Assembly: GCF_988242995.1 (NCBI RefSeq) | Contig: NZ_OZ547043.1 | Length of the DNA: 64,000 bases | Strand: one strand, 5' to 3' | Part shown: positions 1 to 64,000 of the stretch, in pieces | Layout: each line of letters begins with the position of its first letter | Position numbering within the stretch: position 1 is the stretch's first letter | Made by a program: the position numbers and the translations under genes | The notes under the pieces: generated by a model | Databases searched by the model: none | What the model was told of the DNA's origin: nothing | Seen by the model: the letters and a program-made list of their open reading frames with translations, nothing else

Positions 1-525
1 AGAGAGGGAGCTGGTTGGCTCATCAAAGGCGATAATTTTGGCGTTACGCGCCAGCGCTTTGGCGATTTCAACCATCTGCCACTGACCAATGGAGAGATAT
101 TTCAGCGGCGTGTCCGGGTCAATATCCATACCAAGATGTTTAAGTTGTAAACCCGCCTCATAATTCAGCAATGAGCGATTCACAATGCCGCCTTTATGCG
201 GCAGCTGGCCGAGATAGATGTTTTCCGCGACGGTCATTTCCGGCACGAGATGCAGTTCCTGGTAAATAATCGCCACGCCCGCGTTAAGTGCTGCGGTCGT
301 GTCGGAAAAGGACATTTCCTGCCCATTAATCACTACAGAACCCGTGGTTGGCGCATAGTTGCCGCTGAGGATTTTTAAGAGAGTTGATTTTCCTGCGCCA
401 TTTTCACCCATCAACGCATGAACCTGACCGGCATAGCAGTCAAAACTAATATCCGTCAGCGCCTTAACGCCGGGAAACGTTTTACCGATGCCGCGAAATG
501 AGAGATACGGGGTAGACTGTTGCAT
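1..525 (-). CDS. araG: L-arabinose ABC transporter ATP-binding protein, N-terminal part (gene continues beyond window start)
   Basis: Reverse-strand translation from the ATG complement at 523-525 gives [20 protein letters not shown]..., an ABC ATPase N-terminus; lies downstream of araF in the araFGH operon order. Confidence 0.85.
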
Positions 526-594
526 AACGTCTCCGTGAATCACTGGTCGTTCACACCCCCTCTGCATCATGCAGAGGGGAATTTTTCCGGCAAA

Positions 595-1584
595 TTACTT
601 ACCGCCTAAACCTTTTTTCTCCAGTTCTTCTTTAAAGTTGTCACGCGTGATCAGTACCACGTCGGTAACTTCGGTAAATTTTGGCGGTTCAACGTCTTTT
701 GCTACCCAGTTGTAAAGCATTTCGCTGGATTTATAGCCATGTACGTCCGGGCTTGGCAGCAGGGAACCGTAGAAGCCGGTTGCCTGTGCTTTAGACAGTT
801 CGCTCACCGCATCCACACCGTTAATGCCAATGCCGATGATATCGGCCGCTTTAAAGCCCTGACCTTCCGTCGCGCGTACGCCGCCCAGCACGGTGCTGTC
901 GTTCATACCGACGATCAGCCAATGTTTAACTTCCGGATGTTGAACCAGCATTGAGTTGGCAGCGTCAAATGCCCCCGGGATGTCGTTAGATTTGGTAGGT
1001 ACCTGATAAATTTGTTTTTCCGGGAATCCGGCCGCTTTCAGCGCATCCATAGATCCCGTAGTACGGCGGCGGGCGGTATCCAGTTCGTTGGCGGTAATCG
1101 CCATCACCGCGCTTTCTTTGACATCCCAGCCACGTTTCTGCATCTCTTTATACAGTTCCTGGCCCTGACGTTCGCCAATTTTAGTCGCCGCCATCATCAC
1201 CAGCGGAACGGTATCCATTGGCTTACCTTTGGCGTTAACAAACTGGTCATCCACGGCAATGACTTTCATATCGTAGCCACGCGCTTTCGCGACGATGGCA
1301 GAGCCGAGTTTGGGGTCCGGAGTACAAATAACGAAACCTTTTGCGCCACTGGCAGCCAGGCTGTCGATCGCGTTCAATGTTTTTTCGCCATCCGGCACGG
1401 CAATCTTAATAACCTCAAACCCTAAATCCTTCCCGGCTTTATCGGCAAACTTCCATTCGGTCTGGAACCACGGCTCTTCCGGTTGCTTCACCAGAAAACC
1501 GAGCTTCAGGTTCTCCGCCATAGCGGATTGTGACATAACGGCTGCCAGACCAATGGCTGCCAGGGCTTTAGTAAATTTGTGCAT
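595..1584 (-). CDS. araF: L-arabinose-binding periplasmic protein
   Basis: ORF track 595..1635; start moved to the internal Met (MHKFTKALAAIGLAAVMSQSAMA signal peptide) matching the known AraF N-terminus. Confidence 0.9.
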   Translation of the reverse strand: MHKFTKALAAIGLAAVMSQSAMAENLKLGFLVKQPEEPWFQTEWKFADKAGKDLGFEVIKIAVPDGEKTLNAIDSLAASGAKGFVICTPDPKLGSAIVAKARGYDMKVIAVDDQFVNAKGKPMDTVPLVMMAATKIGERQGQELYKEMQKRGWDVKESAVMAITANELDTARRRTTGSMDALKAAGFPEKQIYQVPTKSNDIPGAFDAANSMLVQHPEVKHWLIVGMNDSTVLGGVRATEGQGFKAADIIGIGINGVDAVSELSKAQATGFYGSLLPSPDVHGYKSSEMLYNWVAKDVEPPKFTEVTDVVLITRDNFKEELEKKGLGGK

Positions 1585-2380
1585 GGTTCTCTCCAGCTTT
1601 AGTGTCGTTTTGTGTAGGGCAAAAACGAATGACATTCGTTAAATTAATCGGAAAACAAAGCATTACCTTTTAACTAAAAGATAAGTGACCGTGTTGACAT
1701 AGTTTTAGCGAGAAATTAATTCTCCATAGGAGAGCAATATCACATCGCAGAATTACAGTGAGAACGTGCATAAATTTAGCGGGAAAAGACATAAGGGAAA
1801 GCCAATTTGTCAGACAAATTGTCGAATGCACAGCAGATTAATCCATAAGATTAGCCTGGAAATCCTTGTTGTCTTTGGTACCCATGCGGGATGTCTTCTT
1901 TTTAACCAGTCAATAGGCCGCATTACCTGGCGTTGAGTTTTTGAAATGGTGTAATAACCGCAACTCAAAGATGTGGAAAATGTACGTCATTCATTTCGCC
2001 ATTAATTATCACTGTGCTCATTAATTAACAGAACACGTATAATGAGAGCCATCTCGCAAAAATGAAAAAACGTTTTATAAAATCATCACTTCATCATGAA
2101 TTCAAATTCATTGATTAATATCAACAAGATACAAAAAGCGCTATCATTAAAATTCATTGCAGTTACATTGATTTCATCAATGAAATGTAAAAATATATAA
2201 ACTTGATGATTTAAGCATTTTCTTATACCCGTTCAGACGTTATTCTTATTTCAGATCATCGTCAGAATTGACTCCACGATCACATTTCGGACCGGCAGAA
2301 AGGAATTATTCTGCAAACAGTAATTATGGTGTTTTGATTTATCTTGCACCTCTCCACTTCTGGATATAAGGATATTAGGT

Positions 2381-2884
2381 ATGGCAACCGCTGGAATGCT
2401 TCTCAAACTCAACTCTCAAATGAACCGCGAGTTTTACGCATCCAATCTCTACCTTCACCTGAGTAACTGGTGTTCTGAACAGAGTCTGAACGGCACCGCC
2501 ACTTTCCTTCGCGCCCAGGCACAGAGTAATGTGACCCAAATGATGCGCATGTTTAACTTTATGAAGAGTGTCGGCGCTACCCCCATCGTTAAAGCCATTG
2601 ATGTTCCCGGTGAAAAACTGAACTCTCTGGAAGAACTGTTCCAAAAAACGATGGAAGAATACGAGCAACGTTCTAGTACGTTGGCACAGTTAGCCGATGA
2701 AGCGAAAGAACTGAATGATGATTCAACCGTCAATTTCCTGCGCGATCTGGAAAAAGAACAGCAGCATGATGGTCTGTTGCTGCAAACCATTCTTGATGAA
2801 GTGCGCAGTGCGAAACTTGCGGGTATGTGCCCTGTGCAGACCGACCAACATGTTCTGAATGTCGTGTCACACCAGCTGCATTGA
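2381..2884 (+). CDS. ftnB: ferritin-like protein FtnB
   Basis: 167-aa ORF with ferritin-like fold; recognised sequence and position between araF and yecJ. Confidence 0.85.
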
Positions 2885-2962
2885 TCATCATCGGCGCTAA
2901 TGCATTGCGCCGATGAAGGTTTTGAGAAACCGCTGCCTCATCTGTTTGAAGCAGCGGTTTTT

Positions 2963-3214
2963 TTAATGGGATTCACCCTGTGGGGTAAACTTGAGTTCAA
3001 TAAGCGCGATGGCTTTTTGGATTGCCCGCATGGTGACCGGGTCTGCGGCGGCGGGATGTTTAGTAAAGTCGATATTCTTCAGCTGACTGGACATTTTTTC
3101 ACGAACTTCAACGGGCGCGATTACATCGAGAACATCCAGAATTTGTTTGATAACCAACTGGCAAGCAACCACATCAGAAACCAGTTCCTGATCGGCATTC
3201 AGCGGCTGGGACAT
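2963..3214 (-). CDS. yecJ: DUF2766 protein YecJ
   Basis: 83-aa ORF recognised as YecJ; conserved neighbourhood. Confidence 0.8.
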
Positions 3215-3300
3215 CGTAAACTCCTGATAGCATTTTGAAAGCCGTTATAGTAGCGGCTTCACATCTTCAGCGATAGTCACATCCACCGTCATCAGGACAC

Positions 3301-3328
3301 AAAAAAACCTGCCGGAGCAGGTTTTTTA
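3301..3328. terminator. bidirectional rho-independent terminator (A-run, stem acctgc/gcaggt, T-run)
   Basis: aaaaaaacctgccggagcaggtttttt read directly; flanked by the 3' ends of yecJ (upstream side) and azuC. Confidence 0.5.
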
Positions 3329-3415
3329 TTATCGGAACATATTGCCTGGCGGTACGTCTTTGAACGTCTTGCAATAGTTATTGAACATACTTTTCAGGAT
3401 TTTGCGCAGTTTCAT
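3329..3415 (-). CDS. azuC: 28-aa small protein AzuC (within the AzuCR/IsrB dual-function RNA)
   Basis: Hand translation of the reverse strand: ATG complement at 3413-3415, MKLRKILKSMFNNYCKTFKDVPPGNMFR, stop complement at 3329-3331; not in the ORF track because it is under 60 aa. Confidence 0.75.
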   Translation of the reverse strand: MKLRKILKSMFNNYCKTFKDVPPGNMFR

Positions 3416-3677
3416 CGCGGCACTCCGACCATTTGTTATACAGGTGTTATTGTCTTTGCGCTTATAATATGACAACCATCACAAAAATCAATCTTTATGT
3501 GATACAAATCACATAAATACTCCTTTAATGTTATAAAAATGATAATCAAAAAACAGCCCCCCTATTTCTGACACCTACAGATGGCAAGAAATAGCGCCTG
3601 CCAGGCGTCTTTTCCGGCCATTGTCGCAGCGCTGTAACGCGTAAAATAGTGCTTTCTCTTACTCTTCTGGCTGGACC

Positions 3678-4001
3678 ATGAGACTTCTGATTCTGACTCT
3701 TTCATTAATAACGCTGGCGGGGTGTACGGTTACTCGCCAGGCCCATGTGAGCGAAGTTGACGCGGCAACAGGTATTGTACGGTTGGTTTATGACCAGGCT
3801 TTTTTGCAGCATGCCCATACCGATCGTTATGTCAGTCGCGGGATCGCCGATCGCGCATGCCAGCAGGAAGGCTATACCCACGCGGTCCCCTTTGGTCAGC
3901 CAGTAGGCAACTGTAGCCTTTTTGCGGGTTCCTTATGTTTGAATACGGAATTCACTTTGTCATATCAGTGCCATCATTCCGCCTTCCCTGTCTTTCTCTA
4001 A
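3678..4001 (+). CDS. yecR: lipoprotein YecR
   Basis: 107-aa ORF with lipobox (LAGC) signal peptide; recognised YecR sequence. Confidence 0.8.
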   Translation: MRLLILTLSLITLAGCTVTRQAHVSEVDAATGIVRLVYDQAFLQHAHTDRYVSRGIADRACQQEGYTHAVPFGQPVGNCSLFAGSLCLNTEFTLSYQCHHSAFPVFL

Positions 4002-4171
4002 ATATTTTAATCAGCGAGGGGATCTTCGCTGATTAAAGAAATAGCGGTAATGCGTTTTATTCCCATTCGTATTTTTAATAATTGAAGTTTATATTTTACC
4101 TTTTGCAAATAATAAAATAACAAATTATAGTGACGCCACAGCAACAAATATAACCTTTGTGGAGCACTATC

Positions 4172-4669
4172 ATGCTGAAACCAGAAATGATTGAAAAACT
4201 TAATGAGCAGATGAACCTGGAACTGTACTCTTCACTGCTTTATCAGCAAATGAGCGCCTGGTGCAGCTATCATACCTTCGAAGGTGCTGCCGCGTTCCTG
4301 CGCCGTCACGCCCAGGAAGAGATGACGCATATGCAGCGTCTGTTTGATTACCTGACTGATACCGGCAATTTACCGCGTATTAATACCGTTGAATCTCCGT
4401 TTGCTGAATATTCCTCACTTGATGAATTATTCCAGGAAACCTATAAACACGAACAATTAATCACCCAGAAAATTAACGAACTGGCTCATGCTGCAATGAC
4501 CAATCAGGACTACCCAACATTTAATTTCCTGCAATGGTATGTTTCTGAGCAGCATGAAGAAGAGAAACTGTTCAAATCGATTATTGATAAATTAAGCCTG
4601 GCAGGCAAAAGCGGCGAAGGTCTGTATTTTATCGACAAAGAACTCTCTACCCTCGACACACAAAACTAA
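4172..4669 (+). CDS. ftnA: ferritin FtnA
   Basis: ORF track 4157..4669; start moved to [13 protein letters not shown] matching the known 165-aa ferritin. Confidence 0.9.
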
Positions 4670-4677
4670 TGCTCTCC

Positions 4678-4703
4678 GGCGGCAGGTTTACTGCCGCCGT
4701 TTC
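4678..4703. terminator. hairpin between convergent ftnA and yecH (cggcggcag/ctgccgccg)
   Basis: Perfect 9-bp inverted repeat read directly; sits between the two convergent stop codons. Confidence 0.5.
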
Positions 4704-4706
4704 AAA

Positions 4707-4946
4707 TCAGTGACGGCAAATCTTACTCTGATCGGTCGAAAAACCGTCTTTCGAAGGTATAAATTTGCCTTTTGCTGCCAGAAACGCTACCAGCTCTCCC
4801 GCTGTCATCCCTTCTGCCGAGCAGGTGTGAAAACGTGCCTGTTCACCAAAACGCGCTTTAATCGCAGCTTCCAGACTGGCATGCGTATATTGCTCGCCTG
4901 ATTCAATCATCATATTTAACACTTCATGACCGTGAATAGAGTCCAT
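4707..4946 (-). CDS. yecH: uncharacterised protein YecH
   Basis: 79-aa ORF, recognised sequence, conserved position. Confidence 0.8.
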   Translation of the reverse strand: MDSIHGHEVLNMMIESGEQYTHASLEAAIKARFGEQARFHTCSAEGMTAGELVAFLAAKGKFIPSKDGFSTDQSKICRH

Positions 4947-5136
4947 CGTCCCTCCTCAAAAAAAGCCTAGCGTAGCGATTGCCGCTTATGAAGACTTTGC
5001 GCCAGCGCAGGACTGAATGCTTTTTATTGTACATTTATATTTACACCATATGTAACGTCGGTTTGACGAAGCAGCCGTTATGCCTTAACCTGCGCCGCAG
5101 ATATCACTCATAAAGATCGTCAGGACAGAAGAAAGC

Positions 5137-6348
5137 GTGAAAAACAGAACCCTGGGAAGTGTTTTTATCGTGGCGGGAACCACAATTGGCGCAGGCATGC
5201 TGGCAATGCCGCTGGCTGCGGCCGGTGTTGGTTTTAGCGTTACGTTAATCTTGTTGATTGGGCTTTGGGCGTTGATGTGCTACACGGCGCTATTACTGCT
5301 GGAGGTGTACCAGCATGTTCCGGCAGATACCGGTCTAGGCACGCTGGCAAAACGCTATCTGGGACGCTACGGTCAATGGCTGACGGGCTTCAGTATGATG
5401 TTCTTAATGTATGCTCTGACTGCGGCATACATCAGCGGTGCCGGTGAATTGTTGGCCTCCAGCATCAGCGACTGGACAGGTATTTCAATGTCGGCAACCG
5501 CTGGCGTGCTGTTGTTCACTTTTGTTGCCGGTGGCGTGGTTTGTGTTGGAACATCGCTGGTCGATTTATTTAACCGTTTTCTGTTCAGCGCCAAAATTAT
5601 TTTTCTGGTGGTGATGCTGGTATTGCTACTACCGCATATTCACAAAGTGAATCTTTTAACCCTGCCGTTGCAACAGGGGCTGGCTCTGTCAGCAATCCCG
5701 GTGATTTTTACCTCATTTGGTTTTCACGGTAGCGTGCCGAGTATTGTCAGCTATATGGATGGCAACGTTCGTAAGCTACGCTGGGTGTTTATAACCGGTA
5801 GTGCGATCCCCCTGGTGGCATATATTTTCTGGCAGGTGGCAACGCTTGGCAGCATTGATTCAACAACCTTTATGGGATTGCTGGCTAATCATGCTGGATT
5901 AAACGGGCTGTTACAGGCGTTACGCGAAATGGTGGCCTCTCCGCATGTTGAGCTGGCAGTGCATTTATTTGCTGATTTAGCCCTCGCCACGTCATTTCTC
6001 GGCGTTGCGTTAGGCTTATTTGATTATCTGGCTGATTTATTTCAGCGTTCAAATACCGTTGGTGGACGGTTGCAAACTGGTGCAATTACCTTTCTGCCGC
6101 CGTTGGCGTTTGCACTGTTTTATCCACGAGGATTTGTGATGGCGCTGGGTTACGCCGGTGTGGCGCTGGCGGTACTGGCATTGATTATCCCTTCGCTGTT
6201 GACCTGGCAAAGCAGAAAGCACAATCCTCAGGCGGGTTACCGGGTGAAAGGTGGTCGTCCGGCGCTGGTGGTGGTGTTTCTCTGTGGTATTGCTGTGATT
6301 GGCGTGCAATTTTTGATTGCGGCAGGGTTGTTACCAGAAGTGGGGTGA
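5137..6348 (+). CDS. tyrP: tyrosine-specific permease (GTG start)
   Basis: 403-aa multi-pass membrane ORF recognised as TyrP; GTG at 5137. Confidence 0.9.
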
Positions 6349-6409
6349 TCAGATAGCCTCAAATTCCTTATTGGGTGCCAGAATTAACGCTGACACCCAA
6401 TTTGACCTC

Positions 6410-7075
6410 TTAATGCAGGCAGCACTGCTTAAATTTCTTACCACTACCGCACGGGCAAGGATCGTTACGCCCCGGTTTCTCTTCTGCTTTGATCGGTTGC
6501 TGAACAGCTTTTTCCTGCGGATGCGCCATCCAGTACGCATGTAGATCAAGCGCCGCCAGTCGAATGGCATCTACGCTCTCTTCAAACGCTTCTGGCGACA
6601 TTTTCTCTACCCGCTCGAAGTTTTCCTCAGTACCGTGCAGCGCAATCGCCTCCAGCGCTGGTTTTAACGAATCGGGCAACGTTGACCAGTCAGAAAGTGC
6701 CACGCCCCGCATATAGCCAAAGCACCACTCCTCAACAATCGTCAGCTCGCTGCCATCAACTTCTCGCAAGCCGAATAACGGCTCAAACTGCTCCGGGAAT
6801 TCGTTCAGACGCTCTGCGGTATCGGCCATATGTTGAAAAGCCAGATTCATAAAGCGCGTCATCTCTTTCTCTGACGCCCAGCGCGGCACATAGTCAGCCC
6901 CACCCCACACGGCAACCAGCCACTGTGCCGGTTCAATCTCTTGCGGAGAACTCAACACCGCCGTCAATAAACCGTCCAGCTCCGCCACATCAAGGATGGC
7001 GTGGTCAGTGTTGTATTTGGTCAGAATATCGTCCAGCCATTCCAACTCACTTTCGTTTAACGGTCCCGTTTTCAT
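6410..7075 (-). CDS. yecA: SEC-C metal-binding motif protein YecA
   Basis: 221-aa ORF ending with the [17 protein letters not shown] motif. Confidence 0.85.
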
Positions 7076-7203
7076 ACGCTTTTCCTTGTGGATCTCAACT
7101 CGCCAGCACCTATCTTACATGCCGGTCCGTATCAGAGATACTTTTTGAGTGGCTTTGCTGGTGATTAAAAATTAAGGAGGGTGTAACGACAAGTTGCAGG
7201 CAC

Positions 7204-7226
7204 AAAAAAACCACCCGAAGGTGGTT
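7204..7226 (-). terminator. rho-independent terminator of the glyW-cysT-leuZ tRNA operon
   Basis: Minus strand reads gaaaccaccttcgggtggttttttt immediately 3' of leuZ. Confidence 0.55.
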
Positions 7227-7270
7227 TCACGACACTGCTTATTGCTTTGATTTTATTCTTATCTTTCCCA

Positions 7271-7357
7271 TGGTACCCGGAGCGGGACTTGAACCCGCAC
7301 AGCGCGAACGCCGAGGGATTTTAAATCCCTTGTGTCTACCGATTCCACCATCCGGGC
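7271..7357 (-). tRNA. leuZ: tRNA-Leu (UAA anticodon type)
   Basis: Reverse complement matches the 87-nt tRNA-Leu, with the extended variable arm and 3' end GGGTACCA. Confidence 0.9.
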
Positions 7358-7369
7358 TCGGGAAGAAAG

Positions 7370-7443
7370 TGGAGGCGCGTTCCGGAGTCGAACCGGACTA
7401 GACGGATTTGCAATCCGCTACATAACCGCTTTGTTAACGCGCC
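7370..7443 (-). tRNA. cysT: tRNA-Cys (GCA)
   Basis: Reverse complement matches GGCGCGTTAACAAAGCGGTTATGTAGCGGATTGCAAATCCGTC...CTCCA. Confidence 0.9.
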
Positions 7444-7497
7444 AAATTCTTCAGGCCTTTCAGCCAGACATCCGCTTGAGGCCGATGTCTTTTAAAC

Positions 7498-7573
<76 letters not shown>

Positions 7574-7724
7574 ATTCATCAAGCAATCAGTTAATCACTT
7601 GATTTTATTATCGTCTGGCAATCAGTGCCGCCGTTCGATGCGTTGCATTCTACTTACCTGGCGCGATGAGTCAACGATATTTTTCACCACTTTTGATCGT
7701 TTGCTGAAAATTACGCCGAAACGA

Positions 7725-8273
7725 TCACTGATCAAGCAAATCTGCACGCGCAGCGCTCAAATATTGCAACATTGACCACAGAGTCAGTACCGCAGCCACA
7801 AAGAAAAGTGCAATACCGGCGTACTCAACCCAAATGTTCGGACGCCACAGCAGCCAGGCCAACGCCACCATCTGGGCAGTGGTTTTCACTTTCCCAATCC
7901 AGGAGACAGCCACGCTACTGCGTTTACCCAACTCCGCCATCCATTCGCGTAGCGCAGAAATAATAATTTCACGGGCGATCATCGTTGCCGCCGGTAGGGT
8001 CACCCACCAGCTGTGATAATGCTCGGTTACCAGCACCATGGCGATAGCCACGAGAACTTTATCTGCTACAGGGTCAAGGAAAGCACCAAACCGGGTACTC
8101 TGGTTCCAGCGGCGTGCCAGAAAACCATCGAACCAGTCAGTCACCGCCGCGACGCAGAAAATGAGCGCGGCGGCAAACGGCGACCAGGTGACAGGCAGAT
8201 AAAAGACCAATACAAAGAATGGGATAAGGATGACACGGAACAGTGTAAGCAACGTAGGGATATTAAATTGCAT
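7725..8273 (-). CDS. pgsA: CDP-diacylglycerol--glycerol-3-phosphate 3-phosphatidyltransferase
   Basis: 182-aa membrane ORF recognised as PgsA. Confidence 0.9.
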
Positions 8274-8329
8274 AATGACGGGTAACTATCTGTTGTCAGT
8301 AAGATTACCCCTATGTTGCTACAGAGACA

Positions 8330-10162
8330 TCAATGTTTCAACGACCAGAAGATCTTTTCTGCCAGACCTTGCGAAATACCCGGCACTTTTGCAATTTCCT
8401 CGACGCTGGCGTTACGTAAACCTTGCAAACCGCCCATATATTTCAACAACATTTGCCGACGTTTTGGCCCGACGCCTTCAATGGTTTCCAGGGAGCTGGT
8501 ATTTTTGACCTTCGCCCGTTTTTTACGGTGCCCGCCAATCGCGTGATCGTGTGATTCATCGCGAATATGCTGGATAACATGCAGCGCGGGAGAATCTGGC
8601 GGCAAACTGAATCCCTCACCTTCCGGCTCAAAGAACAGTGTTTCCAGCCCAGCCTTACGATCTGCTCCTTTGGCAACGCCAAGTAGCAGTGGATGATTTT
8701 TATCCCATGAGACATCCAGTTCGGCGAAGACATTTTTCGCCTGCGCAAGCTGGCCTTTGCCGCCGTCGATAAGGATCACATCCGGGATCTTACTGTCGTC
8801 AATGGCTTTACCATAACGCCGACGCAGCACCTGATTCATCGCCGCATAATCATCGCCCGGCGTGATGCCTGTAATGTTATAGCGCCGATACTCCGCACGC
8901 AGCGGGCCGTTAGCATCAAACACCACACAGGAAGCGACGGTTTGTTCGCCCATGGTATGGCTGATGTCAAAGCACTCCATCCGCTTCACTTCCGGCAATT
9001 TCAACACGCTGGCAAGCGCGGTCAGTCGCTGGTGAACGGTAGATTGCTGCGAAAGTTTGCTGGTTAAGGCCGTCGCCGCATTGGTGCGCGCGAGTTTCAG
9101 ATAACGCGCCCTATCGCCGCGAGGTTTGGTTTGAACATTAATCTTGCGTCCCGCCAGTTCTGAAAGGGAATCGGCGAGCAGCGTTTTATCGCTAAGATTA
9201 AAATCGAGCAGGATCTCACCCGGTAAGGTGCGCATCTGGCTGCCTTGTAAATAGAACTGGCCTACGAAGGTTTCTACCACCTCGCTCAGTTCCGTACCGC
9301 CAGGCACTTTCGGGAAATAGCTGCGGCTGCCGAGCACTTTGCCCTGACGAATGAACAATACGTGGACACAAGCCATGCCCGCATCGAACGCCACACCAAT
9401 AACGTCGAGGTCGTCGCCGGTATTGGAAACAAACTGTTTTTCGGTGACGCGTCGCACCGCCTGAATTTGGTCGCGAATACGTGCCGCTTCTTCAAACTCC
9501 AGATTCTGGCTGGCAGTTTCCATACGGCTAATCAGTTGCGTAAGCACCTGATCATCTTTGCCAGACAAAAACAGGCGCACATACTCGACCTGCTGAGCGT
9601 ATTCTTCTTCACTCACCAGTCCTTCAACGCACGGTCCCAGACAGCGCCCTATCTGATATTGCAGACACGGACGCGAGCGATTACGATAAACACTATTTTC
9701 GCACTGGCGAATGGGGAATATCTTTTGCAGTAGCGCCAGTGTTTCACGTACGGCATAGCCATTCGGGAACGGGCCGAAATATTCACCTTTGGCATGCTTC
9801 GCACCACGATGCATCGCCAGACGCGGGTGGGTATCGCCACTCAGGAAGATAAAAGGATAAGATTTATCATCGCGTAGCAAAACGTTGTAACGCGGCTGAT
9901 AGAGTTTGATGTAGTTGTGTTCCAGCAACAGCGCTTCGGTTTCTGTGTGAGTAACCGTTACATCAATTTGCTGGATCTGGGCGACCAGCGCTTCGGTTTT
10001 GCGCGAAGCGAGGTTGCTACGGAAATAGCTGGAAAGCCGTTTTTTCAGGTCTTTCGCTTTGCCGACATAGATAACCGTACCACCAGCATCGTACATGCGA
10101 TAAACGCCTGGCTGGCTGGTTACGGTTTTTAAAAACGCTTTTGCGTCAAACTGATCACTCAC
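8330..10162 (-). CDS. uvrC: excinuclease ABC subunit C
   Basis: 610-aa ORF with GIY-YIG N-terminus ([24 protein letters not shown]) and C-terminal HhH; recognised UvrC. Confidence 0.95.
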
Positions 10163-10815
10163 TGACTTGATAATGTCTCCGCATTACACAGACCATGGCG
10201 AATTGCCAGGTGAGTCAGCTCAACATCGCCATGAATGTTTAGTTTACTGAACATACGATAGCGGTAGCTGTTCACCGTTTTCGGACTGAGATTGAGCTGT
10301 TCTGAGATCTCATTGACCTTCTGGCCCTTGGTGATCATCAGCATAATCTGCAATTCACGTTCAGACAAACTGGCAAATGGGCTTTCTGTTTTTTCTGGTT
10401 CGATCTGGCTTAACGCCATTTGTTGAGCGATATCAGAAGCAATGTAACGCTGCCCAGAATAGACAGAACGAATCGCACTCACGACTTCCTGCGGAGCCGC
10501 GCCTTTGCTGAGGTAGCCAGCAGCACCTGCCTGCATGACTTTCGCTGGTAAAGGGTTTTCTGTATGGACCGTAAGCATGATGATTTTAACATCAGCTGTG
10601 GAACGCGCGATTTTACGCGTCGCCTCAAGACCGCCAATGCCCGGCATACTCATGTCCATTAGCACCACGTCAACGGCGTTTGTCCGGCACCACTTAACGG
10701 CGTCTTCACCGCACGATGCCTCTCCGACGACTTTTATACCCTTTATATCTTCCAGAATGCGTCGTATCCCTGCGCGCACCAGTTCGTGGTCATCAACAAG
10801 TAGAACGTTGATCAA
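10159..10815 (-). CDS. uvrY: two-component response regulator UvrY (BarA partner)
   Basis: 218-aa receiver plus LuxR-type HTH ORF; 4-nt overlap with the uvrC start. Confidence 0.95.
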
Positions 10816-11273
10816 AGGAATATCTCCAGAAATAGGGATAACGCTACTGATAGTTAGTCATTCGTATATTAGCGGTTTTTATTGCAACTTTGAAACGTTA
10901 AAAATGGTGGGTATTCGATTTTTCTCTCGTTTTTGTCAATTCGATTGTCCACAGTTATGGTCACGCCCGTCACCAACGGTTTACCGGATCGTTTCACAGT
11001 AAGCCCTACGATGAAATGTGACAAAAATTGACTTTATTCAGCAAAAATGAAAATCAGCCCGCTGAATATGTAACATTAATTAACCCGAACAATACGGGCA
11101 AAAAACATTCATGATAAAAATATTTATTGGTCATTATATTAACGTATTTTATAGCACTGCCGATATCACGCTCAAAAAACAACCACTGCTATTTTTAGCA
11201 AAGCTTATGGTATACTCCGCCGCCTTAACATTTTTCACCGCAAATTTTCATTGCAACATGACGAGGAAAATAA

Positions 11274-11498
11274 ATGAGTACGCCTGATTTTTCTACTGCC
11301 GAGAATAATCAAGAACTGGCAAATGAAGTCTCCTGCCTGAAAGCGATGCTGACGCTGATGCTGCAGGCGATGGGACAAGCTGACGCGGGCCGCGTGATGT
11401 TAAAGATGGAAAAACAGCTTGCGCTGATCGAAGACGAAACCCAGGCTGCAGTATTTTCCAAAACGGTTAAGCAAATTAAACAAGCCTACCGTCAGTAA
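11274..11498 (+). CDS. yecF: DUF2594 protein YecF
   Basis: 74-aa ORF recognised; conserved between uvrY and sdiA. Confidence 0.8.
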
Positions 11499-11503
11499 TA
11501 TAA

Positions 11504-11538
11504 AACCGGCTGAGAGCGTGCCTTTCAGCCGGTTTTTG
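11504..11538 (+). terminator. rho-independent terminator after yecF
   Basis: ccggctga...tcagccgg stem followed by ttttt. Confidence 0.5.
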
Positions 11539-11564
11539 CATCTGGCACGCAGAAAGAAAAGCGA

Positions 11565-23638: not shown

Positions 23639-24055
23639 TTACGGCAGTGGCGTCGGTAACGGCGCTTTATCCAGCGCGGCGGCACACTCTGCCGTCGGGC
23701 GATCCACACGCTCCATCGTCATACCATCGTACTCAATGGTGTTACCGTCACGCTCAACCTCGTACAGCTCACGTTTTACGGTAACGTTAGTGAGATCATC
23801 AGACATCAATGTCAACTTGCCCGGCACGGCAATCACCCGCTGCCACTGACGGCAATCCAGGGTATCGCCCTCTTTAGTGACAATCAGGCTGCCTATCGCT
23901 TCCGGACTGACCAGCGCACGTTGCGGCCCTTTGGTCTGCCAGTAGCCCGCCAGCCAGTCCGGCGCGGGGGTTTTCACGACATTGTTATAGTTTTCGACTT
24001 CGGCACAGCCCGCCAGCAACATGAGCGCGCTTGCAATTGCGAGTTTTTTCATCAT
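23639..24055 (-). CDS. yedD: lipoprotein YedD
   Basis: 138-aa ORF with lipobox LAGC. Confidence 0.8.
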   Translation of the reverse strand: MMKKLAIASALMLLAGCAEVENYNNVVKTPAPDWLAGYWQTKGPQRALVSPEAIGSLIVTKEGDTLDCRQWQRVIAVPGKLTLMSDDLTNVTVKRELYEVERDGNTIEYDGMTMERVDRPTAECAAALDKAPLPTPLP

Positions 24056-24238
24056 TCGTCCTGCATGAGAAGAAAAGAGGATTGTGGCATTAAAGCCCTG
24101 ATGTCGCCAGCCTTTCCAGGTTCAGAGAGAAATTTGATCTAACTATTATTTTTGTGAATTATTACCCCGAAAATAAATTTGCATGATGTATGATTCGCGA
24201 TTCTTGTTTCAAACCTTCTGAGTTCAGAGGCTACATTC

Positions 24239-25444
24239 ATGTCATGGCAGCAATTCAAACACGCCTGGTTGATTAAATTCTGGGCACCCATCCCTGCGGT
24301 CATCGCGGCGGGTATTCTCTCCACTTACTATTTTGGCATTACTGGCACCTTTTGGGCTGTCACGGGTGAATTTACCCGTTGGGGCGGCCAGCTCCTGCAG
24401 CTGTTTGGCGTCCATGCTGAAGAGTGGGGTTATTTTAAAATTATCCATCTGGAAGGATCGCCATTAACCCGCATCGACGGGATGATGATCCTCGGCATGT
24501 TTGGCGGCTGCTTTGCCGCAGCGCTGTGGGCCAACAATGTCAAACTGCGCATGCCACGCAGCCGTATCCGCATTATGCAGGCCATTATTGGCGGTATTAT
24601 CGCTGGTTTTGGCGCGCGTCTGGCAATGGGCTGTAACCTGGCGGCGTTCTTTACCGGTATTCCTCAGTTCTCGCTGCATGCCTGGTTCTTTGCCATCGCC
24701 ACTGCCATTGGTTCATGGTTTGGCGCACGCTTTACCCTGCTGCCCATCTTCCGTATTCCCGTGAAAATGCAGAAAGTTTCTGCCGCCTCACCGCTGACGC
24801 AAAAACCGGATCAGGCGCGGCGTCGTTTTCGTCTCGGGATGCTGGTCTTTTTCGGTATGCTGGGCTGGGCGCTGCTCACGGCGATGAACCAACCAAAACT
24901 GGGGCTGGCAATGCTGTTTGGCGTCGGCTTTGGTTTACTGATTGAACGTGCGCAAATCTGCTTTACTTCGGCGTTCCGCGATATGTGGATCACCGGACGT
25001 ACCCATATGGCGAAAGCAATCATTATCGGTATGGCGGTGAGTGCCATCGGGATCTTCAGTTACGTACAGTTAGGCGTTGAACCCAAAATCATGTGGGCGG
25101 GACCAAACGCGGTAATTGGTGGTTTACTGTTTGGTTTTGGCATCGTGCTGGCAGGCGGCTGCGAAACCGGCTGGATGTACCGCGCGGTAGAAGGCCAGGT
25201 GCACTACTGGTGGGTCGGTCTGGGCAATGTGATCGGCTCGACGATTCTGGCGTATTACTGGGATGATTTCGCTCCGGCGCTGGCCACCGACTGGGACAAA
25301 ATCAACCTGCTGAAAACCTTTGGCCCGATGGGTGGCCTGCTGGTGACATATTTGCTGTTGTTTACTGCGCTGATGTTGATTATCGGCTGGGAAAAACGCT
25401 TCTTCCGCCGTGCGGCACCGCAGACTGCTAAGGAGATCGCATGA
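24239..25444 (+). CDS. yedE: YeeE/YedE-family inner-membrane transporter (sulfur/selenium compounds)
   Basis: 401-aa polytopic ORF recognised as YedE. Confidence 0.85.
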   Translation: MSWQQFKHAWLIKFWAPIPAVIAAGILSTYYFGITGTFWAVTGEFTRWGGQLLQLFGVHAEEWGYFKIIHLEGSPLTRIDGMMILGMFGGCFAAALWANNVKLRMPRSRIRIMQAIIGGIIAGFGARLAMGCNLAAFFTGIPQFSLHAWFFAIATAIGSWFGARFTLLPIFRIPVKMQKVSAASPLTQKPDQARRRFRLGMLVFFGMLGWALLTAMNQPKLGLAMLFGVGFGLLIERAQICFTSAFRDMWITGRTHMAKAIIIGMAVSAIGIFSYVQLGVEPKIMWAGPNAVIGGLLFGFGIVLAGGCETGWMYRAVEGQVHYWWVGLGNVIGSTILAYYWDDFAPALATDWDKINLLKTFGPMGGLLVTYLLLFTALMLIIGWEKRFFRRAAPQTAKEIA

Positions 25445-25674
25445 AAAATATCGTTCCTGATTACCGCCTTGATATGGTGGGTGAACCCTGCCCTTATCCG
25501 GCAGTCGCAACTCTTGAGGCGATGCCGCAGTTAAAAAAAGGGGAAATCCTGGAAGTGGTGAGCGACTGTCCACAGTCGATCAATAATATTCCACTGGATG
25601 CGCGTAATCACGGCTATACGGTGCTGGATATTCAGCAAGACGGGCCGACCATTCGTTATTTAATTCAGAAGTAA
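25441..25674 (+). CDS. yedF: TusA-like sulfurtransferase-fold protein
   Basis: 77-aa ORF with the CPYP motif (EPCPYPAV); 4-nt overlap with yedE. Confidence 0.85.
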   Translation: MKNIVPDYRLDMVGEPCPYPAVATLEAMPQLKKGEILEVVSDCPQSINNIPLDARNHGYTVLDIQQDGPTIRYLIQK

Positions 25675-25681
25675 TCCCTCA

Positions 25682-25706
25682 TTCCCGCTGTGGCCCACAG
25701 CGGGAA
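25682..25706 (+). terminator. hairpin after yedF (ttcccgctgtgg/ccacagcgggaa), no clear T-run
   Basis: 12-bp perfect inverted repeat read directly. Confidence 0.35.
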
Positions 25707-25780
25707 CATCGTTGCCTCTGACACATAGATTTTACCCGCCCCCTCTCCTATTCTTTTCAGTATGATCTCAGGAGGTTTCT

Positions 25781-26449
25781 ATGTGTGGACGCTTTGCCCA
25801 ATCCCAAACGCGTGAAGATTACCTTGCGCTTCTCGCGGAAGATATTGAACGCGATATTCCCTACGATCCCGAACCCATTGGCAGATACAACGTCGCGCCG
25901 GGAACCAAAGTTCTTCTGCTCAGTGAACGTGATGAACACCTTCATCTGGATCCGGTTTTCTGGGGATATGCTCCCGGATGGTGGGATAAACCGCCGCTGA
26001 TTAACGCCCGCGTAGAAACTGCGGCCACCAGTCGTATGTTTAAACCGCTCTGGCAACATGGTCGGGCAATCTGTTTTGCCGATGGCTGGTTTGAGTGGAA
26101 AAAAGAAGGCGACAAAAAACAGCCTTATTTTATCTATCGCGCTGATGGACAACCTGTTTTTATGGCCGCGATAGGTAGCACACCGTTTGAGCGCGGTGAC
26201 GAAGCCGAAGGATTTTTAATTGTCACTGCAGCAGCAGACCAGGGTCTGGTAGATATTCATGACCGCCGCCCGCTGGTTCTGTCGCCAGAAGCTGCACAGG
26301 AATGGATGCGGCAAGAGATTGGCGGTAAAGAAGCATCAGAAATTGCTACCAACGGCTGTGTGCCAGCAAACCAGTTCACCTGGCACCCGGTATCGCGCGC
26401 GGTGGGTAATATCAAAAACCAGGGAGCGGAGTTAATTCAACCGGTTTGA
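25781..26449 (+). CDS. yedK: SRAP-domain abasic-site processing protein (SOS-response associated peptidase)
   Basis: 222-aa ORF starting MCGRF with the catalytic Cys2; recognised YedK. Confidence 0.85.
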   Translation: MCGRFAQSQTREDYLALLAEDIERDIPYDPEPIGRYNVAPGTKVLLLSERDEHLHLDPVFWGYAPGWWDKPPLINARVETAATSRMFKPLWQHGRAICFADGWFEWKKEGDKKQPYFIYRADGQPVFMAAIGSTPFERGDEAEGFLIVTAAADQGLVDIHDRRPLVLSPEAAQEWMRQEIGGKEASEIATNGCVPANQFTWHPVSRAVGNIKNQGAELIQPV

Positions 26450-26843
26450 TAAGCCAGGAGACTATTGATCAATAATACTGCGTCATAAGAAATCTCTATT
26501 AGACAATAGTAGACGCTCCTTCCACATGCGCCACAAGAAACCTCTATTCCAGTGACACAATTACGCCTGATTATTTCCCTAGCCCGGAATATGAATAAAA
26601 ACATCAACAAAGATTAAATTATTCAAACGTTACTGTTGCGTCTGCGGTCGTAGCAACATCCGACGTGGTGATGAGTGTTAAAAGAGACACTCTGATGTTC
26701 AGAGGGGTTATCGCGTTTACGGATCGTGGATGGCAGAAAACTTTCAGGATCAGGTATCCATTTTAAACCAGAAATTGAGTGAGTTTGCCCCATCCATGCC
26801 CCAAGCGGTGAGATTGGAAGTAATTAACAACAGGTTACAAAAC

Positions 26844-27158
26844 CTACACCTGCATGGACATCACTTCCTGATACGCCGCCACCAGCTTATTACGCACCTG
26901 AATCCCCATTTGCATAGAAACTGAGGCTTTTTGCATATCGGTCATCACATCGTTTAACGCCACGCCGGGTTCACCGAGGGTGAATTTTTCTGCCTGCGTG
27001 CGGGCAGCTGTTTGTGTATCGCTAATGCGATCGAGCGCGGCGTGCAGCTGCCCGGCAAAACTAATGGTCGGTTGCGGCAGTGAATCCTGCGCACGCGCAC
27101 TCATCGCCGTAGCCTGTAACTGGCTGATAACCCCTTCAATCCCCTGTATCGCTGACAT
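26844..27158 (-). CDS. fliE: flagellar hook-basal body protein FliE
   Basis: ORF track 26844..27188; start moved to [15 protein letters not shown] matching the known 104-aa FliE. Confidence 0.9.
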
Positions 27159-27372
27159 TTTCGTCTCCTGGATAATTTCTGGTAACAAAGCCTACCAGTA
27201 AGTCAATAAGATAAAGGCGCTAAATAACAACAAAAAAACGGGTTTATTGGCGGATAGAAAAAAACGAAAGCACAAATAATGGCAGCGTCAATTTTTCGAG
27301 TTTGCTGACCCGGGAGTGAGTCTTGTTCCACTTTGCCAATAACGCCGTCCATAATCAGCCACGAGGTGCGCG

Positions 27373-30697
<3,325 letters not shown>

Positions 30698-30698
<1 letters not shown>

Positions 30699-32071
30699 TG
30701 ACCACGCGCCTGACTCGCTGGCTAACCACGCTGGATAACTTTGAAGCCAAAATGGCGCAGTTGCCTGCGGTACGTCGCTACGGGCGATTAACTCGCGCTA
30801 CCGGGCTGGTGCTGGAAGCCACCGGATTACAATTGCCGCTCGGCGCAACCTGTGTCATTGAGCGCCAGAACGGCAGCGAAACGCACGAAGTAGAAAGCGA
30901 AGTCGTTGGCTTTAACGGTCAACGGCTGTTTTTAATGCCGCTGGAGGAAGTCGAAGGTGTCCTGCCCGGCGCGCGTGTTTATGCCAAAAACATTTCGGCA
31001 GAAGGGCTGCAAAGCGGCAAGCAGTTGCCGCTCGGTCCGGCGTTATTAGGTCGTGTTCTGGACGGCAGCGGTAAACCGCTCGATGGCCTCCCCTCCCCCG
31101 ATACGACGGAAACCGGTGCGCTGATTACCCCACCATTTAACCCGTTGCAACGTACACCGATTGAACATGTGCTGGACACCGGCGTGCGCCCAATCAATGC
31201 CCTGCTTACCGTTGGGCGTGGGCAGCGTATGGGGCTGTTTGCCGGGTCCGGCGTTGGTAAAAGTGTGCTGCTGGGGATGATGGCACGTTACACCCGCGCC
31301 GATGTCATTGTCGTGGGTTTGATTGGTGAACGCGGACGCGAAGTAAAAGATTTTATTGAGAATATCCTCGGTGCCGAAGGGCGTGCACGCTCCGTGGTGA
31401 TTGCCGCTCCGGCGGATGTCTCTCCGCTTCTGCGAATGCAAGGTGCCGCCTATGCCACGCGAATTGCCGAAGATTTTCGCGATCGTGGTCAGCATGTGTT
31501 GCTGATTATGGACTCCCTCACCCGCTACGCGATGGCCCAGCGTGAAATTGCGCTGGCGATTGGCGAACCACCTGCCACTAAAGGTTATCCACCGTCGGTG
31601 TTTGCCAAATTACCGGCACTGGTCGAGCGTGCCGGAAATGGAATTAGCGGCGGCGGCTCGATTACCGCGTTTTATACCGTGCTCACCGAAGGCGATGACC
31701 AGCAGGACCCCATTGCCGACTCTGCGCGGGCAATCCTCGACGGTCACATTGTGCTGTCTCGCCGACTGGCGGAAGCCGGGCACTATCCGGCTATCGATAT
31801 TGAAGCGTCGATCAGCCGCGCAATGACGGCGTTGATCAGTGAGCAACATTACGCGCGAGTGCGCACCTTCAAACAGCTGTTGTCGAGTTTTCAGCGTAAC
31901 CGCGATCTGGTTAGCGTCGGCGCGTATGCCAAAGGCAGCGATCCGATGCTCGACAAAGCCATCGCCCTGTGGCCGCAGCTGGAGGGCTATTTGCAACAAG
32001 GCATTTTTGAACGCGCGGACTGGGAAGCGTCTCTCCAGGGGCTGGAGCGTATTTTCCCGACAGTGTCATAA
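30698..32071 (+). CDS. fliI: flagellum-specific ATPase FliI
   Basis: 457-aa ORF with Walker A GSGVGKS. Confidence 0.95.
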
Positions 32072-32089
32072 CCCAGGAGATAACGGCAG

Positions 32090-32533
32090 ATGGCAGAACA
32101 TGGCGCGCTGGCGACCCTGAAAGATCTGGCAGAAAAAGAGGTAGAGGATGCCGCGCGCCTGCTGGGTGAAATGCGTCGCGGATGTCAGCAGGCGGAAGAA
32201 CAACTCAAAATGCTGATCGATTATCAGAATGAATATCGCAATAACCTCAACAGCGATATGAGTGCTGGGATGACCAGCAACCGCTGGATCAACTATCAGC
32301 AGTTTATCCAGACGCTGGAAAAAGCCATTACTCAGCATCGCCAGCAACTTAATCAGTGGACGCAGAAAGTTGATATTGCCCTGAACAGCTGGCGAGAAAA
32401 GAAACAACGTTTGCAGGCCTGGCAGACACTGCAGGAACGGCAATCCACGGCGGCACTGCTTGCAGAAAACCGCCTCGATCAGAAAAAGATGGATGAGTTC
32501 GCCCAGCGCGCCGCCATGAGGAAACCTGAATGA
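32090..32533 (+). CDS. fliJ: flagellar export protein FliJ
   Basis: 147-aa coiled-coil ORF recognised as FliJ. Confidence 0.9.
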
Positions 32534-33657
32534 TTCGCTTAGCGCCCTTGATTACCGCCGACGTTGACACCACCACATTGCCTGGCGGCAAAGCCAGCGA
32601 TGCTGCACAAGAATTTCTCGCGTTGTTGAGCGAAGCATTAGCAGGCGAGACAACTACCGACAAAGCGGCCCCCCAGTTGCTGGTGGCAACAGATAAGCCC
32701 ACGACAAAAGGCGAGCCGCTGATCAGCGATATTGTTTCCGACGCGCAACAAGCGGATTTACTGATCCCTGTGGATGAAACACCGCCTGTCATCAACGACG
32801 AACAATCCACATCAACACCATTAACAACCGCTCAGACAATGACGTTGGCTGCGGTGGCTGACAAAAATACGACAAAAGACGAAAAAGCGGATGATCTGAA
32901 TGAAGACGTCACCGCAAGCCTGAGCGCCCTTTTTGCGATGTTGCCGGGTTTTGACAATACGCCCAAAGTGACTGATGCGCCGTCAACCGTGTTACCGACA
33001 GAGAAACCAACGCTCTTCACAAAACTGACTTCTGAGCAACTCACAACAGCACAGCCTGATGACGCCCCCGGCACACCAGCTCAGCCATTAACACCGCTGG
33101 TAGCAGAAGCCCAGAGTAAAGCGGAAGTCATCAGCACACCTTCACCGGTGACCGCTGCCGCCAGCCCGCTAATCACTCCACACCAGACACAGCCACTGCC
33201 CACCGTCGCCGCACCTGTTTTGAGTGCACCGCTGGGTTCTCACGAATGGCAACAATCATTAAGCCAGCATATTTCGCTGTTCACCCGCCAGGGGCAACAA
33301 AGTGCAGAGTTGCGACTGCACCCACAGGATTTAGGTGAAGTGCAAATCTCCCTCAAAGTGGATGATAACCAGGCGCAAATCCAGATGGTTTCACCGCATC
33401 AGCATGTACGCGCCGCCCTGGAAGCAGCGCTGCCGGTACTGCGTACGCAGCTGGCCGAAAGTGGCATTCAGTTAGGGCAAAGCAACATCAGTGGCGAAAG
33501 CTTTAGTGGTCAGCAGCAGGCCGCTTCCCAACAACAGCAAAGCCAACGCACAGTAAACCATGAACCTCTGGCGGGGGAAGACGACGATACGCTTCCGGTT
33601 CCCGTCTCTTTACAAGGGCGCGTAACAGGCAACAGCGGCGTTGATATTTTCGCCTAA
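32530..33657 (+). CDS. fliK: flagellar hook-length control protein FliK
   Basis: 375-aa Pro/Thr/Gln-rich ORF recognised as FliK. Confidence 0.9.
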
Positions 33658-33761
33658 CGTCAGAGGTAGCACCGTAATCCGCGTCTTTTCCCCGCTTTGT
33701 TGCGCTCAAGACGCAGGATAATTAGCCGATAAGCAGTAGCGACACAGGAAGACCGCAACAC

Positions 33762-34226
33762 ATGACTGATTACGCGATAAGCAAGAAAAGCAAGCGATCG
33801 CTTTGGATCCCGATTCTGGTATTCATTACCCTCGCGGCCTGTGCCAGCGCAGGTTACAGCTACTGGCATTCGCATCAGGTTGCCGCTGACGACAAAGCGC
33901 AGCAACGCGTCGTGCCCTCACCGGTCTTCTATGCGCTGGATACCTTTACGGTCAATCTGGGCGATGCGGATCGCGTGCTTTATATCGGCATAACCTTGCG
34001 CCTGAAAGATGAAGCTACCCGCTCGCGGCTGAGTGAGTATTTGCCGGAAGTCCGTAGCCGTTTGCTGTTACTGTTTTCGCGTCAGGATGCTGCCGTACTG
34101 GCGACAGAAGAAGGCAAGAAAAACCTGATTGCCGAGATTAAAACCACACTTTCCACCCCGCTTGTTGCCGGGCAACCGAAACAGGATGTCACCGACGTGC
34201 TGTATACCGCTTTTATTCTGCGATAA
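33762..34226 (+). CDS. fliL: flagellar basal-body-associated protein FliL
   Basis: 154-aa single-TM ORF recognised as FliL. Confidence 0.9.
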
Positions 34227-34230
34227 CGAC

Positions 34231-35235
34231 ATGGGCGATAGTATTCTTTCTCAAGCTGAAATTGATGCGCTGTTGAATGGCGACAGCGAAGTCAAAGACG
34301 AACCGACAGCCAGTGTTAGCGGCGAAAGTGACATTCGTCCGTACGATCCGAATACCCAACGACGGGTTGTGCGCGAACGTTTGCAGGCGCTGGAAATCAT
34401 TAATGAGCGCTTTGCCCGCCATTTTCGTATGGGGCTGTTCAACCTGCTGCGCCGTAGCCCGGACATTACCGTCGGGGCCATCCGCATTCAGCCGTACCAT
34501 GAATTTGCCCGCAACCTGCCGGTGCCGACCAACCTGAACCTTATCCATCTGAAACCGCTGCGCGGCACAGGGCTGGTGGTGTTCTCGCCGAGTCTGGTGT
34601 TTATCGCCGTGGATAACCTGTTTGGCGGCGATGGACGCTTCCCGACCAAAGTGGAAGGTCGCGAGTTTACCCATACCGAACAGCGCGTCATCAACCGCAT
34701 GTTAAAGCTGGCGCTTGAAGGCTATAGCGACGCCTGGAAGGCGATTAATCCGCTGGAAGTTGAGTACGTGCGTTCGGAAATGCAGGTGAAATTTACCAAT
34801 ATCACCACCTCGCCGAACGACATTGTGGTTAACACGCCGTTCCATGTGGAGATTGGCAACCTGACCGGCGAATTTAATATCTGCCTGCCATTCAGCATGA
34901 TCGAGCCGCTACGGGAATTGTTGGTTAACCCGCCGCTGGAAAACTCGCGTAATGAAGATCAGAACTGGCGCGATAACCTGGTGCGCCAGGTGCAGCATTC
35001 ACAGCTGGAGTTGGTCGCCAACTTTGCCGATATCTCGCTACGCCTGTCACAGATTTTAAAACTGAAACCCGGCGACGTCCTGCCGATAGAAAAACCCGAT
35101 CGCATCATCGCTCATGTTGACGGCGTTCCGGTGCTGACCAGTCAGTACGGCACTCTCAACGGTCAGTATGCGTTACGGATAGAACATTTGATTAACCCGA
35201 TTTTAAATTCTCTGAACGAGGAACAGCCCAAATGA
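34231..35235 (+). CDS. fliM: flagellar motor switch protein FliM
   Basis: ORF track 34129..35235; start moved to MGDSILSQAEIDALLNG. Confidence 0.9.
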   Translation: MGDSILSQAEIDALLNGDSEVKDEPTASVSGESDIRPYDPNTQRRVVRERLQALEIINERFARHFRMGLFNLLRRSPDITVGAIRIQPYHEFARNLPVPTNLNLIHLKPLRGTGLVVFSPSLVFIAVDNLFGGDGRFPTKVEGREFTHTEQRVINRMLKLALEGYSDAWKAINPLEVEYVRSEMQVKFTNITTSPNDIVVNTPFHVEIGNLTGEFNICLPFSMIEPLRELLVNPPLENSRNEDQNWRDNLVRQVQHSQLELVANFADISLRLSQILKLKPGDVLPIEKPDRIIAHVDGVPVLTSQYGTLNGQYALRIEHLINPILNSLNEEQPK

Positions 35236-35645
35236 GTGACATGAATAATCCGGCCGATGACAACAACGGCGCAATGGACGATCTGTGGGCTGAAGCGTTG
35301 AGCGAACAAAAATCAACCAACAGCAAAAGCGCTGCCGACGCGGTGTTCCAGCAATTTGGCGGTGGTGATGTCAGCGGAACGTTGCAGGATATCGACCTGA
35401 TTATGGATATTCCGGTCAAGCTGACCGTCGAGCTGGGCCGTACGCGGATGACCATCAAAGAGCTGTTGCGTCTGACGCAAGGGTCCGTCGTGGCGCTGGA
35501 CGGTCTGGCGGGCGAACCACTGGATATTCTGATCAACGGTTATTTAATCGCCCAGGGCGAAGTTGTCGTAGTCGCTGATAAATATGGCGTGCGGATCACC
35601 GATATTATTACCCCGTCTGAGCGAATGCGTCGCCTGAGCCGTTAG
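35232..35645 (+). CDS. fliN: flagellar motor switch protein FliN
   Basis: 137-aa ORF recognised as FliN. Confidence 0.9.
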   Translation: MSDMNNPADDNNGAMDDLWAEALSEQKSTNSKSAADAVFQQFGGGDVSGTLQDIDLIMDIPVKLTVELGRTRMTIKELLRLTQGSVVALDGLAGEPLDILINGYLIAQGEVVVVADKYGVRITDIITPSERMRRLSR

Positions 35646-36013
35646 TGATGAATAACCACGCTACTGTGCAATCTTCCGCGCCGGTTTCTGCTGCGCCACT
35701 GCTGCAGGTGAGCGGCGCACTCATCGCCATTATTGCCCTGATCCTCGCTGCTGCCTGGCTGGTAAAACGGCTGGGATTTGCCCCTAAACGCACTGGCGTT
35801 AACGGTCTGAAAATTAGCGCCAGTGCTTCGCTGGGCGCGCGTGAACGGGTCGTGGTGGTCGATGTGGAAGATGCACGGCTGGTGCTCGGCGTTACCGCAG
35901 GGCAAATCAATCTGCTGCATAAACTTCCCCCTTCAGCACCAACGGAAGAGATACCGCAGACCGATTTTCAGTCGGTCATGAAAAACTTGCTTAAGCGTAG
36001 CGGGAGATCCTGA
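35645..36013 (+). CDS. fliO: flagellar biosynthesis protein FliO (start GTG/ATG uncertain)
   Basis: 122-aa single-TM ORF recognised as FliO. Confidence 0.85.
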
Positions 36014-36750
36014 TGCGTCGTTTGTTGTCTGTCGCCCCTGTCCTTCTCTGGCTGATTACGCCCCTCGCCTTCGCGCAACTGCCGGGTATCACCAGCCAGC
36101 CGCTGCCTGGCGGTGGACAAAGCTGGTCGCTCCCGGTGCAGACGCTGGTGTTCATCACCTCGTTGACGTTTATTCCGGCAATTTTACTGATGATGACCAG
36201 TTTCACCCGCATCATCATTGTTTTTGGTTTATTGCGTAACGCGCTGGGAACACCCTCCGCGCCACCTAACCAGGTATTGCTGGGGCTGGCACTGTTTTTG
36301 ACCTTTTTTATTATGTCGCCAGTGATCGACAAAATTTATGTCGATGCGTACCAGCCATTCAGCGAAGAGAAAATATCAATGCAGAAGGCGCTGGAAAAAG
36401 GGGCGCAGCCGCTGCGTGAGTTTATGCTGCGTCAGACCCGTGAGGCAGATTTAGGGTTGTTTGCCAGACTGGCGAATACCGGCCCGTTGCAGGGACCTGA
36501 AGCCGTGCCGATGCGCATTTTGCTCCCGGCCTACGTGACCAGCGAGTTGAAAACCGCATTTCAGATAGGCTTCACGATTTTCATCCCTTTTTTGATTATC
36601 GACCTGGTGATAGCCAGCGTGTTGATGGCATTGGGGATGATGATGGTTCCCCCCGCCACCATTGCTCTGCCCTTTAAACTGATGCTGTTTGTACTGGTGG
36701 ATGGTTGGCAATTGCTGGTCGGTTCGCTGGCGCAGAGCTTTTACAGCTAG
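36013..36750 (+). CDS. fliP: flagellar export gate protein FliP
   Basis: 245-aa ORF with signal peptide, recognised as FliP. Confidence 0.95.
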
Positions 36751-36759
36751 AGAGGCAAA

Positions 36760-37029
36760 ATGACACCTGAATCGGTCATGATGATGGGGACTGAAGCGAT
36801 GAAAGTCGCGCTGGCACTGGCTGCCCCGCTGTTGCTGGTGGCGCTGGTCACGGGCCTTATCATCAGTATTTTGCAGGCCGCCACGCAGATTAACGAAATG
36901 ACGCTGTCGTTTATTCCAAAAATCATCGCCGTATTTATTGCCATTATTATTGCCGGACCGTGGATGCTCAATCTGTTGCTGGATTACGTCCGCACCTTGT
37001 TCACTAACCTGCCGTATATCATCGGGTAG
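36760..37029 (+). CDS. fliQ: flagellar export gate protein FliQ
   Basis: 89-aa ORF recognised as FliQ. Confidence 0.9.
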
Positions 37030-37036
37030 CCGTACT

Positions 37037-37822
37037 ATGTTGCAGGTGACAAGCGAACAATGGCTATCCTGGTTAAGCCTGTACTTCTGGCCGTTACTGC
37101 GCGTGCTGGCGCTGATCTCCACCGCGCCGATTCTGAGCGAACGCAGCGTACCGAAACGGGTAAAACTGGGTCTGGCAATGATGATCACGTTCGCCATTGC
37201 CCCATCATTACCTGCCAACAATGTTCCTGTTTTTTCGTTCTTTGCTCTGTGGCTGGCCGTGCAGCAGATCCTGATCGGCATTGCGCTTGGTTTTACCATG
37301 CAATTTGCCTTTGCCGCTGTGCGAACCGCTGGCGAAATTATCGGTCTGCAAATGGGGCTGTCATTTGCGACATTTGTCGATCCGGCCAGCCATCTCAATA
37401 TGCCTGTTTTAGCGCGTATCATGGATATGCTGGCGTTACTACTGTTCCTGACATTTAACGGTCATTTATGGTTGATTTCACTGCTGGTCGATACCTTTCA
37501 CACCCTGCCAATTGGTGGCGAACCGTTGAACAGCAATGCGTTTCTGGCACTCACCAAAGCAGGGAGTTTGATTTTCCTTAACGGGCTGATGCTGGCGTTA
37601 CCGCTCATTACTCTGCTGCTGACACTGAATCTGGCATTAGGTTTACTTAATCGTATGGCCCCGCAATTATCCATTTTTGTTATTGGATTTCCATTAACTC
37701 TGACTGTCGGTATCTCTTTAATGGCGGCATTAATGCCGTTAATTGCACCTTTTTGCGAACATTTATTCAGTGAGATGTTTAATTTGCTGGCTGATATTAT
37801 TAGTGAATTGCCATTAATATAA
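37037..37822 (+). CDS. fliR: flagellar export gate protein FliR
   Basis: ORF track 36938..37822; start moved to [21 protein letters not shown]. Confidence 0.9.
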
Positions 37823-38111
37823 TTCCGTAACGTTTATCATGTTATCCTAAGGATTATCCGAAAAATAATACCTACGAACATCTTCCAGGATACTCCTGCG
37901 GCGAAATATTTGTTTTAAGGTCACTCACATATCGCAACATTTACTTTACTTTAAGACAATTCCAGGCAAATTATACAACACTTTACGGGATAGTAAGTCC
38001 GCCTGAAAAATCGCGAGAGTGGCGCATTAGGTGACCCATGTTGTTCCGTTTAGTCATGATGAAATATTCAGGTAAGGGGAATTATCGTTACGCATTGAGT
38101 GAGGGTATGCC

Positions 38112-38735
38112 ATGTCAACGATTATTATGGATTTATGTAGTTACACCCGACTAGGTTTAACCGGGTATCTGTTGAGTAGAGGGGTTAAAAAAAGAGAAAT
38201 CAACGACATTGAAACCGTTGATGACCTTGCCATAGCTTGTGATTCACAGCGCCCTTCAGTGGTGTTTATTAATGAGGACTGTTTCATCCATGATGCTTCT
38301 AACAGTCAGCGCATCAAGCACATCATTAATCAACATCCCAATACGTTATTTATCGTTTTTATGGCAATTGCCAATGTTCATTTTGATGAATATCTATTGG
38401 TCAGAAAAAATTTATTGATCAGTTCTAAATCGATTAAACCGGAATCTCTCGACGATATCCTTGGCGATATTCTGAAAAAAGAGACAACGATAACCTCTTT
38501 TTTAAATATGCCGACGTTATCATTGAGCCGAACCGAATCGAGTATGTTGCGAATGTGGATGGCAGGTCAGGGAACCATTCAAATCTCTGACCAAATGAAT
38601 ATCAAAGCCAAGACCGTTTCATCGCATAAAGGTAATATTAAACGTAAGATCAAAACGCATAATAAACAGGTTATCTACCATGTCGTCCGACTGACGGATA
38701 ATGTGACTAATGGTATTTTTGTCAACATGCGCTAA
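38112..38735 (+). CDS. rcsA: capsule synthesis regulator RcsA (LuxR-type, RcsB auxiliary)
   Basis: 207-aa ORF recognised as RcsA. Confidence 0.9.
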
Positions 38736-38778
38736 CACATTCTGACTGGTGGTTTCCCACCAGTCAGGCTGAATAAGA

Positions 38779-39057
<279 letters not shown>

Positions 39058-39129
39058 CTATACTTAAGAGATGCCAGGCGGACTTAACGACTGGCGGCAA
39101 CAACAGAGTAACGGTTGCGAGGAAAGATG

Positions 39130-39357
39130 ATGAAAACCGCAAAAGAGTACAGCGATACCGCAAAACGTGAGGTCAGCGTCGATGTCGATGCCCTGCTGGC
39201 GGCGATCAATGAAATTAGCGAAAGCGAAGTTCATCGCAGCCAGAACGATTCTGAACACGTTAGCGTCGATGGACGTGAATATCATACATGGCGTGAATTG
39301 GCGGATGCCTTCGAACTGGATATTCATGACTTCAGCGTCTCTGAAGTGAATCGTTGA
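39130..39357 (+). CDS. yodD: stress-induced protein YodD
   Basis: ORF track 39115..39357; start moved to MKTAKEYSDTAKRE. Confidence 0.8.
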   Translation: MKTAKEYSDTAKREVSVDVDALLAAINEISESEVHRSQNDSEHVSVDGREYHTWRELADAFELDIHDFSVSEVNR

Positions 39358-39370
39358 ATGCACAATAAAA

Positions 39371-39457
39371 AAATCCCGACCCTGAGGGGGTCGGGATGAA
39401 ACTTGCTTAAGCAAGAAGCACTTAAAAAATTCGTTACACCAGGAAATCTGATGTGTT
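39371..39457 (-). ncRNA. dsrA: DsrA small regulatory RNA (Hfq-dependent; rpoS activator / hns repressor)
   Basis: Reverse complement reads AACACATCAGATTTCCTGGTGTAACGAATTTTTTAAGTGCTTCTTGCTTAAGCAAGTTTCATCCCGACCCCCTCAGGGTCGGGATTT, matching DsrA including its terminator hairpin. Confidence 0.9.
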
Positions 39458-39636
39458 CATCACCTTATCCGCAATTTTTTTCGCTGACAAGAAAATATTC
39501 GCCATATGAATGATTAACGCTACTTATGAATAGAAATGTGACGCACGTCACCCCTTGGTGGCTCTGGCGTCAGCGGGATCGCTCCCGAAAAAATCATCTT
39601 TGATAATTTGTGCTGTTTTGAGAATCATCCTGGTAA

Positions 39637-42176
<2,540 letters not shown>

Positions 42177-42247
42177 CCTGCTTTTTTATGATTCTGGCAT
42201 AACCTGGCGATAGCGTACCGCAAAACAGCGATAATTTTATAATGGTG

Positions 42248-42376
42248 GCATGATAAGACGCGACAGACATCGATAGTTTTATAACGTAGGCATGATAAGA
42301 CGCGATAGCGTCGCATCAGGCAATTCAGTGCAGACACTGGCACACCCGACCGGATGCGACGTGAGCGCCACATCCG
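42248..42376. repeat. REP/palindromic-unit cluster (two ggcatgataagacgcg copies plus a 15-bp perfect inverted repeat)
   Basis: Direct repeats at 42248-42263 and 42290-42305; palindrome acacccgaccggatg...catccggtcgggtgt at 42340-42376. Confidence 0.6.
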
Positions 42377-42398
42377 GTCGGGTGTTAATGATACCCTT

Positions 42399-42581
42399 TC
42401 AAACTTCTTCCGCAGGACGACTTCCCTCCCCCGGAACAAGCTCGGTTTCATGAAAAGCTTCCCGCTTGACCCCGTAACCGTCATACCAACGACACTCAAC
42501 CATACCGCTGGAGTATCCGGTGACAATCATCCGCGGGCCGCCCTCTTTAACCGTAACTTCCTCACTAACCATAAAGCTCAT
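42399..42581 (-). CDS. yodC: DUF2158 protein YodC
   Basis: 60-aa ORF recognised as YodC. Confidence 0.8.
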   Translation of the reverse strand: MSFMVSEEVTVKEGGPRMIVTGYSSGMVECRWYDGYGVKREAFHETELVPGEGSRPAEEV

Positions 42582-42659
42582 ACTCGCCTCCTTTTTTCGA
42601 GTGAAACTTGTTCACCTTAGTTGAAGATGGCGAATTTTGCATAATAGCCTGTGCGAGTA

Positions 42660-43577
42660 TTAATGTGCCTGACCGCGTATTTTCGCTACGGCTTTCACTC
42701 CCAGCACCACGATGCCGCCGATGATAAATCCAAGAATCAGATTTAAAACAGTCGGTAATATCATCGCCACCACTGCACTTTGCTGCCCGGCGAAATGTTC
42801 AATGGCGTGATGCAGCGGCGCAATACCATGTACCACAATCCCGCCGCCGACGAGGAACATCGCCAGCGTGCCGACAATCGATAACGCTTTCATCAGCCAG
42901 GGCGCGATAATCAATAATCCTTTACCTAATGCCTGCATCAGCGCGCTGGATTTTTCCGCCAGCCAATACCCCAGGTCATCAATCTTAACGATAACCCCTA
43001 CCAGACCGTAGACGCCCACGGTCACTACCAGCGCGATGCCTGAAAGCACCAGCACCTGATTAAGCAACGGCGCTTCGGCCACAATCCCCAGCGTGATGGC
43101 GACGATTTCCGCAGACAATATAAAATCGGTACGAATCGCCCCTTTTATTTTGTCCTTTTCAAACTTCAGCGGATCCTGCGCCGCCAGCTTCTCCAGACGC
43201 TGCTGACTCTGCGCCGGATCTTCTTTATGTTTACGCGCCTCCAGCATATGCAGCACTTTCTCTCCCCCTTCAAAGCAGAGAAACGCGCCGCCAATCATCA
43301 ACAGTGGCGTAATCGCCCACGGGATAAACGCACTGATGATCAGCGCCAGCGGCACCAGAATCACTTTATTGATCAGCGATCCTTTCGCCACGCCCCAGAC
43401 CACGGGAAGTTCCCGGTTGGCCCGCACGCCTGAAACTTGTTGCGCATTGAGCGATAAGTCATCCCCTAATACACCGGCGGTTTTCTTCGCCGCCAGTTTG
43501 CCCATCACGGAGATATCGTCCAGTAGAGTGGCGATATCATCGAGCAACGTCAGTAAACTACTCCCGGCCAAAAGCAT
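42660..43577 (-). CDS. yedI: DUF808 inner-membrane protein YedI
   Basis: 305-aa membrane ORF recognised as YedI. Confidence 0.85.
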
Positions 43578-43749
43578 TCCCTCTCATTTTTATTGTTGAA
43601 GGGTGTAAGTATGAAGCAAAAACGGCAGCTCTGATACTTGCTTCACAGGTCAACATTTTTTTAACAATCAAGTGCAATTATATCTCTCGCCAGCAGAATG
43701 ATTTTCACGTTTACTATGAACCACCTTTTTATTTCCACCGTGAGGGATT

Positions 43750-44670
43750 ATGCGTTTCCGCCAGTTGTTACCGCTTTTTGGCGCGCTGTTTGCGTTGTAT
43801 ATCATTTGGGGCTCAACCTATTTTGTCATTCGGATTGGCGTGGAAAGCTGGCCTCCGTTAATGATGGCAGGCGTTCGATTCCTGGCAGCCGGTATTTTAT
43901 TGATGGCATTTTTGCTACTGCGCGGACACAAACTCCCCCCGCTACGTCCGCTGCTCAATGCCGCGCTGATTGGCCTGTTATTGCTGGCTGTCGGTAATGG
44001 CATGGTGACGGTTGCCGAACATCAAAATGTTCCTTCCGGCATCGCCGCCGTAGTGGTTGCAACCGTGCCCCTCTTTACCCTGTGCTTCAGCCGCCTGTTT
44101 GGCATTAAAACGCGCAAACTGGAATGGGTGGGTATTGCCATTGGGCTTGCCGGAATCATCATGCTCAATAGCGGTGGAAATTTAAGCGGCAATCCGTGGG
44201 GCGCGATTCTGATTTTAATCGGCTCGATTAGCTGGGCGTTTGGCTCGGTTTATGGCTCGCGCATTACCTTACCTGTAGGGATGATGGCGGGTGCGATTGA
44301 GATGCTGGCGGCAGGCGTGGTGTTAATGATCGCGTCGATGATTGCAGGTGAAAAACTGACGGCACTCCCTTCCCTTTCAGGCTTCCTTGCGGTCGGCTAT
44401 CTGGCGCTGTTTGGTTCGATTATCGCCATTAACGCTTATATGTATTTAATCCGCAACGTCAGTCCGGCTCTCGCCACCAGCTACGCCTACGTTAACCCGG
44501 TGGTCGCGGTCTTGCTGGGTACGGGACTGGGCGGAGAAACGCTGTCGAAGATTGAATGGCTGGCGCTCGGCGTAATTGTCTTCGCGGTGGTACTGGTCAC
44601 GTTGGGAAAATATCTCTTCCCGGCAAACCCCGTAGTTGCGCCAGTTATTCAGGACGCATCAAGCGAGTAA
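43750..44670 (+). CDS. yedA: EamA/DMT-family transporter YedA
   Basis: 306-aa 10-TM ORF recognised as YedA. Confidence 0.85.
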   Translation: MRFRQLLPLFGALFALYIIWGSTYFVIRIGVESWPPLMMAGVRFLAAGILLMAFLLLRGHKLPPLRPLLNAALIGLLLLAVGNGMVTVAEHQNVPSGIAAVVVATVPLFTLCFSRLFGIKTRKLEWVGIAIGLAGIIMLNSGGNLSGNPWGAILILIGSISWAFGSVYGSRITLPVGMMAGAIEMLAAGVVLMIASMIAGEKLTALPSLSGFLAVGYLALFGSIIAINAYMYLIRNVSPALATSYAYVNPVVAVLLGTGLGGETLSKIEWLALGVIVFAVVLVTLGKYLFPANPVVAPVIQDASSE

Positions 44671-45129
44671 ATGAATCCCCTGCGTGTCGATCTGCGCGCT
44701 GGCACCTTCGCCGCAGATCCACTCTTCCAGACGCTCGCTAAGCGCTTCATCCGTCAGCTTCTCGCGCCCACGTAATGCACACTCCCAGACAATCAATACG
44801 CGCCAGCCGAGTTCCTGCAAACGACTGATATCGCGGCGATCGCGTTCAACATTTTTACCTATCTTCTCCAGCCAGAACTCGGTTCGAGTCGCAGGCACTT
44901 TAAACAGATAGCAGTGATGATGATGCCAGAAGCAGCCGTGGGTAAATATCACGCAGCGATATTCATCAACGACAAAATCCGGGCGTCCGGGCAGACTGGC
45001 GTCCTGAACGCGAAATGCCAGGCCCTGCCCGGTTAACAGACTGGCGAGGCGCTTCTCTATCGCCGTATCACGCGTGGCAATCGCGCGCATATTTTTGCTG
45101 CGAGTGGCCTTATCGTGAACGTCGGCCAT
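44659..45129 (-). CDS. vsr: very-short-patch repair endonuclease
   Basis: ORF track 44659..45291; start moved to [22 protein letters not shown]; overlaps the dcm 3' end. Confidence 0.9.
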
Positions 45130-46528
45130 GTTGTGCCTCTTGCTGACGCAACGCCACCGCCTGTTTGATTTTTGGCTCAAGCAGTTTTGCCACCGCGGCA
45201 AAGACCGGCACGACCACCGAGTTACCGAACTGGCGATAGGCCTGAGTGTCCGAAACCGGAATGCGGAATTTCGCTTCTCCCGGCGCTTCAAAACCCATTA
45301 AGCGCGCGCATTCCCGAGGCGTTAACCGACGTGGACGATGTTGCTGATTCAGCGGATCGTCAAAGTCTTTCTCACCCGTGGCCATATCCCAGCCGCGATC
45401 GATTAAAATTTCCGCGCCATCTTTGTAATAACGCGCAGACAGCGTACGCGTGACGCTTCGCGGATTGTTAGGATAGACCATTCCATAACCGAAGCCGTTA
45501 CCGCGCGCCTGATGTTTTTTCGCATAACGATAGAGGTACTTCCACAGCACCGGCGTCAGGATATATTTCGCCTCGACCATCGGGTCCAGCAGCTGCGCCA
45601 GCGTCACTCGCTGTGCAGGGAAACATTCGCTGATATCACGCAGAGTAAAATCGGCTTTCAGATTAAGATCGCGACGAAAACCCACCAGCACGATGCGTTC
45701 ACGGTGCTGCGGCAGAAAATGTTTACCATCGATGATTTTCGGATCGTCCGGCCCGTTATCTTCTGCATCAGCCACGTCATAGCCCAGTTCGTCCAGCGTC
45801 TGCATGATGATGCGGAACGTTTTACCCTGGTCGTGGCTTTTCAGGTTTTTGACGTTTTCGAGCACAAACATCGCCGGACGACGCGCGTCGATAATGCGCA
45901 CCACATCAAAGAACAGCGTGCCCTGAGTATCGCAGGCAAAACCGTGCGCCCGCCCGAGCGAGTTCTTTTTCGATACGCCAGCCAGCGAAAATGGCTGACA
46001 AGGGAAACCGGCCAGTAAAACATCGTGTTCAGGAATGTGTTTACGAATATGTTCCGCCGCCGCCTCATCACTCACGCCTTCTTTATGGCTGAGGGTGATG
46101 TCGCGGATATCTTCATTAAAATGATGCGTCGCCGGGTCGCAATAATGATTGGCTTTATAAGTGCGTACCGCATGTTTGTTCCATTCGCTGGTAAACACGC
46201 ATTGTCCGCCAATCGATTCAAAACCGCGACGGATGCCGCCAATTCCGGCAAATAGATCGATAAAGCGAAACGCATAATGCGGATGATGTGCCGGTGGTTT
46301 GGGTAACAACGTTTGCAGATGGGCGAACTCTTTCTCACTTAAACGGTGCCATGCCGAGTCATTCGCCAGCGCACGTTTTAAAATTGCCGCGCTCCAGTGA
46401 TTCTCACCCACACCATTAAGCTGCGCCACCAGCGTTTTAACATCATAAATTTGCAGCAGTTTCTCCAGCATTGCCTGTGCGGCATTCCCGGTGCTGTATG
46501 AATCGGTTACTGATATATTTTCCTGCAT
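45110..46528 (-). CDS. dcm: DNA cytosine-5 methyltransferase (CCWGG)
   Basis: 472-aa ORF with C5-MTase motifs (FAGIGG, PCQPFS, ENV); recognised Dcm. Confidence 0.95.
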
Positions 46529-46594
46529 AGATTTAACCGGCCATCTGAGATGGCCGACAGGTTAACATAATTACAGCCATTTAGGGCCACGCGC

Positions 46595-47290
46595 TTATCC
46601 CGCGGGTGAAAACGCATCTATCACCTTGTGATCGACACCTTCATTCTCCCCCGCCAGTTCGGCACTGAGCTTCGCCATAAACTCGACTAAAAAATGCGCG
46701 TTGTGCTGCGCCAGCTGCTTGCCTCTTGCGGTTTGCATGGTTTGCGGTAGCTTCAGCAACTTAGTCTGGAAATGATCCAGCGCGTAGCGTTTATCATCAA
46801 GCGGGCGATGCTGTGCGAACGGATCTTCACCATCAAACAGCGCCACGCCCAATGCCCCTGAAACGGCAAACACGCGCGCCAGGCCAATCGCCCCCAGGGC
46901 TTCCAGCCGATCCGCATCCTGGACGATTTTAGCTTCCGTTGTTAAGGGGGCGATTTGCGCGCTGAAACTGTGAGCGGCAATGGCATGACAAACGGCCTCG
47001 ATTTTCTCCGCCGGAAATTGCTCGAACTCTTCACGGAGCAGGCGACGCGTCTCTTCTGCCGCCAGGATTGAAGAACGCTGCCTTTGCGGATGATTTTTCG
47101 CCAGGCTCACAATATCGTGAAAATAACAGGCGGTTAAAATCACCAGCATATCGACATCGTCATCTGCCGCCAGCTTCTGTGCCGTAGCCCAGACGCGGCG
47201 AAAATGACACACGTCATGGGCCGCGTCCTGGTGCTGATGATGGTTTTTCAACCAATTTTCGAACTGTGCCTGCCAGTGTTGTAAGTCCAT
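46595..47290 (-). CDS. yedJ: HD-domain phosphohydrolase YedJ
   Basis: 231-aa ORF with HD motif. Confidence 0.85.
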
Positions 47291-47329
47291 ACGCGCTCCG
47301 TTGCCAAAGAGCCGCCACCTTAGCAGTTT

Positions 47330-47713
47330 TTATTCATAGCGTCTGCTACGTGCGGGACGAGGTCGGGTGTACCAGGCAATGCTGCCTAACAATGCCCCGA
47401 CCAGAGCCATAAATAAAAATCCGACCAGTGCCCCTAACCACTTTCCCGCGGTAGAGCCTAAATCGCTTTCAAATCCCGACACGGGGGCATCGGGGATCCG
47501 GCTCATCACCCAGATGTAACGCGCCATTGCCCAGACGAAATAGCCACACCATGTATAGAAAGCCCACAAAGCCAGTTTGCCGCCAGGGCTGCGAGAGAGT
47601 CTCTCTTCCATCTTTGTCGAACCGTATTCCATTTTGAGATAACCCGGAAAATTCAGACTTAGTACTATTATGTGATAAAAGTCACATTTTTCCACATTGG
47701 ATGAGCCAGTCAA
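47330..47713 (-). CDS. yedR: inner-membrane protein YedR (start codon uncertain)
   Basis: 127-aa ORF containing the recognised YedR sequence ...MEERLSRSPGGKLALWAFYTWCGYFVWAMARY... Confidence 0.7.
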   Translation of the reverse strand: MTGSSNVEKCDFYHIIVLSLNFPGYLKMEYGSTKMEERLSRSPGGKLALWAFYTWCGYFVWAMARYIWVMSRIPDAPVSGFESDLGSTAGKWLGALVGFLFMALVGALLGSIAWYTRPRPARSRRYE

Positions 47714-47861
47714 GACTCACTCATTTTTTGAACAAATAGATAATTTTTGCGCAACGGCAGTGAATACAGGAAAAATCGTTTTGAGCGATTTTATTTATCT
47801 TTGATATCGGCTTTATTAATTCATTTAATCAATATATTAGCACTGATTACAATTATACCTT

Positions 47862-47949
47862 TTTATTATTCTGTGTCATGATGCTTACGTTATTAGCCTT
47901 TTATCGTCTTGTTTATATTTTTTGGGCCGGCATGATGCCGGCTTTTTTT
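47862..47949 (+). ncRNA. rseX: candidate RseX-like small RNA (5' end approximate)
   Basis: Intrinsic terminator gccggcat/gatgccggc plus T7 run at 47926-47949 with no ORF upstream; I recall RseX mapping between yedR and the yedS porin in K-12 (position and strand from memory, not verified). Confidence 0.35.
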
Positions 47950-48260
47950 ATACCTTCATTAATGTGCGCGTGATCACACCAAGTGTTTAGCGCAACAATC
48001 ATTGATACTCCCTATCTTTCCGCTTAACTCATAACATATTGATATACATTTATAATTTTCATGAATATTTATATTTGGAATTCATAATTCTGAATTATAT
48101 TAAATAGATTAGAAACATTTTGAAATCTTTTAAATACATTTGTTACATGTAATCCTTAAAATAAAATGAACTTCATAGAATAGTATCCAAATGTGCTTTT
48201 TTTTGGATAACGGCACTTATTGATATATTCATGAAGATTATAATCACAAGGGAATACATA

Positions 48261-49319
48261 ATGAAAAGAAAAGTTCTGGCAATGCTGGTCCCGGCGTTAT
48301 TAGTTGCTGGCGCAGCAAATGCGGCTGAAATTTATAATAAAAATGGCAATAAACTGGATTTGTACGGCAAGATGGTTGGTGAGCGCATTCTGACCGACCG
48401 TGAAAATGGTGAAAAAGGCGATAATTCTCAAGATACCTCTTATGCCCGTGTAGGCGTGAAAGGTGAAACTCAGATCAACCCTGAATTGACTGGTTACGGT
48501 CAGTTTGAACTAGACCTGGAAGCATCAAACAGACACAACCCTGACCAAACTCGTTTGGCTTATGCTGGTTTGAGTTACAAAGATTTTGGTTCATTCGACT
48601 ATGGTCGTAATGTCGGTGTCGCGTATGATGCAGAAGCATTTACTGATATGTTTGTTGAGTGGGGCGGTGATTCATGGGCTGGTACTGACCTGTTCATGAC
48701 CAACCGTACCAACGGTGTTGCAACCTATCGTAACACAGATTTCTTTGGCATGGTTGAAGGTCTAAATTTTGCTCTGCAATATCAGGGTAAAAATGAAGGT
48801 ACAGGCAACTACAAAGCAAATGGCGATGGCCATGGTTTATCTGTAACTTACACTATTGACGGTTTCTCATTTGCTGGTGCTTACGCAAACTCTGATCGTA
48901 CTGATTTCCAGTCTAGTGATAGTAAAGGTGAAAAAGCAGAAGTTTGGGCACTGTCAACAAAATATGATGCCAACAACGTCTATGCTGCTGTGATGTACGG
49001 TGAATCTCACAACATGAATTCCGACGACGGTGATGTTGTGAACAAAACACAAAACTTCGAAGCTGTTCTGCAATATCAGTTCGACTTCGGTCTGCGTCCA
49101 TCCATCGGTTACTCCTATTCTAAAGCACTGGACGTAGCAGGTTACAAAGATTCTGATCGTCTGAACTACATTGAAATCGGTACCTGGTATTACTTCAATA
49201 AGAACATGAACGTATATACCGCTTATCAGATCAACCTGCTTGATAAGAGTGATTATGTTCTCGCTCATGGACTGAACACCGACGACCAACTCGCATTTGG
49301 TATCGTCTACCAGTTCTAA
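48261..49319 (+). CDS. yedS: general outer-membrane porin, OmpC/OmpF/PhoE family (yedS-type), apparently intact
   Basis: ORF track 48231..49319; start moved to MKRKVLAMLVPALLVAGAANA signal peptide; ends with the porin C-terminal ...VYQF; single uninterrupted 352-aa frame. Confidence 0.85.
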   Translation: MKRKVLAMLVPALLVAGAANAAEIYNKNGNKLDLYGKMVGERILTDRENGEKGDNSQDTSYARVGVKGETQINPELTGYGQFELDLEASNRHNPDQTRLAYAGLSYKDFGSFDYGRNVGVAYDAEAFTDMFVEWGGDSWAGTDLFMTNRTNGVATYRNTDFFGMVEGLNFALQYQGKNEGTGNYKANGDGHGLSVTYTIDGFSFAGAYANSDRTDFQSSDSKGEKAEVWALSTKYDANNVYAAVMYGESHNMNSDDGDVVNKTQNFEAVLQYQFDFGLRPSIGYSYSKALDVAGYKDSDRLNYIEIGTWYYFNKNMNVYTAYQINLLDKSDYVLAHGLNTDDQLAFGIVYQF

Positions 49320-49362
49320 TCAGCCAACGCGCCGCGGCGTGTTACTGTAAAACTTAACACTA

Positions 49363-49398
49363 GCCTGAGTTCGTCCCTCATCGAACTCAGGCTTTTTT
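49363..49398 (+). terminator. rho-independent terminator of the porin gene
   Basis: gcctgagttcg...cgaactcaggc followed by tttttt. Confidence 0.6.
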
Positions 49399-49911
49399 AT
49401 TGGCATTTTATCTCCCTCTGCGGCACGCGCAATTGCCAAAGCATATCGATACAGTACCTTACCCTGCCCCTGCTGGCACAATAACATCTACCAGCGACTC
49501 ATCCAGCCAACACTCCAAATACATTTCTTTATGAATTAACCCGCAACAAACACGCCTCCCATATAGAAATTTTTGCAAAAAAAGTGCATGGAAAAAGCTT
49601 TTTCTCTACCAATCCGCGATATAAATATTCATCAGTACCACAATATTTCACAGCACTAAATCTCTCCCCGCCGCCCCGTACCTTTGATAATGGTCTAAAA
49701 TCATTGAGGCCACTTGCGACGACGTTGCTCAATAAGGAAAATTTGGCGTGAATAATATTCAACACCAGTGCAGCATCATCATTACATACTTACACCCGCC
49801 GACTACCGCTTTCGATATATTGACTCAATTTTCCAGACTGGTTAAAAATAGCGACCAGCTCAGTCGCAAATATAGTGACTACCCTAACTAAGCAACAATA
49901 AGGAATACACT

Positions 49912-50763
49912 ATGACTGTTCAAACAAGTAAAAATCCGCAGGTCGATATTGCTGAAGATAATGCATTCTTCCCTTCAGAATATTCGCTTAGCCAATATAC
50001 CAGTCCCGTCTCTGATCTTGATGGCGTGGACTATCCAAAACCGTATCGCGGTAAGCATAAAATTCTGGTGATCGCCGCGGACGAACGTTATTTGCCAACC
50101 GATAACGGAAAACTGTTCTCGACCGGTAACCATCCGATTGAAACGTTGCTGCCGTTGTATCATCTCCATGCTGCAGGTTTCGAATTCGAAGTGGCGACCA
50201 TTTCCGGTCTGATGACCAAGTTTGAATACTGGGCTATGCCGCACAAAGATGAAAAAGTAATGCCATTCTTTGAGCAGCATAAATCGTTGTTCCGCAATCC
50301 GAAGAAACTCGCGGATGTTGTCGCCAGCCTCAACGCTGACAGCGAATATGCAGCAATCTTTGTTCCTGGTGGTCATGGCGCACTTATTGGTTTACCAGAA
50401 AGCCAGGACGTAGCTGCTGCTTTGCAGTGGGCAATCAAAAATGACCGTTTTGTTATCTCCCTTTGCCACGGCCCGGCGGCTTTTCTGGCGCTTCGCCACG
50501 GCGATAACCCACTGAATGGTTATTCCATTTGCGCATTCCCAGACGCCGCAGACAAACAAACGCCAGAGATAGGCTATATGCCGGGTCATCTCACCTGGTA
50601 CTTCGGCGAAGAGCTGAAGAAAATGGGCATGAACATTATTAATGACGACATCACCGGGCGAGTACATAAGGACCGTAAAGTTCTCACCGGCGACAGTCCT
50701 TTCGCAGCGAATGCGTTGGGTAAACTGGCGGCGCAGGAAATGCTGGCAGCTTATGCGGGTTAA
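49912..50763 (+). CDS. hchA: Hsp31 glyoxalase / protein deglycase
   Basis: 283-aa DJ-1/PfpI-family ORF recognised as HchA. Confidence 0.95.
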   Translation: MTVQTSKNPQVDIAEDNAFFPSEYSLSQYTSPVSDLDGVDYPKPYRGKHKILVIAADERYLPTDNGKLFSTGNHPIETLLPLYHLHAAGFEFEVATISGLMTKFEYWAMPHKDEKVMPFFEQHKSLFRNPKKLADVVASLNADSEYAAIFVPGGHGALIGLPESQDVAAALQWAIKNDRFVISLCHGPAAFLALRHGDNPLNGYSICAFPDAADKQTPEIGYMPGHLTWYFGEELKKMGMNIINDDITGRVHKDRKVLTGDSPFAANALGKLAAQEMLAAYAG

Positions 50764-50799
50764 TCCCTGTTACGTATGAATGTAAGCGCATAATCAATC

Positions 50800-50837
50800 G
50801 CAGCCACGTTAATACTCACGACGTGGCTGCGTTTTTT
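50800..50837 (+). terminator. rho-independent terminator after hchA
   Basis: cgcagccacgt...acgtggctgcg followed by tttttt. Confidence 0.55.
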
Positions 50838-50870
50838 CATGGTTGATTTATGGCGTACTGAAGCCCTATG

Positions 50871-52229
50871 TTAATTTCTTTGCGGTAACATAATCCGGAA
50901 CACATTATGCTTATTGAGATAGTGATACGTAGCACTTCCCCCATGTAATTCGGCAATCGCTTTGACTAAAGAAAGACCAAGTCCCTGACCTACGGAATGA
51001 CGCGAATTATCTCCCCGCCAAAATCTACGGAAGAGTTTTTCAGGCTCATGAATTTTCGTTCCAGGACTGGCGACATCAATATTAAGATAGCCGTTGGTAT
51101 CAAGAAAACTGGTTATCTCAATACGCGATTTTTCTGGTGAATATCTAATGGCATTAACAATAAGATTCGATAACATTCGTTGCAGTAAAATTTTATCCGC
51201 AAAGATTTGCTGATTGCACTCGACCTTAAAGCAAATCTCTTTCTCGTCTGAAAGGTATTCAAGATAATCCAACAAATTTTCGACTTCCTTATTGAGAGAA
51301 AGCGAGTCCAGTTTCACCAAAACATTGTTTTTATCTGCCCGGGCAAGAAACAGTATGTTCTCTGTTAACCGCGAAATATTTTCCAGCTCTTCAATGTTAC
51401 CGGCAATTGTTTTTTGATATTCAGCGATACTTCTGGTTTGACTGAGCGTAACCTGATTCTGACCCAGTAATGCATTAATGGGCGTTCTAAGTTCATGAGC
51501 GAGATCGTCAGCAAATTGACTTAGGCGTTCAAAATCTTTGACTAAAGCATGATGCATTTTATTCAACGCCTGCCCAAGAGGTTTTAGTTCTCTCGGTAAT
51601 GCGCTAACCTCAACAGGCTCCCGGCTATCGTTATAATTCAGCGCTTCCGTTACACCACTCAACTTTTTGATCTCTCGTAACCCCGTTCGGATTAACAGCG
51701 GACTTAATACTGAGCACAGTATAATGGCGACAATGCAAATTATAATGCTATTGATTTTATACTGTTCAAGCATGTTATGTCTGGCTGAAGCCAATTTAGC
51801 CACAGTAACCGTTAATGATGGCGAAACTTCATCAATATTAATTCGTAAAGCATCTATCTCTGTATCATTAATAATGCTTCTGTAAATGCCAGCTGCGCTG
51901 ATTGTCTCACTAGCAGGTATGTTATTTAACATGCCATCACTGACATTTGTCCGGTTAACAATTTTATTGATGCTATCACCATGAATGATCAAGATATCCT
52001 GACTAACATCCATCATCCGGTTAAAGTACACAGGTAACGTATCTGGATTTACCCCATCAATTAACAACTGCTTGATCTGTGCTGTCCGGTTAATGAGTGT
52101 TGTATCATCGCGCCATTTCAACTCACTTGCCAGGCCATTATAGAGAGTCCAGACAATTCCAGCACCAGCAACAGACAGTAGCAATATAAAAAGCAAGGTT
52201 AAACGGACGGTTATAGACAATCTTTTCAT
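50871..52229 (-). CDS. hprS: sensor histidine kinase HprS (YedV)
   Basis: 452-aa ORF with TM, HAMP and HisKA/HATPase regions (HELRTP). Confidence 0.9.
   Translation of the reverse strand: MKRLSITVRLTLLFILLLSVAGAGIVWTLYNGLASELKWRDDTTLINRTAQIKQLLIDGVNPDTLPVYFNRMMDVSQDILIIHGDSINKIVNRTNVSDGMLNNIPASETISAAGIYRSIINDTEIDALRINIDEVSPSLTVTVAKLASARHNMLEQYKINSIIICIVAIILCSVLSPLLIRTGLREIKKLSGVTEALNYNDSREPVEVSALPRELKPLGQALNKMHHALVKDFERLSQFADDLAHELRTPINALLGQNQVTLSQTRSIAEYQKTIAGNIEELENISRLTENILFLARADKNNVLVKLDSLSLNKEVENLLDYLEYLSDEKEICFKVECNQQIFADKILLQRMLSNLIVNAIRYSPEKSRIEITSFLDTNGYLNIDVASPGTKIHEPEKLFRRFWRGDNSRHSVGQGLGLSLVKAIAELHGGSATYHYLNKHNVFRIMLPQRN

Positions 52230-64000: not shown

Follow-up and report, generated by a model that had tools for sequence, protein, structure and literature searches.

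The stretch between positions 3294 and 3457 of the window (the whole 64,000-nt stretch of DNA analysed here, from contig NZ_OZ547043.1 of assembly GCF_988242995.1) corresponds, with a probability of about 95%, to the azuCR gene of Escherichia coli itself, and not to a relative or a variant of it: its minus strand encodes the 28-aa small protein AzuC within the RNA known as AzuCR (IsrB). Both azuC and AzuCR are already known, as they are annotated in RefSeq and their mechanism was characterised in 2022, and there is nothing new here for the biology of E. coli. The locus serves as a positive control, in which a 28-aa gene hidden by a 60-aa cut-off for open reading frames (ORFs) was recovered and correctly named from the raw sequence. 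Beyond known biology, the addition made here is modest and consists of a survey of azuC in 80 species.

The azuC gene and its genomic setting

The azuC coding sequence is located on the minus strand at 3329-3415 (ATG at 3415-3413, TAA at 3331-3329) and comprises 28 codons plus the stop codon; it is defined by its translation, its identity to K-12, an NCBIfam match and its pN/pS ratio. Re-translation of this interval yields MKLRKILKSMFNNYCKTFKDVPPGNMFR*, which is uninterrupted, with no frameshifts and no internal stops. The peptide is identical to that of K-12 (b4663) at 28 of 28 residues. NCBIfam assigns it to NF033642, the equivalog "stress response protein AzuC": the match covers positions 1-26 of the 26 in the profile, and its score of 75.9 bits (E = 1.3e-21) lies above the cut-off, which is 30. 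Pfam has no model for AzuC. The sequence-only reading had proposed a minus-strand ORF for AzuC at precisely 3329-3415, inside the AzuCR (IsrB) dual-function RNA, and had named beforehand a frameshift or stop within that interval, or the lack of a match to AzuC, as the findings that would speak against it. Neither was found, the RefSeq gene azuR (b4434) of K-12 lies at the same place, and the dual function is published (PMC8915982), so that the proposal is borne out in all these respects. Its remark that the ORF track had missed the gene is also fair, since 28 aa fall below the 60-aa cut-off of that track.

When ORFs are listed from a minimum of 20 aa, the azuC frame appears as a 48-aa ORF that starts at a TTG at 3475. 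This start was rejected, because it precedes the published transcription start site (TSS; 3457) and, in consequence, the 28-aa ORF initiated at ATG is the real one. AzuC has a net charge of +6, and its residues 1-20 show a helical hydrophobic moment of 0.53, a value reached by 1.65% of shuffles. Moment and charge are both consistent with the amphipathic, membrane-associated helix published for AzuC; I6 and L7, the residues of the published localisation mutant, are present in the peptide of the window.

Positions 956-5956 of the window are collinear with positions 1985500-1990500 of K-12 MG1655 (99.42% identity, 29 mismatches, 0 gaps) and, given this gap-free collinearity, K-12 coordinates are converted into window coordinates by subtracting 1984544. 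The gene order around azuC is araF / ftnB / yecJ / azuC / yecR / ftnA / yecH / tyrP, of which the segment ftnB-yecJ-azuC-yecR-ftnA is arranged as in K-12; in both, azuC sits between yecJ and yecR, on the strand of yecJ. The RefSeq annotation of K-12 includes two features at this position: (i) the coding sequence azuC (b4663), at the equivalent of 3329-3415; and (ii) the non-coding RNA azuR (b4434), at 1987843-1988001, whose 159 nt correspond to 3299-3457 of the window. Of 5426 complete E. coli genomes, 5418 contain a 311-bp region around the ORF, and all the matches listed, the weakest of an evenly spread sample included, carry an azuC annotation. Many E. coli chromosomes are 100% identical over these 311 bases, and PGAP calls azuC in a strain that is 100% identical here.

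Compared with the AzuCR of K-12 (Raina et al. 2022, PNAS, PMC8915982), the locus of the window has an identical peptide and the same position between yecJ and yecR, as well as the same promoter hexamers, CRP-type sites, TSS context, Shine-Dalgarno sequence, FnrS site, cadA-pairing segment and terminator; it differs only at 3328 and, upstream, at 3521. The azuC coding sequence shows no nucleotide differences from K-12, and the transcript is identical at 163 of 164 bases. The sole mismatch, at 3328, affects the first base past the azuC stop codon (TAAC in K-12, TAAT in the window) and generates a tandem TAA-TAA. The upstream regulatory region contains a single SNP, at 3521, which falls inside the equivalent of the NarP site; with that exception, both SNPs are outside all defined functional elements. 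Since the transcript differs from that of K-12 by one base outside the ORF, an absence of expression or activity would be surprising.

Expression signals, terminator and target pairing

The AzuCR transcript (also called AzuR, IsrB or IS092) was placed at 3294-3457 on the minus strand by mapping the published TSS through the collinearity with K-12: transcription starts at K-12 position 1988001 (3457 in the window) and the RNA is 164 nt long, its 3' end being thus near 3294 (PMC8915982). A promoter scan identifies a sigma-70 promoter at 3464-3491 (minus strand), with a -35 hexamer TTGATT (3491-3486), a 16-nt spacer and a -10 hexamer TATTAT (3469-3464), and the published TSS is 7 nt downstream of the latter. 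A pattern search detects two CRP-type sites at this promoter: (i) a palindrome TGTGA-N6-TCACA without mismatches at 3498-3513, upstream of the -35 hexamer; and (ii) a second site with one mismatch at 3468-3483, which overlaps the promoter spacer and the -10 hexamer and whose position would be consistent with repression via promoter occlusion. CRP represses AzuCR transcription in K-12 (PMC8915982), and the presence of two putative sites at the promoter fits that repression. Sites for FNR, PhoP and NarP have been reported at isrB in K-12, at 1988039-1988076 (PMC12266141, 2025), that is, 3495-3532 in the window. After conversion of the published coordinates, the FNR site (3495-3514) and the PhoP site (3502-3519) both overlap the CRP palindrome, and the equivalent of the NarP repressor site (K-12 1988060-1988076) occupies 3516-3532 and includes the SNP at 3521.

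Within the 5' untranslated region, a Shine-Dalgarno sequence GGAG can be read at 3423-3426 (minus strand), 7 nt upstream of the ATG. Farther upstream, at 3440-3446 (minus strand, transcript nt 12-18), lies the target site CACCUGU of the sRNA FnrS. The cadA, galE, glpD and fnrS genes of this strain are outside the window, and the K-12 copies were used in all duplex calculations. The 5' end of FnrS, GCAGGUG, is calculated to pair with nt 12-18 of AzuCR, which is the published position: in K-12, FnrS pairs 25-31 nt upstream of azuC, as proven by compensatory mutations, and represses the translation of AzuC (PMC8915982).

The intrinsic terminator of AzuCR (3301-3327, minus strand) begins 1 nt past the azuC stop codon and folds into an 11-bp stem (3327-3317 with 3312-3302) with a UCCG loop and a U7 tail. 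The hairpin has a folding energy of -19.4 kcal/mol (z = -6.9 versus dinucleotide shuffles); the claim that the ORF ends at a terminator stands. A consensus terminator scan did not report it, though direct folding shows the hairpin; this miss is probably due to the A/U pairs which extend the stem and absorb the T-run. The terminator had also been described as bidirectional, a description that holds in its structural part: an A-run borders one flank and a T-run the opposite one, so that a hairpin with a U-tail can form on either strand, and the plus-strand hairpin folds at -13.5 kcal/mol with a U6AUUAU tail. But no plus-strand gene ends near 3300; the upstream region of that strand is antisense to yecJ, and ftnB, the closest gene on it, stops at 2884, with hairpins of its own at around 2885-2965. 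Bidirectional termination is thus a structural possibility that is functionally unsupported.

No global structure is evident in AzuCR beyond the terminator, the transcript as a whole not being unusually stable (z = -1.49). A search of 2800-4200 against Rfam returned no family at its gathering score, and the AzuCR RNA is therefore without a matching model. Sub-threshold matches coincide with the terminator hairpin on both strands, namely STnc370 (34.6 and 27.5 bits, gathering score 54) and rsmX (23.9 bits, gathering score 56); identity with either was rejected, as these scores are sub-threshold and reflect a generic resemblance among terminators.

The segment predicted by windowed RNAduplex to pair with cadA covers 3344-3373 on the minus strand (transcript nt 85-114, azuC codons 15-24), across which the window allele equals that of K-12. 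Its duplex with positions -15 to +16 of K-12 cadA has an energy of -29.3 kcal/mol, better than all 20 shuffles (-21.1 +/- 2.1, best -25.7). The location of this in-silico duplex agrees with that of the published pairing region, which is found within the azuC ORF and, on the cadA side, close to the ribosome binding site (PMC8915982). In the case of K-12 galE, the best windowed duplex of this crude search (-25.1 kcal/mol) is within the range of the shuffles (-24.2 +/- 2.4), and it is the published compensatory mutations on which galE as a target rests (PMC8915982).

Initially reported under the names IS092 and IsrB as a candidate non-coding RNA, AzuCR is now recognised as a dual-function RNA that is translated to AzuC and also pairs with cadA and galE (PMC8915982). 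Regarding the protein, its synthesis in K-12 was demonstrated by SPA-tag detection and ribosome binding; AzuC fractionates with the membrane, GlpD co-purifies with it and glycerol-3-phosphate dehydrogenase activity rises, probably through the promotion of GlpD association with the membrane (PMC8915982). Regarding the riboregulator, cadA and galE both undergo repression through direct pairing with AzuCR, the galE site lying inside that gene (PMC8915982). In addition, repression is better with an azuC stop-codon mutant, and fragments of the targets reduce the synthesis of AzuC, from which it follows that translation and pairing compete (PMC8915982).

Since all the sequence elements are present in the window and identical to those of K-12 except for the two SNPs, we infer that these activities operate in this strain too. 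The sigma-70 promoter, with its two flanking or overlapping CRP-type sites, would drive a minus-strand RNA of about 164 nt, from 3457 to approximately 3294, which would end at the intrinsic terminator (3327-3301). As an mRNA, it would be translated from the arrangement GGAG-N7-AUG into the basic, 28-aa AzuC, able to form an amphipathic helix. As the riboregulator AzuR, it would use a segment inside the ORF to pair with the translation-initiation region of cadA and with a site inside galE, thereby repressing both; and because the pairing segment is within the ORF, translation and pairing would compete. The promoter would be repressed by CRP, FNR, NarP and PhoP, and the anaerobic sRNA FnrS would add its own repression from 25-31 nt upstream of the AUG. 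This scheme draws on the K-12 literature where it concerns the translation of AzuC and its binding to GlpD, the repression of both cadA and galE and the way in which the two roles compete, all of which would carry over to the present strain. In any case, nothing in the sequence of the window contradicts the azuCR explanation.

Conservation in the Enterobacteriaceae and alternative readings

The survey of azuC took one genome per species and was anchored on the neighbouring YecJ protein, which provided 80 loci with a YecJ identity of 82-99%; azuC was then sought in the DNA of these loci by local tblastn. An intact AzuC-like ORF of 27-28 aa is found at the same position and on the same strand in 60 of these 80 Enterobacteriaceae species, which belong to at least 12 genera: Escherichia, Citrobacter (amalonaticus/sedlakii group), Enterobacter, Lelliottia, Leclercia, Kosakonia, Pseudescherichia, Silvania, Huaxiibacter, Pseudenterobacter, Pseudocitrobacter and Superficieibacter. 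The 27-aa form ends in ...PPGAMF. Among the surveyed species, yecJ is present and azuC absent in Salmonella enterica subsp. arizonae and diarizonae, C. koseri, the C. freundii complex and Buttiauxella.

Conservation extends to the signals that surround the ORF. Both the -35 and the -10 hexamers are kept across genera, as are the half-sites of the two putative CRP-type sites. Over 61 loci, mean column conservation is 0.83 in the promoter/CRP block and 0.78 in the 5' untranslated region, versus about 0.5 in both flanks, and reaches 0.89 at the FnrS site, 0.996 at the Shine-Dalgarno sequence and 0.97 at the terminator.

These data bear on three other readings of the locus. That AzuCR might be a purely non-coding sRNA, with a fortuitous ORF of 28 codons, is in principle conceivable because short ORFs easily arise by chance in RNAs of 160 nt, and its first description as a non-coding candidate points in the same direction. 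Nevertheless, among 56 distinct alleles from at least 12 genera, the variable columns at codon positions 1, 2 and 3 number 10, 11 and 26, respectively, out of 27 each, and pN/pS, when pooled, amounts to 0.16 in the azuC frame as opposed to 3.2 and 0.9 in the remaining ones, which clearly marks the peptide as being under purifying selection. Moreover, none of the 60 alleles has a disrupted ORF, the Shine-Dalgarno sequence is conserved, a curated NCBIfam equivalog exists and both the SPA-tagged protein and ribosome binding are published (PMC8915982). The coding signature and the published detection of the protein refute a chance ORF, whose probability is practically nil. Alternatively, azuC could be a leader peptide or upstream ORF of yecJ, with the hairpin at 3327-3301 acting as an attenuator of read-through into that gene. 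This would suit the constant arrangement of both genes, azuC being on the same strand and upstream of yecJ in 60 of the 60 azuC-bearing species, whatever stands further upstream, at a distance of roughly 65-120 nt in 59 of them and about 265 nt in one. Against it, the U7-tailed hairpin is a strong terminator, 97% conserved; AzuCR has been seen as a discrete species of 164 nt (PMC8915982); and the 20 species without azuC have kept yecJ, at 82-95% identity. A -10-like hexamer, TACTAT, is located some 33 nt before the yecJ ATG (3252-3247 in the window) and is also present in the 14 azuC-less loci inspected (14/14), which points to an independent, putative promoter of yecJ. With a strong terminator, a discrete RNA and a putative promoter of its own for yecJ, a leader or attenuator role was rejected as the main explanation and is considered very improbable.

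The remaining alternative accepts AzuC and questions the weight of AzuR: the locus would be essentially a small-protein gene, in which selection maintains AzuC and its regulation, and pairing by AzuR would be marginal or a recent overlay confined to Escherichia. Apart from the coding signature in at least 12 genera, two results of the survey go in this direction. On the one hand, synonymous and third positions are not better conserved in the cadA-pairing segment than in the rest of the ORF (0.71 versus 0.80). On the other hand, when E. coli cadA serves as the proxy target, the mean pairing energy is -27.7 kcal/mol for the 6 Escherichia alleles and -21.6 kcal/mol for the 55 alleles from other genera, the latter value being equal to the shuffled background. 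Besides, most riboregulator phenotypes of AzuCR were obtained by overexpression (PMC8915982). However, compensatory mutations prove that AzuCR pairs directly with cadA and galE in K-12, a chromosomal deletion of azuCR raises the expression of cadA-gfp (PMC8915982), and window and K-12 do not differ within the pairing segment; furthermore, E. coli cadA stood in for the cadA of other genera, whose own targets may have co-varied with their azuC. Taken together, a reduction of the locus to its small protein appears unlikely, and the dual-function azuCR gene is the reading retained here.

AzuCR among dual-function RNAs and its possible origin

Several short bacterial RNAs combine coding and regulatory functions. 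The SgrS/SgrT RNA of E. coli is, like AzuCR, a single short transcript that provides a small protein and a pairing regulator of carbon metabolism (PMC8915982). But while the coding and pairing regions of SgrS/SgrT are separate and both act on one pathway (PtsG), AzuCR has its pairing segment inside the ORF, its two roles compete and they have different targets (PMC8915982); there is no sequence relationship between them. Spot 42, also named as a CRP-repressed sRNA (PMC8915982), is a short RNA of E. coli which encodes the 15-aa protein SpfP, whose partner is CRP (PMC8916003). Similarly, VcdRP of Vibrio cholerae is a short RNA encoding the 29-aa protein VcdP, whose partner is citrate synthase (PMC8672173). 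SpfP and VcdP modulate a regulator or an enzyme of central metabolism, and both RNAs are tied to carbon metabolism (PMC8916003, PMC8672173); their sequences, protein partners and layouts are unrelated to those of AzuCR, of which they are functional analogues only.

With regard to the origin of AzuCR, we tentatively suggest, at somewhat less than even odds, that AzuC is an old small protein of the Enterobacteriaceae and that AzuR acquired its riboregulator role later, in Escherichia. The age of the protein is suggested by the occurrence in at least 12 genera of the 27-aa form upstream of yecJ, together with a putative CRP-controlled promoter, an FnrS site and a terminator. In favour of a late riboregulator is the fact that, outside Escherichia, the pairing segment varies freely at synonymous sites and its predicted pairing with E. 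coli cadA is at background level. Pairing with cadA looks specific to Escherichia, AzuC being far more widespread, which may be taken as a lead, given that E. coli cadA was used as a proxy. Many of the genera that carry azuC are classically lysine-decarboxylase negative, as is the case of the Enterobacter cloacae complex, Citrobacter and Leclercia adecarboxylata; Salmonella is lysine-decarboxylase positive and is not known to carry azuC.

A pairing with cadA restricted to Escherichia bears on how dual-function RNAs originate, that is, on which of the two, protein or riboregulator, preceded the other. If the proposed order of events is true, AzuCR would constitute a dated case in which an mRNA was recruited to serve as a base-pairing sRNA.

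Single-nucleotide differences at the azuCR locus and CRP-type palindromes

The AzuCR transcript of the window differs from that of E. coli K-12 MG1655 at only one position (3328), the first base past the azuC stop codon, which precedes the terminator stem by 1 nt. At this position, the minus strand has a T instead of the C found in K-12, which turns TAACAA into the tandem stop TAATAA. The upstream regulatory region also shows a single SNP with respect to K-12, at window position 3521. This SNP lies within window 3516-3532, corresponding to K-12 1988060-1988076, i.e., the reported NarP site of isrB. On the plus strand, the window reads TACTCCT and K-12 reads TACCCCT; both would be compatible with the NarL/NarP heptamer TACYYMT.

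Apart from the two CRP-type palindromes (TGTGA-N6-TCACA) of the azuC promoter, the window contains a perfect one, TGTGATAAAAGTCACA (47671-47686), and two others with one mismatch each (47963-47978 and 39537-39552). In total, five such palindromes were found vs. 2.0 expected, and five or more were present in 6 of 100 shuffles.

Hairpins and a probable promoter element flanking yecJ

The genes ftnB (plus strand) and yecJ (minus strand) are convergent and separated by 78 nt; two hairpins (window 2885-2965) are found in this gap: (i) CATCGGCGC...GCGCCGATG; and (ii) AAACCGCTGC...GCAGCGGTTTTTTT, which has both an A-run and a T-run. The sequence-only reading had described the azuC hairpin as a bidirectional terminator; the second ftnB-yecJ hairpin seems a stronger candidate than that one for genuinely bidirectional termination. 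Rfam matches within window 3269-3382 were all below threshold: STnc370, a Salmonella sRNA family, scored 34.6 and 27.5 bits on the two strands (gathering threshold 54), and rsmX scored 23.9 bits. These signals come from the azuC terminator AAAAAACCUGC...GCAGGUUUUUU and do not support assignment to either family.

The product of yecJ is a DUF2766 protein, 82-99% conserved over 80 species. Approximately 33 nt upstream of its ATG, on the minus strand, there is a TACTAT hexamer (window 3247-3252), which the window shares with each of the 14 azuC-less loci inspected and which is likely to be an independent -10 element of yecJ.

Variation, distribution and loss of azuC

Outside Escherichia, AzuC has 27 amino acids and a C-terminus of the form ...PPG(A/G)MF, with the exception of one 28-aa allele of C. 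amalonaticus. The start codon is also variable: some Enterobacter and Lelliottia alleles (species loci L023, L036-L038, L043, L047 and L048) have GTG in place of ATG, while in Pseudocitrobacter (L082 and L083) codons 1-2 read CAA CGx, with no start, and the first ATG is codon 3, which gives a 25-aa product.

Among 5426 complete E. coli genomes, the azuC region was missing from eight. Some genomes carry two copies, and 2 of the 5424 places are on plasmid records; one genome (NZ_CP024862.1), which has two places, matches the azuC-region query over only 85% of it. Among the species loci, no azuC-like ORF was found upstream of yecJ in Salmonella enterica subsp. arizonae and diarizonae, Citrobacter koseri, the C. 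freundii complex or Buttiauxella, and the distribution of azuC in Citrobacter is patchy. These yecJ-positive loci are L014, L017, L028, L030, L039, L045, L049, L051, L053-L058, L070, L075, L080, L081 and L086; in them, yecJ is adjoined by other genes.

Escherichia sp. MOD1-EC7003 (L007 2700-2972) lacks both yecR and azuC, and the distance from the end of ftnA to yecJ is approximately 270 nt. Similarity to the window restarts there precisely at the azuC terminator, of which a remnant is retained. The locus appears to be a natural deletion of yecR-azuC.

What the first reader, a model, noticed from the sequence alone, without database searches (positions are those of the whole stretch)
24239..25674. 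yedE–yedF transporter / TusA-like pair with overlapping genes
A YeeE/YedE-family membrane protein and a 77-aa TusA-like protein with the CPxP motif overlap by 4 nt, indicating translational coupling. The module is implicated in selenium or thiosulfate handling but is still only partly characterised.
Basis: partly seen in the sequence, partly recalled or inferred. Interest (0 to 1): 0.2.

Follow-up and report, generated by a model that had tools for sequence, protein, structure and literature searches.

The report
E. coli yedE–yedF selenium-linked transporter pair

Summary
Observation and interpretation both hold. Window 24239-25444 (+) encodes the 401-aa YedE (Pfam Sulf_transp, 5e-51). Window 25441-25674 (+) encodes the 77-aa YedF (TusA, 9e-21; CPYP motif; identical to PDB 1JE3). 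They overlap by ATGA, with an AAGGAG ribosome-binding site inside the yedE 3' end. The DNA is 100% identical to E. coli chromosomes and occurs in 5377 of 5426 complete genomes.

Curated models place the pair in the selenium-linked YedE/FdhT and YedF families, not in thiosulfate TsuA/TsuB. The function is still inferred: Campylobacter FdhT/FdhU genetics, ydfZ adjacency and anaerobic co-expression support it, and no E. coli phenotype was found.

Two additions:
2. An invariant 17-nt palindrome overlaps the yedE ribosome-binding site in at least 105 Enterobacteriaceae species. Its role is unexplained.

The ATGA overlap is present in 80 of 84 species examined. Verdict: already known, low interest.

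The parts
24189..24194 (+). Candidate -10 hexamer TATGAT of the yedE promoter (weak evidence)
   Evidence: A GTAtnAT box recurs upstream of yedE in five genera and in many scan loci despite otherwise diverged intergenic sequence. The consensus scan did not call it. No transcription start data were available.
24214..24230 (+). Invariant 17-nt leader element CCTTCTGAGTTCAGAGG: an imperfect palindrome forming a 6-bp stem with a 4-nt loop, whose 3' arm contains the yedE Shine-Dalgarno (AGAGG); it ends 8 nt before the ATG
   Evidence: It occurs once in the window. It is identical in E. coli, Salmonella, K. aerogenes and Enterobacter although their flanks differ. Of 120 exact genome hits, 105 lie 6-10 nt upstream of a yedE start. 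The hairpin is predicted, but its energy is no better than shuffled sequence.
24239..25444 (+). yedE: 401-aa inner-membrane protein with 10 predicted TM helices, YedE/FdhT family; relay cysteines C132, C241 and C308; halves in B-A order (circular permutant of YeeE/TsuA)
25430..25435 (+). Shine-Dalgarno AAGGAG for yedF, embedded in the 3' end of yedE
   Evidence: Read from the sequence. AAGGAG- or AGGAG-type sites are conserved before the yedF ATG across species.
25441..25444 (+). ATGA start/stop overlap of yedF and yedE
   Evidence: Conserved in 80 of 84 Enterobacteriaceae loci; 3 of the 4 exceptions are truncated yedE genes.
25441..25674 (+). yedF: 77-aa TusA-fold protein with Cys17 in CPYP and a second Cys43 in DCPQ
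   Evidence: Pfam TusA 9e-21. NCBIfam YedF equivalog 156.8 bits against 79. 100% identical to PDB 1JE3. CPYP in 81 of 81 and DCP in 79 of 81 orthologues.
25682..25706 (+). Perfect 11-bp GC-rich hairpin 8 nt after the yedF stop, with no U tract; probably an operon-end terminator or stabiliser
   Evidence: RNA fold -21.9 kcal/mol, z = -3.4, 1 of 200 shuffles as stable. Hafnia and Enterobacter have hairpins of unrelated sequence at the same place, and the Enterobacter one has a U tract.

Best explanation
The locus is the core E. coli operon yedE-yedF.

YedE is a 10-helix inner-membrane protein with the hourglass YeeE fold. It carries three invariant cysteines (C132 on the periplasmic side, then C308 and C241 towards the cytoplasm) lining a central pathway. 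YedF is a small cytoplasmic TusA-fold protein whose CPYP cysteine (C17), helped by C43, would dock on the cytoplasmic face of YedE and receive the substrate.

By analogy with YeeE-YeeD (thiosulfate) and from the genetics of the Campylobacter orthologues FdhT/FdhU, the most likely job is uptake and hand-over of trace selenium (a selenite-derived species) for selenophosphate synthesis. That would supply selenocysteine formate dehydrogenases and seleno-tRNA, mainly under anaerobic conditions.

The ATGA overlap and the embedded Shine-Dalgarno sequence couple YedF synthesis to YedE synthesis, so the channel is made together with its acceptor.

Shown here: gene identity, family membership, fold, cysteine conservation, permuted architecture, and conservation of the pairing and overlap. 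Inferred: the substrate, the direction of transport, the cysteine relay, docking, and translational coupling.
For: Identity: 100% identical to annotated yedE/yedF and present in 5377 of 5426 E. coli genomes.

Families: NF033796 YedE/FdhT at 620 bits against a cutoff of 350, and the YedF equivalog at 156.8 against 79. YedF is PDB 1JE3.

Cysteines: the TsuA-essential C25/C94/C302 (PMC7449682) correspond to YedE C241/C308/C132, which are invariant in 16 B-A-clade proteins down to 26% identity. YedF C17/C43 correspond to EcYeeD C13/C39, both required for YeeD function (PMC11073785).

Partnership: a TusA-family gene directly adjoins the transporter in all eleven loci inspected individually (downstream in ten, upstream in L013), and YedF follows yedE in all enterobacterial loci with enough sequence.

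Selenium link: FdhT contributes to selenium-dependent formate dehydrogenase activity in C. jejuni (PMC11237541). ydfZ ('putative selenium delivery protein', 108 bits against 49.7) lies directly upstream of yedE in 7 species and nearby in L136. yedEF belongs to an anaerobically active iModulon proposed to serve Mo/Se usage (PMC7888660).

Coupling: the ATGA junction and SD are conserved.
Against: No E. coli yedE or yedF phenotype for selenium was found in the searchable literature.

Deletion of an archaeal yedE-annotated locus gave no clear selenium transport defect, and that paper states that no dedicated selenium transporter is known in any organism (PMC11097638).

The C. jejuni fdhT mutant keeps considerable formate dehydrogenase activity.

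The comparative-genomics case of Lin et al. 2015 concerns TIGR04112/TIGR03527, whose cutoffs the E. coli proteins do not reach.

Substrate, direction and docking all rest on analogy with a paralogue that has the opposite order of halves.
Confidence: 0.65

Rival explanations
1. YedE-YedF is a second sulfur-species importer (thiosulfate, polysulfide or another sulfane-sulfur species) that works like TsuA-TsuB or the split YedE1/E2 system, and the selenium annotation is guilt by association.
For: Same fold and same three relay cysteines as the thiosulfate transporter. YedF is 33% identical to TsuB, E 3e-13. Split family members import zero-valent sulfur (PMC10812762). The co-expressed ynjE encodes a sulfurtransferase.
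Against: YedE falls far below both TsuA model cutoffs (120.9 against 400; 80.8 against 645), and YedF falls below the TsuB cutoff (43.1 against 147.5). An E. coli cysPUWA yeeE double mutant cannot grow on thiosulfate although yedEF is intact (PMC7449682). ydfZ adjacency and the FdhT genetics point to selenium.
Confidence: 0.17
2. YedE-YedF exports or detoxifies excess selenium or reactive chalcogen species rather than importing them.
For: Lin et al. 2015 proposed a selenium exporter role for their YedE family (PMC5322559). Tanaka et al. 2020 note that their data cannot exclude YeeE forming an anion channel (PMC7449682), so direction is not fixed by the architecture.
Against: The fdhT and fdhT selF mutants lose formate dehydrogenase activity when selenium is limiting, which fits import. 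YeeE and YedE1E2 both act as importers. The cytoplasmic cysteine acceptor fits capture of an incoming substrate.
Confidence: 0.08
3. The two genes are merely adjacent. YedF acts on its own as a general TusA-like sulfur relay or regulator, and the 4-nt overlap is just compact gene packing without functional coupling.
For: ATGA overlaps are common in bacterial operons. In some relatives the TusA gene is separated by 13-74 nt or placed upstream.
Against: The pair moves as a unit between at least four chromosomal contexts. YedF is below the TusA equivalog cutoff (32.2 against 78). The homologous YeeD is strictly required by YeeE and binds it physically. The transporter-TusA pairing holds across both half-orders of the family.
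Confidence: 0.05

Closest known systems
E. coli K-12 YedE (UPF0394 inner membrane protein) and YedF (PDB 1JE3)
   Same: It is the same locus. The DNA is 100% identical to annotated E. coli chromosomes and YedF is identical to the 1JE3 chain.
   Different: Nothing differs. This is an allele of the known gene pair.
Campylobacter jejuni FdhT (Cj1500) / FdhU: selenium supply for formate dehydrogenase
   Same: They share one curated family (NF033796 'YedE/FdhT'), which the window protein passes at 620 bits. The transporter is paired with a small TusA-like protein. The genetic link to selenium-dependent formate dehydrogenase activity comes from PMC11237541.
   Different: The phenotype was measured in Campylobacter, not E. 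coli, and the mutant is leaky. I did not align the Cj1500 sequence here; family co-membership rests on the name and scope of the NCBIfam model.
YeeE/TsuA-YeeD/TsuB thiosulfate uptake system (PDB 6LEO, 6LEP, 8J4C, 8K1R)
   Different: The order of the two homologous halves is reversed (a circular permutation). YedE has 10 predicted helices against 9 TM helices in YeeE. It falls below the TsuA and TsuB cutoffs. tsuA and tsuB do not overlap in K-12 (13-nt gap). The substrate probably differs.
Split half-size YedE1/YedE2 (PmpA/PmpB-type) zero-valent sulfur importers
   Same: Same superfamily (COG2391). Each half has 4 TM helices and conserved cysteines are essential (PMC10812762). They illustrate the two-gene state from which fusions in either order could arise.
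   Different: They are two separate ~140-aa proteins and a different substrate has been shown. That paper's 'EcYedE3' is YeeE, not this protein.
TIGR04112 'YedE' / TIGR03527 'YedF' of Lin et al. 2015 (selenium-utilisation-linked)
   Same: Distant homologues. Weak profile matches suggest TIGR04112 has the same B-A half order as E. coli YedE.
   Different: E. coli YedE scores 17 bits against a cutoff of 200. E. coli YedF scores 22.7 against 110 and lacks the DsrE-like domain of the 194-position model. The SelD co-occurrence statistics in that paper therefore do not transfer directly.

Membership tests
YeeE/YedE family (Pfam PF04143 Sulf_transp) | Profile match above the gathering score | tested here: met
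   174.5 bits against 27, E 5.1e-51.
YeeE/YedE family (Pfam PF04143 Sulf_transp) | Hourglass YeeE fold built from four pseudo-symmetric helix-loop-helix elements | tested here: met
YeeE/YedE family (Pfam PF04143 Sulf_transp) | Three conserved pathway cysteines (StYeeE C22, C91, C293) | tested here: met
   YedE C241, C308 and C132 align to them and are invariant in alignment A4.
YeeE/YedE family (Pfam PF04143 Sulf_transp) | Order of the two halves as in YeeE and the Pfam model (A then B) | tested here: not met
   Crossed alignments: 85.5 + 42.0 bits crossed against 26.6 + 31.2 straight. The Pfam best stretch 237-394 maps to profile positions 1-162. Rotating A-B relatives gives a single collinear HSP. 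This is a permuted member, not a non-member.
Selenium metabolism membrane protein YedE/FdhT (NCBIfam NF033796) | Score at or above the curated cutoff, full-length collinear match | tested here: met
   620 bits against 350; residues 10-390 map to profile positions 2-385 of 387.
Selenium metabolism membrane protein YedE/FdhT (NCBIfam NF033796) | Contribution to selenium acquisition or selenoprotein biogenesis | not testable with these tools
   Only indirect support: FdhT genetics in C. jejuni, ydfZ adjacency and the anaerobic iModulon. No E. coli phenotype was found.
Thiosulfate transporter TsuA/YeeE (NF041049, NF052577) | Score at or above the curated cutoff | tested here: not met
   80.8 against 645 and 120.9 against 400.
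TusA family (Pfam PF01206) | Profile match and an N-terminal CPxP cysteine motif | tested here: met
   73.9 bits against 28.6. C17-P-Y-P20. CPYP in 81 of 81 orthologues.
YedF equivalog (NCBIfam NF008242) | Score at or above the cutoff; solved structure of the same protein | tested here: met
   156.8 bits against 79. 100% identity to PDB 1JE3 residues 21-97.
TsuB/YeeD (NF041048) and TusA proper (NF001423) | Score at or above the curated cutoffs | tested here: not met
   43.1 against 147.5 and 32.2 against 78.
TIGR04112 seleno_YedE / TIGR03527 selenium_YedF (Lin et al. 2015 candidates) | Score at or above the cutoffs; YedF with SirA-like plus DsrE-like domains | tested here: not met
   17 against 200 and 22.7 against 110. 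The 77-aa YedF covers only profile positions 1-59 of 194.
Translationally coupled gene pair | Start/stop overlap with a ribosome-binding site inside the upstream gene | tested here: met
   ATGA at 25441-25444 and AAGGAG at 25430-25435. Conserved in 80 of 84 species.
Translationally coupled gene pair | Downstream translation depends on upstream translation | not testable with these tools
   This needs reporter fusions with premature stops in yedE.

The most novel reading that the evidence does not exclude
E. coli YedE-YedF would be a dedicated trace-selenium importer, and two undescribed features would matter functionally. First, the B-A circular permutation would mark the selenium-type clade, having arisen by re-fusion of half-transporter genes in the opposite order from thiosulfate YeeE. 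Second, the invariant 17-nt leader palindrome that buries the yedE ribosome-binding site would be a translational or transcriptional switch that tunes expression to selenium or redox status.
Probability: 0.12. Interest if true: 0.5.

Novelty: already known. Interest (0 to 1): 0.15.

Why it matters
As submitted, the finding is a correct reading of an annotated core E. coli operon, so it adds nothing new.

It touches a real gap. [quoted passage not shown]

Two details seen here are practical aids for anyone testing it. Because of the permuted half order, the YeeE structure must be mapped onto YedE crosswise (C132 to C293, C241 to C22, C308 to C91). The conserved leader element is a ready target for expression studies.

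Tried and rejected
1. Shared operator. I tested whether the 17-nt palindrome is shared by the co-expressed operons. There were no matches with up to 3 mismatches in 16 kb around ydjX...ynjE or 14 kb around yjiLM, and the element occurs once in each genome stretch returned by the scan. Rejected.

2. FNR/CRP-type site. The conserved TTGATC box lacks a matching second half-site by eye in four genera. Not supported.

3. Known RNA families. Rfam returned 0 matches up to E = 1 in 23500-26500.

4. Covariation in the leader hairpin. Only Hafnia shows a different palindrome. More distant orthologues lack the element, and folding energies are no better than shuffles. Undecided.

5. The 'zero-valent sulfur transporter YedE' paper (PMC10812762). 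It concerns split Cupriavidus proteins, and its 'EcYedE3' is YeeE, so it is not evidence about this protein.

6. Consensus promoter and terminator scan. Counts equal chance.

7. The primary FdhTU paper (PMC3416564) is not held, so I used a later paper that cites and re-tests it.

8. The first homologue search gave only Enterobacterales at 82% identity or more. The 50%-clustered library was needed for diversity.

9. I assumed the whole window equals strain E2865. That is false upstream of about 18,050, so annotations from that record outside roughly 18.1-32 kb were not used.

Full report
OBSERVATION. The two ORFs are where the finding says. yedE is 24239..25444 (+), 401 aa; yedF is 25441..25674 (+), 77 aa. 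Read directly, the junction is GCTAAGGAGATCGC-ATG-A: the yedF ATG is 25441-25443, the yedE TGA is 25442-25444, the overlap is 4 nt, and an AAGGAG Shine-Dalgarno lies at 25430-25435. YedF carries C17-P-Y-P20. The 1.9-kb region is 100% identical to several E. coli chromosomes, where these CDS are annotated yedE and yedF. It is found in 5377 of 5426 complete E. coli genomes. The local gene order is fliDST-amyA-yedD(-)-yedE-yedF-yedK-integrase fragment-fliE(-)-fliF.

FAMILY ASSIGNMENTS. YedE matches Pfam Sulf_transp at 174.5 bits against a cutoff of 27. YedF matches TusA at 73.9 against 28.6. NCBIfam is more specific:
- YedE passes 'selenium metabolism membrane protein YedE/FdhT' (620 against 350).
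- YedE fails both TsuA thiosulfate-transporter models (120.9 against 400; 80.8 against 645).
- YedF passes its own equivalog (156.8 against 79).
- YedF fails TsuB/YeeD (43.1 against 147.5) and TusA proper (32.2 against 78).
- Neither protein reaches the TIGR04112/TIGR03527 models on which the comparative-genomics case of Lin et al. 2015 was built. The 77-aa YedF also lacks the DsrE-like domain of that 'YedF'.

A PERMUTED ARCHITECTURE. The PDB sequence search aligned YedE to YeeE crosswise: YedE 224-333 to YeeE 5-116, and YedE 71-165 to YeeE 233-326. YeeE has internal pseudo-222 symmetry (PMC7449682), so I tested half against half with E. coli TsuA.
- Crossed pairs score 85.5 bits (E 7.5e-26) and 42.0 bits.
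- Straight pairs score 26.6 and 31.2 bits.

The 50%-clustered library contains full-length relatives of both kinds:
- A B-A group collinear with E. coli YedE. P0121, P0126 and P0140 pass the YedE/FdhT cutoff.
- An A-B group (P0173, P0181 and others). These hit the YedE/FdhT model in two crossed stretches (about 241 bits), more strongly than they hit either TsuA model, and they pass no curated cutoff.

The rotation test is decisive. Cutting P0173 at residue 228 and joining B+A converts two crossed HSPs (118 + 117 bits) into one HSP over YedE 14-387 (219 bits, E 3.7e-72). Global identity rises from 19% to 34.9%. The same holds for P0181, P0186, P0231 and TsuA.

The model's helices and the positive-inside pattern suggest 10 TM helices with both termini in the cytoplasm (8 K/R in loop 168-198, 5 K/R in the C-terminal tail). 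That topology makes such a rotation trivial; this last step is inference. The three cysteines essential in TsuA (C25, C94, C302) correspond to YedE C241, C308 and C132. All three are invariant across 16 B-A proteins down to 26% identity, whereas C91 is not. A text search for YedE together with 'permut*' returned nothing relevant. The permutation may therefore be undescribed, but I cannot exclude a description in literature or databases that are not held.

THE PAIRING. A TusA-family gene directly adjoins the transporter in all eleven loci I inspected individually, in both half-orders. The geometry varies:
- 4-nt overlap in Hafnia, Enterobacter, Salmonella, K. aerogenes and L138.
- 11-nt overlap in L007.
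- 13-74 nt gaps in L008-L010.
- The yedF-type gene lies upstream in L013.

The genome scan returned 105 enterobacterial yedE loci. Of the 84 with enough downstream sequence, 80 have the ATGA junction. Three of the four exceptions are truncated yedE genes, and one has a 9-nt gap. Among the YedF orthologues, CPYP is present in 81 of 81 and the second cysteine (DCP) in 79 of 81.

The module sits after yedD in 51 species, trpA in 16, ydfZ in 7 and other genes in 22, and after deaD in Hafnia. It therefore relocates as a unit.

MECHANISM. The best analogue is YeeE-YeeD. YeeD is essential for YeeE-mediated uptake. Its CPxP cysteine binds thiosulfate, and in E. coli YeeD both C13 and C39 are needed. 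YeeD docks on the cytoplasmic face of YeeE (PMC11073785). YedF C17 and C43 are the counterparts.

I infer a cysteine-lined passage C132 -> C308 -> C241 ending on YedF C17.

Selenium as the substrate is supported indirectly:
- The family name and cutoff.
- C. jejuni fdhT and fdhT selF mutants lose formate dehydrogenase activity under selenium limitation (PMC11237541).
- ydfZ, which passes 'putative selenium delivery protein YdfZ' at 108 bits against 49.7, lies directly upstream of yedE in several species.
- yedEF is co-expressed with ydjXYZ-ynjABCD, ynjE and yjiLM in an anaerobically active iModulon proposed to serve Mo/Se usage (PMC7888660).

Evidence against thiosulfate: an E. coli cysPUWA yeeE mutant cannot use thiosulfate although yedEF is intact.

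Evidence against over-confidence: no E. coli phenotype was found, the archaeal yedE deletion was inconclusive, and the fdhT mutant is leaky.

REGULATORY ANATOMY. No Rfam family matches, and the consensus promoter and terminator counts equal chance.

A 17-nt element, CCTTCTGAGTTCAGAGG (24214-24230), ends 8 nt before the yedE ATG. It is identical in four genera whose flanks differ. Of these, 105 lie 6-10 nt upstream of a yedE start, and 15 are scattered in unrelated taxa, as chance predicts.

The element folds as a 6-bp stem with the Shine-Dalgarno sequence in its 3' arm, but its energy is not better than shuffled sequence. Hafnia has a different palindrome at the same position, and distant orthologues lack the element. 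It is absent near ydjX, ynjE and yjiM. Whether it is an RNA hairpin or a DNA operator remains undecided.

After yedF there is a perfect 11-bp hairpin (25682-25706; -21.9 kcal/mol, z = -3.4) without a U tract. Other genera have unrelated hairpins at the same position.

VERDICT. The finding is accurate and the thing is already known. Interest is low. The permutation and the leader element are modest additions and do not change that.

Noticed in passing
window 24239-25444 (yedE), compared with L002 6468-7526 (tsuA) and proteins P0173, P0181, P0186, P0231: YedE is a circular permutant of YeeE/TsuA and of an A-B-order group of ~400-aa relatives: its two homologous halves are in the opposite order. 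Rotating the relatives restores a single collinear alignment (219 bits against 118 + 117 crossed). No description was found in the searchable literature.
   Followed up: yes
window 24214-24230: An invariant 17-nt palindromic element, CCTTCTGAGTTCAGAGG, overlaps the yedE Shine-Dalgarno. It is found 6-10 nt upstream of yedE in at least 105 Enterobacteriaceae species, whatever the upstream neighbour. Its function is unknown (an SD-occluding hairpin or an operator).
   Followed up: partly
window 25682-25706: A perfect 11-bp GC-rich hairpin lies right after yedF (-21.9 kcal/mol, z = -3.4) with no U tract. Hafnia and Enterobacter have hairpins of unrelated sequence at the same position.
   Followed up: partly
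L012 2633-2836 (K. aerogenes); L136 74-277; 7 of the scan loci: ydfZ ('putative selenium delivery protein YdfZ', TIGR03318, 108 bits against 49.7) lies directly upstream of yedE in some Enterobacteriaceae. This is independent genomic-context support for a selenium role.
   Followed up: partly
L014 5402-7516 (K-12 ydjX, ydjZ), with the PMC7888660 iModulon: The operon co-expressed with yedEF encodes two DedA-family proteins (YdjX, YdjZ). In C. jejuni a DedA protein (SelF) and FdhT are the two selenium acquisition routes. The E. coli iModulon may therefore unite both kinds of candidate selenium importer. I did not compare the sequences with SelF.
   Followed up: no
L009 158-2040; L010 2651-4182 (metagenomic contigs): The A-B-order ~400-aa relatives (predicted 10 TM helices) are closer to YedE/FdhT than to TsuA and pass no curated NCBIfam cutoff. 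Each is followed by a TusA-like gene (below the YedF cutoff where tested, in L009), and in L009 a rhodanese gene comes next. This looks like an unnamed subfamily.
   Followed up: partly
L005, L006, L011, L012 and the scan loci L016-L135: The yedE-yedF module occupies at least four different chromosomal sites within Enterobacteriaceae (after yedD, trpA, ydfZ or other genes; after deaD in Hafnia). It always brings its leader element and yedF, so it relocates as a unit.
   Followed up: partly
window 26688-26810: Between yedK and fliE, the identical RefSeq record annotates a short internal fragment of an integrase gene as a pseudogene. This suggests a decayed integration site next to the module.
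   Followed up: no
L138 1501-2941 (GCA_900452525.1); L033, L091, L111: In a few species yedE is split or truncated (206 + 146 aa ORFs with IS1 genes about 0.7-1.4 kb upstream in L138; 37-219 aa in three scan loci), so the gene is occasionally lost as a pseudogene.
   Followed up: no
window 1-18050: The window is in register with, and nearly identical to, strain E2865 (NZ_AP018808.1) only from about 18,050 onward. Upstream, register is lost near the fliA-fliC region. The first 7.7 kb carries core genes (araG, araF, ftnB, yecA, tyrP), not the E2865 P2-like prophage, so the source is a different strain background.
   Followed up: partly

Follow-up and report, generated by a model that had tools for sequence, protein, structure and literature searches.

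Of the alleles of a variable islet of prophage origin beside fliE, the 394-bp gap between yedK and fliE is very probably the most reduced. It was examined within a 64-kb stretch of chromosome, referred to here as the window. The genes around the gap were identified by family matches, as follows.

24239-25444, plus strand: yedE, strong family match
25441-25674, plus strand: yedF, strong family match
25781-26449, plus strand: yedK (SRAP / SOS response-associated peptidase), left border of the gap; NCBIfam PRK09951 1.5e-148, Pfam SRAP 4.8e-52
26844-27158, minus strand: fliE, right border of the gap; TIGR00205 1.7e-25
27373-29031, plus strand: fliF, strong family match

The gap occupies positions 26450-26843. 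Its open reading frames are only 33-64 amino acids long and none has a family hit, which bears out the original prediction of about 390 bp with no credible ORF. The 64-amino-acid frame at 26730-26924 (plus strand) is not a gene; it is an integrase stub read through its lost stop into the antisense strand of fliE. The G+C content of the gap is 41.6%, versus 52-55% in the neighboring genes. An Rfam scan of 25600-27400 returned nothing at E<=1, no promoter-like sites were found in the gap, and its terminator-like hairpins (1 observed versus 0.5 expected in shuffled sequences) are at the level of chance. No working gene or RNA is apparent from the sequence of 26450-26827. The junction has no IS homology, and its repeats consist of one imperfect 22-nt direct repeat plus chance-level matches. 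Rearrangement mediated by an IS or transposon was considered and rejected, as the joints carry no IS element, terminal inverted repeats or target-site duplication, and IS1 was seen in other strains only. Elsewhere in the window, Rfam identified STnc490 (17944-18067), DsrA (39371-39457) and RseX (47860-47949), and tRNA genes were found for Leu/Cys/Gly (7271-7573), Ser(cga) (57545-57634) and Asn (58626-58701). This is the usual E. coli content of the chromosomal region.

The fliE side of the gap contains two features of phage origin.

26688-26825, plus strand: integrase pseudogene stub (intG-type), 46 codons corresponding to amino acids 386-431 of a 434-amino-acid tyrosine integrase
26828-26863, plus strand: 36-nt attachment core CAACAGGTTACAAAACCTACACCTGCATGGACATCA, 36/36 identical to the attP of phage IdasGreatGrand

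The stub is 83% identical in amino acid sequence to the integrase of Escherichia phage IdasGreatGrand (tblastn, E 3e-22), a protein with the Pfam domains Arm-DNA-bind_2 and Phage_integrase. When phage genomes were searched with the junction only integrase genes were matched. IdasGreatGrand gave the best match (86%, from window position 26680 to the end of the query), and DNA identity of the stub to phage integrase genes was 86-88% from 26680. The stub covers the region of the catalytic tyrosine and has neither a start codon nor a stop, the latter having been removed by an 11-bp deletion. The missing 11 bp, ACAAGCATAGT, hold the integrase stop codon; they are absent from the window, K-12 and Ec387 and present in the phage and EC958. 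The stub is a truncated, inactive homologue of a phage tyrosine integrase, and RefSeq annotates a partial integrase pseudogene over it in an allele that is 100% identical.

Within the core lie the last six codons of fliE and its stop codon (26844-26846). In the alignment, phage and chromosome part at the first base past the core. Stub and core together make up a scar at 26688-26863, which extends 20 nt beyond the end of the gap into fliE. An attachment-site scar had been suspected in the junction, and the integrase C-terminal stub with a core identical to attP confirms it. By sequence comparison, an attL-type scar of an old integration, comprising the last ~46 integrase codons and the core, is present in every E. 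coli allele examined. The window holds one copy of the core and no second copy at <=3 mismatches. Nor was a convincing remnant of the attR or P' arm of the ancient element found in the window or between yedF and the stub. No second att copy marks where the ancient element stopped on its other side, and that end is either lost or unrecognizable. A 25-nt match to the P' arm lies inside the stub (26779-26803, TTTGCCCC motif) and is probably a repeated arm-type site.

The core varies between strains at FliE Ser101 (26852-26854). This codon is TCC in the window, in the emrE-type alleles described below and in the phage attP. In K-12, ATCC 8739, E2348/69 and O157 the core has GCT in place of GGA, so that Ser101 is AGC. 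We infer that exchange of the core with a phage would explain this two-base synonymous switch better than point mutation; the switch is probably the footprint of a phage-supplied gene end.

An intact prophage was found at the same site in strain UTAK-1 (NZ_CP157165.1, L105 2142-40600) using the integrase gene as query. This P22-like prophage of ~38.7 kb has inserted at the 3' end of fliE, which it separates from an old stub-espR-yedK allele. Its integrase is full length (434 aa), and the gene has 98% DNA identity to that of IdasGreatGrand. One junction consists of the old stub, the core with old-type variants and the phage P' arm. The other consists of the end of the new integrase, including the 11 bp, the phage-type core and the body of fliE. 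Both junctions of this intact prophage thus carry the core. The displaced core has old-type variants up to core position 31, and therefore strand exchange takes place in the last ~5 nt, with the phage supplying the fliE end. A separate search for lysogens with the IdasGreatGrand P' arm matched lambda-like b-region DNA in a prophage beside dacD, not fliE. Taken together, the junction sequences identify the fliE 3' end as the attB for temperate phages with this particular 434-aa tyrosine integrase, and to judge by UTAK-1 it is an att site in current use. The core is the one likely functional element of the interval and should still accept phages whose attP is identical to it.

The original prediction held that K-12 has extra genes here, and this proved right. 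In MG1655 the order is yedK, yedL, a frameshifted DUF5503/EspR-like pseudogene (yedN/yedM) and fliE; yedL encodes a GNAT acetyltransferase, and 2,210 bp separate the yedK stop from the fliE stop. The published K-12 interval agrees with this gene order (PMC5122947). K-12 does not share the short gap, the finding that was to have overturned the prediction. Of the genes named as missing from the window, yedL and yedN/yedM are indeed absent, but intG is not: its remnant is the stub at 26688-26825. The pairwise alignment with K-12 and other E. coli that had been proposed as a check was carried out by blastn, and revealed two indels. Against the K-12 locus (L002) it gave three blocks.

Window 25700-26506: K-12 locus 6001-6809
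Window 26510-26573: K-12 locus 7415-7478
Window 26573-27200: K-12 locus 8694-9319

The extra K-12 DNA consists of two segments, one of 605 bp with yedL and one of 1,215 bp with the espR-like pseudogene, separated by a 64-bp spacer. From these joints the left part of the gap was divided into four features.

26484-26506, plus strand: orphan yedL upstream motif CATAAGAAA-N4-TATTAGACAA, vestige of a deleted yedL unit
26507-26509, no strand: yedL deletion joint, where K-12 has 605 bp (L002 6810-7414), located by blastn and breakpoint sequences
26510-26573, plus strand: 64-bp spacer, closest to the E2348/69 copy (97.9%); contains the repeat copy 26527-26548
26574-26687, plus strand: 5' upstream remnant of an espR-like gene; espR joint at ~26573/26574, where K-12 has 1,215 bp more

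In K-12, O157 and E2348/69 the spacer is bounded by the yedL terminator on one side and by the espR-like gene's stop codon on the other. All four combinations of the two segments were seen among strains. Neither is present in the window or in strain 6629, which is 100% identical to it over 26400-26900. E2348/69 has the yedL segment alone; ATCC 8739, strain 163 and F2_81 have the espR segment alone; and K-12 has both. Other alleles are more elaborate. O157:H7 (L005 8863-12901) has a tandem duplication with the order yedL, espR3, int stub, partial yedL, espR4, int stub; the duplicated unit takes in most of the integrase remnant. Two genomes (L102 4877-9077 and L103 8001-12200) have triple tandem arrays of espR-like (DUF5503/LRR) genes between fliE and yedK. 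These paralogues are 50-55% identical to EspR3, and each array gene has on its flanks copies of window 26544-26581 and 26573-26706 that have diverged, the latter to 75-80% identity. In about half of E. coli genomes the DNA from the yedK stop to 26706 is replaced by unrelated emrE-ybcL-ybcM DNA. These alleles, for example Ec387 and EC958, are DLP12-like with IS200/TnpB between yedK and the integrase stub (emrE-type segments are at L006 12793-17272 and L007 12502-15355). They retain an additional integrase piece (aa 210/239-277), and in the ST131 strain EC958 yedK is truncated at aa 142. In one strain (L094 6082-7254) an IS1 joins a 5' yedK fragment to a 3' rcsA fragment and the whole fliE-fliR region is deleted. 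The closest match to the window (99.9%), NZ_CP042901.1 from strain CFSAN061762, has an IS1A inserted within the yedK-fliE junction.

The compact allele was identified in 1,014/5,426 complete E. coli genomes, using a 141-nt probe over both breakpoints that had to be covered >=80% in one piece. espR-like DNA (>=80% of the probe covered) was found in 1,531/5,426 genomes, and any member of the allele family in ~2,700/5,426; all of these counts rest on BLAST coverage thresholds rather than curated typing. A fliE-fliF query found 5,185 genomes with a place covering >=80%. Full-length matches to it were all >=97.4% identical among the matches listed, which included no cryptic-clade outgroup among the E. 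coli genomes searched. Divergence among alleles and array copies reaches 24% in the junction pieces, and is ~15% among espR alleles. From these figures, the locus is old and hypervariable. A scan of genome contigs with YedK provided no Escherichia outgroup (E. albertii, E. fergusonii or cryptic clade) for the yedF-fliE interval. It gave mostly homologues in unrelated contexts, so that the ancestral state is not directly readable. Four enterobacterial yedK contigs in the scan were filed as a Lachnospiraceae MAG (L008), Chryseobacterium (L017), Streptococcus infantis (L060) and Streptomyces morookaense (L076), and probably represent contamination in public assemblies. Carriage of the junction on plasmids was discounted, as the plasmid search matched only chromosome-sized records filed as plasmids. 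A literature search found no description of the compact allele or of fliE as a phage att site.

The evidence that yedL was once present comes from the orphan motif and the position of the joint. CATAAGAAA-N4-TATTAGACAA occurs once in the 64-kb window versus 0 copies expected by chance. Among 105 loci it was found only in the window, in the identical allele (L001) and in loci that bear yedL. In K-12, E2348/69, four loci of E. fergusonii and three of Yokenella, it precedes the yedL ATG by 54-59 nt. As the motif sits before yedL elsewhere and is an orphan here, yedL was deleted from the window. The 605 bp of K-12 contain the remainder of the yedL promoter region, followed by its ORF, a terminator hairpin and a further 36 nt. 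Homologues of yedL in E. fergusonii and Yokenella (79-85% aa identity) occupy unrelated chromosomal positions; therefore E. coli yedL is an imported unit whose native extent can be read in these species. DNA homology between K-12 and E. fergusonii runs from K-12 6771 (window 26468) through the ORF into the terminator hairpin at 7349-7374, and defines a yedL unit of about 6771/6784-7378 in K-12 coordinates. It begins 39 nt to the left of the yedL breakpoint in the window. The deletion is therefore offset from the unit, with ~25-40 nt of the unit kept on one side and ~36 nt beyond it removed on the other. An offset of this kind marks a secondary deletion rather than a site as it was before insertion. 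Two further kinds of yedL-less joint were found. In the ATCC 8739-type joint a ~25-nt repeat is reduced to one hybrid copy, and the joint of the triple arrays keeps the yedL promoter plus the first 19 nt of the ORF. Three different joints mean that yedL was lost on at least three occasions, in different ways. The search for direct repeats, which had also been suggested, yielded one 22-nt repeat near the breakpoint (26479-26500 and 26527-26548, 86%), but both copies survive in the window, and so the repeat did not mediate the deletion. From these comparisons, the window allele has lost yedL through a deletion of 605 bp that left ~25-40 nt of its upstream region behind.

Loss of the espR-like gene was approached through its joint and its upstream piece. 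The joint is identical in the window and E2348/69, and to the right of it the two differ by ~9-13%. An identical joint in such divergent backgrounds indicates that the espR-less event is old. Only weak and ambiguous microhomology was found at the breakpoint. The EspR/DUF5503 family (53 clusters) was found only in E. coli/Shigella. Wherever the context was examined, in annotated alleles and two divergent paralogue clusters, it was the yedK-fliE locus. No espR paralogue turned up in another context in E. coli, the listed matches being annotated espR/DUF5503 genes or short matches to the flanks only, and EspR3 had no match among phages (tblastn). The espR-like DNA is AT-rich (34-35% GC). Array copies of the upstream piece include the first ~27 nt of the integrase stub; therefore the adjacency of espR and stub predates duplications whose copies are now ~24% diverged. 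In a tree of the upstream piece, with the paralogous array copies (76% identity) as outgroup, the window nests with the espR-attached copies of ATCC 8739, strain 163 and L103 (96-97%). The alignment also presents the window as a recombinant, E2348/69-like to ~26604, including the espR joint, and ATCC 8739-like from ~26609. The espR-like gene was thus probably deleted from the window allele as well. The polarity of this event rests on parsimony in a recombining region, and the joint could in principle predate espR.

A history that would account for these observations starts with an ancient phage integration at the fliE 3' end that left the attL-type scar. The DNA between scar and yedK would once have held an espR-like T3SS effector gene and yedL. 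The espR unit of 1,215 bp may have been lost first, in an event common to the E2348/69-type allele. The most economical path would then lead from such an espR-less, yedL-plus allele through the 605-bp yedL deletion. An exchange on the fliE side would have replaced everything to the right of ~26605 with ATCC 8739-like sequence.

The original prediction offered an ancestral empty site or a clean deletion, and neither fits the junction. In the former the compact junction would be original, and yedL and the espR-like gene would have been inserted later in K-12, O157 and other lineages. Some properties of the two segments would suit insertion: both are whole-gene units with intergenic boundaries, yedL clearly derives from another genomic context, espR is foreign in composition, and the espR-less joint is the same in two very divergent backgrounds. 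The site was not an unoccupied attB, however, for it already contains the integrase stub and phage arm DNA. It also retains part of the 5' flank of the imported yedL unit, the ends of the indel differ from the ends of the unit, there are three different yedL-less joints, and the espR-upstream piece of the window nests among espR-attached copies. We consider an empty site unlikely overall, and for yedL the orphan motif has already refuted it. That the whole K-12 islet was cleanly excised or deleted in one event, either site-specifically or through flanking direct repeats, with one repeat or att copy left behind, is hardly credible, even though an att core, an integrase stub and a 22-nt imperfect direct repeat are at hand. 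What is missing is not one contiguous segment but two non-adjacent ones with the 64-bp spacer kept between them. Intermediates lacking just one segment exist, and the allele is a recombinant. Both repeat copies remain, the sole att core lies at the fliE end rather than at either breakpoint, and the stub itself was not removed.

The 394 bp might also have been kept for a function, as a terminator of fliE or yedK, a small RNA or a regulatory site, and not be neutral debris. The compact sequence is 98.6-100% identical among the compact-allele matches listed, there is a terminator-like hairpin on the fliE strand (26704-26690), and a sigma-70 SELEX site has been reported in the yedM-intG spacer of K-12 (PMC3946193). 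That promoter, TTGCCC-16-CACAAT, falls within 80 bp upstream of the pseudogene start, in DNA absent from the window. The Rfam, promoter and hairpin results given above contain no sign of a noncoding RNA or regulatory element, segments differ by 3-17% between alleles, and the emrE-type half of E. coli genomes dispenses with everything from the yedK stop to 26706. A retained function is therefore very unlikely. Stepwise decay of a prophage islet, with the two genes lost separately, is the reading we prefer.

YedK is a model bacterial SRAP/HMCES enzyme. It is possible, though we hold it at somewhat under even odds, that the whole yedK-to-fliE interval, yedK included, is the remains of one ancient fliE-integrating prophage in which yedK was cargo just across attP from the integrase. 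Phage PHB10 (L091 3436-5675) carries, on one strand, int, a 326-bp attP region and then SRAP; its integrase is of the stub's family and its SRAP is 84% identical to YedK (aa). Integration of such a phage would give SRAP(+)...int(+), the same order as yedK(+)...int stub(+) in the window. An SRAP gene is also found at a genome end in Gifsy-2 and a Klebsiella prophage. Among yedK-homologue loci of other Enterobacteriaceae, yedF was within the fetched flanks in 3/79, with fliE there too in Franconibacter only, and 37/79 adjoined umuC. In three loci (L027, L028 and L062, ~5440-6660) an integrase C-terminal fragment lies ~300 nt upstream of the yedK homologue. In Salmonella the gene between yedF and fliE is a different one (PMC5122947). 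The order in Franconibacter pulveris (L080 5689-9260) is yedF, yedK, an acyltransferase-like gene, an integrase stub (aa 358-432) and fliE, a layout like that of E. coli, which stems either from common ancestry or from the fliE att site having been used in parallel. When the attP region of PHB10 was compared with the yedF-yedK spacer, no homology was seen until 9 nt ahead of the SRAP start codon; PHB10 therefore uses another att site. As no attR remnant was found between yedF and yedK, we offer yedK as cargo as a hypothesis. If it is true, the last six fliE codons here would be phage-supplied (Ser101 TCC as in attP versus AGC in K-12), and YedK would be a domesticated phage gene, a modest evolutionary curiosity.

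As a common structural allele, already annotated, of an islet left by prophage decay, the compact junction is ordinary strain variation. Its importance beyond bookkeeping is small. Annotators should read the yedK-fliE gap of about one E. coli genome in five not as an empty site but as a decayed prophage scar whose joints mark lost genes. With the fliE 3' end live as a phage attachment site, prophages or effector cargo may turn up there. The locus exemplifies stepwise decay: an intact prophage stands at one extreme, a 394-bp scar at the other, and effector arrays and then single-gene alleles in between. Its alleles could serve as a lineage marker.

The closest known counterpart is intG of K-12. 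Its stub and att core are orthologous to those of the window, it is truncated in the same region (aa 383-431 in K-12), and it has the same flanks, yedK and fliE. DNA identity is ~94% from 26573 rightwards, and the window differs in being without the yedL and EspR-like segments. The EspR3/EspR4 locus of O157:H7 is at the same chromosomal position and has the same spacer and upstream pieces; the unit is tandemly duplicated there, and espR is missing altogether from the window. The prophages e14 and phage 21 integrate at icd in E. coli, and the phage provides a replacement 3' end for the gene. The fliE site resembles icd in that the core takes in the final six codons together with the stop, and after integration the fliE end beside the new integrase is the phage copy while the old copy is displaced to the other junction. 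Unlike at icd, the duplicated coding part is only ~20 nt, and the window has a decayed attL-type scar with no prophage. As in DLP12 and other cryptic or defective lambdoid prophages, an integrase remnant adjoins the att site and cargo genes are left over. Decay is near complete in the window, unlike in DLP12, and the sole trace of a phage gene is 46 integrase codons.

Follow-up and report, generated by a model that had tools for sequence, protein, structure and literature searches.

A repeat cluster in the yodC-dgcQ spacer of Escherichia coli that is very probably a partly decayed BIME, and its three natural alleles

The 64-kb window analysed here, meaning the whole stretch of DNA under study, derives from E. 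coli and contains a dense cluster of repeats and hairpins between two genes of the minus strand, which raises the question of what these repeats are, how they arose and whether they act on either neighbour. The cluster lies in the 3' UTR of yodC (42399-42581, minus strand), a coding sequence for a 60-aa DUF2158 protein, and upstream of dgcQ (yedQ; 40467-42161, minus strand), a diguanylate cyclase coding sequence with a GTG start at 42161. Measured between the coding sequences, the spacer is 237 bp long (42162-42398) rather than the 220 bp given in an initial sequence-only reading of the window. A spacer alignment showed that the part next to dgcQ (42162-42246, minus strand) is conserved and non-repetitive, and this part is the putative promoter and 5' UTR of the gene. 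It contains TTATAAAATTATCG, carries a GGGAG Shine-Dalgarno motif ahead of the GTG start, and is nearly invariant in all Escherichia spacers aligned, with counterparts of the upstream motif present in Citrobacter (ATAAAATTATC) and Atlantibacter (GTTATGCCA). Two open reading frames overlapping the spacer, of 53 aa (42292-42453, plus strand) and 134 aa (42122-42526, minus strand), were set aside as spurious, as both are disrupted in other alleles by 54-nt and 13-nt indels and by substitutions.

Within the remaining part of the spacer, GGCATGATAAGACGCG was found at 42247-42262 and 42289-42304, exactly two copies on the plus strand of the 64-kb window. When up to two mismatches were allowed, the chance expectation was 0.03, and two or more matches were seen in none of 100 shuffles. 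The duplicated 16-mer had been correctly recognised in the sequence-only reading, with its coordinates placed 1 nt too high. Both copies form the cores of a 42-nt tandem repeat (86-87% identity, TRF score 127), the two units of which differ from each other at 6 of 42 positions. The unit nearer yodC (42267-42308, unstranded) combines the flank ACATCGATAGTTTTATAAC with a GTAG tag and one arm, the first, of a complete Y REP. In the unit nearer dgcQ (42225-42266, unstranded), a flank containing TTTTATAAT is accompanied by half of a second Y REP, an orphan piece (GGCATGATAAGACGCGAC, 42247-42264, plus strand) with GGTG ahead of it in place of GTAG. This orphan half lacks a partner arm and does not fold into a hairpin, the fold of 42244-42285 being comparable to that of shuffled sequences (z = -0.1), and it is the sole REP-like piece that is unchanged in the short allele of strain K-12. 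The 42-nt repeat would be best regarded as a relic without a separate function.

The REPs of E. coli are distinguished by a 5' GTAG tag, an imperfect palindrome and an AA/GC bulge, of which the tag and the bulge are required by TnpA-REP (PMC8266576; PMC3479197). All of these features were found on the plus strand at 42286-42321, where a GTAG tag (42286-42289) is followed directly on its 3' side by the palindrome GCATGAT-AA-GACGC-GATA-GCGTC-GC-ATCAGGC, with the AA/GC bulge present and intact. The approximately 35-nt imperfect palindrome folds into an outer stem, an internal mismatch, a 5-bp inner stem and a 4-nt loop (-14.8 kcal/mol, z = -4.6), a single C-to-A change having converted GGCCTGAT to GGCATGAT in the outer stem. 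The two halves of the Y REP consensus were matched with 0 and 1 mismatch. A search with a 43-nt query gave no fewer than 40 matching places in each of 5,425 genomes among the 5,426 complete E. coli genomes. Non-orthologous copies showed 95-97% identity over 39-41 nt, and the copy in the window is itself extragenic, situated between two coding sequences. As every sequence-level test gave the result expected of the family, 42286-42321 is considered a bona fide Y-type REP. It shares its tag, palindrome, bulge, extragenic position and high dispersed copy number with the Y-type REP as described for E. coli (Ton-Hoang et al. 2012; PMC8266576), from which it differs by the one outer-stem substitution, whereas the copy at 42247-42264 is merely a half with an altered tag.

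The hairpin nearer yodC proved to be of a different kind. ACACCCGACCGGATG at 42342-42356 is followed by its exact reverse complement at 42371-42385 (expected number 0.00), meaning that the 15-bp perfect inverted repeat noticed earlier is real, although its reported coordinates (42340-42376) were off by 2 nt at the start and by 9 nt at the end. It forms part of a Z-type REP derivative, a near-perfect 20-bp hairpin with a 4-nt loop (42342-42385, minus strand; REP core 42348-42379), which starts 13 nt after the UGA stop codon of yodC and is separated from the Y REP by a 20-nt linker (42322-42341, unstranded). Its predicted RNA fold is an unbroken run of 20 pairs, including two G-U pairs, with an energy of -41.1 kcal/mol (z = -7.7), compared with -21.6 kcal/mol for the fold of a canonical Z REP. 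Neither the tag nor the bulge is retained: the core GACCGGAT (minus strand) is preceded by ACCC instead of GTAG, and GU, paired with GC, stands where the AA of the bulge would be, in a stem that is 8 bp longer than that of a canonical REP. Binding by TnpA-REP is abolished once the bulge is closed (PMC3479197), and the sequence prerequisites of this RAYT enzyme are present in the Y unit and absent from both the Z-derived hairpin and the orphan half.

Among 1,214 genomes the full Z-derived hairpin was single-copy per genome, and its 28-34-nt core gave weak matches at other loci (82-89% identity, E = 0.2-10; median of 2 places per genome). Its relationship to the family is apparent from its position, since REPs of the GCCGGATAAGGCGTTCACGCCGCATCCGGC type are found 13-17 nt past the yodC stop codon in five other Escherichia lineages, and the canonical positional orthologues in other Escherichia take the form GTAG-GCCGGATAAGGCG..CGCCGCATCCGGC. 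The tags of the orthologous Z units are GTAG in the second units of E69 and E. whittamii, GCAG in SCPM-O-B-8794, and CCAG or CCAA in first units. With two defining features lost, the hairpin would count as a REP by descent only. It is referred to as Z-type without a Z1 or Z2 subtype, those names being used inconsistently in the literature.

Considered as a single element, the two hairpins were aligned end to end by the Rfam naRNA4 covariance model at 42289-42379 on the minus strand (43.3 bits, E = 1.8e-5), with the Z-derived hairpin matching the first (Z) hairpin of the model and the Y REP its second. The model (RF02564) was built on the BIME unit of REP325, a Z+Y REP pair, and has a gathering score of 59.5 bits, which the window element fails to reach mainly because its linker is approximately 13 nt longer than that of the model. 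The arrangement is that of a BIME, comprising the Z-derived unit, the 20-nt linker and the Y unit with GTAG ends outward. Tandem copies, which are frequent in the family without being obligatory, are represented in the window only by the orphan Y half of a second unit. The cluster is thus very probably a partly decayed BIME, made up of two inverse REPs and the stump of a second unit. The term 'REP/BIME units' used for it in the sequence-only reading holds as far as family identity is concerned, given the naRNA4 alignment, the GTAG tag and bulge of the Y unit, the occurrence of that unit at 40 or more places per genome and the orthologues in other Escherichia described below. It does not hold for the individual parts, as one 16-mer is the 5' arm, on the plus strand, of the complete Y REP and the other is an orphan half, so that the pair does not amount to two REP units, and the inverted repeat is a single-copy REP derivative lacking both GTAG and bulge.

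In BIME-1 elements of the RIB/RIP type, the linker contains an IHF binding site. No match to the IHF consensus WATCARNNNNTTR was found anywhere in 42162-42398, including the linker, and assignment to the IHF-type BIME-1 class was rejected on these grounds. The same observation bears upon a possible role at the level of DNA, whereby the BIME would bind DNA gyrase, IHF or HU and so influence supercoiling or form a domain boundary between yodC and dgcQ. BIMEs have been reported to bind these proteins (PMC2817692; bioRxiv 10.64898/2026.03.23.713779), and the Z+Y arrangement resembles the naRNA4/REP325 unit. However, with no IHF consensus in the spacer and only 1.5 units present, one REP of which is degenerate, a function of this kind would seem very unlikely at this site.

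The antiquity of the element was apparent from an outgroup scan with a degenerate yodC codon pattern, in which one genome per species was taken and 52 loci were obtained. Six of these belonged to other Escherichia lineages, with yodC and dgcQ ranging from about 96% identity to the window (MOD1-EC7003) down to 84-88% (E. albertii). In all six, a Z REP, a linker and a Y REP were found right after the yodC stop codon, most of them canonical (for example GTAGGCCGGATAAGGCGTTCACGCCGCATCCGGC), and an alignment of ten spacers demonstrated positional orthology of the Z unit, the linker, the Y unit and the flanks. The orthologue of E. whittamii scored 61.4 bits against naRNA4, above the gathering score, and those of E. 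albertii, SCPM-O-B-8794, E1V33 and E69 scored 49-55 bits; a naRNA4 search of the MOD1-EC7003 and K-12 spacers returned no hit. As E. coli genomes contained matches to the canonical E69 element at a median of 31 places each, membership of the orthologous element in a dispersed REP family was confirmed. The sequence-only reading was to be abandoned if the repeats matched no REP family and were not conserved in related strains; instead, REP pairs occupy the orthologous spacers. Furthermore, both E. whittamii and 'E. coli' E69 have two tandem Z-Y units in this spacer.

Outside Escherichia, no REP was found at this site in Citrobacter (C. freundii), Atlantibacter or Yokenella, where a GC-rich hairpin with a T-rich tail is present instead. 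This hairpin resembles the Escherichia element in its position relative to the yodC stop codon, its stability and its GC-richness, but the Escherichia element is composed of REP units and has no U-tract. It is termed terminator-like here from a reading of the sequence alone, a strict terminator scan of the Citrobacter and Atlantibacter hairpins having returned no call.

Variation within E. coli was surveyed in 5,426 complete genomes, and three alleles were distinguished. The long allele of the window, with the Z-derived hairpin, linker, Y REP and orphan Y half, was present in approximately 1,150-1,160 genomes (about 21%). A mid allele (about 57-61 genomes, or about 1%; for example DXMF6-3R and HS30-1) lacks exactly one 42-nt period and retains the complete Y REP and the long hairpin. 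The short allele, found in approximately 3,980 genomes (about 73%) including K-12, O157:H7, Nissle 1917 and O111:H8, has a 170-bp spacer in which both REPs are internally deleted. Its Y remnant is an orphan-type half only, and its Z hairpin lacks the central 13 nt (ACACCAGGCCGGAT-GTG-ATCCGGCCTGGTGT), leaving a hairpin of -25.3 kcal/mol at the same position. The long allele therefore carries two hairpins and the orphan half, the mid allele two hairpins, and the short allele one short hairpin, while the 13-nt spacing between the yodC stop codon and the first hairpin is identical in all of them. Between the window and K-12, the sequence of 42130-42264 is identical and divergence is concentrated in the BIME. 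An alignment across strains had been suggested as a check for variation in repeat copy number; strains do indeed vary, but through deletion and decay rather than through simple REP copy number. A few genomes contained other rearrangements, such as an IS1-associated deletion in AST205.

The flanks of the 42-nt units were informative with regard to the origin of these alleles. In a comparison with E. whittamii, the flank nearer yodC agreed with the unit-1 flank at 23 of 26 positions and with the unit-2 flank at 19 of 26, whereas the flank nearer dgcQ matched the unit-2 flank at 25 of 26 and the unit-1 flank at 18 of 26; comparison with E69 gave the same pattern. A recent 42-nt duplication within E. 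coli was rejected as the source of the repeat, because 6 of 42 positions separate the units and each unit has its own counterpart among the flanks of the two-unit BIME in E. whittamii and E69. The most economical reading of the compared sequences would comprise five steps. A Z+Y BIME would already have been at the site in the ancestor of the sampled Escherichia lineages, and would then have undergone tandem duplication together with its flanks, creating a junction between GGCGGTA and GAATCAAAAG. In the lineage of the window, deletion of the second Z and of the 5' part of the second Y would have left the 42-nt repeat. The mid allele would have arisen from this arrangement by recombination between 17-nt direct repeats, and the short allele by two more internal deletions, removing 13 nt of the Z core and the Y 5' arm. 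MOD1-EC7003, the closest outgroup, has a mid-type structure, which makes the placing of the long allele before the mid allele provisional. The 8-bp extension of the Z-derived stem was found only in E. coli and MOD1-EC7003.

If the cluster has a present function, its position suggests where this might be exerted. The effects on mRNA stability, supercoiling or transcriptional insulation put forward in the sequence-only reading are plausible possibilities of a kind generic to REPs. Read on the minus strand, the yodC stop codon is followed by 13 nt, the Z-derived hairpin, the 20-nt linker, the intact Y REP, a 26-nt flank, the orphan Y half and finally the conserved dgcQ upstream region. Upon transcription the hairpins would form part of the yodC mRNA, in its 3' UTR. 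There they may block 3'-to-5' exonucleases, thereby stabilising the yodC mRNA, and may partly attenuate read-through into dgcQ, with the REP hairpins taking over the job of the terminator-like hairpin found in related genera. The whole spacer was predicted to fold at -85.6 kcal/mol (z = -4.1 against shuffles), with the 20-bp Z-derived hairpin and the inner stem of the Y REP both formed and flanked by partly non-native pairs. In K-12, ChIP-seq has placed a peak of sigma-S RNA polymerase at yodC, the promoter region of which was bound (PMC4447067). The supplementary tables examined from a K-12 3'-end mapping study (PMC7815308) contain no 3' end labelled yodC, and for dgcQ they list only an internal end.

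The precedent for such an activity is REP325, which acts as a partly Rho-dependent terminator and stabilises the mRNA upstream of it; tandem genes flank about 40% of the REPs in E. coli, although REP effects depend on context and mRNA half-lives are not generally extended (bioRxiv 10.64898/2026.03.23.713779). The window element resembles REP325/naRNA4 (RF02564, K-12 yjdM-yjdN) in having a Z REP and then an inverse Y REP on one transcript between same-strand genes, in a full-length model alignment that spans both hairpins, in having an E. whittamii orthologue that exceeds the family threshold, and in the action proposed for it, as a 3'-UTR stabiliser and partial terminator, which has been shown for REP325. 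In contrast, REP325 has 12 palindromic units in 6 repeats, whereas the window element has 1.5 units, a linker about twice as long (an insertion of approximately 13 nt relative to the model) and a Z hairpin with an extended stem, without bulge and without GTAG. By analogy with REP325, a role in stabilising yodC mRNA and attenuating read-through may be put forward tentatively, as a possibility that falls somewhat short of an even chance.

Two other consequences of a hairpin at this position were considered. The first is that it might serve as an intrinsic (Rho-independent) terminator of yodC, as could be expected of a very stable, GC-rich hairpin directly after the stop codon, at a site that carries a hairpin and T-rich tail in related genera. 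However, there is no U-tract on the minus strand behind either hairpin, the first being followed by GCCAGUGUCUG, and a terminator scan of 42000-42700 returned 0 sites. Intrinsic termination was consequently rejected as a candidate and retains only the slightest probability. The second concerns translation. Liang, Rudd and Deutscher are said to have described, in 2015, stalling and trans-translation caused by REPs lying no more than about 15 nt from a stop codon. By analogy, terminating ribosomes might collide with the hairpin located 13 nt past the yodC stop codon, lowering the output of YodC. The constant 13-nt distance in all E. coli alleles and the stability of the stem in both the long allele and K-12 are consistent with this, but the effect was described for canonical REPs, which the Z-derived hairpin is not, and such coupling is considered improbable.

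The main rival to a function in the yodC 3' UTR is that the cluster is a neutral relic, that is, a decaying selfish or hitch-hiking repeat without present function, whose alleles record nothing but slippage and recombination involving palindromes and direct repeats. Much of the evidence described above can be read in this way. Both REPs carry internal deletions in about 73% of genomes, the one-unit mid allele is the exact product expected from recombination between the 17-nt direct repeats, and the 13-nt deletion takes out the centre of the palindrome, as hairpin slippage would. In addition, the Z-derived unit has lost the GTAG tag and the bulge that TnpA-REP needs, and the divergence between the window and K-12 falls within the BIME next to an identical flank. 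On the other hand, despite the heavy turnover of the repeats, all E. coli alleles and all Escherichia lineages examined retain a strong hairpin shortly past the end of yodC, and the presence of a terminator-like hairpin at the site in genera free of REPs suggests that a 3'-end structure is needed. The changes observed in the stem also preserve its pairing. Two stem positions vary among three haplotypes (A:T/G:C/G:C, A:T/G:C/A:T and C:G/G:C/A:T), in each case through double changes that keep the pair, and these fit selection on the hairpin and hairpin-templated mutation equally; because templated mutation accounts for them just as well, they were not counted as proof of function. Since about 73% of E. 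coli genomes have both REPs internally deleted, intact REPs are clearly dispensable. A neutral relic is regarded as rather unlikely overall, though it is the alternative to be taken most seriously. The combined explanation, in which a decayed BIME with the deletion history set out above would act as a stabiliser and attenuator, is considered probable, with appreciable room for doubt.

It was also conceivable that the 42-nt duplication copies part of the dgcQ promoter (TTATAAAA, with the REP half at about -35) and thereby alters dgcQ transcription in long-allele strains. Each 42-nt unit contains a -10-like TATAAAA motif, and the unit proximal to dgcQ provides TAAAAT, a 5/6 match to TATAAT. Moreover, the motif ATAAAATTATC is also located upstream of dgcQ in Citrobacter, and the region is nearly invariant in Escherichia. 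However, the copy proximal to yodC has TAAAAC, in which the essential final T is missing, and a promoter scan of the spacer on the minus strand called no sigma-70-type promoter. Furthermore, the duplicated flank is a relic of the old BIME duplication and not a recent promoter duplication. An effect of promoter dosage is thus held to be a poor prospect.

With the BIME reading retained, the element can be set against other members of its family. REPINs consist of two inverted REPs, and a RAYT transposase is presumed to mobilise them (PMC3116915; PMC3337134). The window element differs from them in that only its Y unit retains the features needed by TnpA-REP, and in that it is fixed at a single orthologous site throughout Escherichia and shows no trace of recent mobility. 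Polymorphism of BIMEs between E. coli strains was reportedly described by Bachellier et al. in Genetics in 1997, and the yodC-dgcQ BIME behaves similarly, being full, partial or a remnant depending on the isolate, with divergence concentrated there. A literature search combining yodC and yedQ found no paper describing the BIME of this locus, of which K-12 has a remnant only. The element is a new, well-resolved instance of the known REP/BIME family, and nothing points to a new class of element.

The importance of the locus is modest and lies in the clean, datable life cycle of a BIME that it displays at a single site, namely the occupation of the site of a terminator-like hairpin, tandem duplication, internal deletion and the conversion of a REP to a plain long hairpin. 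The K-12 reference contains only the remnant, which would go unnoticed in a search relying on canonical REP features. The K-12 record NC_000913.3, as consulted, shows no repeat features even for the msrQ-zinT spacer, where the window has a canonical REP, and their absence at yodC-dgcQ is therefore uninformative. A further suggestion is that the three alleles might act as a cis-regulatory dial, setting both the sigma-S-driven read-through from yodC into dgcQ and the stability of the yodC mRNA. Although this is speculative and judged to have little likelihood, it would, if true, contribute to the known differences between strains in DgcQ-dependent c-di-GMP and cellulose production. The three natural alleles lend themselves to a test of the recent proposal that the expression of neighbouring genes is tuned by REPs, because one neighbour of the element has a promoter to which sigma-S RNA polymerase binds in K-12 and the other encodes a diguanylate cyclase that regulates cellulose.

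In Escherichia, the position just downstream of yodC is held by the BIME, the partly decayed REP cluster of the yodC-dgcQ spacer, whereas in Citrobacter freundii (locus L042), Atlantibacter hermannii (L043) and Yokenella (L055) it is held by a GC-rich hairpin that runs into a T-rich tail, as illustrated by the sequence AAGAGGGAAACCGCAGGGTTTCCCTCTTTATTT from these non-Escherichia genera. No terminator was called at these hairpins by the strict terminator scan, probably as a result of the scan extending the stem into the T-run. Upstream of dgcQ, the motif ATAAAATTATC, located in the window at 42229-42240 and again at 42271-42282, was found to be common to Escherichia and C. freundii (L042), and GTTATGCCA was common to Escherichia and Atlantibacter. 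Both motifs could represent dgcQ promoter or regulator-binding elements that are older than the BIME.

Loss of the BIME was seen in E. coli AST205 (L003, NZ_AP043614.1), where an IS1A element next to a 5'-truncated hchA was identified at 1655-3013 of the locus, with about 92 bp between dgcQ and the upstream IS1A. As the truncated hchA directly adjoins this IS1A, the segment spanning yodC through the beginning of hchA, BIME included, has been deleted beside the insertion sequence. Among the 5,426 complete E. coli genomes, 2 of the roughly 5,400 yodC-dgcQ spacer matches per search were in records classed as plasmids and not as chromosomes. Two further records labelled E. coli, E69 (L023, CP089930.1) and SCPM-O-B-8794 (L016, NZ_JAATUR010000007.1), have yodC and dgcQ genes with only 86-92% identity to those of the window, and are probably members of cryptic Escherichia clades.

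Besides the yodC-dgcQ cluster, the window contains only one clear REP, a canonical Z-type unit (GCCGGATGCGGCGCGAGCGCCCTATCCGGCCTAC) at 55229-55262 on the + strand, ending at its 3' end in CTAC, the reverse complement of GTAG. Judging from collinearity with K-12, this unit should lie in the msrQ-zinT spacer.

Three known small RNAs were detected in the window at full score, namely STnc490 (17944-18067, - strand), DsrA (39371-39457, - strand, with the 3' end of dgcQ approximately 1 kb away) and RseX (47860-47949, + strand). An Rfam match to 'Plastid-psbl-rps4 3'UTR' at 57548-57599 (+ strand), antisense to tRNA-Ser (57548-57634, - strand), scored 40.9 bits against a threshold of 68 and is almost certainly spurious. 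The same Rfam match was observed in the compared locus L047.

Follow-up and report, generated by a model that had tools for sequence, protein, structure and literature searches.

The locus at 44659-46528 raises the question of whether its cytosine methyltransferase gene, dcm, belongs to a restriction-modification (R-M) system or is a solitary methylase joined to a repair gene, vsr. The whole stretch of DNA that was analysed (the window) is 64 kb long, and at this position it contains two intact open reading frames, both on the minus strand. The first, dcm (45110-46528), runs from ATG to TAA and encodes a DNA-cytosine (C5) methyltransferase of 472 residues, and the second, vsr (44659-45129), runs from ATG to TGA and encodes a very-short-patch (VSP) repair T:G mismatch endonuclease of 156 residues. 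Read directly from the letters, the two genes overlap by 20 nt at 45110-45129 on the minus strand (ATGGCCGACGTTCACGATAA). The vsr frame is +1 relative to that of dcm, the vsr ATG falls within the last seven dcm codons, and the dcm stop codon TAA occupies 45112-45110. On the minus strand the junction is ...CAA C ATG GCC GAC GTT CAC GAT AA G..., with vsr starting at the ATG, and a sequence comparison found the same 20 letters in K-12. The original prediction had placed the pair at exactly these coordinates, had named the two genes as dcm and vsr, and had described a vsr start lying 20 nt inside the 3' end of dcm as a known arrangement. All of this was borne out, with only the strand left unnamed in the prediction, and the partial overlap of dcm and vsr in E. 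coli is indeed published (PMC4444293; PMC4924334).

A mechanical ORF caller placed the vsr start at a TTG at 45291, which would give a protein of 210 residues. This start was rejected and the ATG at 45129 preferred, because the latter is annotated in RefSeq on identical DNA as well as in K-12 and gives an end-to-end match with the crystallised Vsr. Six nucleotides 5' of this ATG, and within dcm, is a Shine-Dalgarno-like AAGAGG (45136-45141, minus strand), which is a putative ribosome-binding site for vsr. At its other end vsr is convergent with yedA, which encodes an EamA transporter (43750-44670, plus strand). The 3' ends of the two genes overlap by 12 nt at 44659-44670 (TCAAGCGAGTAA), so that the vsr stop codon lies within yedA, and nothing resembling a terminator was detected within these 12 nt.

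The identities of both genes are supported by Pfam, NCBIfam, solved structures, and the comparison with K-12. The catalytic domain of Dcm matches Pfam DNA_methylase (PF00145) with 260.5 bits (cutoff 22, E=3.3e-77), and residues 19-75 match the N-terminal domain DNA_meth_N (PF18284, 72 bits, E=3.9e-20), a domain common to Dcm and M.EcoRII-type enzymes. Against the NCBIfam model NF007772 the protein scores 950 bits, where the cutoff is 710. Solved structures of the methylase are available as 3me5, which matches the window's Dcm over its full length, and 3lx6, which matches it as well. The conserved motifs of C5 methyltransferases are motif I (FxGxG), motif IV (PCQ, containing the catalytic Cys), motif VI (ENV), motif VIII (QxRxR), and motif X (GN). 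In Dcm these are found as FAGIGG at 93, PCQ at 176-178 with Cys177 as the catalytic residue, ENV at 224, QHRER at 274, and GNS at 435. Given its 99.6% identity to K-12 Dcm, which methylates the inner cytosine of CCWGG (PMC4924334), the enzyme is predicted to modify the same base.

Vsr matches its Pfam domain (PF03852) with 134 bits (cutoff 27, E=1.2e-39) and TIGR00632 with 183 bits (cutoff 98). The structure of Vsr has been solved in 1cw0, 1vsr, and 1odg, and over 155 aligned residues the protein encoded here differs from chain A of 1cw0 by a single S/T substitution at 131. The residues that we take, from the Vsr structure literature, to be catalytic (D51, T63, H64, and H69), zinc-binding (C66, H71, C73, and C117), and DNA-intercalating (F67, W68, and W86) are all present. 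The two open reading frames are not a chance pattern, because their domain matches reach E-values of 3e-77 (DNA_methylase), 4e-20 (DNA_meth_N), and 1e-39 (Vsr). VSP repair targets T:G mismatches in CTWGG/CCWGG and is initiated by Vsr (PMC2715241), and near-identity to that characterised enzyme suggests that the window's Vsr nicks 5' of the T in a T:G mismatch within CTWGG/CCWGG.

Whether dcm has a restriction partner was addressed through its neighbours, through direct searches for an endonuclease, and through defence-system models. The genes around dcm-vsr are yedA (EamA), yedJ (HD), drpB (DrpB), yedI (DUF808), yodC, and dgcQ. The nearest on the dcm side, yedJ (46595-47290, minus strand), begins 66 nt upstream of dcm and encodes an HD-domain phosphohydrolase (NF007515 equivalog), which is not a restriction enzyme. 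Among the six to seven neighbouring proteins searched with Pfam and PADLOC, no nuclease or defence match was found besides Vsr. The original prediction had stated that the flanking genes contain no endonuclease domains; this is correct for restriction endonucleases but not for endonucleases in general, since Vsr is itself one. Its activity is to nick at T:G mismatches rather than to restrict DNA, and its PADLOC model is labelled "Type II nicking endonuclease". For the direct search we took as queries the endonucleases found beside plasmid-borne relatives of Dcm, which belong to the EcoRII family (EcoRII-N/EcoRII-C) and the MvaI/BcnI family (MvaI_BcnI). In tblastn against the whole 64-kb window neither gave a match (best E=0.28), while the plasmid methylases and a plasmid Vsr, which served as positive controls, strongly matched the window's dcm and vsr. 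The best PADLOC model for Dcm is that of an orphan methyltransferase (oMTase, PDLC03733), with 1071 bits over the full length; the best Type II R-M methylase model scores lower, at 860 bits. No integrase or IS element flanks dcm-vsr.

An R-M system is recognised by an endonuclease gene adjoining the methylase gene, and none adjoins dcm. A methylase counts as an orphan when it is conserved, has a fixed place in the core genome, and lacks a partner endonuclease, and this is what was found within the window. The neighbour families, the tblastn searches, and the PADLOC scores therefore indicate that, within this one window, the locus is not an R-M system and is an orphan by definition. The prediction of a solitary methyltransferase with no adjoining restriction gene, made from the letters of the DNA, thus stands. 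It could still be argued that a working R-M system exists, with Dcm as its methylase and an endonuclease that either goes unrecognised among the neighbours, YedJ being one candidate, or is encoded elsewhere, as on a plasmid carrying EcoRII. Plasmid relatives of Dcm with approximately 69% identity do adjoin EcoRII-family or MvaI/BcnI-family endonucleases, and the visible genome amounts to 64 kb only; the orphan call applies to that window, and the strain may carry a plasmid-borne EcoRII elsewhere. However, the genes on either side are part of the conserved E. coli core, belong to unrelated families (EamA, HD NF007515, DUF808, and DrpB), and match no defence model; endonucleases of both types failed to match the window; and the model that fits Dcm best is of the orphan class. 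What is more, the K-12 locus has been found experimentally to be a solitary methylase (PMC4924334). We consider a working R-M system highly improbable.

The conservation of the locus points the same way. Megablast located the segment 44000-47200 in 5367 of the 5426 complete E. coli genomes, with many records 100% identical, and the matching records annotate yedA, vsr, dcm, and yedJ. The 1870-bp operon alone is likewise present in 5367 of the 5426 complete genomes, nearly always as a single chromosomal copy, and its identity is at least 95% in 5319 of them. In all records inspected the gene order is yedA, vsr-dcm, yedJ, drpB. It is scarcely credible that a mobile EcoRII-like R-M system decayed here recently, losing its endonuclease and leaving a methylase that is becoming a pseudogene and not a maintained housekeeping function: Dcm does share DNA_meth_N and approximately 69% identity with the R-M-linked plasmid methylases, and loss of the endonuclease has been proposed as the origin of orphan methyltransferases that have R-M orthologues (PMC3424554), but both open reading frames are intact and keep all catalytic motifs, the high identity extends to those 5319 genomes, the locus has the same chromosomal position, flanked by core genes, in all records inspected, and the window contains neither a trace of a restriction endonuclease nor a flanking integrase or IS element. 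A more ancient R-M ancestry of dcm may be real, as a matter of history and not of present function. The locus is almost certainly the chromosomal dcm-vsr operon of E. coli, consisting of a solitary methylase and an overlapping VSP repair gene.

Examples of the matching E. coli genomes are H71 and NZ_CP114893.1. In the same set of 5426 complete genomes, 59 have no dcm-vsr match and a few keep the vsr end only, as in strain CM13, where coverage is 28%; dcm therefore appears to be deleted now and then. Two dcm-vsr matches are on records labelled plasmid. When the window was compared by BLAST with E. coli 1303, positions 38000-53199 were 99.97% identical, and the identity elsewhere was 98-99% with two divergent segments.

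The genes drpB, yedJ, dcm, and vsr share the minus strand, and the gaps measure approximately 39 and 66 nt. A consensus scan of the 66-nt spacer between yedJ and dcm (46529-46594) detected neither a sigma-70-like promoter nor a convincing intrinsic terminator, and the dcm ATG is not preceded by an obvious Shine-Dalgarno sequence. Strong promoter-like sites were detected by the scan only upstream of drpB (47667-47879, minus strand). With no promoter or terminator found between yedJ and dcm and with promoter-like sites upstream of drpB, the crude consensus scan and the gene order weakly hint that drpB, yedJ, dcm, and vsr share one transcript. That YedJ is not only co-transcribed with the methylase but also functionally tied to cytosine methylation and VSP repair, for example through nucleotide-pool or damage handling, seems to us very unlikely. 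An 8-bp GC-rich hairpin upstream of the dcm ATG (46538-46556) was considered as an unusually stable structure and rejected as not significant, because its z-score is -1.31 and 22 of 200 shuffled sequences fold as well.

Several other features of the window were recorded. The genes for two small RNAs, DsrA (39371-39457, minus strand, 102 bits) and RseX (47860-47949, plus strand, 97 bits), are at their expected K-12 positions, flanking the dcm-vsr neighbourhood on either side. At 48231-49319, on the plus strand, an intact gene for a porin of the Porin_1 family (362 residues; 352 in RefSeq on near-identical DNA) occupies the site of the fragmented K-12 pseudogene yedS, and over most of this gene, from about 48367 to 49305, the K-12 sequence is unaligned in megablast. 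The intergenic region between dgcQ and yodC (42265-42371) exceeds its K-12 counterpart by 67 nt, because a REP-like unit (GGCATGATAAGACGCGA...) is present in an additional copy and a palindromic element next to it carries 13 inserted nucleotides. The segment 17372-21289, which covers fliC (flagellin) and the start of fliD, is unaligned to E. coli 1303 between flanks that align at 98-99%, a divergence that would fit a different H-antigen allele. A match to the small RNA STnc490 is found at 17944-18067 on the minus strand. A tRNA-Asn gene at 58626-58698 is followed by a small island remnant, within 58626-64000, for which the best-matching genome annotates a tyrosine integrase pseudogene with an internal stop, IS1A, a truncated yeeJ, a family-9 glycosyltransferase, and shiA. 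This arrangement is shared to at least 80% by only 142 of the 5426 genomes, and no restriction-enzyme gene is annotated in the island in the best-matching genome.

We also examined the oligonucleotide composition of the window. The tetramer CTAG is depleted (32 observed versus 94 expected, O/E 0.34) and CCAG/CTGG is enriched (O/E 1.27); depletion of the former together with enrichment of the latter is the classical pattern of VSP repair. For pentamers, on the other hand, a maximal-order Markov model gave no enrichment of CCWGG, of which the window has 149 sites (O/E 0.77), and CTAGG had an O/E of 1.24 from 7 sites only. Since the tetramers fit the VSP pattern and the pentamers do not, composition is not used here as support.

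Gene identity, intactness, the overlap, conservation in E. coli, and the lack of a restriction endonuclease in the window were established directly, and the CCWGG specificity, the nicking at T:G, and the dependence of vsr on dcm are carried over from published work on K-12, whose genes are nearly identical. Dcm, as a solitary C5 methyltransferase, would methylate the second C of CCWGG, and the resulting 5-methylcytosine would be expected to deaminate spontaneously to give a T:G mismatch. Vsr would then nick CTWGG/CCWGG on the 5' side of the mispaired T, and resynthesis of a very short patch would restore the C:G pair. In K-12, VSP repair is stimulated by MutS and MutL but can proceed in their absence, and the interaction of Vsr with MutL has been mapped (PMC2715241). 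The position of the vsr ATG, 20 nt inside the end of dcm and in the +1 frame, suggests that the repair enzyme is made from the transcript of the methylase, in which case vsr expression would depend on dcm. Such dependence is invoked because vsr activity, too, is lost in dcm-6, which has a nonsense mutation at codon 45, as related in the passage of PMC4444293 that cites Dar & Bhagwat 1993.

The dcm-vsr locus is already known as the textbook chromosomal pair of E. coli, and there is nothing unusual in the present copy; the locus was recognised correctly, and its recognition alters no existing understanding. The pair serves as an example on two counts. Its overlap is the classic coupling of a mutagenic DNA modification to the repair that offsets its cost. 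Dcm is also an example of an orphan methylase able to neutralise a selfish R-M system, EcoRII. In K-12 its target is the same as that of the plasmid-borne EcoRII system, and it guards cells against post-segregational killing by EcoRII (PMC4924334; PMC3424554).

The closest known system is the operon of K-12 MG1655 (M.EcoKDcm, b1961; Vsr, b1960), in which dcm encodes a solitary methyltransferase and shares an operon with vsr (PMC4924334; PMC3424554) and which has the same genes, context, and 20-nt overlap as the window. The two operons differ at 32 of 1870 nucleotide positions. Dcm is identical to its K-12 counterpart at 470 of 472 residues (Q163K and Q357R) and Vsr at 155 of 156 (T131S), and all three substitutions are outside the catalytic motifs and the active-site residues listed above. 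Thousands of more distant Dcm homologues, with 60-80% identity, were found on plasmids by tblastn, and two of them illustrate the contrast with R-M systems. In the EcoRII-type system of Morganella morganii p1 (NZ_CP135145.1) the methylase is 69% identical to Dcm over 449 residues, its gene is convergent with that of a 404-residue EcoRII-N/EcoRII-C endonuclease, and there is no overlapping vsr; the window, in contrast, has vsr and lacks the EcoRII-type endonuclease. An Acinetobacter plasmid (NZ_CP044465.1) encodes a Dcm-like methylase with 70% identity and a Vsr homologue with 43% identity, but here an MvaI/BcnI-family restriction endonuclease gene is located between the two, and vsr is on the opposite strand, separate from the methylase gene and not overlapping it. 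In the window vsr is co-oriented with its cognate methylase gene and overlaps its 3' end by 20 nt in the +1 frame.

Follow-up and report, generated by a model that had tools for sequence, protein, structure and literature searches.

The DNA between positions 47860 and 47949 on the plus strand of the window, i.e., the 64,000-nucleotide stretch analysed as a whole, is almost certainly rseX, the gene for the known small regulatory RNA RseX, and not merely an RseX-like element; on the sequence, this identity is essentially settled. An Rfam scan of the whole window returned a full-length match to family RF01401 (rseX, Hfq-binding RNA) at 47860-47949 (+), which spans model positions 1-94 of 94 and scores 96.8 bits (E-value 4.9e-12) compared with a gathering score of 50, and the rseX ncRNA annotated in E. 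coli K-12 MG1655 (b4603, 2033649-2033739, +) falls on exactly these positions when aligned, differing by a single substitution and by one indel in the T-tail. The substitution, A for C at 47887, falls into the variable hairpin loop, and the tail counts seven T residues (T7, the state found in seven of the eight sequences compared) versus eight in K-12, such that the gene is 90 nt long here and 91 nt long in K-12. Over the complete drpB-yedS intergenic region, the window and MG1655 are 98% identical. A preliminary description, made from the letters alone, had placed a candidate RseX-like RNA at 47862-47949 and had named an Rfam scan and a comparison with the K-12 sequence as suitable checks, both of which recovered rseX; its 3' end is exact, and its 5' end lies 2 nt inside the start at 47860 given by the annotation and by Rfam.

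The copy in the window is a near-identical allele in the canonical locus of a gene that was already known. RseX has been annotated and experimentally studied in E. coli since 2006, and the window copy accordingly has little discovery value. The coordinates of the gene, its parts and its neighbours are compiled in Table 1.

Table 1. Features of the rseX locus in window coordinates; identities are pairwise values among Escherichia from an eight-sequence alignment.
Feature	Position	Strand	Identity	Basis or remark
dcm	45110-46528	-		K-12 gene order
yedJ	46595-47290	-		K-12 gene order
drpB (formerly yedR)	47330-47632	-		K-12 gene order
Upstream flank	47800-47859		0.72	
Probable rseX -10, TACAAT (5/6)	47848-47853	+		Annotated 5' end of the RNA (47860) follows 7 nt later
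rseX	47860-47949	+		RF01401 match, base-for-base alignment to MG1655 b4603, synteny
5' tail of the RNA	47860-47872		0.85	
5' hairpin, Rfam consensus (weakly supported)	47873-47897	+		Rfam structure line and MFE fold
CUGUGUCAUGAU segment	47873-47882		1.00	
Hairpin loop	47883-47888		0.46	Lowest identity within the RNA
Invariant core CGUUAUUAGCCUUUUAUCGUC (nt 30-50)	47889-47909	+	1.00 in six Escherichia sequences, 0.99 with Citrobacter	Conservation and best target duplexes
U-rich linker UGUUUAUAUUUUUU	47910-47923	+	0.86	Unpaired in MFE and centroid folds, just 5' of the terminator
Rho-independent terminator	47924-47949 (stem-loop 47924-47944, T7 47943-47949)	+	0.97	Terminator scan; core GCCGGCA-UGA-UGCCGGC at 47926-47942
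Downstream flank	47950-47990		0.77	
yedS porin	48261-49319	+		Intact 352-codon ORF, Pfam Porin_1
hchA	49912-50763	+		K-12 gene order

Gene order around rseX

The genes on both sides of the RNA keep the order known from K-12, with dcm, yedJ and drpB on the minus strand, followed by rseX and then by yedS and hchA on the plus strand. In MG1655, rseX lies between drpB (b1963, minus) and the yedS pseudogene (b4496, plus), which is where the preliminary description had mapped it (yedR being the former name of drpB); the strand it had given is likewise that of the MG1655 annotation, where rseX shares the strand of yedS and is divergent from drpB. It had further stated that no protein-coding gene precedes the terminator on the plus strand, and in fact only mechanical ORFs of 31-44 aa occur there, with no conserved one ending at this place.

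The distance from rseX to yedS amounts to 311 nt, on the same strand and with no gene in between. The porin gene is intact in the window (352 aa, Porin_1 E-value 5.5e-110) and a pseudogene in K-12 MG1655; in strain NT1F10 it is split by IS2, and the intergenic region of that strain is 100% identical to that of the window. Approximately 95 nt 5' of the yedS start codon, and 3' of the rseX terminator, the promoter-like sequence TTGTTA-16-TAAAAT (9/12) at 48140-48167 (+) represents a candidate promoter for yedS itself. On the opposite side, the real start of drpB is the ATG at 47632 (100 aa), the mechanical ORF 47330-47713 being too long. The drpB promoter has been located experimentally between the old GTG-1 codon and ATG-22, corresponding to approximately 47632-47695 in the window, and the gene was expressed from a plasmid with no more than 75 bp of DNA 5' of GTG-1 (PMC7648144). 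Two weaker promoter-like sites are found on the minus strand within 47667-47713, namely TTGACT-16-AAAAAT with an upstream TG, and TGGAAA-16-CATAAT; since the experimentally defined promoter stretch holds such sites, the ORF 47330-47713 overestimates drpB. Elsewhere in the window, full-length Rfam matches were obtained for STnc490 at 17944-18067 (-) with 146.4 bits and for DsrA at 39371-39457 (-) with 102.5 bits, and five tRNA genes are present at 7274-7573 (-), 57548-57634 (-), and 58626-58698 (+).

Terminator, fold and probable promoter of the RNA

The plus strand reads GGGCCGGCAUGAUGCCGGC from 47924 onward, followed by the T7 run. The intrinsic terminator reported in the preliminary description is thus found where it had been placed, with its core stem-loop at 47926-47942, its T-run at 47943-47949, and its end exactly at 47949. 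A consensus scan describes the stem 47924-47944 as nine pairs, six of them G-C, closed by a loop of 3 nt, and detects no other terminator-like site within 47300-48400 on either strand. As shuffled sequences are expected to yield 0.8 ± 0.7 such sites, the count by itself does not exceed chance; the terminator is regarded as real because of the strength of its helix (-14.6 kcal/mol) and its conservation. The hairpin appears in the MFE as well as in the centroid fold of the 90 nt (centroid -14.6 kcal/mol), and across species its helix shows one compensatory exchange of G-C to A-U (Citrobacter) together with one change of G-U to A-U; the stability of the whole 90-nt fold does not significantly surpass that of shuffled sequences (z -1.56). 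A bidirectional function of the terminator was considered and rejected, as the hairpin, read on the minus strand, is followed by A-rich sequence and not by a T-run, and no terminator was called on that strand.

With the terminator in place, it was considered whether the RNA might be the attenuated leader of a longer transcript into yedS instead of an independent gene. The common strand, the short gene-free distance and the intact porin frame of the window would fit such an arrangement, as would the joint rise of RseX and its surrounding areas in RNA-seq upon deletion of hns (PMC8313858), but the strong terminator with its 7-U tail and the separate promoter-like site between this terminator and yedS do not. 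Furthermore, rseX is conserved despite the loss of yedS as a pseudogene in K-12 or its interruption by IS2 in NT1F10, no alternative anti-terminator structure emerged from the folds or from RNAalifold, and the RNA works in trans when supplied from a plasmid (PMC8313858, PMC11979758). All this makes the leader very improbable and leaves an independent rseX gene as the preferred reading.

The 5' part of RseX is less clearly defined. In the Rfam consensus hairpin, the outer pairs join nt 14-15 with nt 37-38, and the inner stem joins 47878-47882 with 47889-47893 around the loop 47883-47888. Its stems are invariant in the alignment, and covariation is therefore uninformative for or against it; RNAalifold prefers a different 5' helix, and the Rfam hairpin is to be seen as weakly supported. 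The single-stranded U-rich linker preceding the terminator is likely part of an Hfq-binding module, by analogy: a U-rich stretch together with a T7 tail behind the terminator fits the usual Hfq-binding module of Hfq-dependent sRNAs.

An ATG-initiated ORF of 31 aa, MMLTLLAFYRLVYIFWAGMMPAFFIPSLMCA, overlaps the RNA at 47878-47973, and its hydrophobic product raises the question of whether the transcript encodes a small protein instead of, or besides, acting as a riboregulator. The ORF extends beyond the terminator, which leaves the terminated RNA without a stop codon, and no Shine-Dalgarno sequence precedes the ATG at 47878. In the orthologues, indels of 1 nt shift the frame, stops occur after 18 codons or are absent, and the C-terminal halves are unrelated, while Citrobacter carries ATT in place of ATG. 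Because the frame is not conserved between species, the coding function was rejected and can be granted hardly any credence beside that of a regulatory RNA.

The drpB-yedS intergenic region has a G+C content of 29% versus 49% for the window. AT-rich promoter-like sequence 5' of the terminator had been part of the preliminary description, and this point stands in part: the -10 hexamer on the plus strand is well placed, but the best -35 candidates, located at 47824-47831 (e.g., TTAATC with a 17-nt spacer), match the consensus at three of six positions, and the consensus scan called no plus-strand promoter on the 5' side of rseX. At 29% G+C, such AT-rich hexamers are common in the region anyway. 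Every Escherichia orthologue whose sequence extends far enough 5' retains T1, A2 and T6 of the -10 (the E. coli E69 sequence is truncated on this side and lies outside the comparison), and Citrobacter has TACGAA. For K-12, a sigma-70 promoter of rseX supported by 5' RACE is reported in PMC8313858 with reference to Douchin 2006.

The best promoter-like site of the locus points in the other direction. A minus-strand sequence, ATGACA-16-TATAAT at 47879-47852, is unique in the 64 kb, as no other site on either strand agrees with the sigma-70 consensus at 11 or more of the 12 positions. Located antisense within the first 20 nt of rseX, it points toward drpB; its -10 overlaps that of rseX, and its -35 is complementary to nt 15-20 of RseX, the invariant UGUCAU. 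The site is conserved across the Escherichia species and is not found in Citrobacter. An active antisense promoter, back-to-back with that of rseX and competing with it for RNA polymerase, would mean that the output of rseX is set by a leftward transcript from upstream together with H-NS, and that part of the conservation of the RNA is really that of a promoter. We consider this combination unlikely. If the site were active, the leftward transcript would be a long leader of drpB or an unannotated RNA; since the promoter of drpB lies near the gene and 75 bp are sufficient for its expression, the site at 47852-47879 is not needed for drpB. The conservation of nt 15-20 could be due in part to the promoter-like site.

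Conservation, distribution and predicted target pairing

Of 5426 complete E. coli genomes, 4876 carry the 90-nt sequence of rseX, nearly all of them in a single copy, with 325 copies at an identity of at least 99% and 3778 at 95-99%; two matches are located on plasmids. About 10% of the complete genomes lack the gene, which shows that it is dispensable. In one rseX-less E. coli genome (NZ_AP027850.1, 4046-4815, corresponding to the window from about 47645 onward), IS1A directly adjoins drpB and hchA is truncated; a deletion bounded by IS1 has removed rseX and yedS together with the 5' part of hchA. Along these lines, a study of 27 genomes described rseX as variable through secondary loss in several lineages (PMC3318445). 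The curated K-12 record names rseX, but in all 12 PGAP-annotated RefSeq records among the matches listed, no feature of any kind is annotated at the position of the match. A scan that flags rseX hence recovers a real gene omitted by standard annotation (12 of 12 among the matches listed).

Beyond E. coli, one genome per species was searched with a degenerate 33-nt pattern derived from the conserved Rfam positions and requiring an exact match at 23 specified bases, a setting that would miss homologues of lower similarity, such as any in Salmonella or E. fergusonii. Six representatives matched, i.e., E. coli E69, E. albertii, E. whittamii, Escherichia sp. MOD1-EC7003, Escherichia sp. E1V33, and Citrobacter amalonaticus, and all six score above the RF01401 gathering score with 70.9-95.2 bits. 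In C. amalonaticus, rseX is again flanked by yedJ and drpB and, at its opposite end, by an OmpC-like porin.

The degree of conservation differs sharply between the parts of the RNA (Table 1). Neighbouring intergenic DNA is 63-77% identical across the compared species, and an invariant core flanked by such diverged sequence points to purifying selection on the segment that would pair with ompA and ompC. This segment was delineated by a windowed duplex search, in which the opening energies of both RNAs were added and the sRNA body, dinucleotide-shuffled 300 times, served as reference over the region from -30 to +15; the ompA and ompC leaders were the K-12 sequences and not those of the window strain, neither gene being located in the window. 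Nucleotides 37-50 of RseX (47896-47909) pair with ompA from -21 to -7, across the GAGG Shine-Dalgarno sequence (hybrid -16.6 and total -12.8 kcal/mol), and nucleotides 30-43 (47889-47902) pair with ompC from -14 to -1, i.e., from the Shine-Dalgarno sequence to the AUG, through 14 contiguous base pairs (hybrid -16.4 and total -10.5 kcal/mol). The best accessibility-corrected duplexes for both mRNAs thus fall inside the invariant core, nt 30-50, which coincides with the computed pairing segment and is predicted to be the target-pairing (seed) region, the hairpin loop being free to vary. The statistical support is modest, the same energy having been reached by 8 of 300 shuffles for ompA and by 8 of 300 for ompC (approximately 0.03 per target). 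An unrestricted RNAduplex comparison of RseX nt 1-64 with the ompA, ompC and yedS leaders was uninformative, giving loop-rich hybrids no better than those of shuffles (z -0.4, -0.5 and +1.1, respectively). Regulation of the neighbouring yedS mRNA by RseX was examined as well and found no support, with a best total of -6.1 kcal/mol equalled by 280 of 300 shuffles. The 5' end of the RNA, reported to contact fimB and ihfB, also varies between species.

Proposed mode of action and relation to known regulators

RseX, an RNA of 91 nt, initially came to light as a multicopy suppressor of RseP essentiality, and it lowers OmpA and OmpC in an Hfq-dependent manner by acting at their mRNAs (Douchin et al. 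2006, as described in PMC8313858 and PMC7648144). The function given in the preliminary description, that of an Hfq-dependent sRNA with ompA and ompC as targets, agrees with these two sources and with the pairing computed here. Later work added fimB and ihfB, which are repressed through pairing with RseX (PMC8313858), and fepA, which is repressed by the 3' part of the RNA (RseX+52) in a process that needs terminator-loop nucleotides, Hfq and RNase E, and for which no direct pairing was detected (PMC11979758). Overexpression of RseX alters biofilm formation, swarming and curli (PMC4606813).

The following sequence of events can be proposed. Transcription from the weak, AT-rich sigma-70 promoter would yield a primary transcript of approximately 90 nt ending at the intrinsic terminator, which would serve as a trans-acting sRNA, dependent on Hfq if the K-12 literature applies. 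Its single-stranded core, nt 30-50, is predicted to pair with ompA and ompC around the Shine-Dalgarno sequence and the start codon, and this pairing would block translation and lower the mRNA levels. Further targets, as in K-12, may comprise fimB and ihfB by pairing as well as fepA via the terminator loop, apparently without direct pairing. Silencing by H-NS, with StpA as a back-up, would keep rseX off under ordinary laboratory conditions, as it does in K-12. That Hfq dependence, target repression and H-NS silencing hold in the window strain is inferred by analogy with K-12.

It is this silencing that brings up the only rival of any weight, namely that rseX in the window strain is a functionally silent relic, embedded in H-NS-bound AT-rich DNA, with no meaningful transcription and no physiological role. 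In wild-type K-12, RseX was undetectable by northern blotting in any growth phase, and only deletion of hns brought up a band of approximately 91 nt and a form of approximately 75 nt, StpA acting as the back-up silencer (PMC8313858); moreover, rseX lies in extended silenced protein-occupancy domains in seven of eight conditions (PMC11230228). The low intergenic G+C content is consistent with the H-NS/StpA silencing reported in K-12, and one might add to this list the weak consensus match of the rseX promoter, the absence from about 10% of complete genomes, in one case by an IS1-bounded deletion, and the losses in several lineages (PMC3318445). A relic is difficult to reconcile, however, with a core of 21 nt that is invariant in five Escherichia species and 99% identical with Citrobacter included, set in DNA of 63-77% identity, and with a terminator whose pairing was kept through a compensatory change. 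In addition, a strain lacking rseX swarms slightly less (PMC4606813). On balance, a silent relic appears quite unlikely, and a maintained regulatory RNA is the preferred reading.

When compared with known systems, the closest relative is K-12 RseX, which is the same gene: 88 of 90 aligned positions are identical, in addition to the indel in the tail, and the neighbours, the strand and the terminator including its loop are shared. The pairing core and the 5' end of the window allele are identical to those of K-12, and so is the terminator loop, which reads UUU in Citrobacter versus UGA. The differences are confined to the base at 47887 and the length of the T-tail within the RNA, and to the state of the downstream yedS gene at the locus. 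With the porin-directed sRNAs MicA (ompA), MicC (ompC), RybB, MicF and OmrA/B, RseX would share a conserved single-stranded seed on the Shine-Dalgarno/AUG region and the Hfq module of a U-rich stretch and a Rho-independent terminator, a common principle taken from the literature and supported by the computed pairing of RseX. These RNAs have no sequence relationship to RseX, and the other Rfam matches in the window belong to distinct families. In contrast to them, RseX has its transcription silenced by H-NS/StpA instead of being under the control of sigma-E or OmpR (PMC8313858), and its range as found with the exact-match pattern is narrow, comprising Escherichia and one Citrobacter species. 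Another parallel is provided by the 3' ends of SdsR and ArrS, which, like RseX+52, repress fepA via the terminator loop (PMC11979758).

Follow-up and report, generated by a model that had tools for sequence, protein, structure and literature searches.

The yedS slot holds an intact porin gene

The window analysed here is a stretch of 64,000 nucleotides from contig NZ_OZ547043.1 of RefSeq assembly GCF_988242995.1. At 48261-49319 (+) it contains an uninterrupted open reading frame for a porin of 352 amino acids, which begins with MKRKVLAMLVPALLVAGAANA|AEIYNK and ends in GIVYQF. The gene is flanked on one side by vsr/dcm (up to 46528, -), yedJ (46595-47290, -), drpB/yedR (about 47330-47640, -) and the small RNA gene rseX, and on the other by hchA (49912-50763, +) and hprS (50871-52229, -). 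This order, dcm-yedJ-drpB-rseX-porin-hchA-hprS, matches that of K-12 and of other annotated E. coli genomes, and by its position between drpB/rseX and hchA the porin gene is yedS.

An alternative in-frame ATG at 48231 would extend the product from 352 to 362 amino acids; the start equivalent to 48261 is the one chosen by PGAP in an identical gene, and a Shine-Dalgarno sequence, AAGGGA at 48248-48253, lies 7 nt 5' of this ATG and fits it well. The coding sequence is identical to RefSeq entry WP_000824370.1 ("porin"), found in strain SCU-106. As judged from the alignment with OmpC and OmpF, the first 21 residues, MKRKVLAMLVPALLVAGAANA (48261-48323, +), form a signal peptide, which is unchanged across the seven other E. 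coli alleles compared, with a single change directly past the cleavage site in strain 4848. The remainder (48324-49319, +) encodes a mature protein of 331 amino acids plus the stop codon, for which the Pfam profile, PDB sequence matches and an AlphaFold2 model indicate a 16-strand beta-barrel whose surface loops are short and whose C-terminus reads VYQF. The preliminary description had reported an open frame of this length with a signal peptide and a terminal phenylalanine, all of which we find. A strong intrinsic terminator identified by the terminator scan follows at 49362-49400 (+), with a stem of 12 bp that includes 7 GC pairs and a T-run. With a Shine-Dalgarno sequence and a terminator of its own, the gene is predicted to be a monocistronic unit 3' of rseX.

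RseX and an AT-rich region precede the gene

What had earlier been noticed just upstream as an sRNA-like terminator is the 3' end of RseX, on which Rfam and the terminator scan agree. RseX, including its intrinsic terminator, occupies 47860-47949 (+) and matches RF01401 over its full length (1-94) with 96.8 bits at a gathering threshold of 50; its terminator consists of a stem at 47924-47944 followed by a T-run. K-12 rseX (b4603) is annotated at the same relative position, and the window copy differs from it by one substitution and one terminal T fewer. RseX is an Hfq-dependent sRNA that represses ompA and ompC, and its detection in K-12 has been achieved only once the repression by H-NS and StpA was lifted (PMC8313858; PMC7648144). 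Sub-threshold Rfam matches to STnc430, RyhB and MicX were set aside as chance matches driven by terminators.

The stretch between rseX and the porin gene (47950-48260, +), which holds the regulatory sequences and the 5'UTR of the latter, is AT-rich. Over the whole of 47600-48300 the GC content is 22-35%, versus 50-58% in dcm and yedJ, a composition that would suit the binding of H-NS, as in porins of the OmpS1/OmpS2 type. A pattern search revealed two putative CRP sites. The first, TGTGATAAAAGTCACA, is a perfect consensus palindrome between drpB and rseX (47671-47686, +), and its sequence is among the in-vitro CRP sites of K-12 (PMC12871828); the second, with one mismatch, lies between the RseX terminator and yedS (47963-47978, +), and the same source assigns its K-12 equivalent (2033766) to yedS as a further in-vitro CRP site. 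The sole promoter-like match near the porin gene in the consensus scan is a weak sigma-70-like one, TTGTTA-16-TAAAAT at 48140-48167, and promoter-like sites in the upstream region are not in excess of those in shuffled sequences. MicF is said to have been named as a regulator of YedS by Warner and colleagues. For both MicF and RseX, the duplex energies with the translation-initiation region of yedS (-45 to +30) were no better than those of mononucleotide shuffles (z = +0.65 and +0.78, respectively); the positive control, MicF with ompF, gave z = -4.4, and for RseX the test is insensitive, because the known RseX-ompC pair was not significant either.

The codon bias of the porin gene is moderate, with an ENC of 44 versus 29 for ompC and 37 for ompF, and by this value and its GC content of 43% the gene is nearer to phoE and ompN than to ompC. 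As background, ompS1 of Salmonella is a quiescent porin gene that H-NS keeps silent and LeuO switches on (PMC4264507), and yedS, which has been equated with ompS1, drops along with other porins upon sigma-E induction (PMC2731931). The AT-rich upstream region, the CRP sites, the weak promoter, the codon usage and GC content, and the published silencing of rseX and ompS1 thus suggest a conditionally expressed reserve porin.

A predicted general porin with the constriction charges of OmpF

The protein matches the Pfam family Porin_1 (PF00267) with 368.4 bits (cut-off 23.7; E = 5.5e-110), residues 27-352 covering all of profile positions 1-337 of 337. Its closest PDB sequence matches, all full-length, are OmpK35 (E = 3.4e-132), PhoE and OmpF. 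Against the more specific NCBIfam models, of which those for OmpF and PhoE are equivalogs and that for OmpC is a subfamily model, it scores 413.2 bits for OmpF (NF007446; cut-off 583), 409.4 for PhoE (NF007544; cut-off 599) and 390.8 for OmpC (NF007841; cut-off 484). As these scores stay under all three curated cut-offs, the porin is not an orthologue of OmpF, PhoE or OmpC.

An AlphaFold2 model of moderate confidence, built from an alignment of 37 sequences (pLDDT 74, pTM 0.74), has 16 strands and an internal, partly helical loop L3 at residues 115-151, and the surface loops L4 to L7 of the porin are short. Loop L3, the eyelet, is encoded at 48603-48713 (+) and was assigned by alignment to OmpF D113 and E117; it carries the motif TDMFVEWGGDSW. 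The alignment places the acidic eyelet residues D129 and E133 at OmpF D113 and E117, and the basic cluster K37, R63, R98 and R149 at OmpF K16, R42, R82 and R132. Thus, all six charges of the OmpF constriction zone are retained, with substitutions at P116 (to V), F118 (to W) and Y102 (to V), and the eyelet motif reads VEWGGDSW versus PEFGGDT. At the position of the PhoE selectivity lysine, in the column of OmpF G131, the porin has an asparagine. The profile match, the modelled barrel, the aligned charges, the signal peptide and the terminal phenylalanine together place the protein in the family of general bacterial porins of the OmpF/OmpC/PhoE type.

The window porin and K-12 YedS represent different lineages

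The counterpart in K-12 MG1655 (b4496, NC_000913 2034051-2035243) is annotated as a pseudogene, labelled "frameshifted; internal stop" by PGAP, and our own translation locates a TAG at codon 162 and a single frameshift near nt 662. The fragmentation of K-12 yedS, which the preliminary description had noted, is therefore real; the window gene, for its part, is free of frameshifts and stops. That description had further taken the window gene for an intact porin of the yedS type. This stands insofar as K-12 yedS is its positional counterpart, but the window gene is not the intact version of the K-12 gene: the reconstructed K-12 YedS, of 397 amino acids, is 45 residues longer and shares 62% of its residues with the mature window protein, compared with 73% with OmpN and 68% with OmpC. 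Since the resemblance between the two is below that of K-12 YedS to OmpN, we rule out that the window porin is a repaired K-12 yedS, or a sequence orthologue of the b4496 product, and by their sequences the two porins are assigned to different lineages.

The divergence is confined to the mature protein. Between K-12 and the window, the stretch from drpB to nt 69 of the coding sequence, which takes in rseX, the promoter region and the 5'UTR, is 97-100% identical, with one short dip to 88% at 47959-48018; taken together, the 640 nt upstream and the first 60 nt of the coding sequence are 97.9% identical. In the codons of the mature protein, identity ranges from roughly 30 to 85% per 60-nt bin, with 66% for the core DNA, and after the stop codon it returns to about 94-95%.

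Several alleles share the locus

In the annotated genomes that we sampled, the yedS locus occurs in at least five allele forms of 352 to 404 amino acids, with 54-90% amino-acid identity between forms. They fall into two deep groups with 59-62% identity between them. Group I, with the eyelet motif VEWGGDSW and the further signature motifs GKMVGERI and GTWYYFNKNMNVYTAY, comprises the 352-residue allele of the window, SCU-106 and Nissle 1917, hereafter allele A, a 357-residue allele in strain 6409 and a 371-residue allele in ST131 and enteroaggregative E. coli (EAEC) 042. Group II, with the motif PEFGGD, is OmpN/OmpC-like and of the K-12 type; it comprises a 397-residue allele in strain 4848 and a 404-residue allele in S42. 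Intact group II proteins of 395-405 residues are very many, and some of them carry the name "yedS" or "outer membrane protein S1". A match in UTI89 (H72) was rejected as an allele of this locus, as it is a prophage-type porin at a different locus, adjoining yedK. The annotation pipelines are inconsistent in naming the alleles, calling them either "porin" or "porin OmpC".

To gauge frequencies, each variable core was compared by megablast with 5,426 complete E. coli genomes, frameshifted copies being counted along with intact ones. The core of the window type is present at 95% identity or more in about 1,165 of them, including Nissle 1917, ATCC 25922 and 536, and is covered over at least 80% in 1,140 of these (~98%). 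For the 357-residue type, 743 genomes reach at least 95% identity, and some 600 more have at least 80% coverage at lower identity, among them the variant of the ST131 type, which is about 87% identical. The K-12-type family is covered to at least 80% in 1,662 genomes. In the protein collection, the 90% cluster of the window type has 2,356 members. An intact porin is thus what E. coli normally has at the yedS locus; the exceptions encountered were K-12 and O157:H7.

A divergent cassette behind a common promoter

Compared with the other alleles, the identity profile and the lists of mismatches delimit an allele-specific divergent cassette at 48330-49304 (+), the first mismatches lying at 48330-48342 and the last at 49296-49304. 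Outside it, in the promoter, the 5'UTR, the signal peptide and the downstream DNA, the alleles are 92-100% identical. Within it, identity between alleles is 61-75% in the strands and 66-83% in the periplasmic turns, and drops to 29-39% in the extracellular loops; in loop L1, 0 of 10 positions are identical.

Flanks and cores have separate histories. Nissle 1917 (allele A) and ST131 (the group I allele B') are 98.7% and 97.3% identical in their two flanks and 70.6% identical in their cores, versus 97.1% core identity between the window and Nissle with flanks of 94.8% and 92.3%. The relatedness of the flanks thus tracks the strain background rather than the type of allele, and this decoupling from the core indicates that the cassette has been exchanged by recombination.

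Discussion

What can be said about the role of the porin encoded in the window? The reading that we favour, to which we assign a probability of about 0.8, is that of a functional general-diffusion porin of the trimeric type, which represents the common allele A of a multi-allelic yedS (ompS1) locus and is probably expressed conditionally. The protein would be exported through its standard Sec signal peptide and inserted into the outer membrane by the BAM machinery, which would engage its C-terminal YQF. There, it would form a barrel of 16 strands, with the pore narrowed by loop L3 and lined by OmpF-like acidic (D, E) and basic (K, R, R, R) residues. Its expression is probably conditional, with silencing by H-NS at the AT-rich upstream region, by analogy to the adjacent rseX and to Salmonella ompS1, and it would serve as a reserve porin rather than as a major one. 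Different lineages would carry very different mature cassettes behind one promoter and signal peptide, distinguished mostly in their surface loops, a pattern that fits recombinational exchange together with selection by phages, colicins or antibodies.

A more sober scenario is that the gene is a cryptic relic, never expressed, which by chance is still intact and is heading for the fate of its K-12 counterpart. Precedents exist at the very same locus: K-12 yedS has a stop and a frameshift, O157:H7 has a frameshift, and IS elements interrupt alleles that are identical but for the insertion, IS2 in NT1F10 (100% identity) and IS1 in EH08-18-36. The locus is therefore dispensable, having been inactivated in some lineages. 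The moderate codon bias and the adjoining RseX, undetectable in wild-type K-12, point in the same direction. However, 20 synonymous and 9 non-synonymous changes separate the window and Nissle copies of allele A, which corresponds to a dN/dS of 0.12; hence, purifying selection maintains the allele. Nor does decay by chance agree with the ~98% of allele A genomes that align over most of the core without interruption, with the retention of every pore and assembly motif, or with the presence of intact alleles of each class in the sampled lineages. Moreover, a clinical isolate with a functional YedS phenotype has been reported (Warner et al., 2013, as cited in later papers). We thus consider a relic unlikely.

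We are equally reluctant to see in the cassette a recent import, in which the porin of a foreign genus would have taken the place of the native yedS through homologous recombination in its conserved ends. In favour of it are sharp boundaries at the stop codon and at the junction with the signal peptide, a GC content of 43%, lower than that of the flanking genes, and an identity of just 69-71% to all other alleles at the locus, in E. coli or elsewhere. Yet a low GC content (43-46%) is common to all alleles at the locus, and a donor is not in sight: matches above 76% identity all come from E. coli or metagenome contigs, the best named match outside E. coli is from K. oxytoca at 69%, and among named organisms other than E. 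coli no donor of allele A was found above about 70% identity. Furthermore, allele A occurs in several backgrounds and has diverged internally by about 3% (window versus Nissle, 536 and ATCC 25922), which argues for a long residence in E. coli.

The nearest named proteins from other species, in Klebsiella oxytoca (69-71%), Citrobacter and E. fergusonii (70-71%), are found at the equivalent place. In K. oxytoca and E. fergusonii the porin gene directly follows yedJ(HD)-drpB, and in Citrobacter it follows yedJ, with no drpB gene called there; dcm lies just upstream in the Citrobacter and K. oxytoca loci, and vsr takes this place in E. fergusonii. Because of this position, we regard the three as positional orthologues of group I, from which the window allele is about as distant (69-71%) as it is from the other group I alleles of E. 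coli. RseX was detected in the E. fergusonii locus and was not detected in the Citrobacter and K. oxytoca loci examined. E. fergusonii also carries a second porin in tandem, but the idea that the two groups arose by differential loss from an ancestral tandem pair of groups I and II was not supported, as the second porin is of the NmpC/Lc-like type and not of the K-12 type; it has a different signal peptide and is 89% identical to the UTI89 porin adjoining yedK.

That the protein is instead a substrate-specific or anion-selective channel of the PhoE kind is very improbable, as the near-equal scores for the NCBIfam PhoE and OmpF models (409 and 413 bits) and the PhoE structures among the top PDB matches are outweighed by a score far under the PhoE equivalog cut-off of 599, an asparagine in place of the selectivity lysine, and an identity to PhoE of just 55-58%.

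If the window gene is thus taken as a functional, conditionally expressed porin, how did its locus come to be so diverse? One could tentatively envisage yedS as a long-lived, multi-allelic surface cassette, with two deep lineages that recombine across E. coli backgrounds, presumably under balancing selection by phages, colicins or antibodies; from the sequence patterns at hand we would not yet expect this to be the likelier course of events. Should it be true, allele A would constitute a functionally uncharacterised type of porin, with a VEWGGD eyelet, minimal loops, and permeability and receptor properties of its own. In any case, given the strong differences between alleles in the surface loops, strains probably differ at yedS in their phage and colicin receptors and in antigenicity.

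Much of this is not new. The window gene is an ordinary and already known one, with a RefSeq entry, a common allele, and published reports on YedS and on a distinct porin lineage. Warner et al. (2013, AAC 57:1935), as cited in later papers, link a functional YedS to carbapenem susceptibility in a carbapenem-resistant clinical isolate. Chaudhuri et al. (2010, PMC2808357) described a further, "phylogenetically distinct porin" in EAEC 042, which some pathogenic E. coli have and others lack; by the order of locus tags, and as the sole porin of 042 not otherwise named, Ec042-2121 is presumably its yedS-locus gene. The yedR-yedS intergenic region serves as a host-source marker, and a Shiga toxin-producing strain has yielded a putative porin of 50% homology to K-12 YedS. 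What our analysis adds is the identification of the upstream element as RseX, the distinction between the lineage of this allele and that of the K-12 pseudogene, and the cassette-like structure of the alleles.

While its significance is modest, and nothing about it is unexpected for an enterobacterial porin, the gene may matter in practice. In clinical strains that have lost OmpF and OmpC, beta-lactams and carbapenems can regain entry through a third or fourth general porin, and the loss or repression of such a porin can then raise resistance, as reported for YedS. The effects on antibiotic permeability and on the repertoire of phage receptors that the preliminary description had envisaged are plausible. 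Since K-12 has no functional yedS, experimental work and the models of outer-membrane permeability built on K-12 largely miss this porin.

How does the window porin compare to its better-known relatives? With OmpF/OmpK35, PhoE and OmpC, to which it is 54-58% identical, it has in common the predicted fold, a signal peptide, AEIYNK at the N-terminus, the residues of the constriction zone and YQF at the C-terminus; however, its loops L4-L7 are shorter than those of OmpC, and P116 and F118 in the eyelet are replaced by V and W. K-12 yedS sits in the same slot, drpB-rseX-[porin]-hchA, but encodes the L3 motif PEFGGDTY in place of VEWGGDSW. Closer in descent is the 371-residue allele of EAEC 042 and ST131, which is intact, is annotated plainly as "porin", lies at the yedS locus in 042, and belongs to the same deep lineage; it is nevertheless only 70% identical to the window porin and has longer loops L6 and L7. 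The orthologues in K. oxytoca, Citrobacter and E. fergusonii are all of the window type in their VEWGGD motif and their length of 351-361 residues. Finally, Salmonella OmpS1, for which StpA is a silencer beside H-NS and OmpR an activator beside LeuO, and which we liken to the window porin on the strength of its description in the literature, provides the model for the proposed silencing, while its name goes with the K-12-type alleles of group II.

Upstream and Downstream Flanks of the Porin Gene

The spacer that separates the RseX terminator (stem at 47924-47944) from the promoter region of the yedS-locus porin gene (48261-49319, +) is nearly identical among strains, with the exception of a short segment at 47959-48018. 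Compared with seven other E. coli strains, this segment carries a small cluster of substitutions found in the window alone, such as AAG at 47982-47984 instead of GCC. Its identity drops to 88% over the 60-nt bin, even in the comparison with strain SCU-106, despite an identical porin coding sequence.

The Rfam family STnc430 yields a sub-threshold match antisense to the RseX terminator (47913-48006, -; 28 bits versus 47), and this match probably stems from the bidirectional hairpin of that terminator. The further RNA genes of the window, STnc490 (146 bits), DsrA (102 bits) and five tRNAs, located at 17944-18067 (-), 39371-39457 (-), 7274-7573 (-), 57548-57634 (-) and 58626-58698 (+), are all expected in this region of E. 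coli. Immediately 3' of the porin gene, and overlapping its terminator, lies a 55-aa open reading frame on the minus strand (49320-49487), in which no known domain was found and which may be an annotation artefact. A small minus-strand 'hypothetical protein' is annotated at a similar place in strain 6409 and in EAEC 042.

Alleles and Other Porin Genes in Related Strains

Disrupted copies were encountered at the yedS locus of several strains. In the O157:H7 strain 7386WT, frameshifts are annotated in both drpB and the porin gene (locus L010, 332-612 and 1263-2449), in EH08-18-36 an IS1 resides within a porin allele of the 357-aa type (match H121), and in NT1F10 the allele is broken by IS2 (L004, 4460-5688). 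Apart from this insertion, the NT1F10 allele is 100% identical to the window across 1.8 kb.

In E. fergusonii (GCA_002965935.1; L016, 5663-8688), a second porin gene and a TrkH-family gene separate the yedS-type porin gene from hchA. This second porin is NmpC/Lc-like, comprises 369 aa and shares 89% identity with a porin of UTI89. The latter, an intact NmpC-like protein of 360 aa (L011, 697-1779), is annotated as 'porin OmpC', and its gene is flanked by yedK and ybcM, a locus distinct from yedS. The label 'ompC' is given by PGAP to several non-orthologous porins.

CRP-Consensus Sites around rseX

In the window sequence, rseX (47860-47949, +) is flanked on either side by a CRP-consensus palindrome, one perfect (TGTGATAAAAGTCACA, 47671-47686) and the other with 1 mismatch (47963-47978). 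The whole window holds 5 CRP-consensus sites, versus about 2 expected by chance. The K-12 counterparts of both flanking palindromes are in-vitro CRP sites in a Footprint-seq preprint (2026; PMC12871828).
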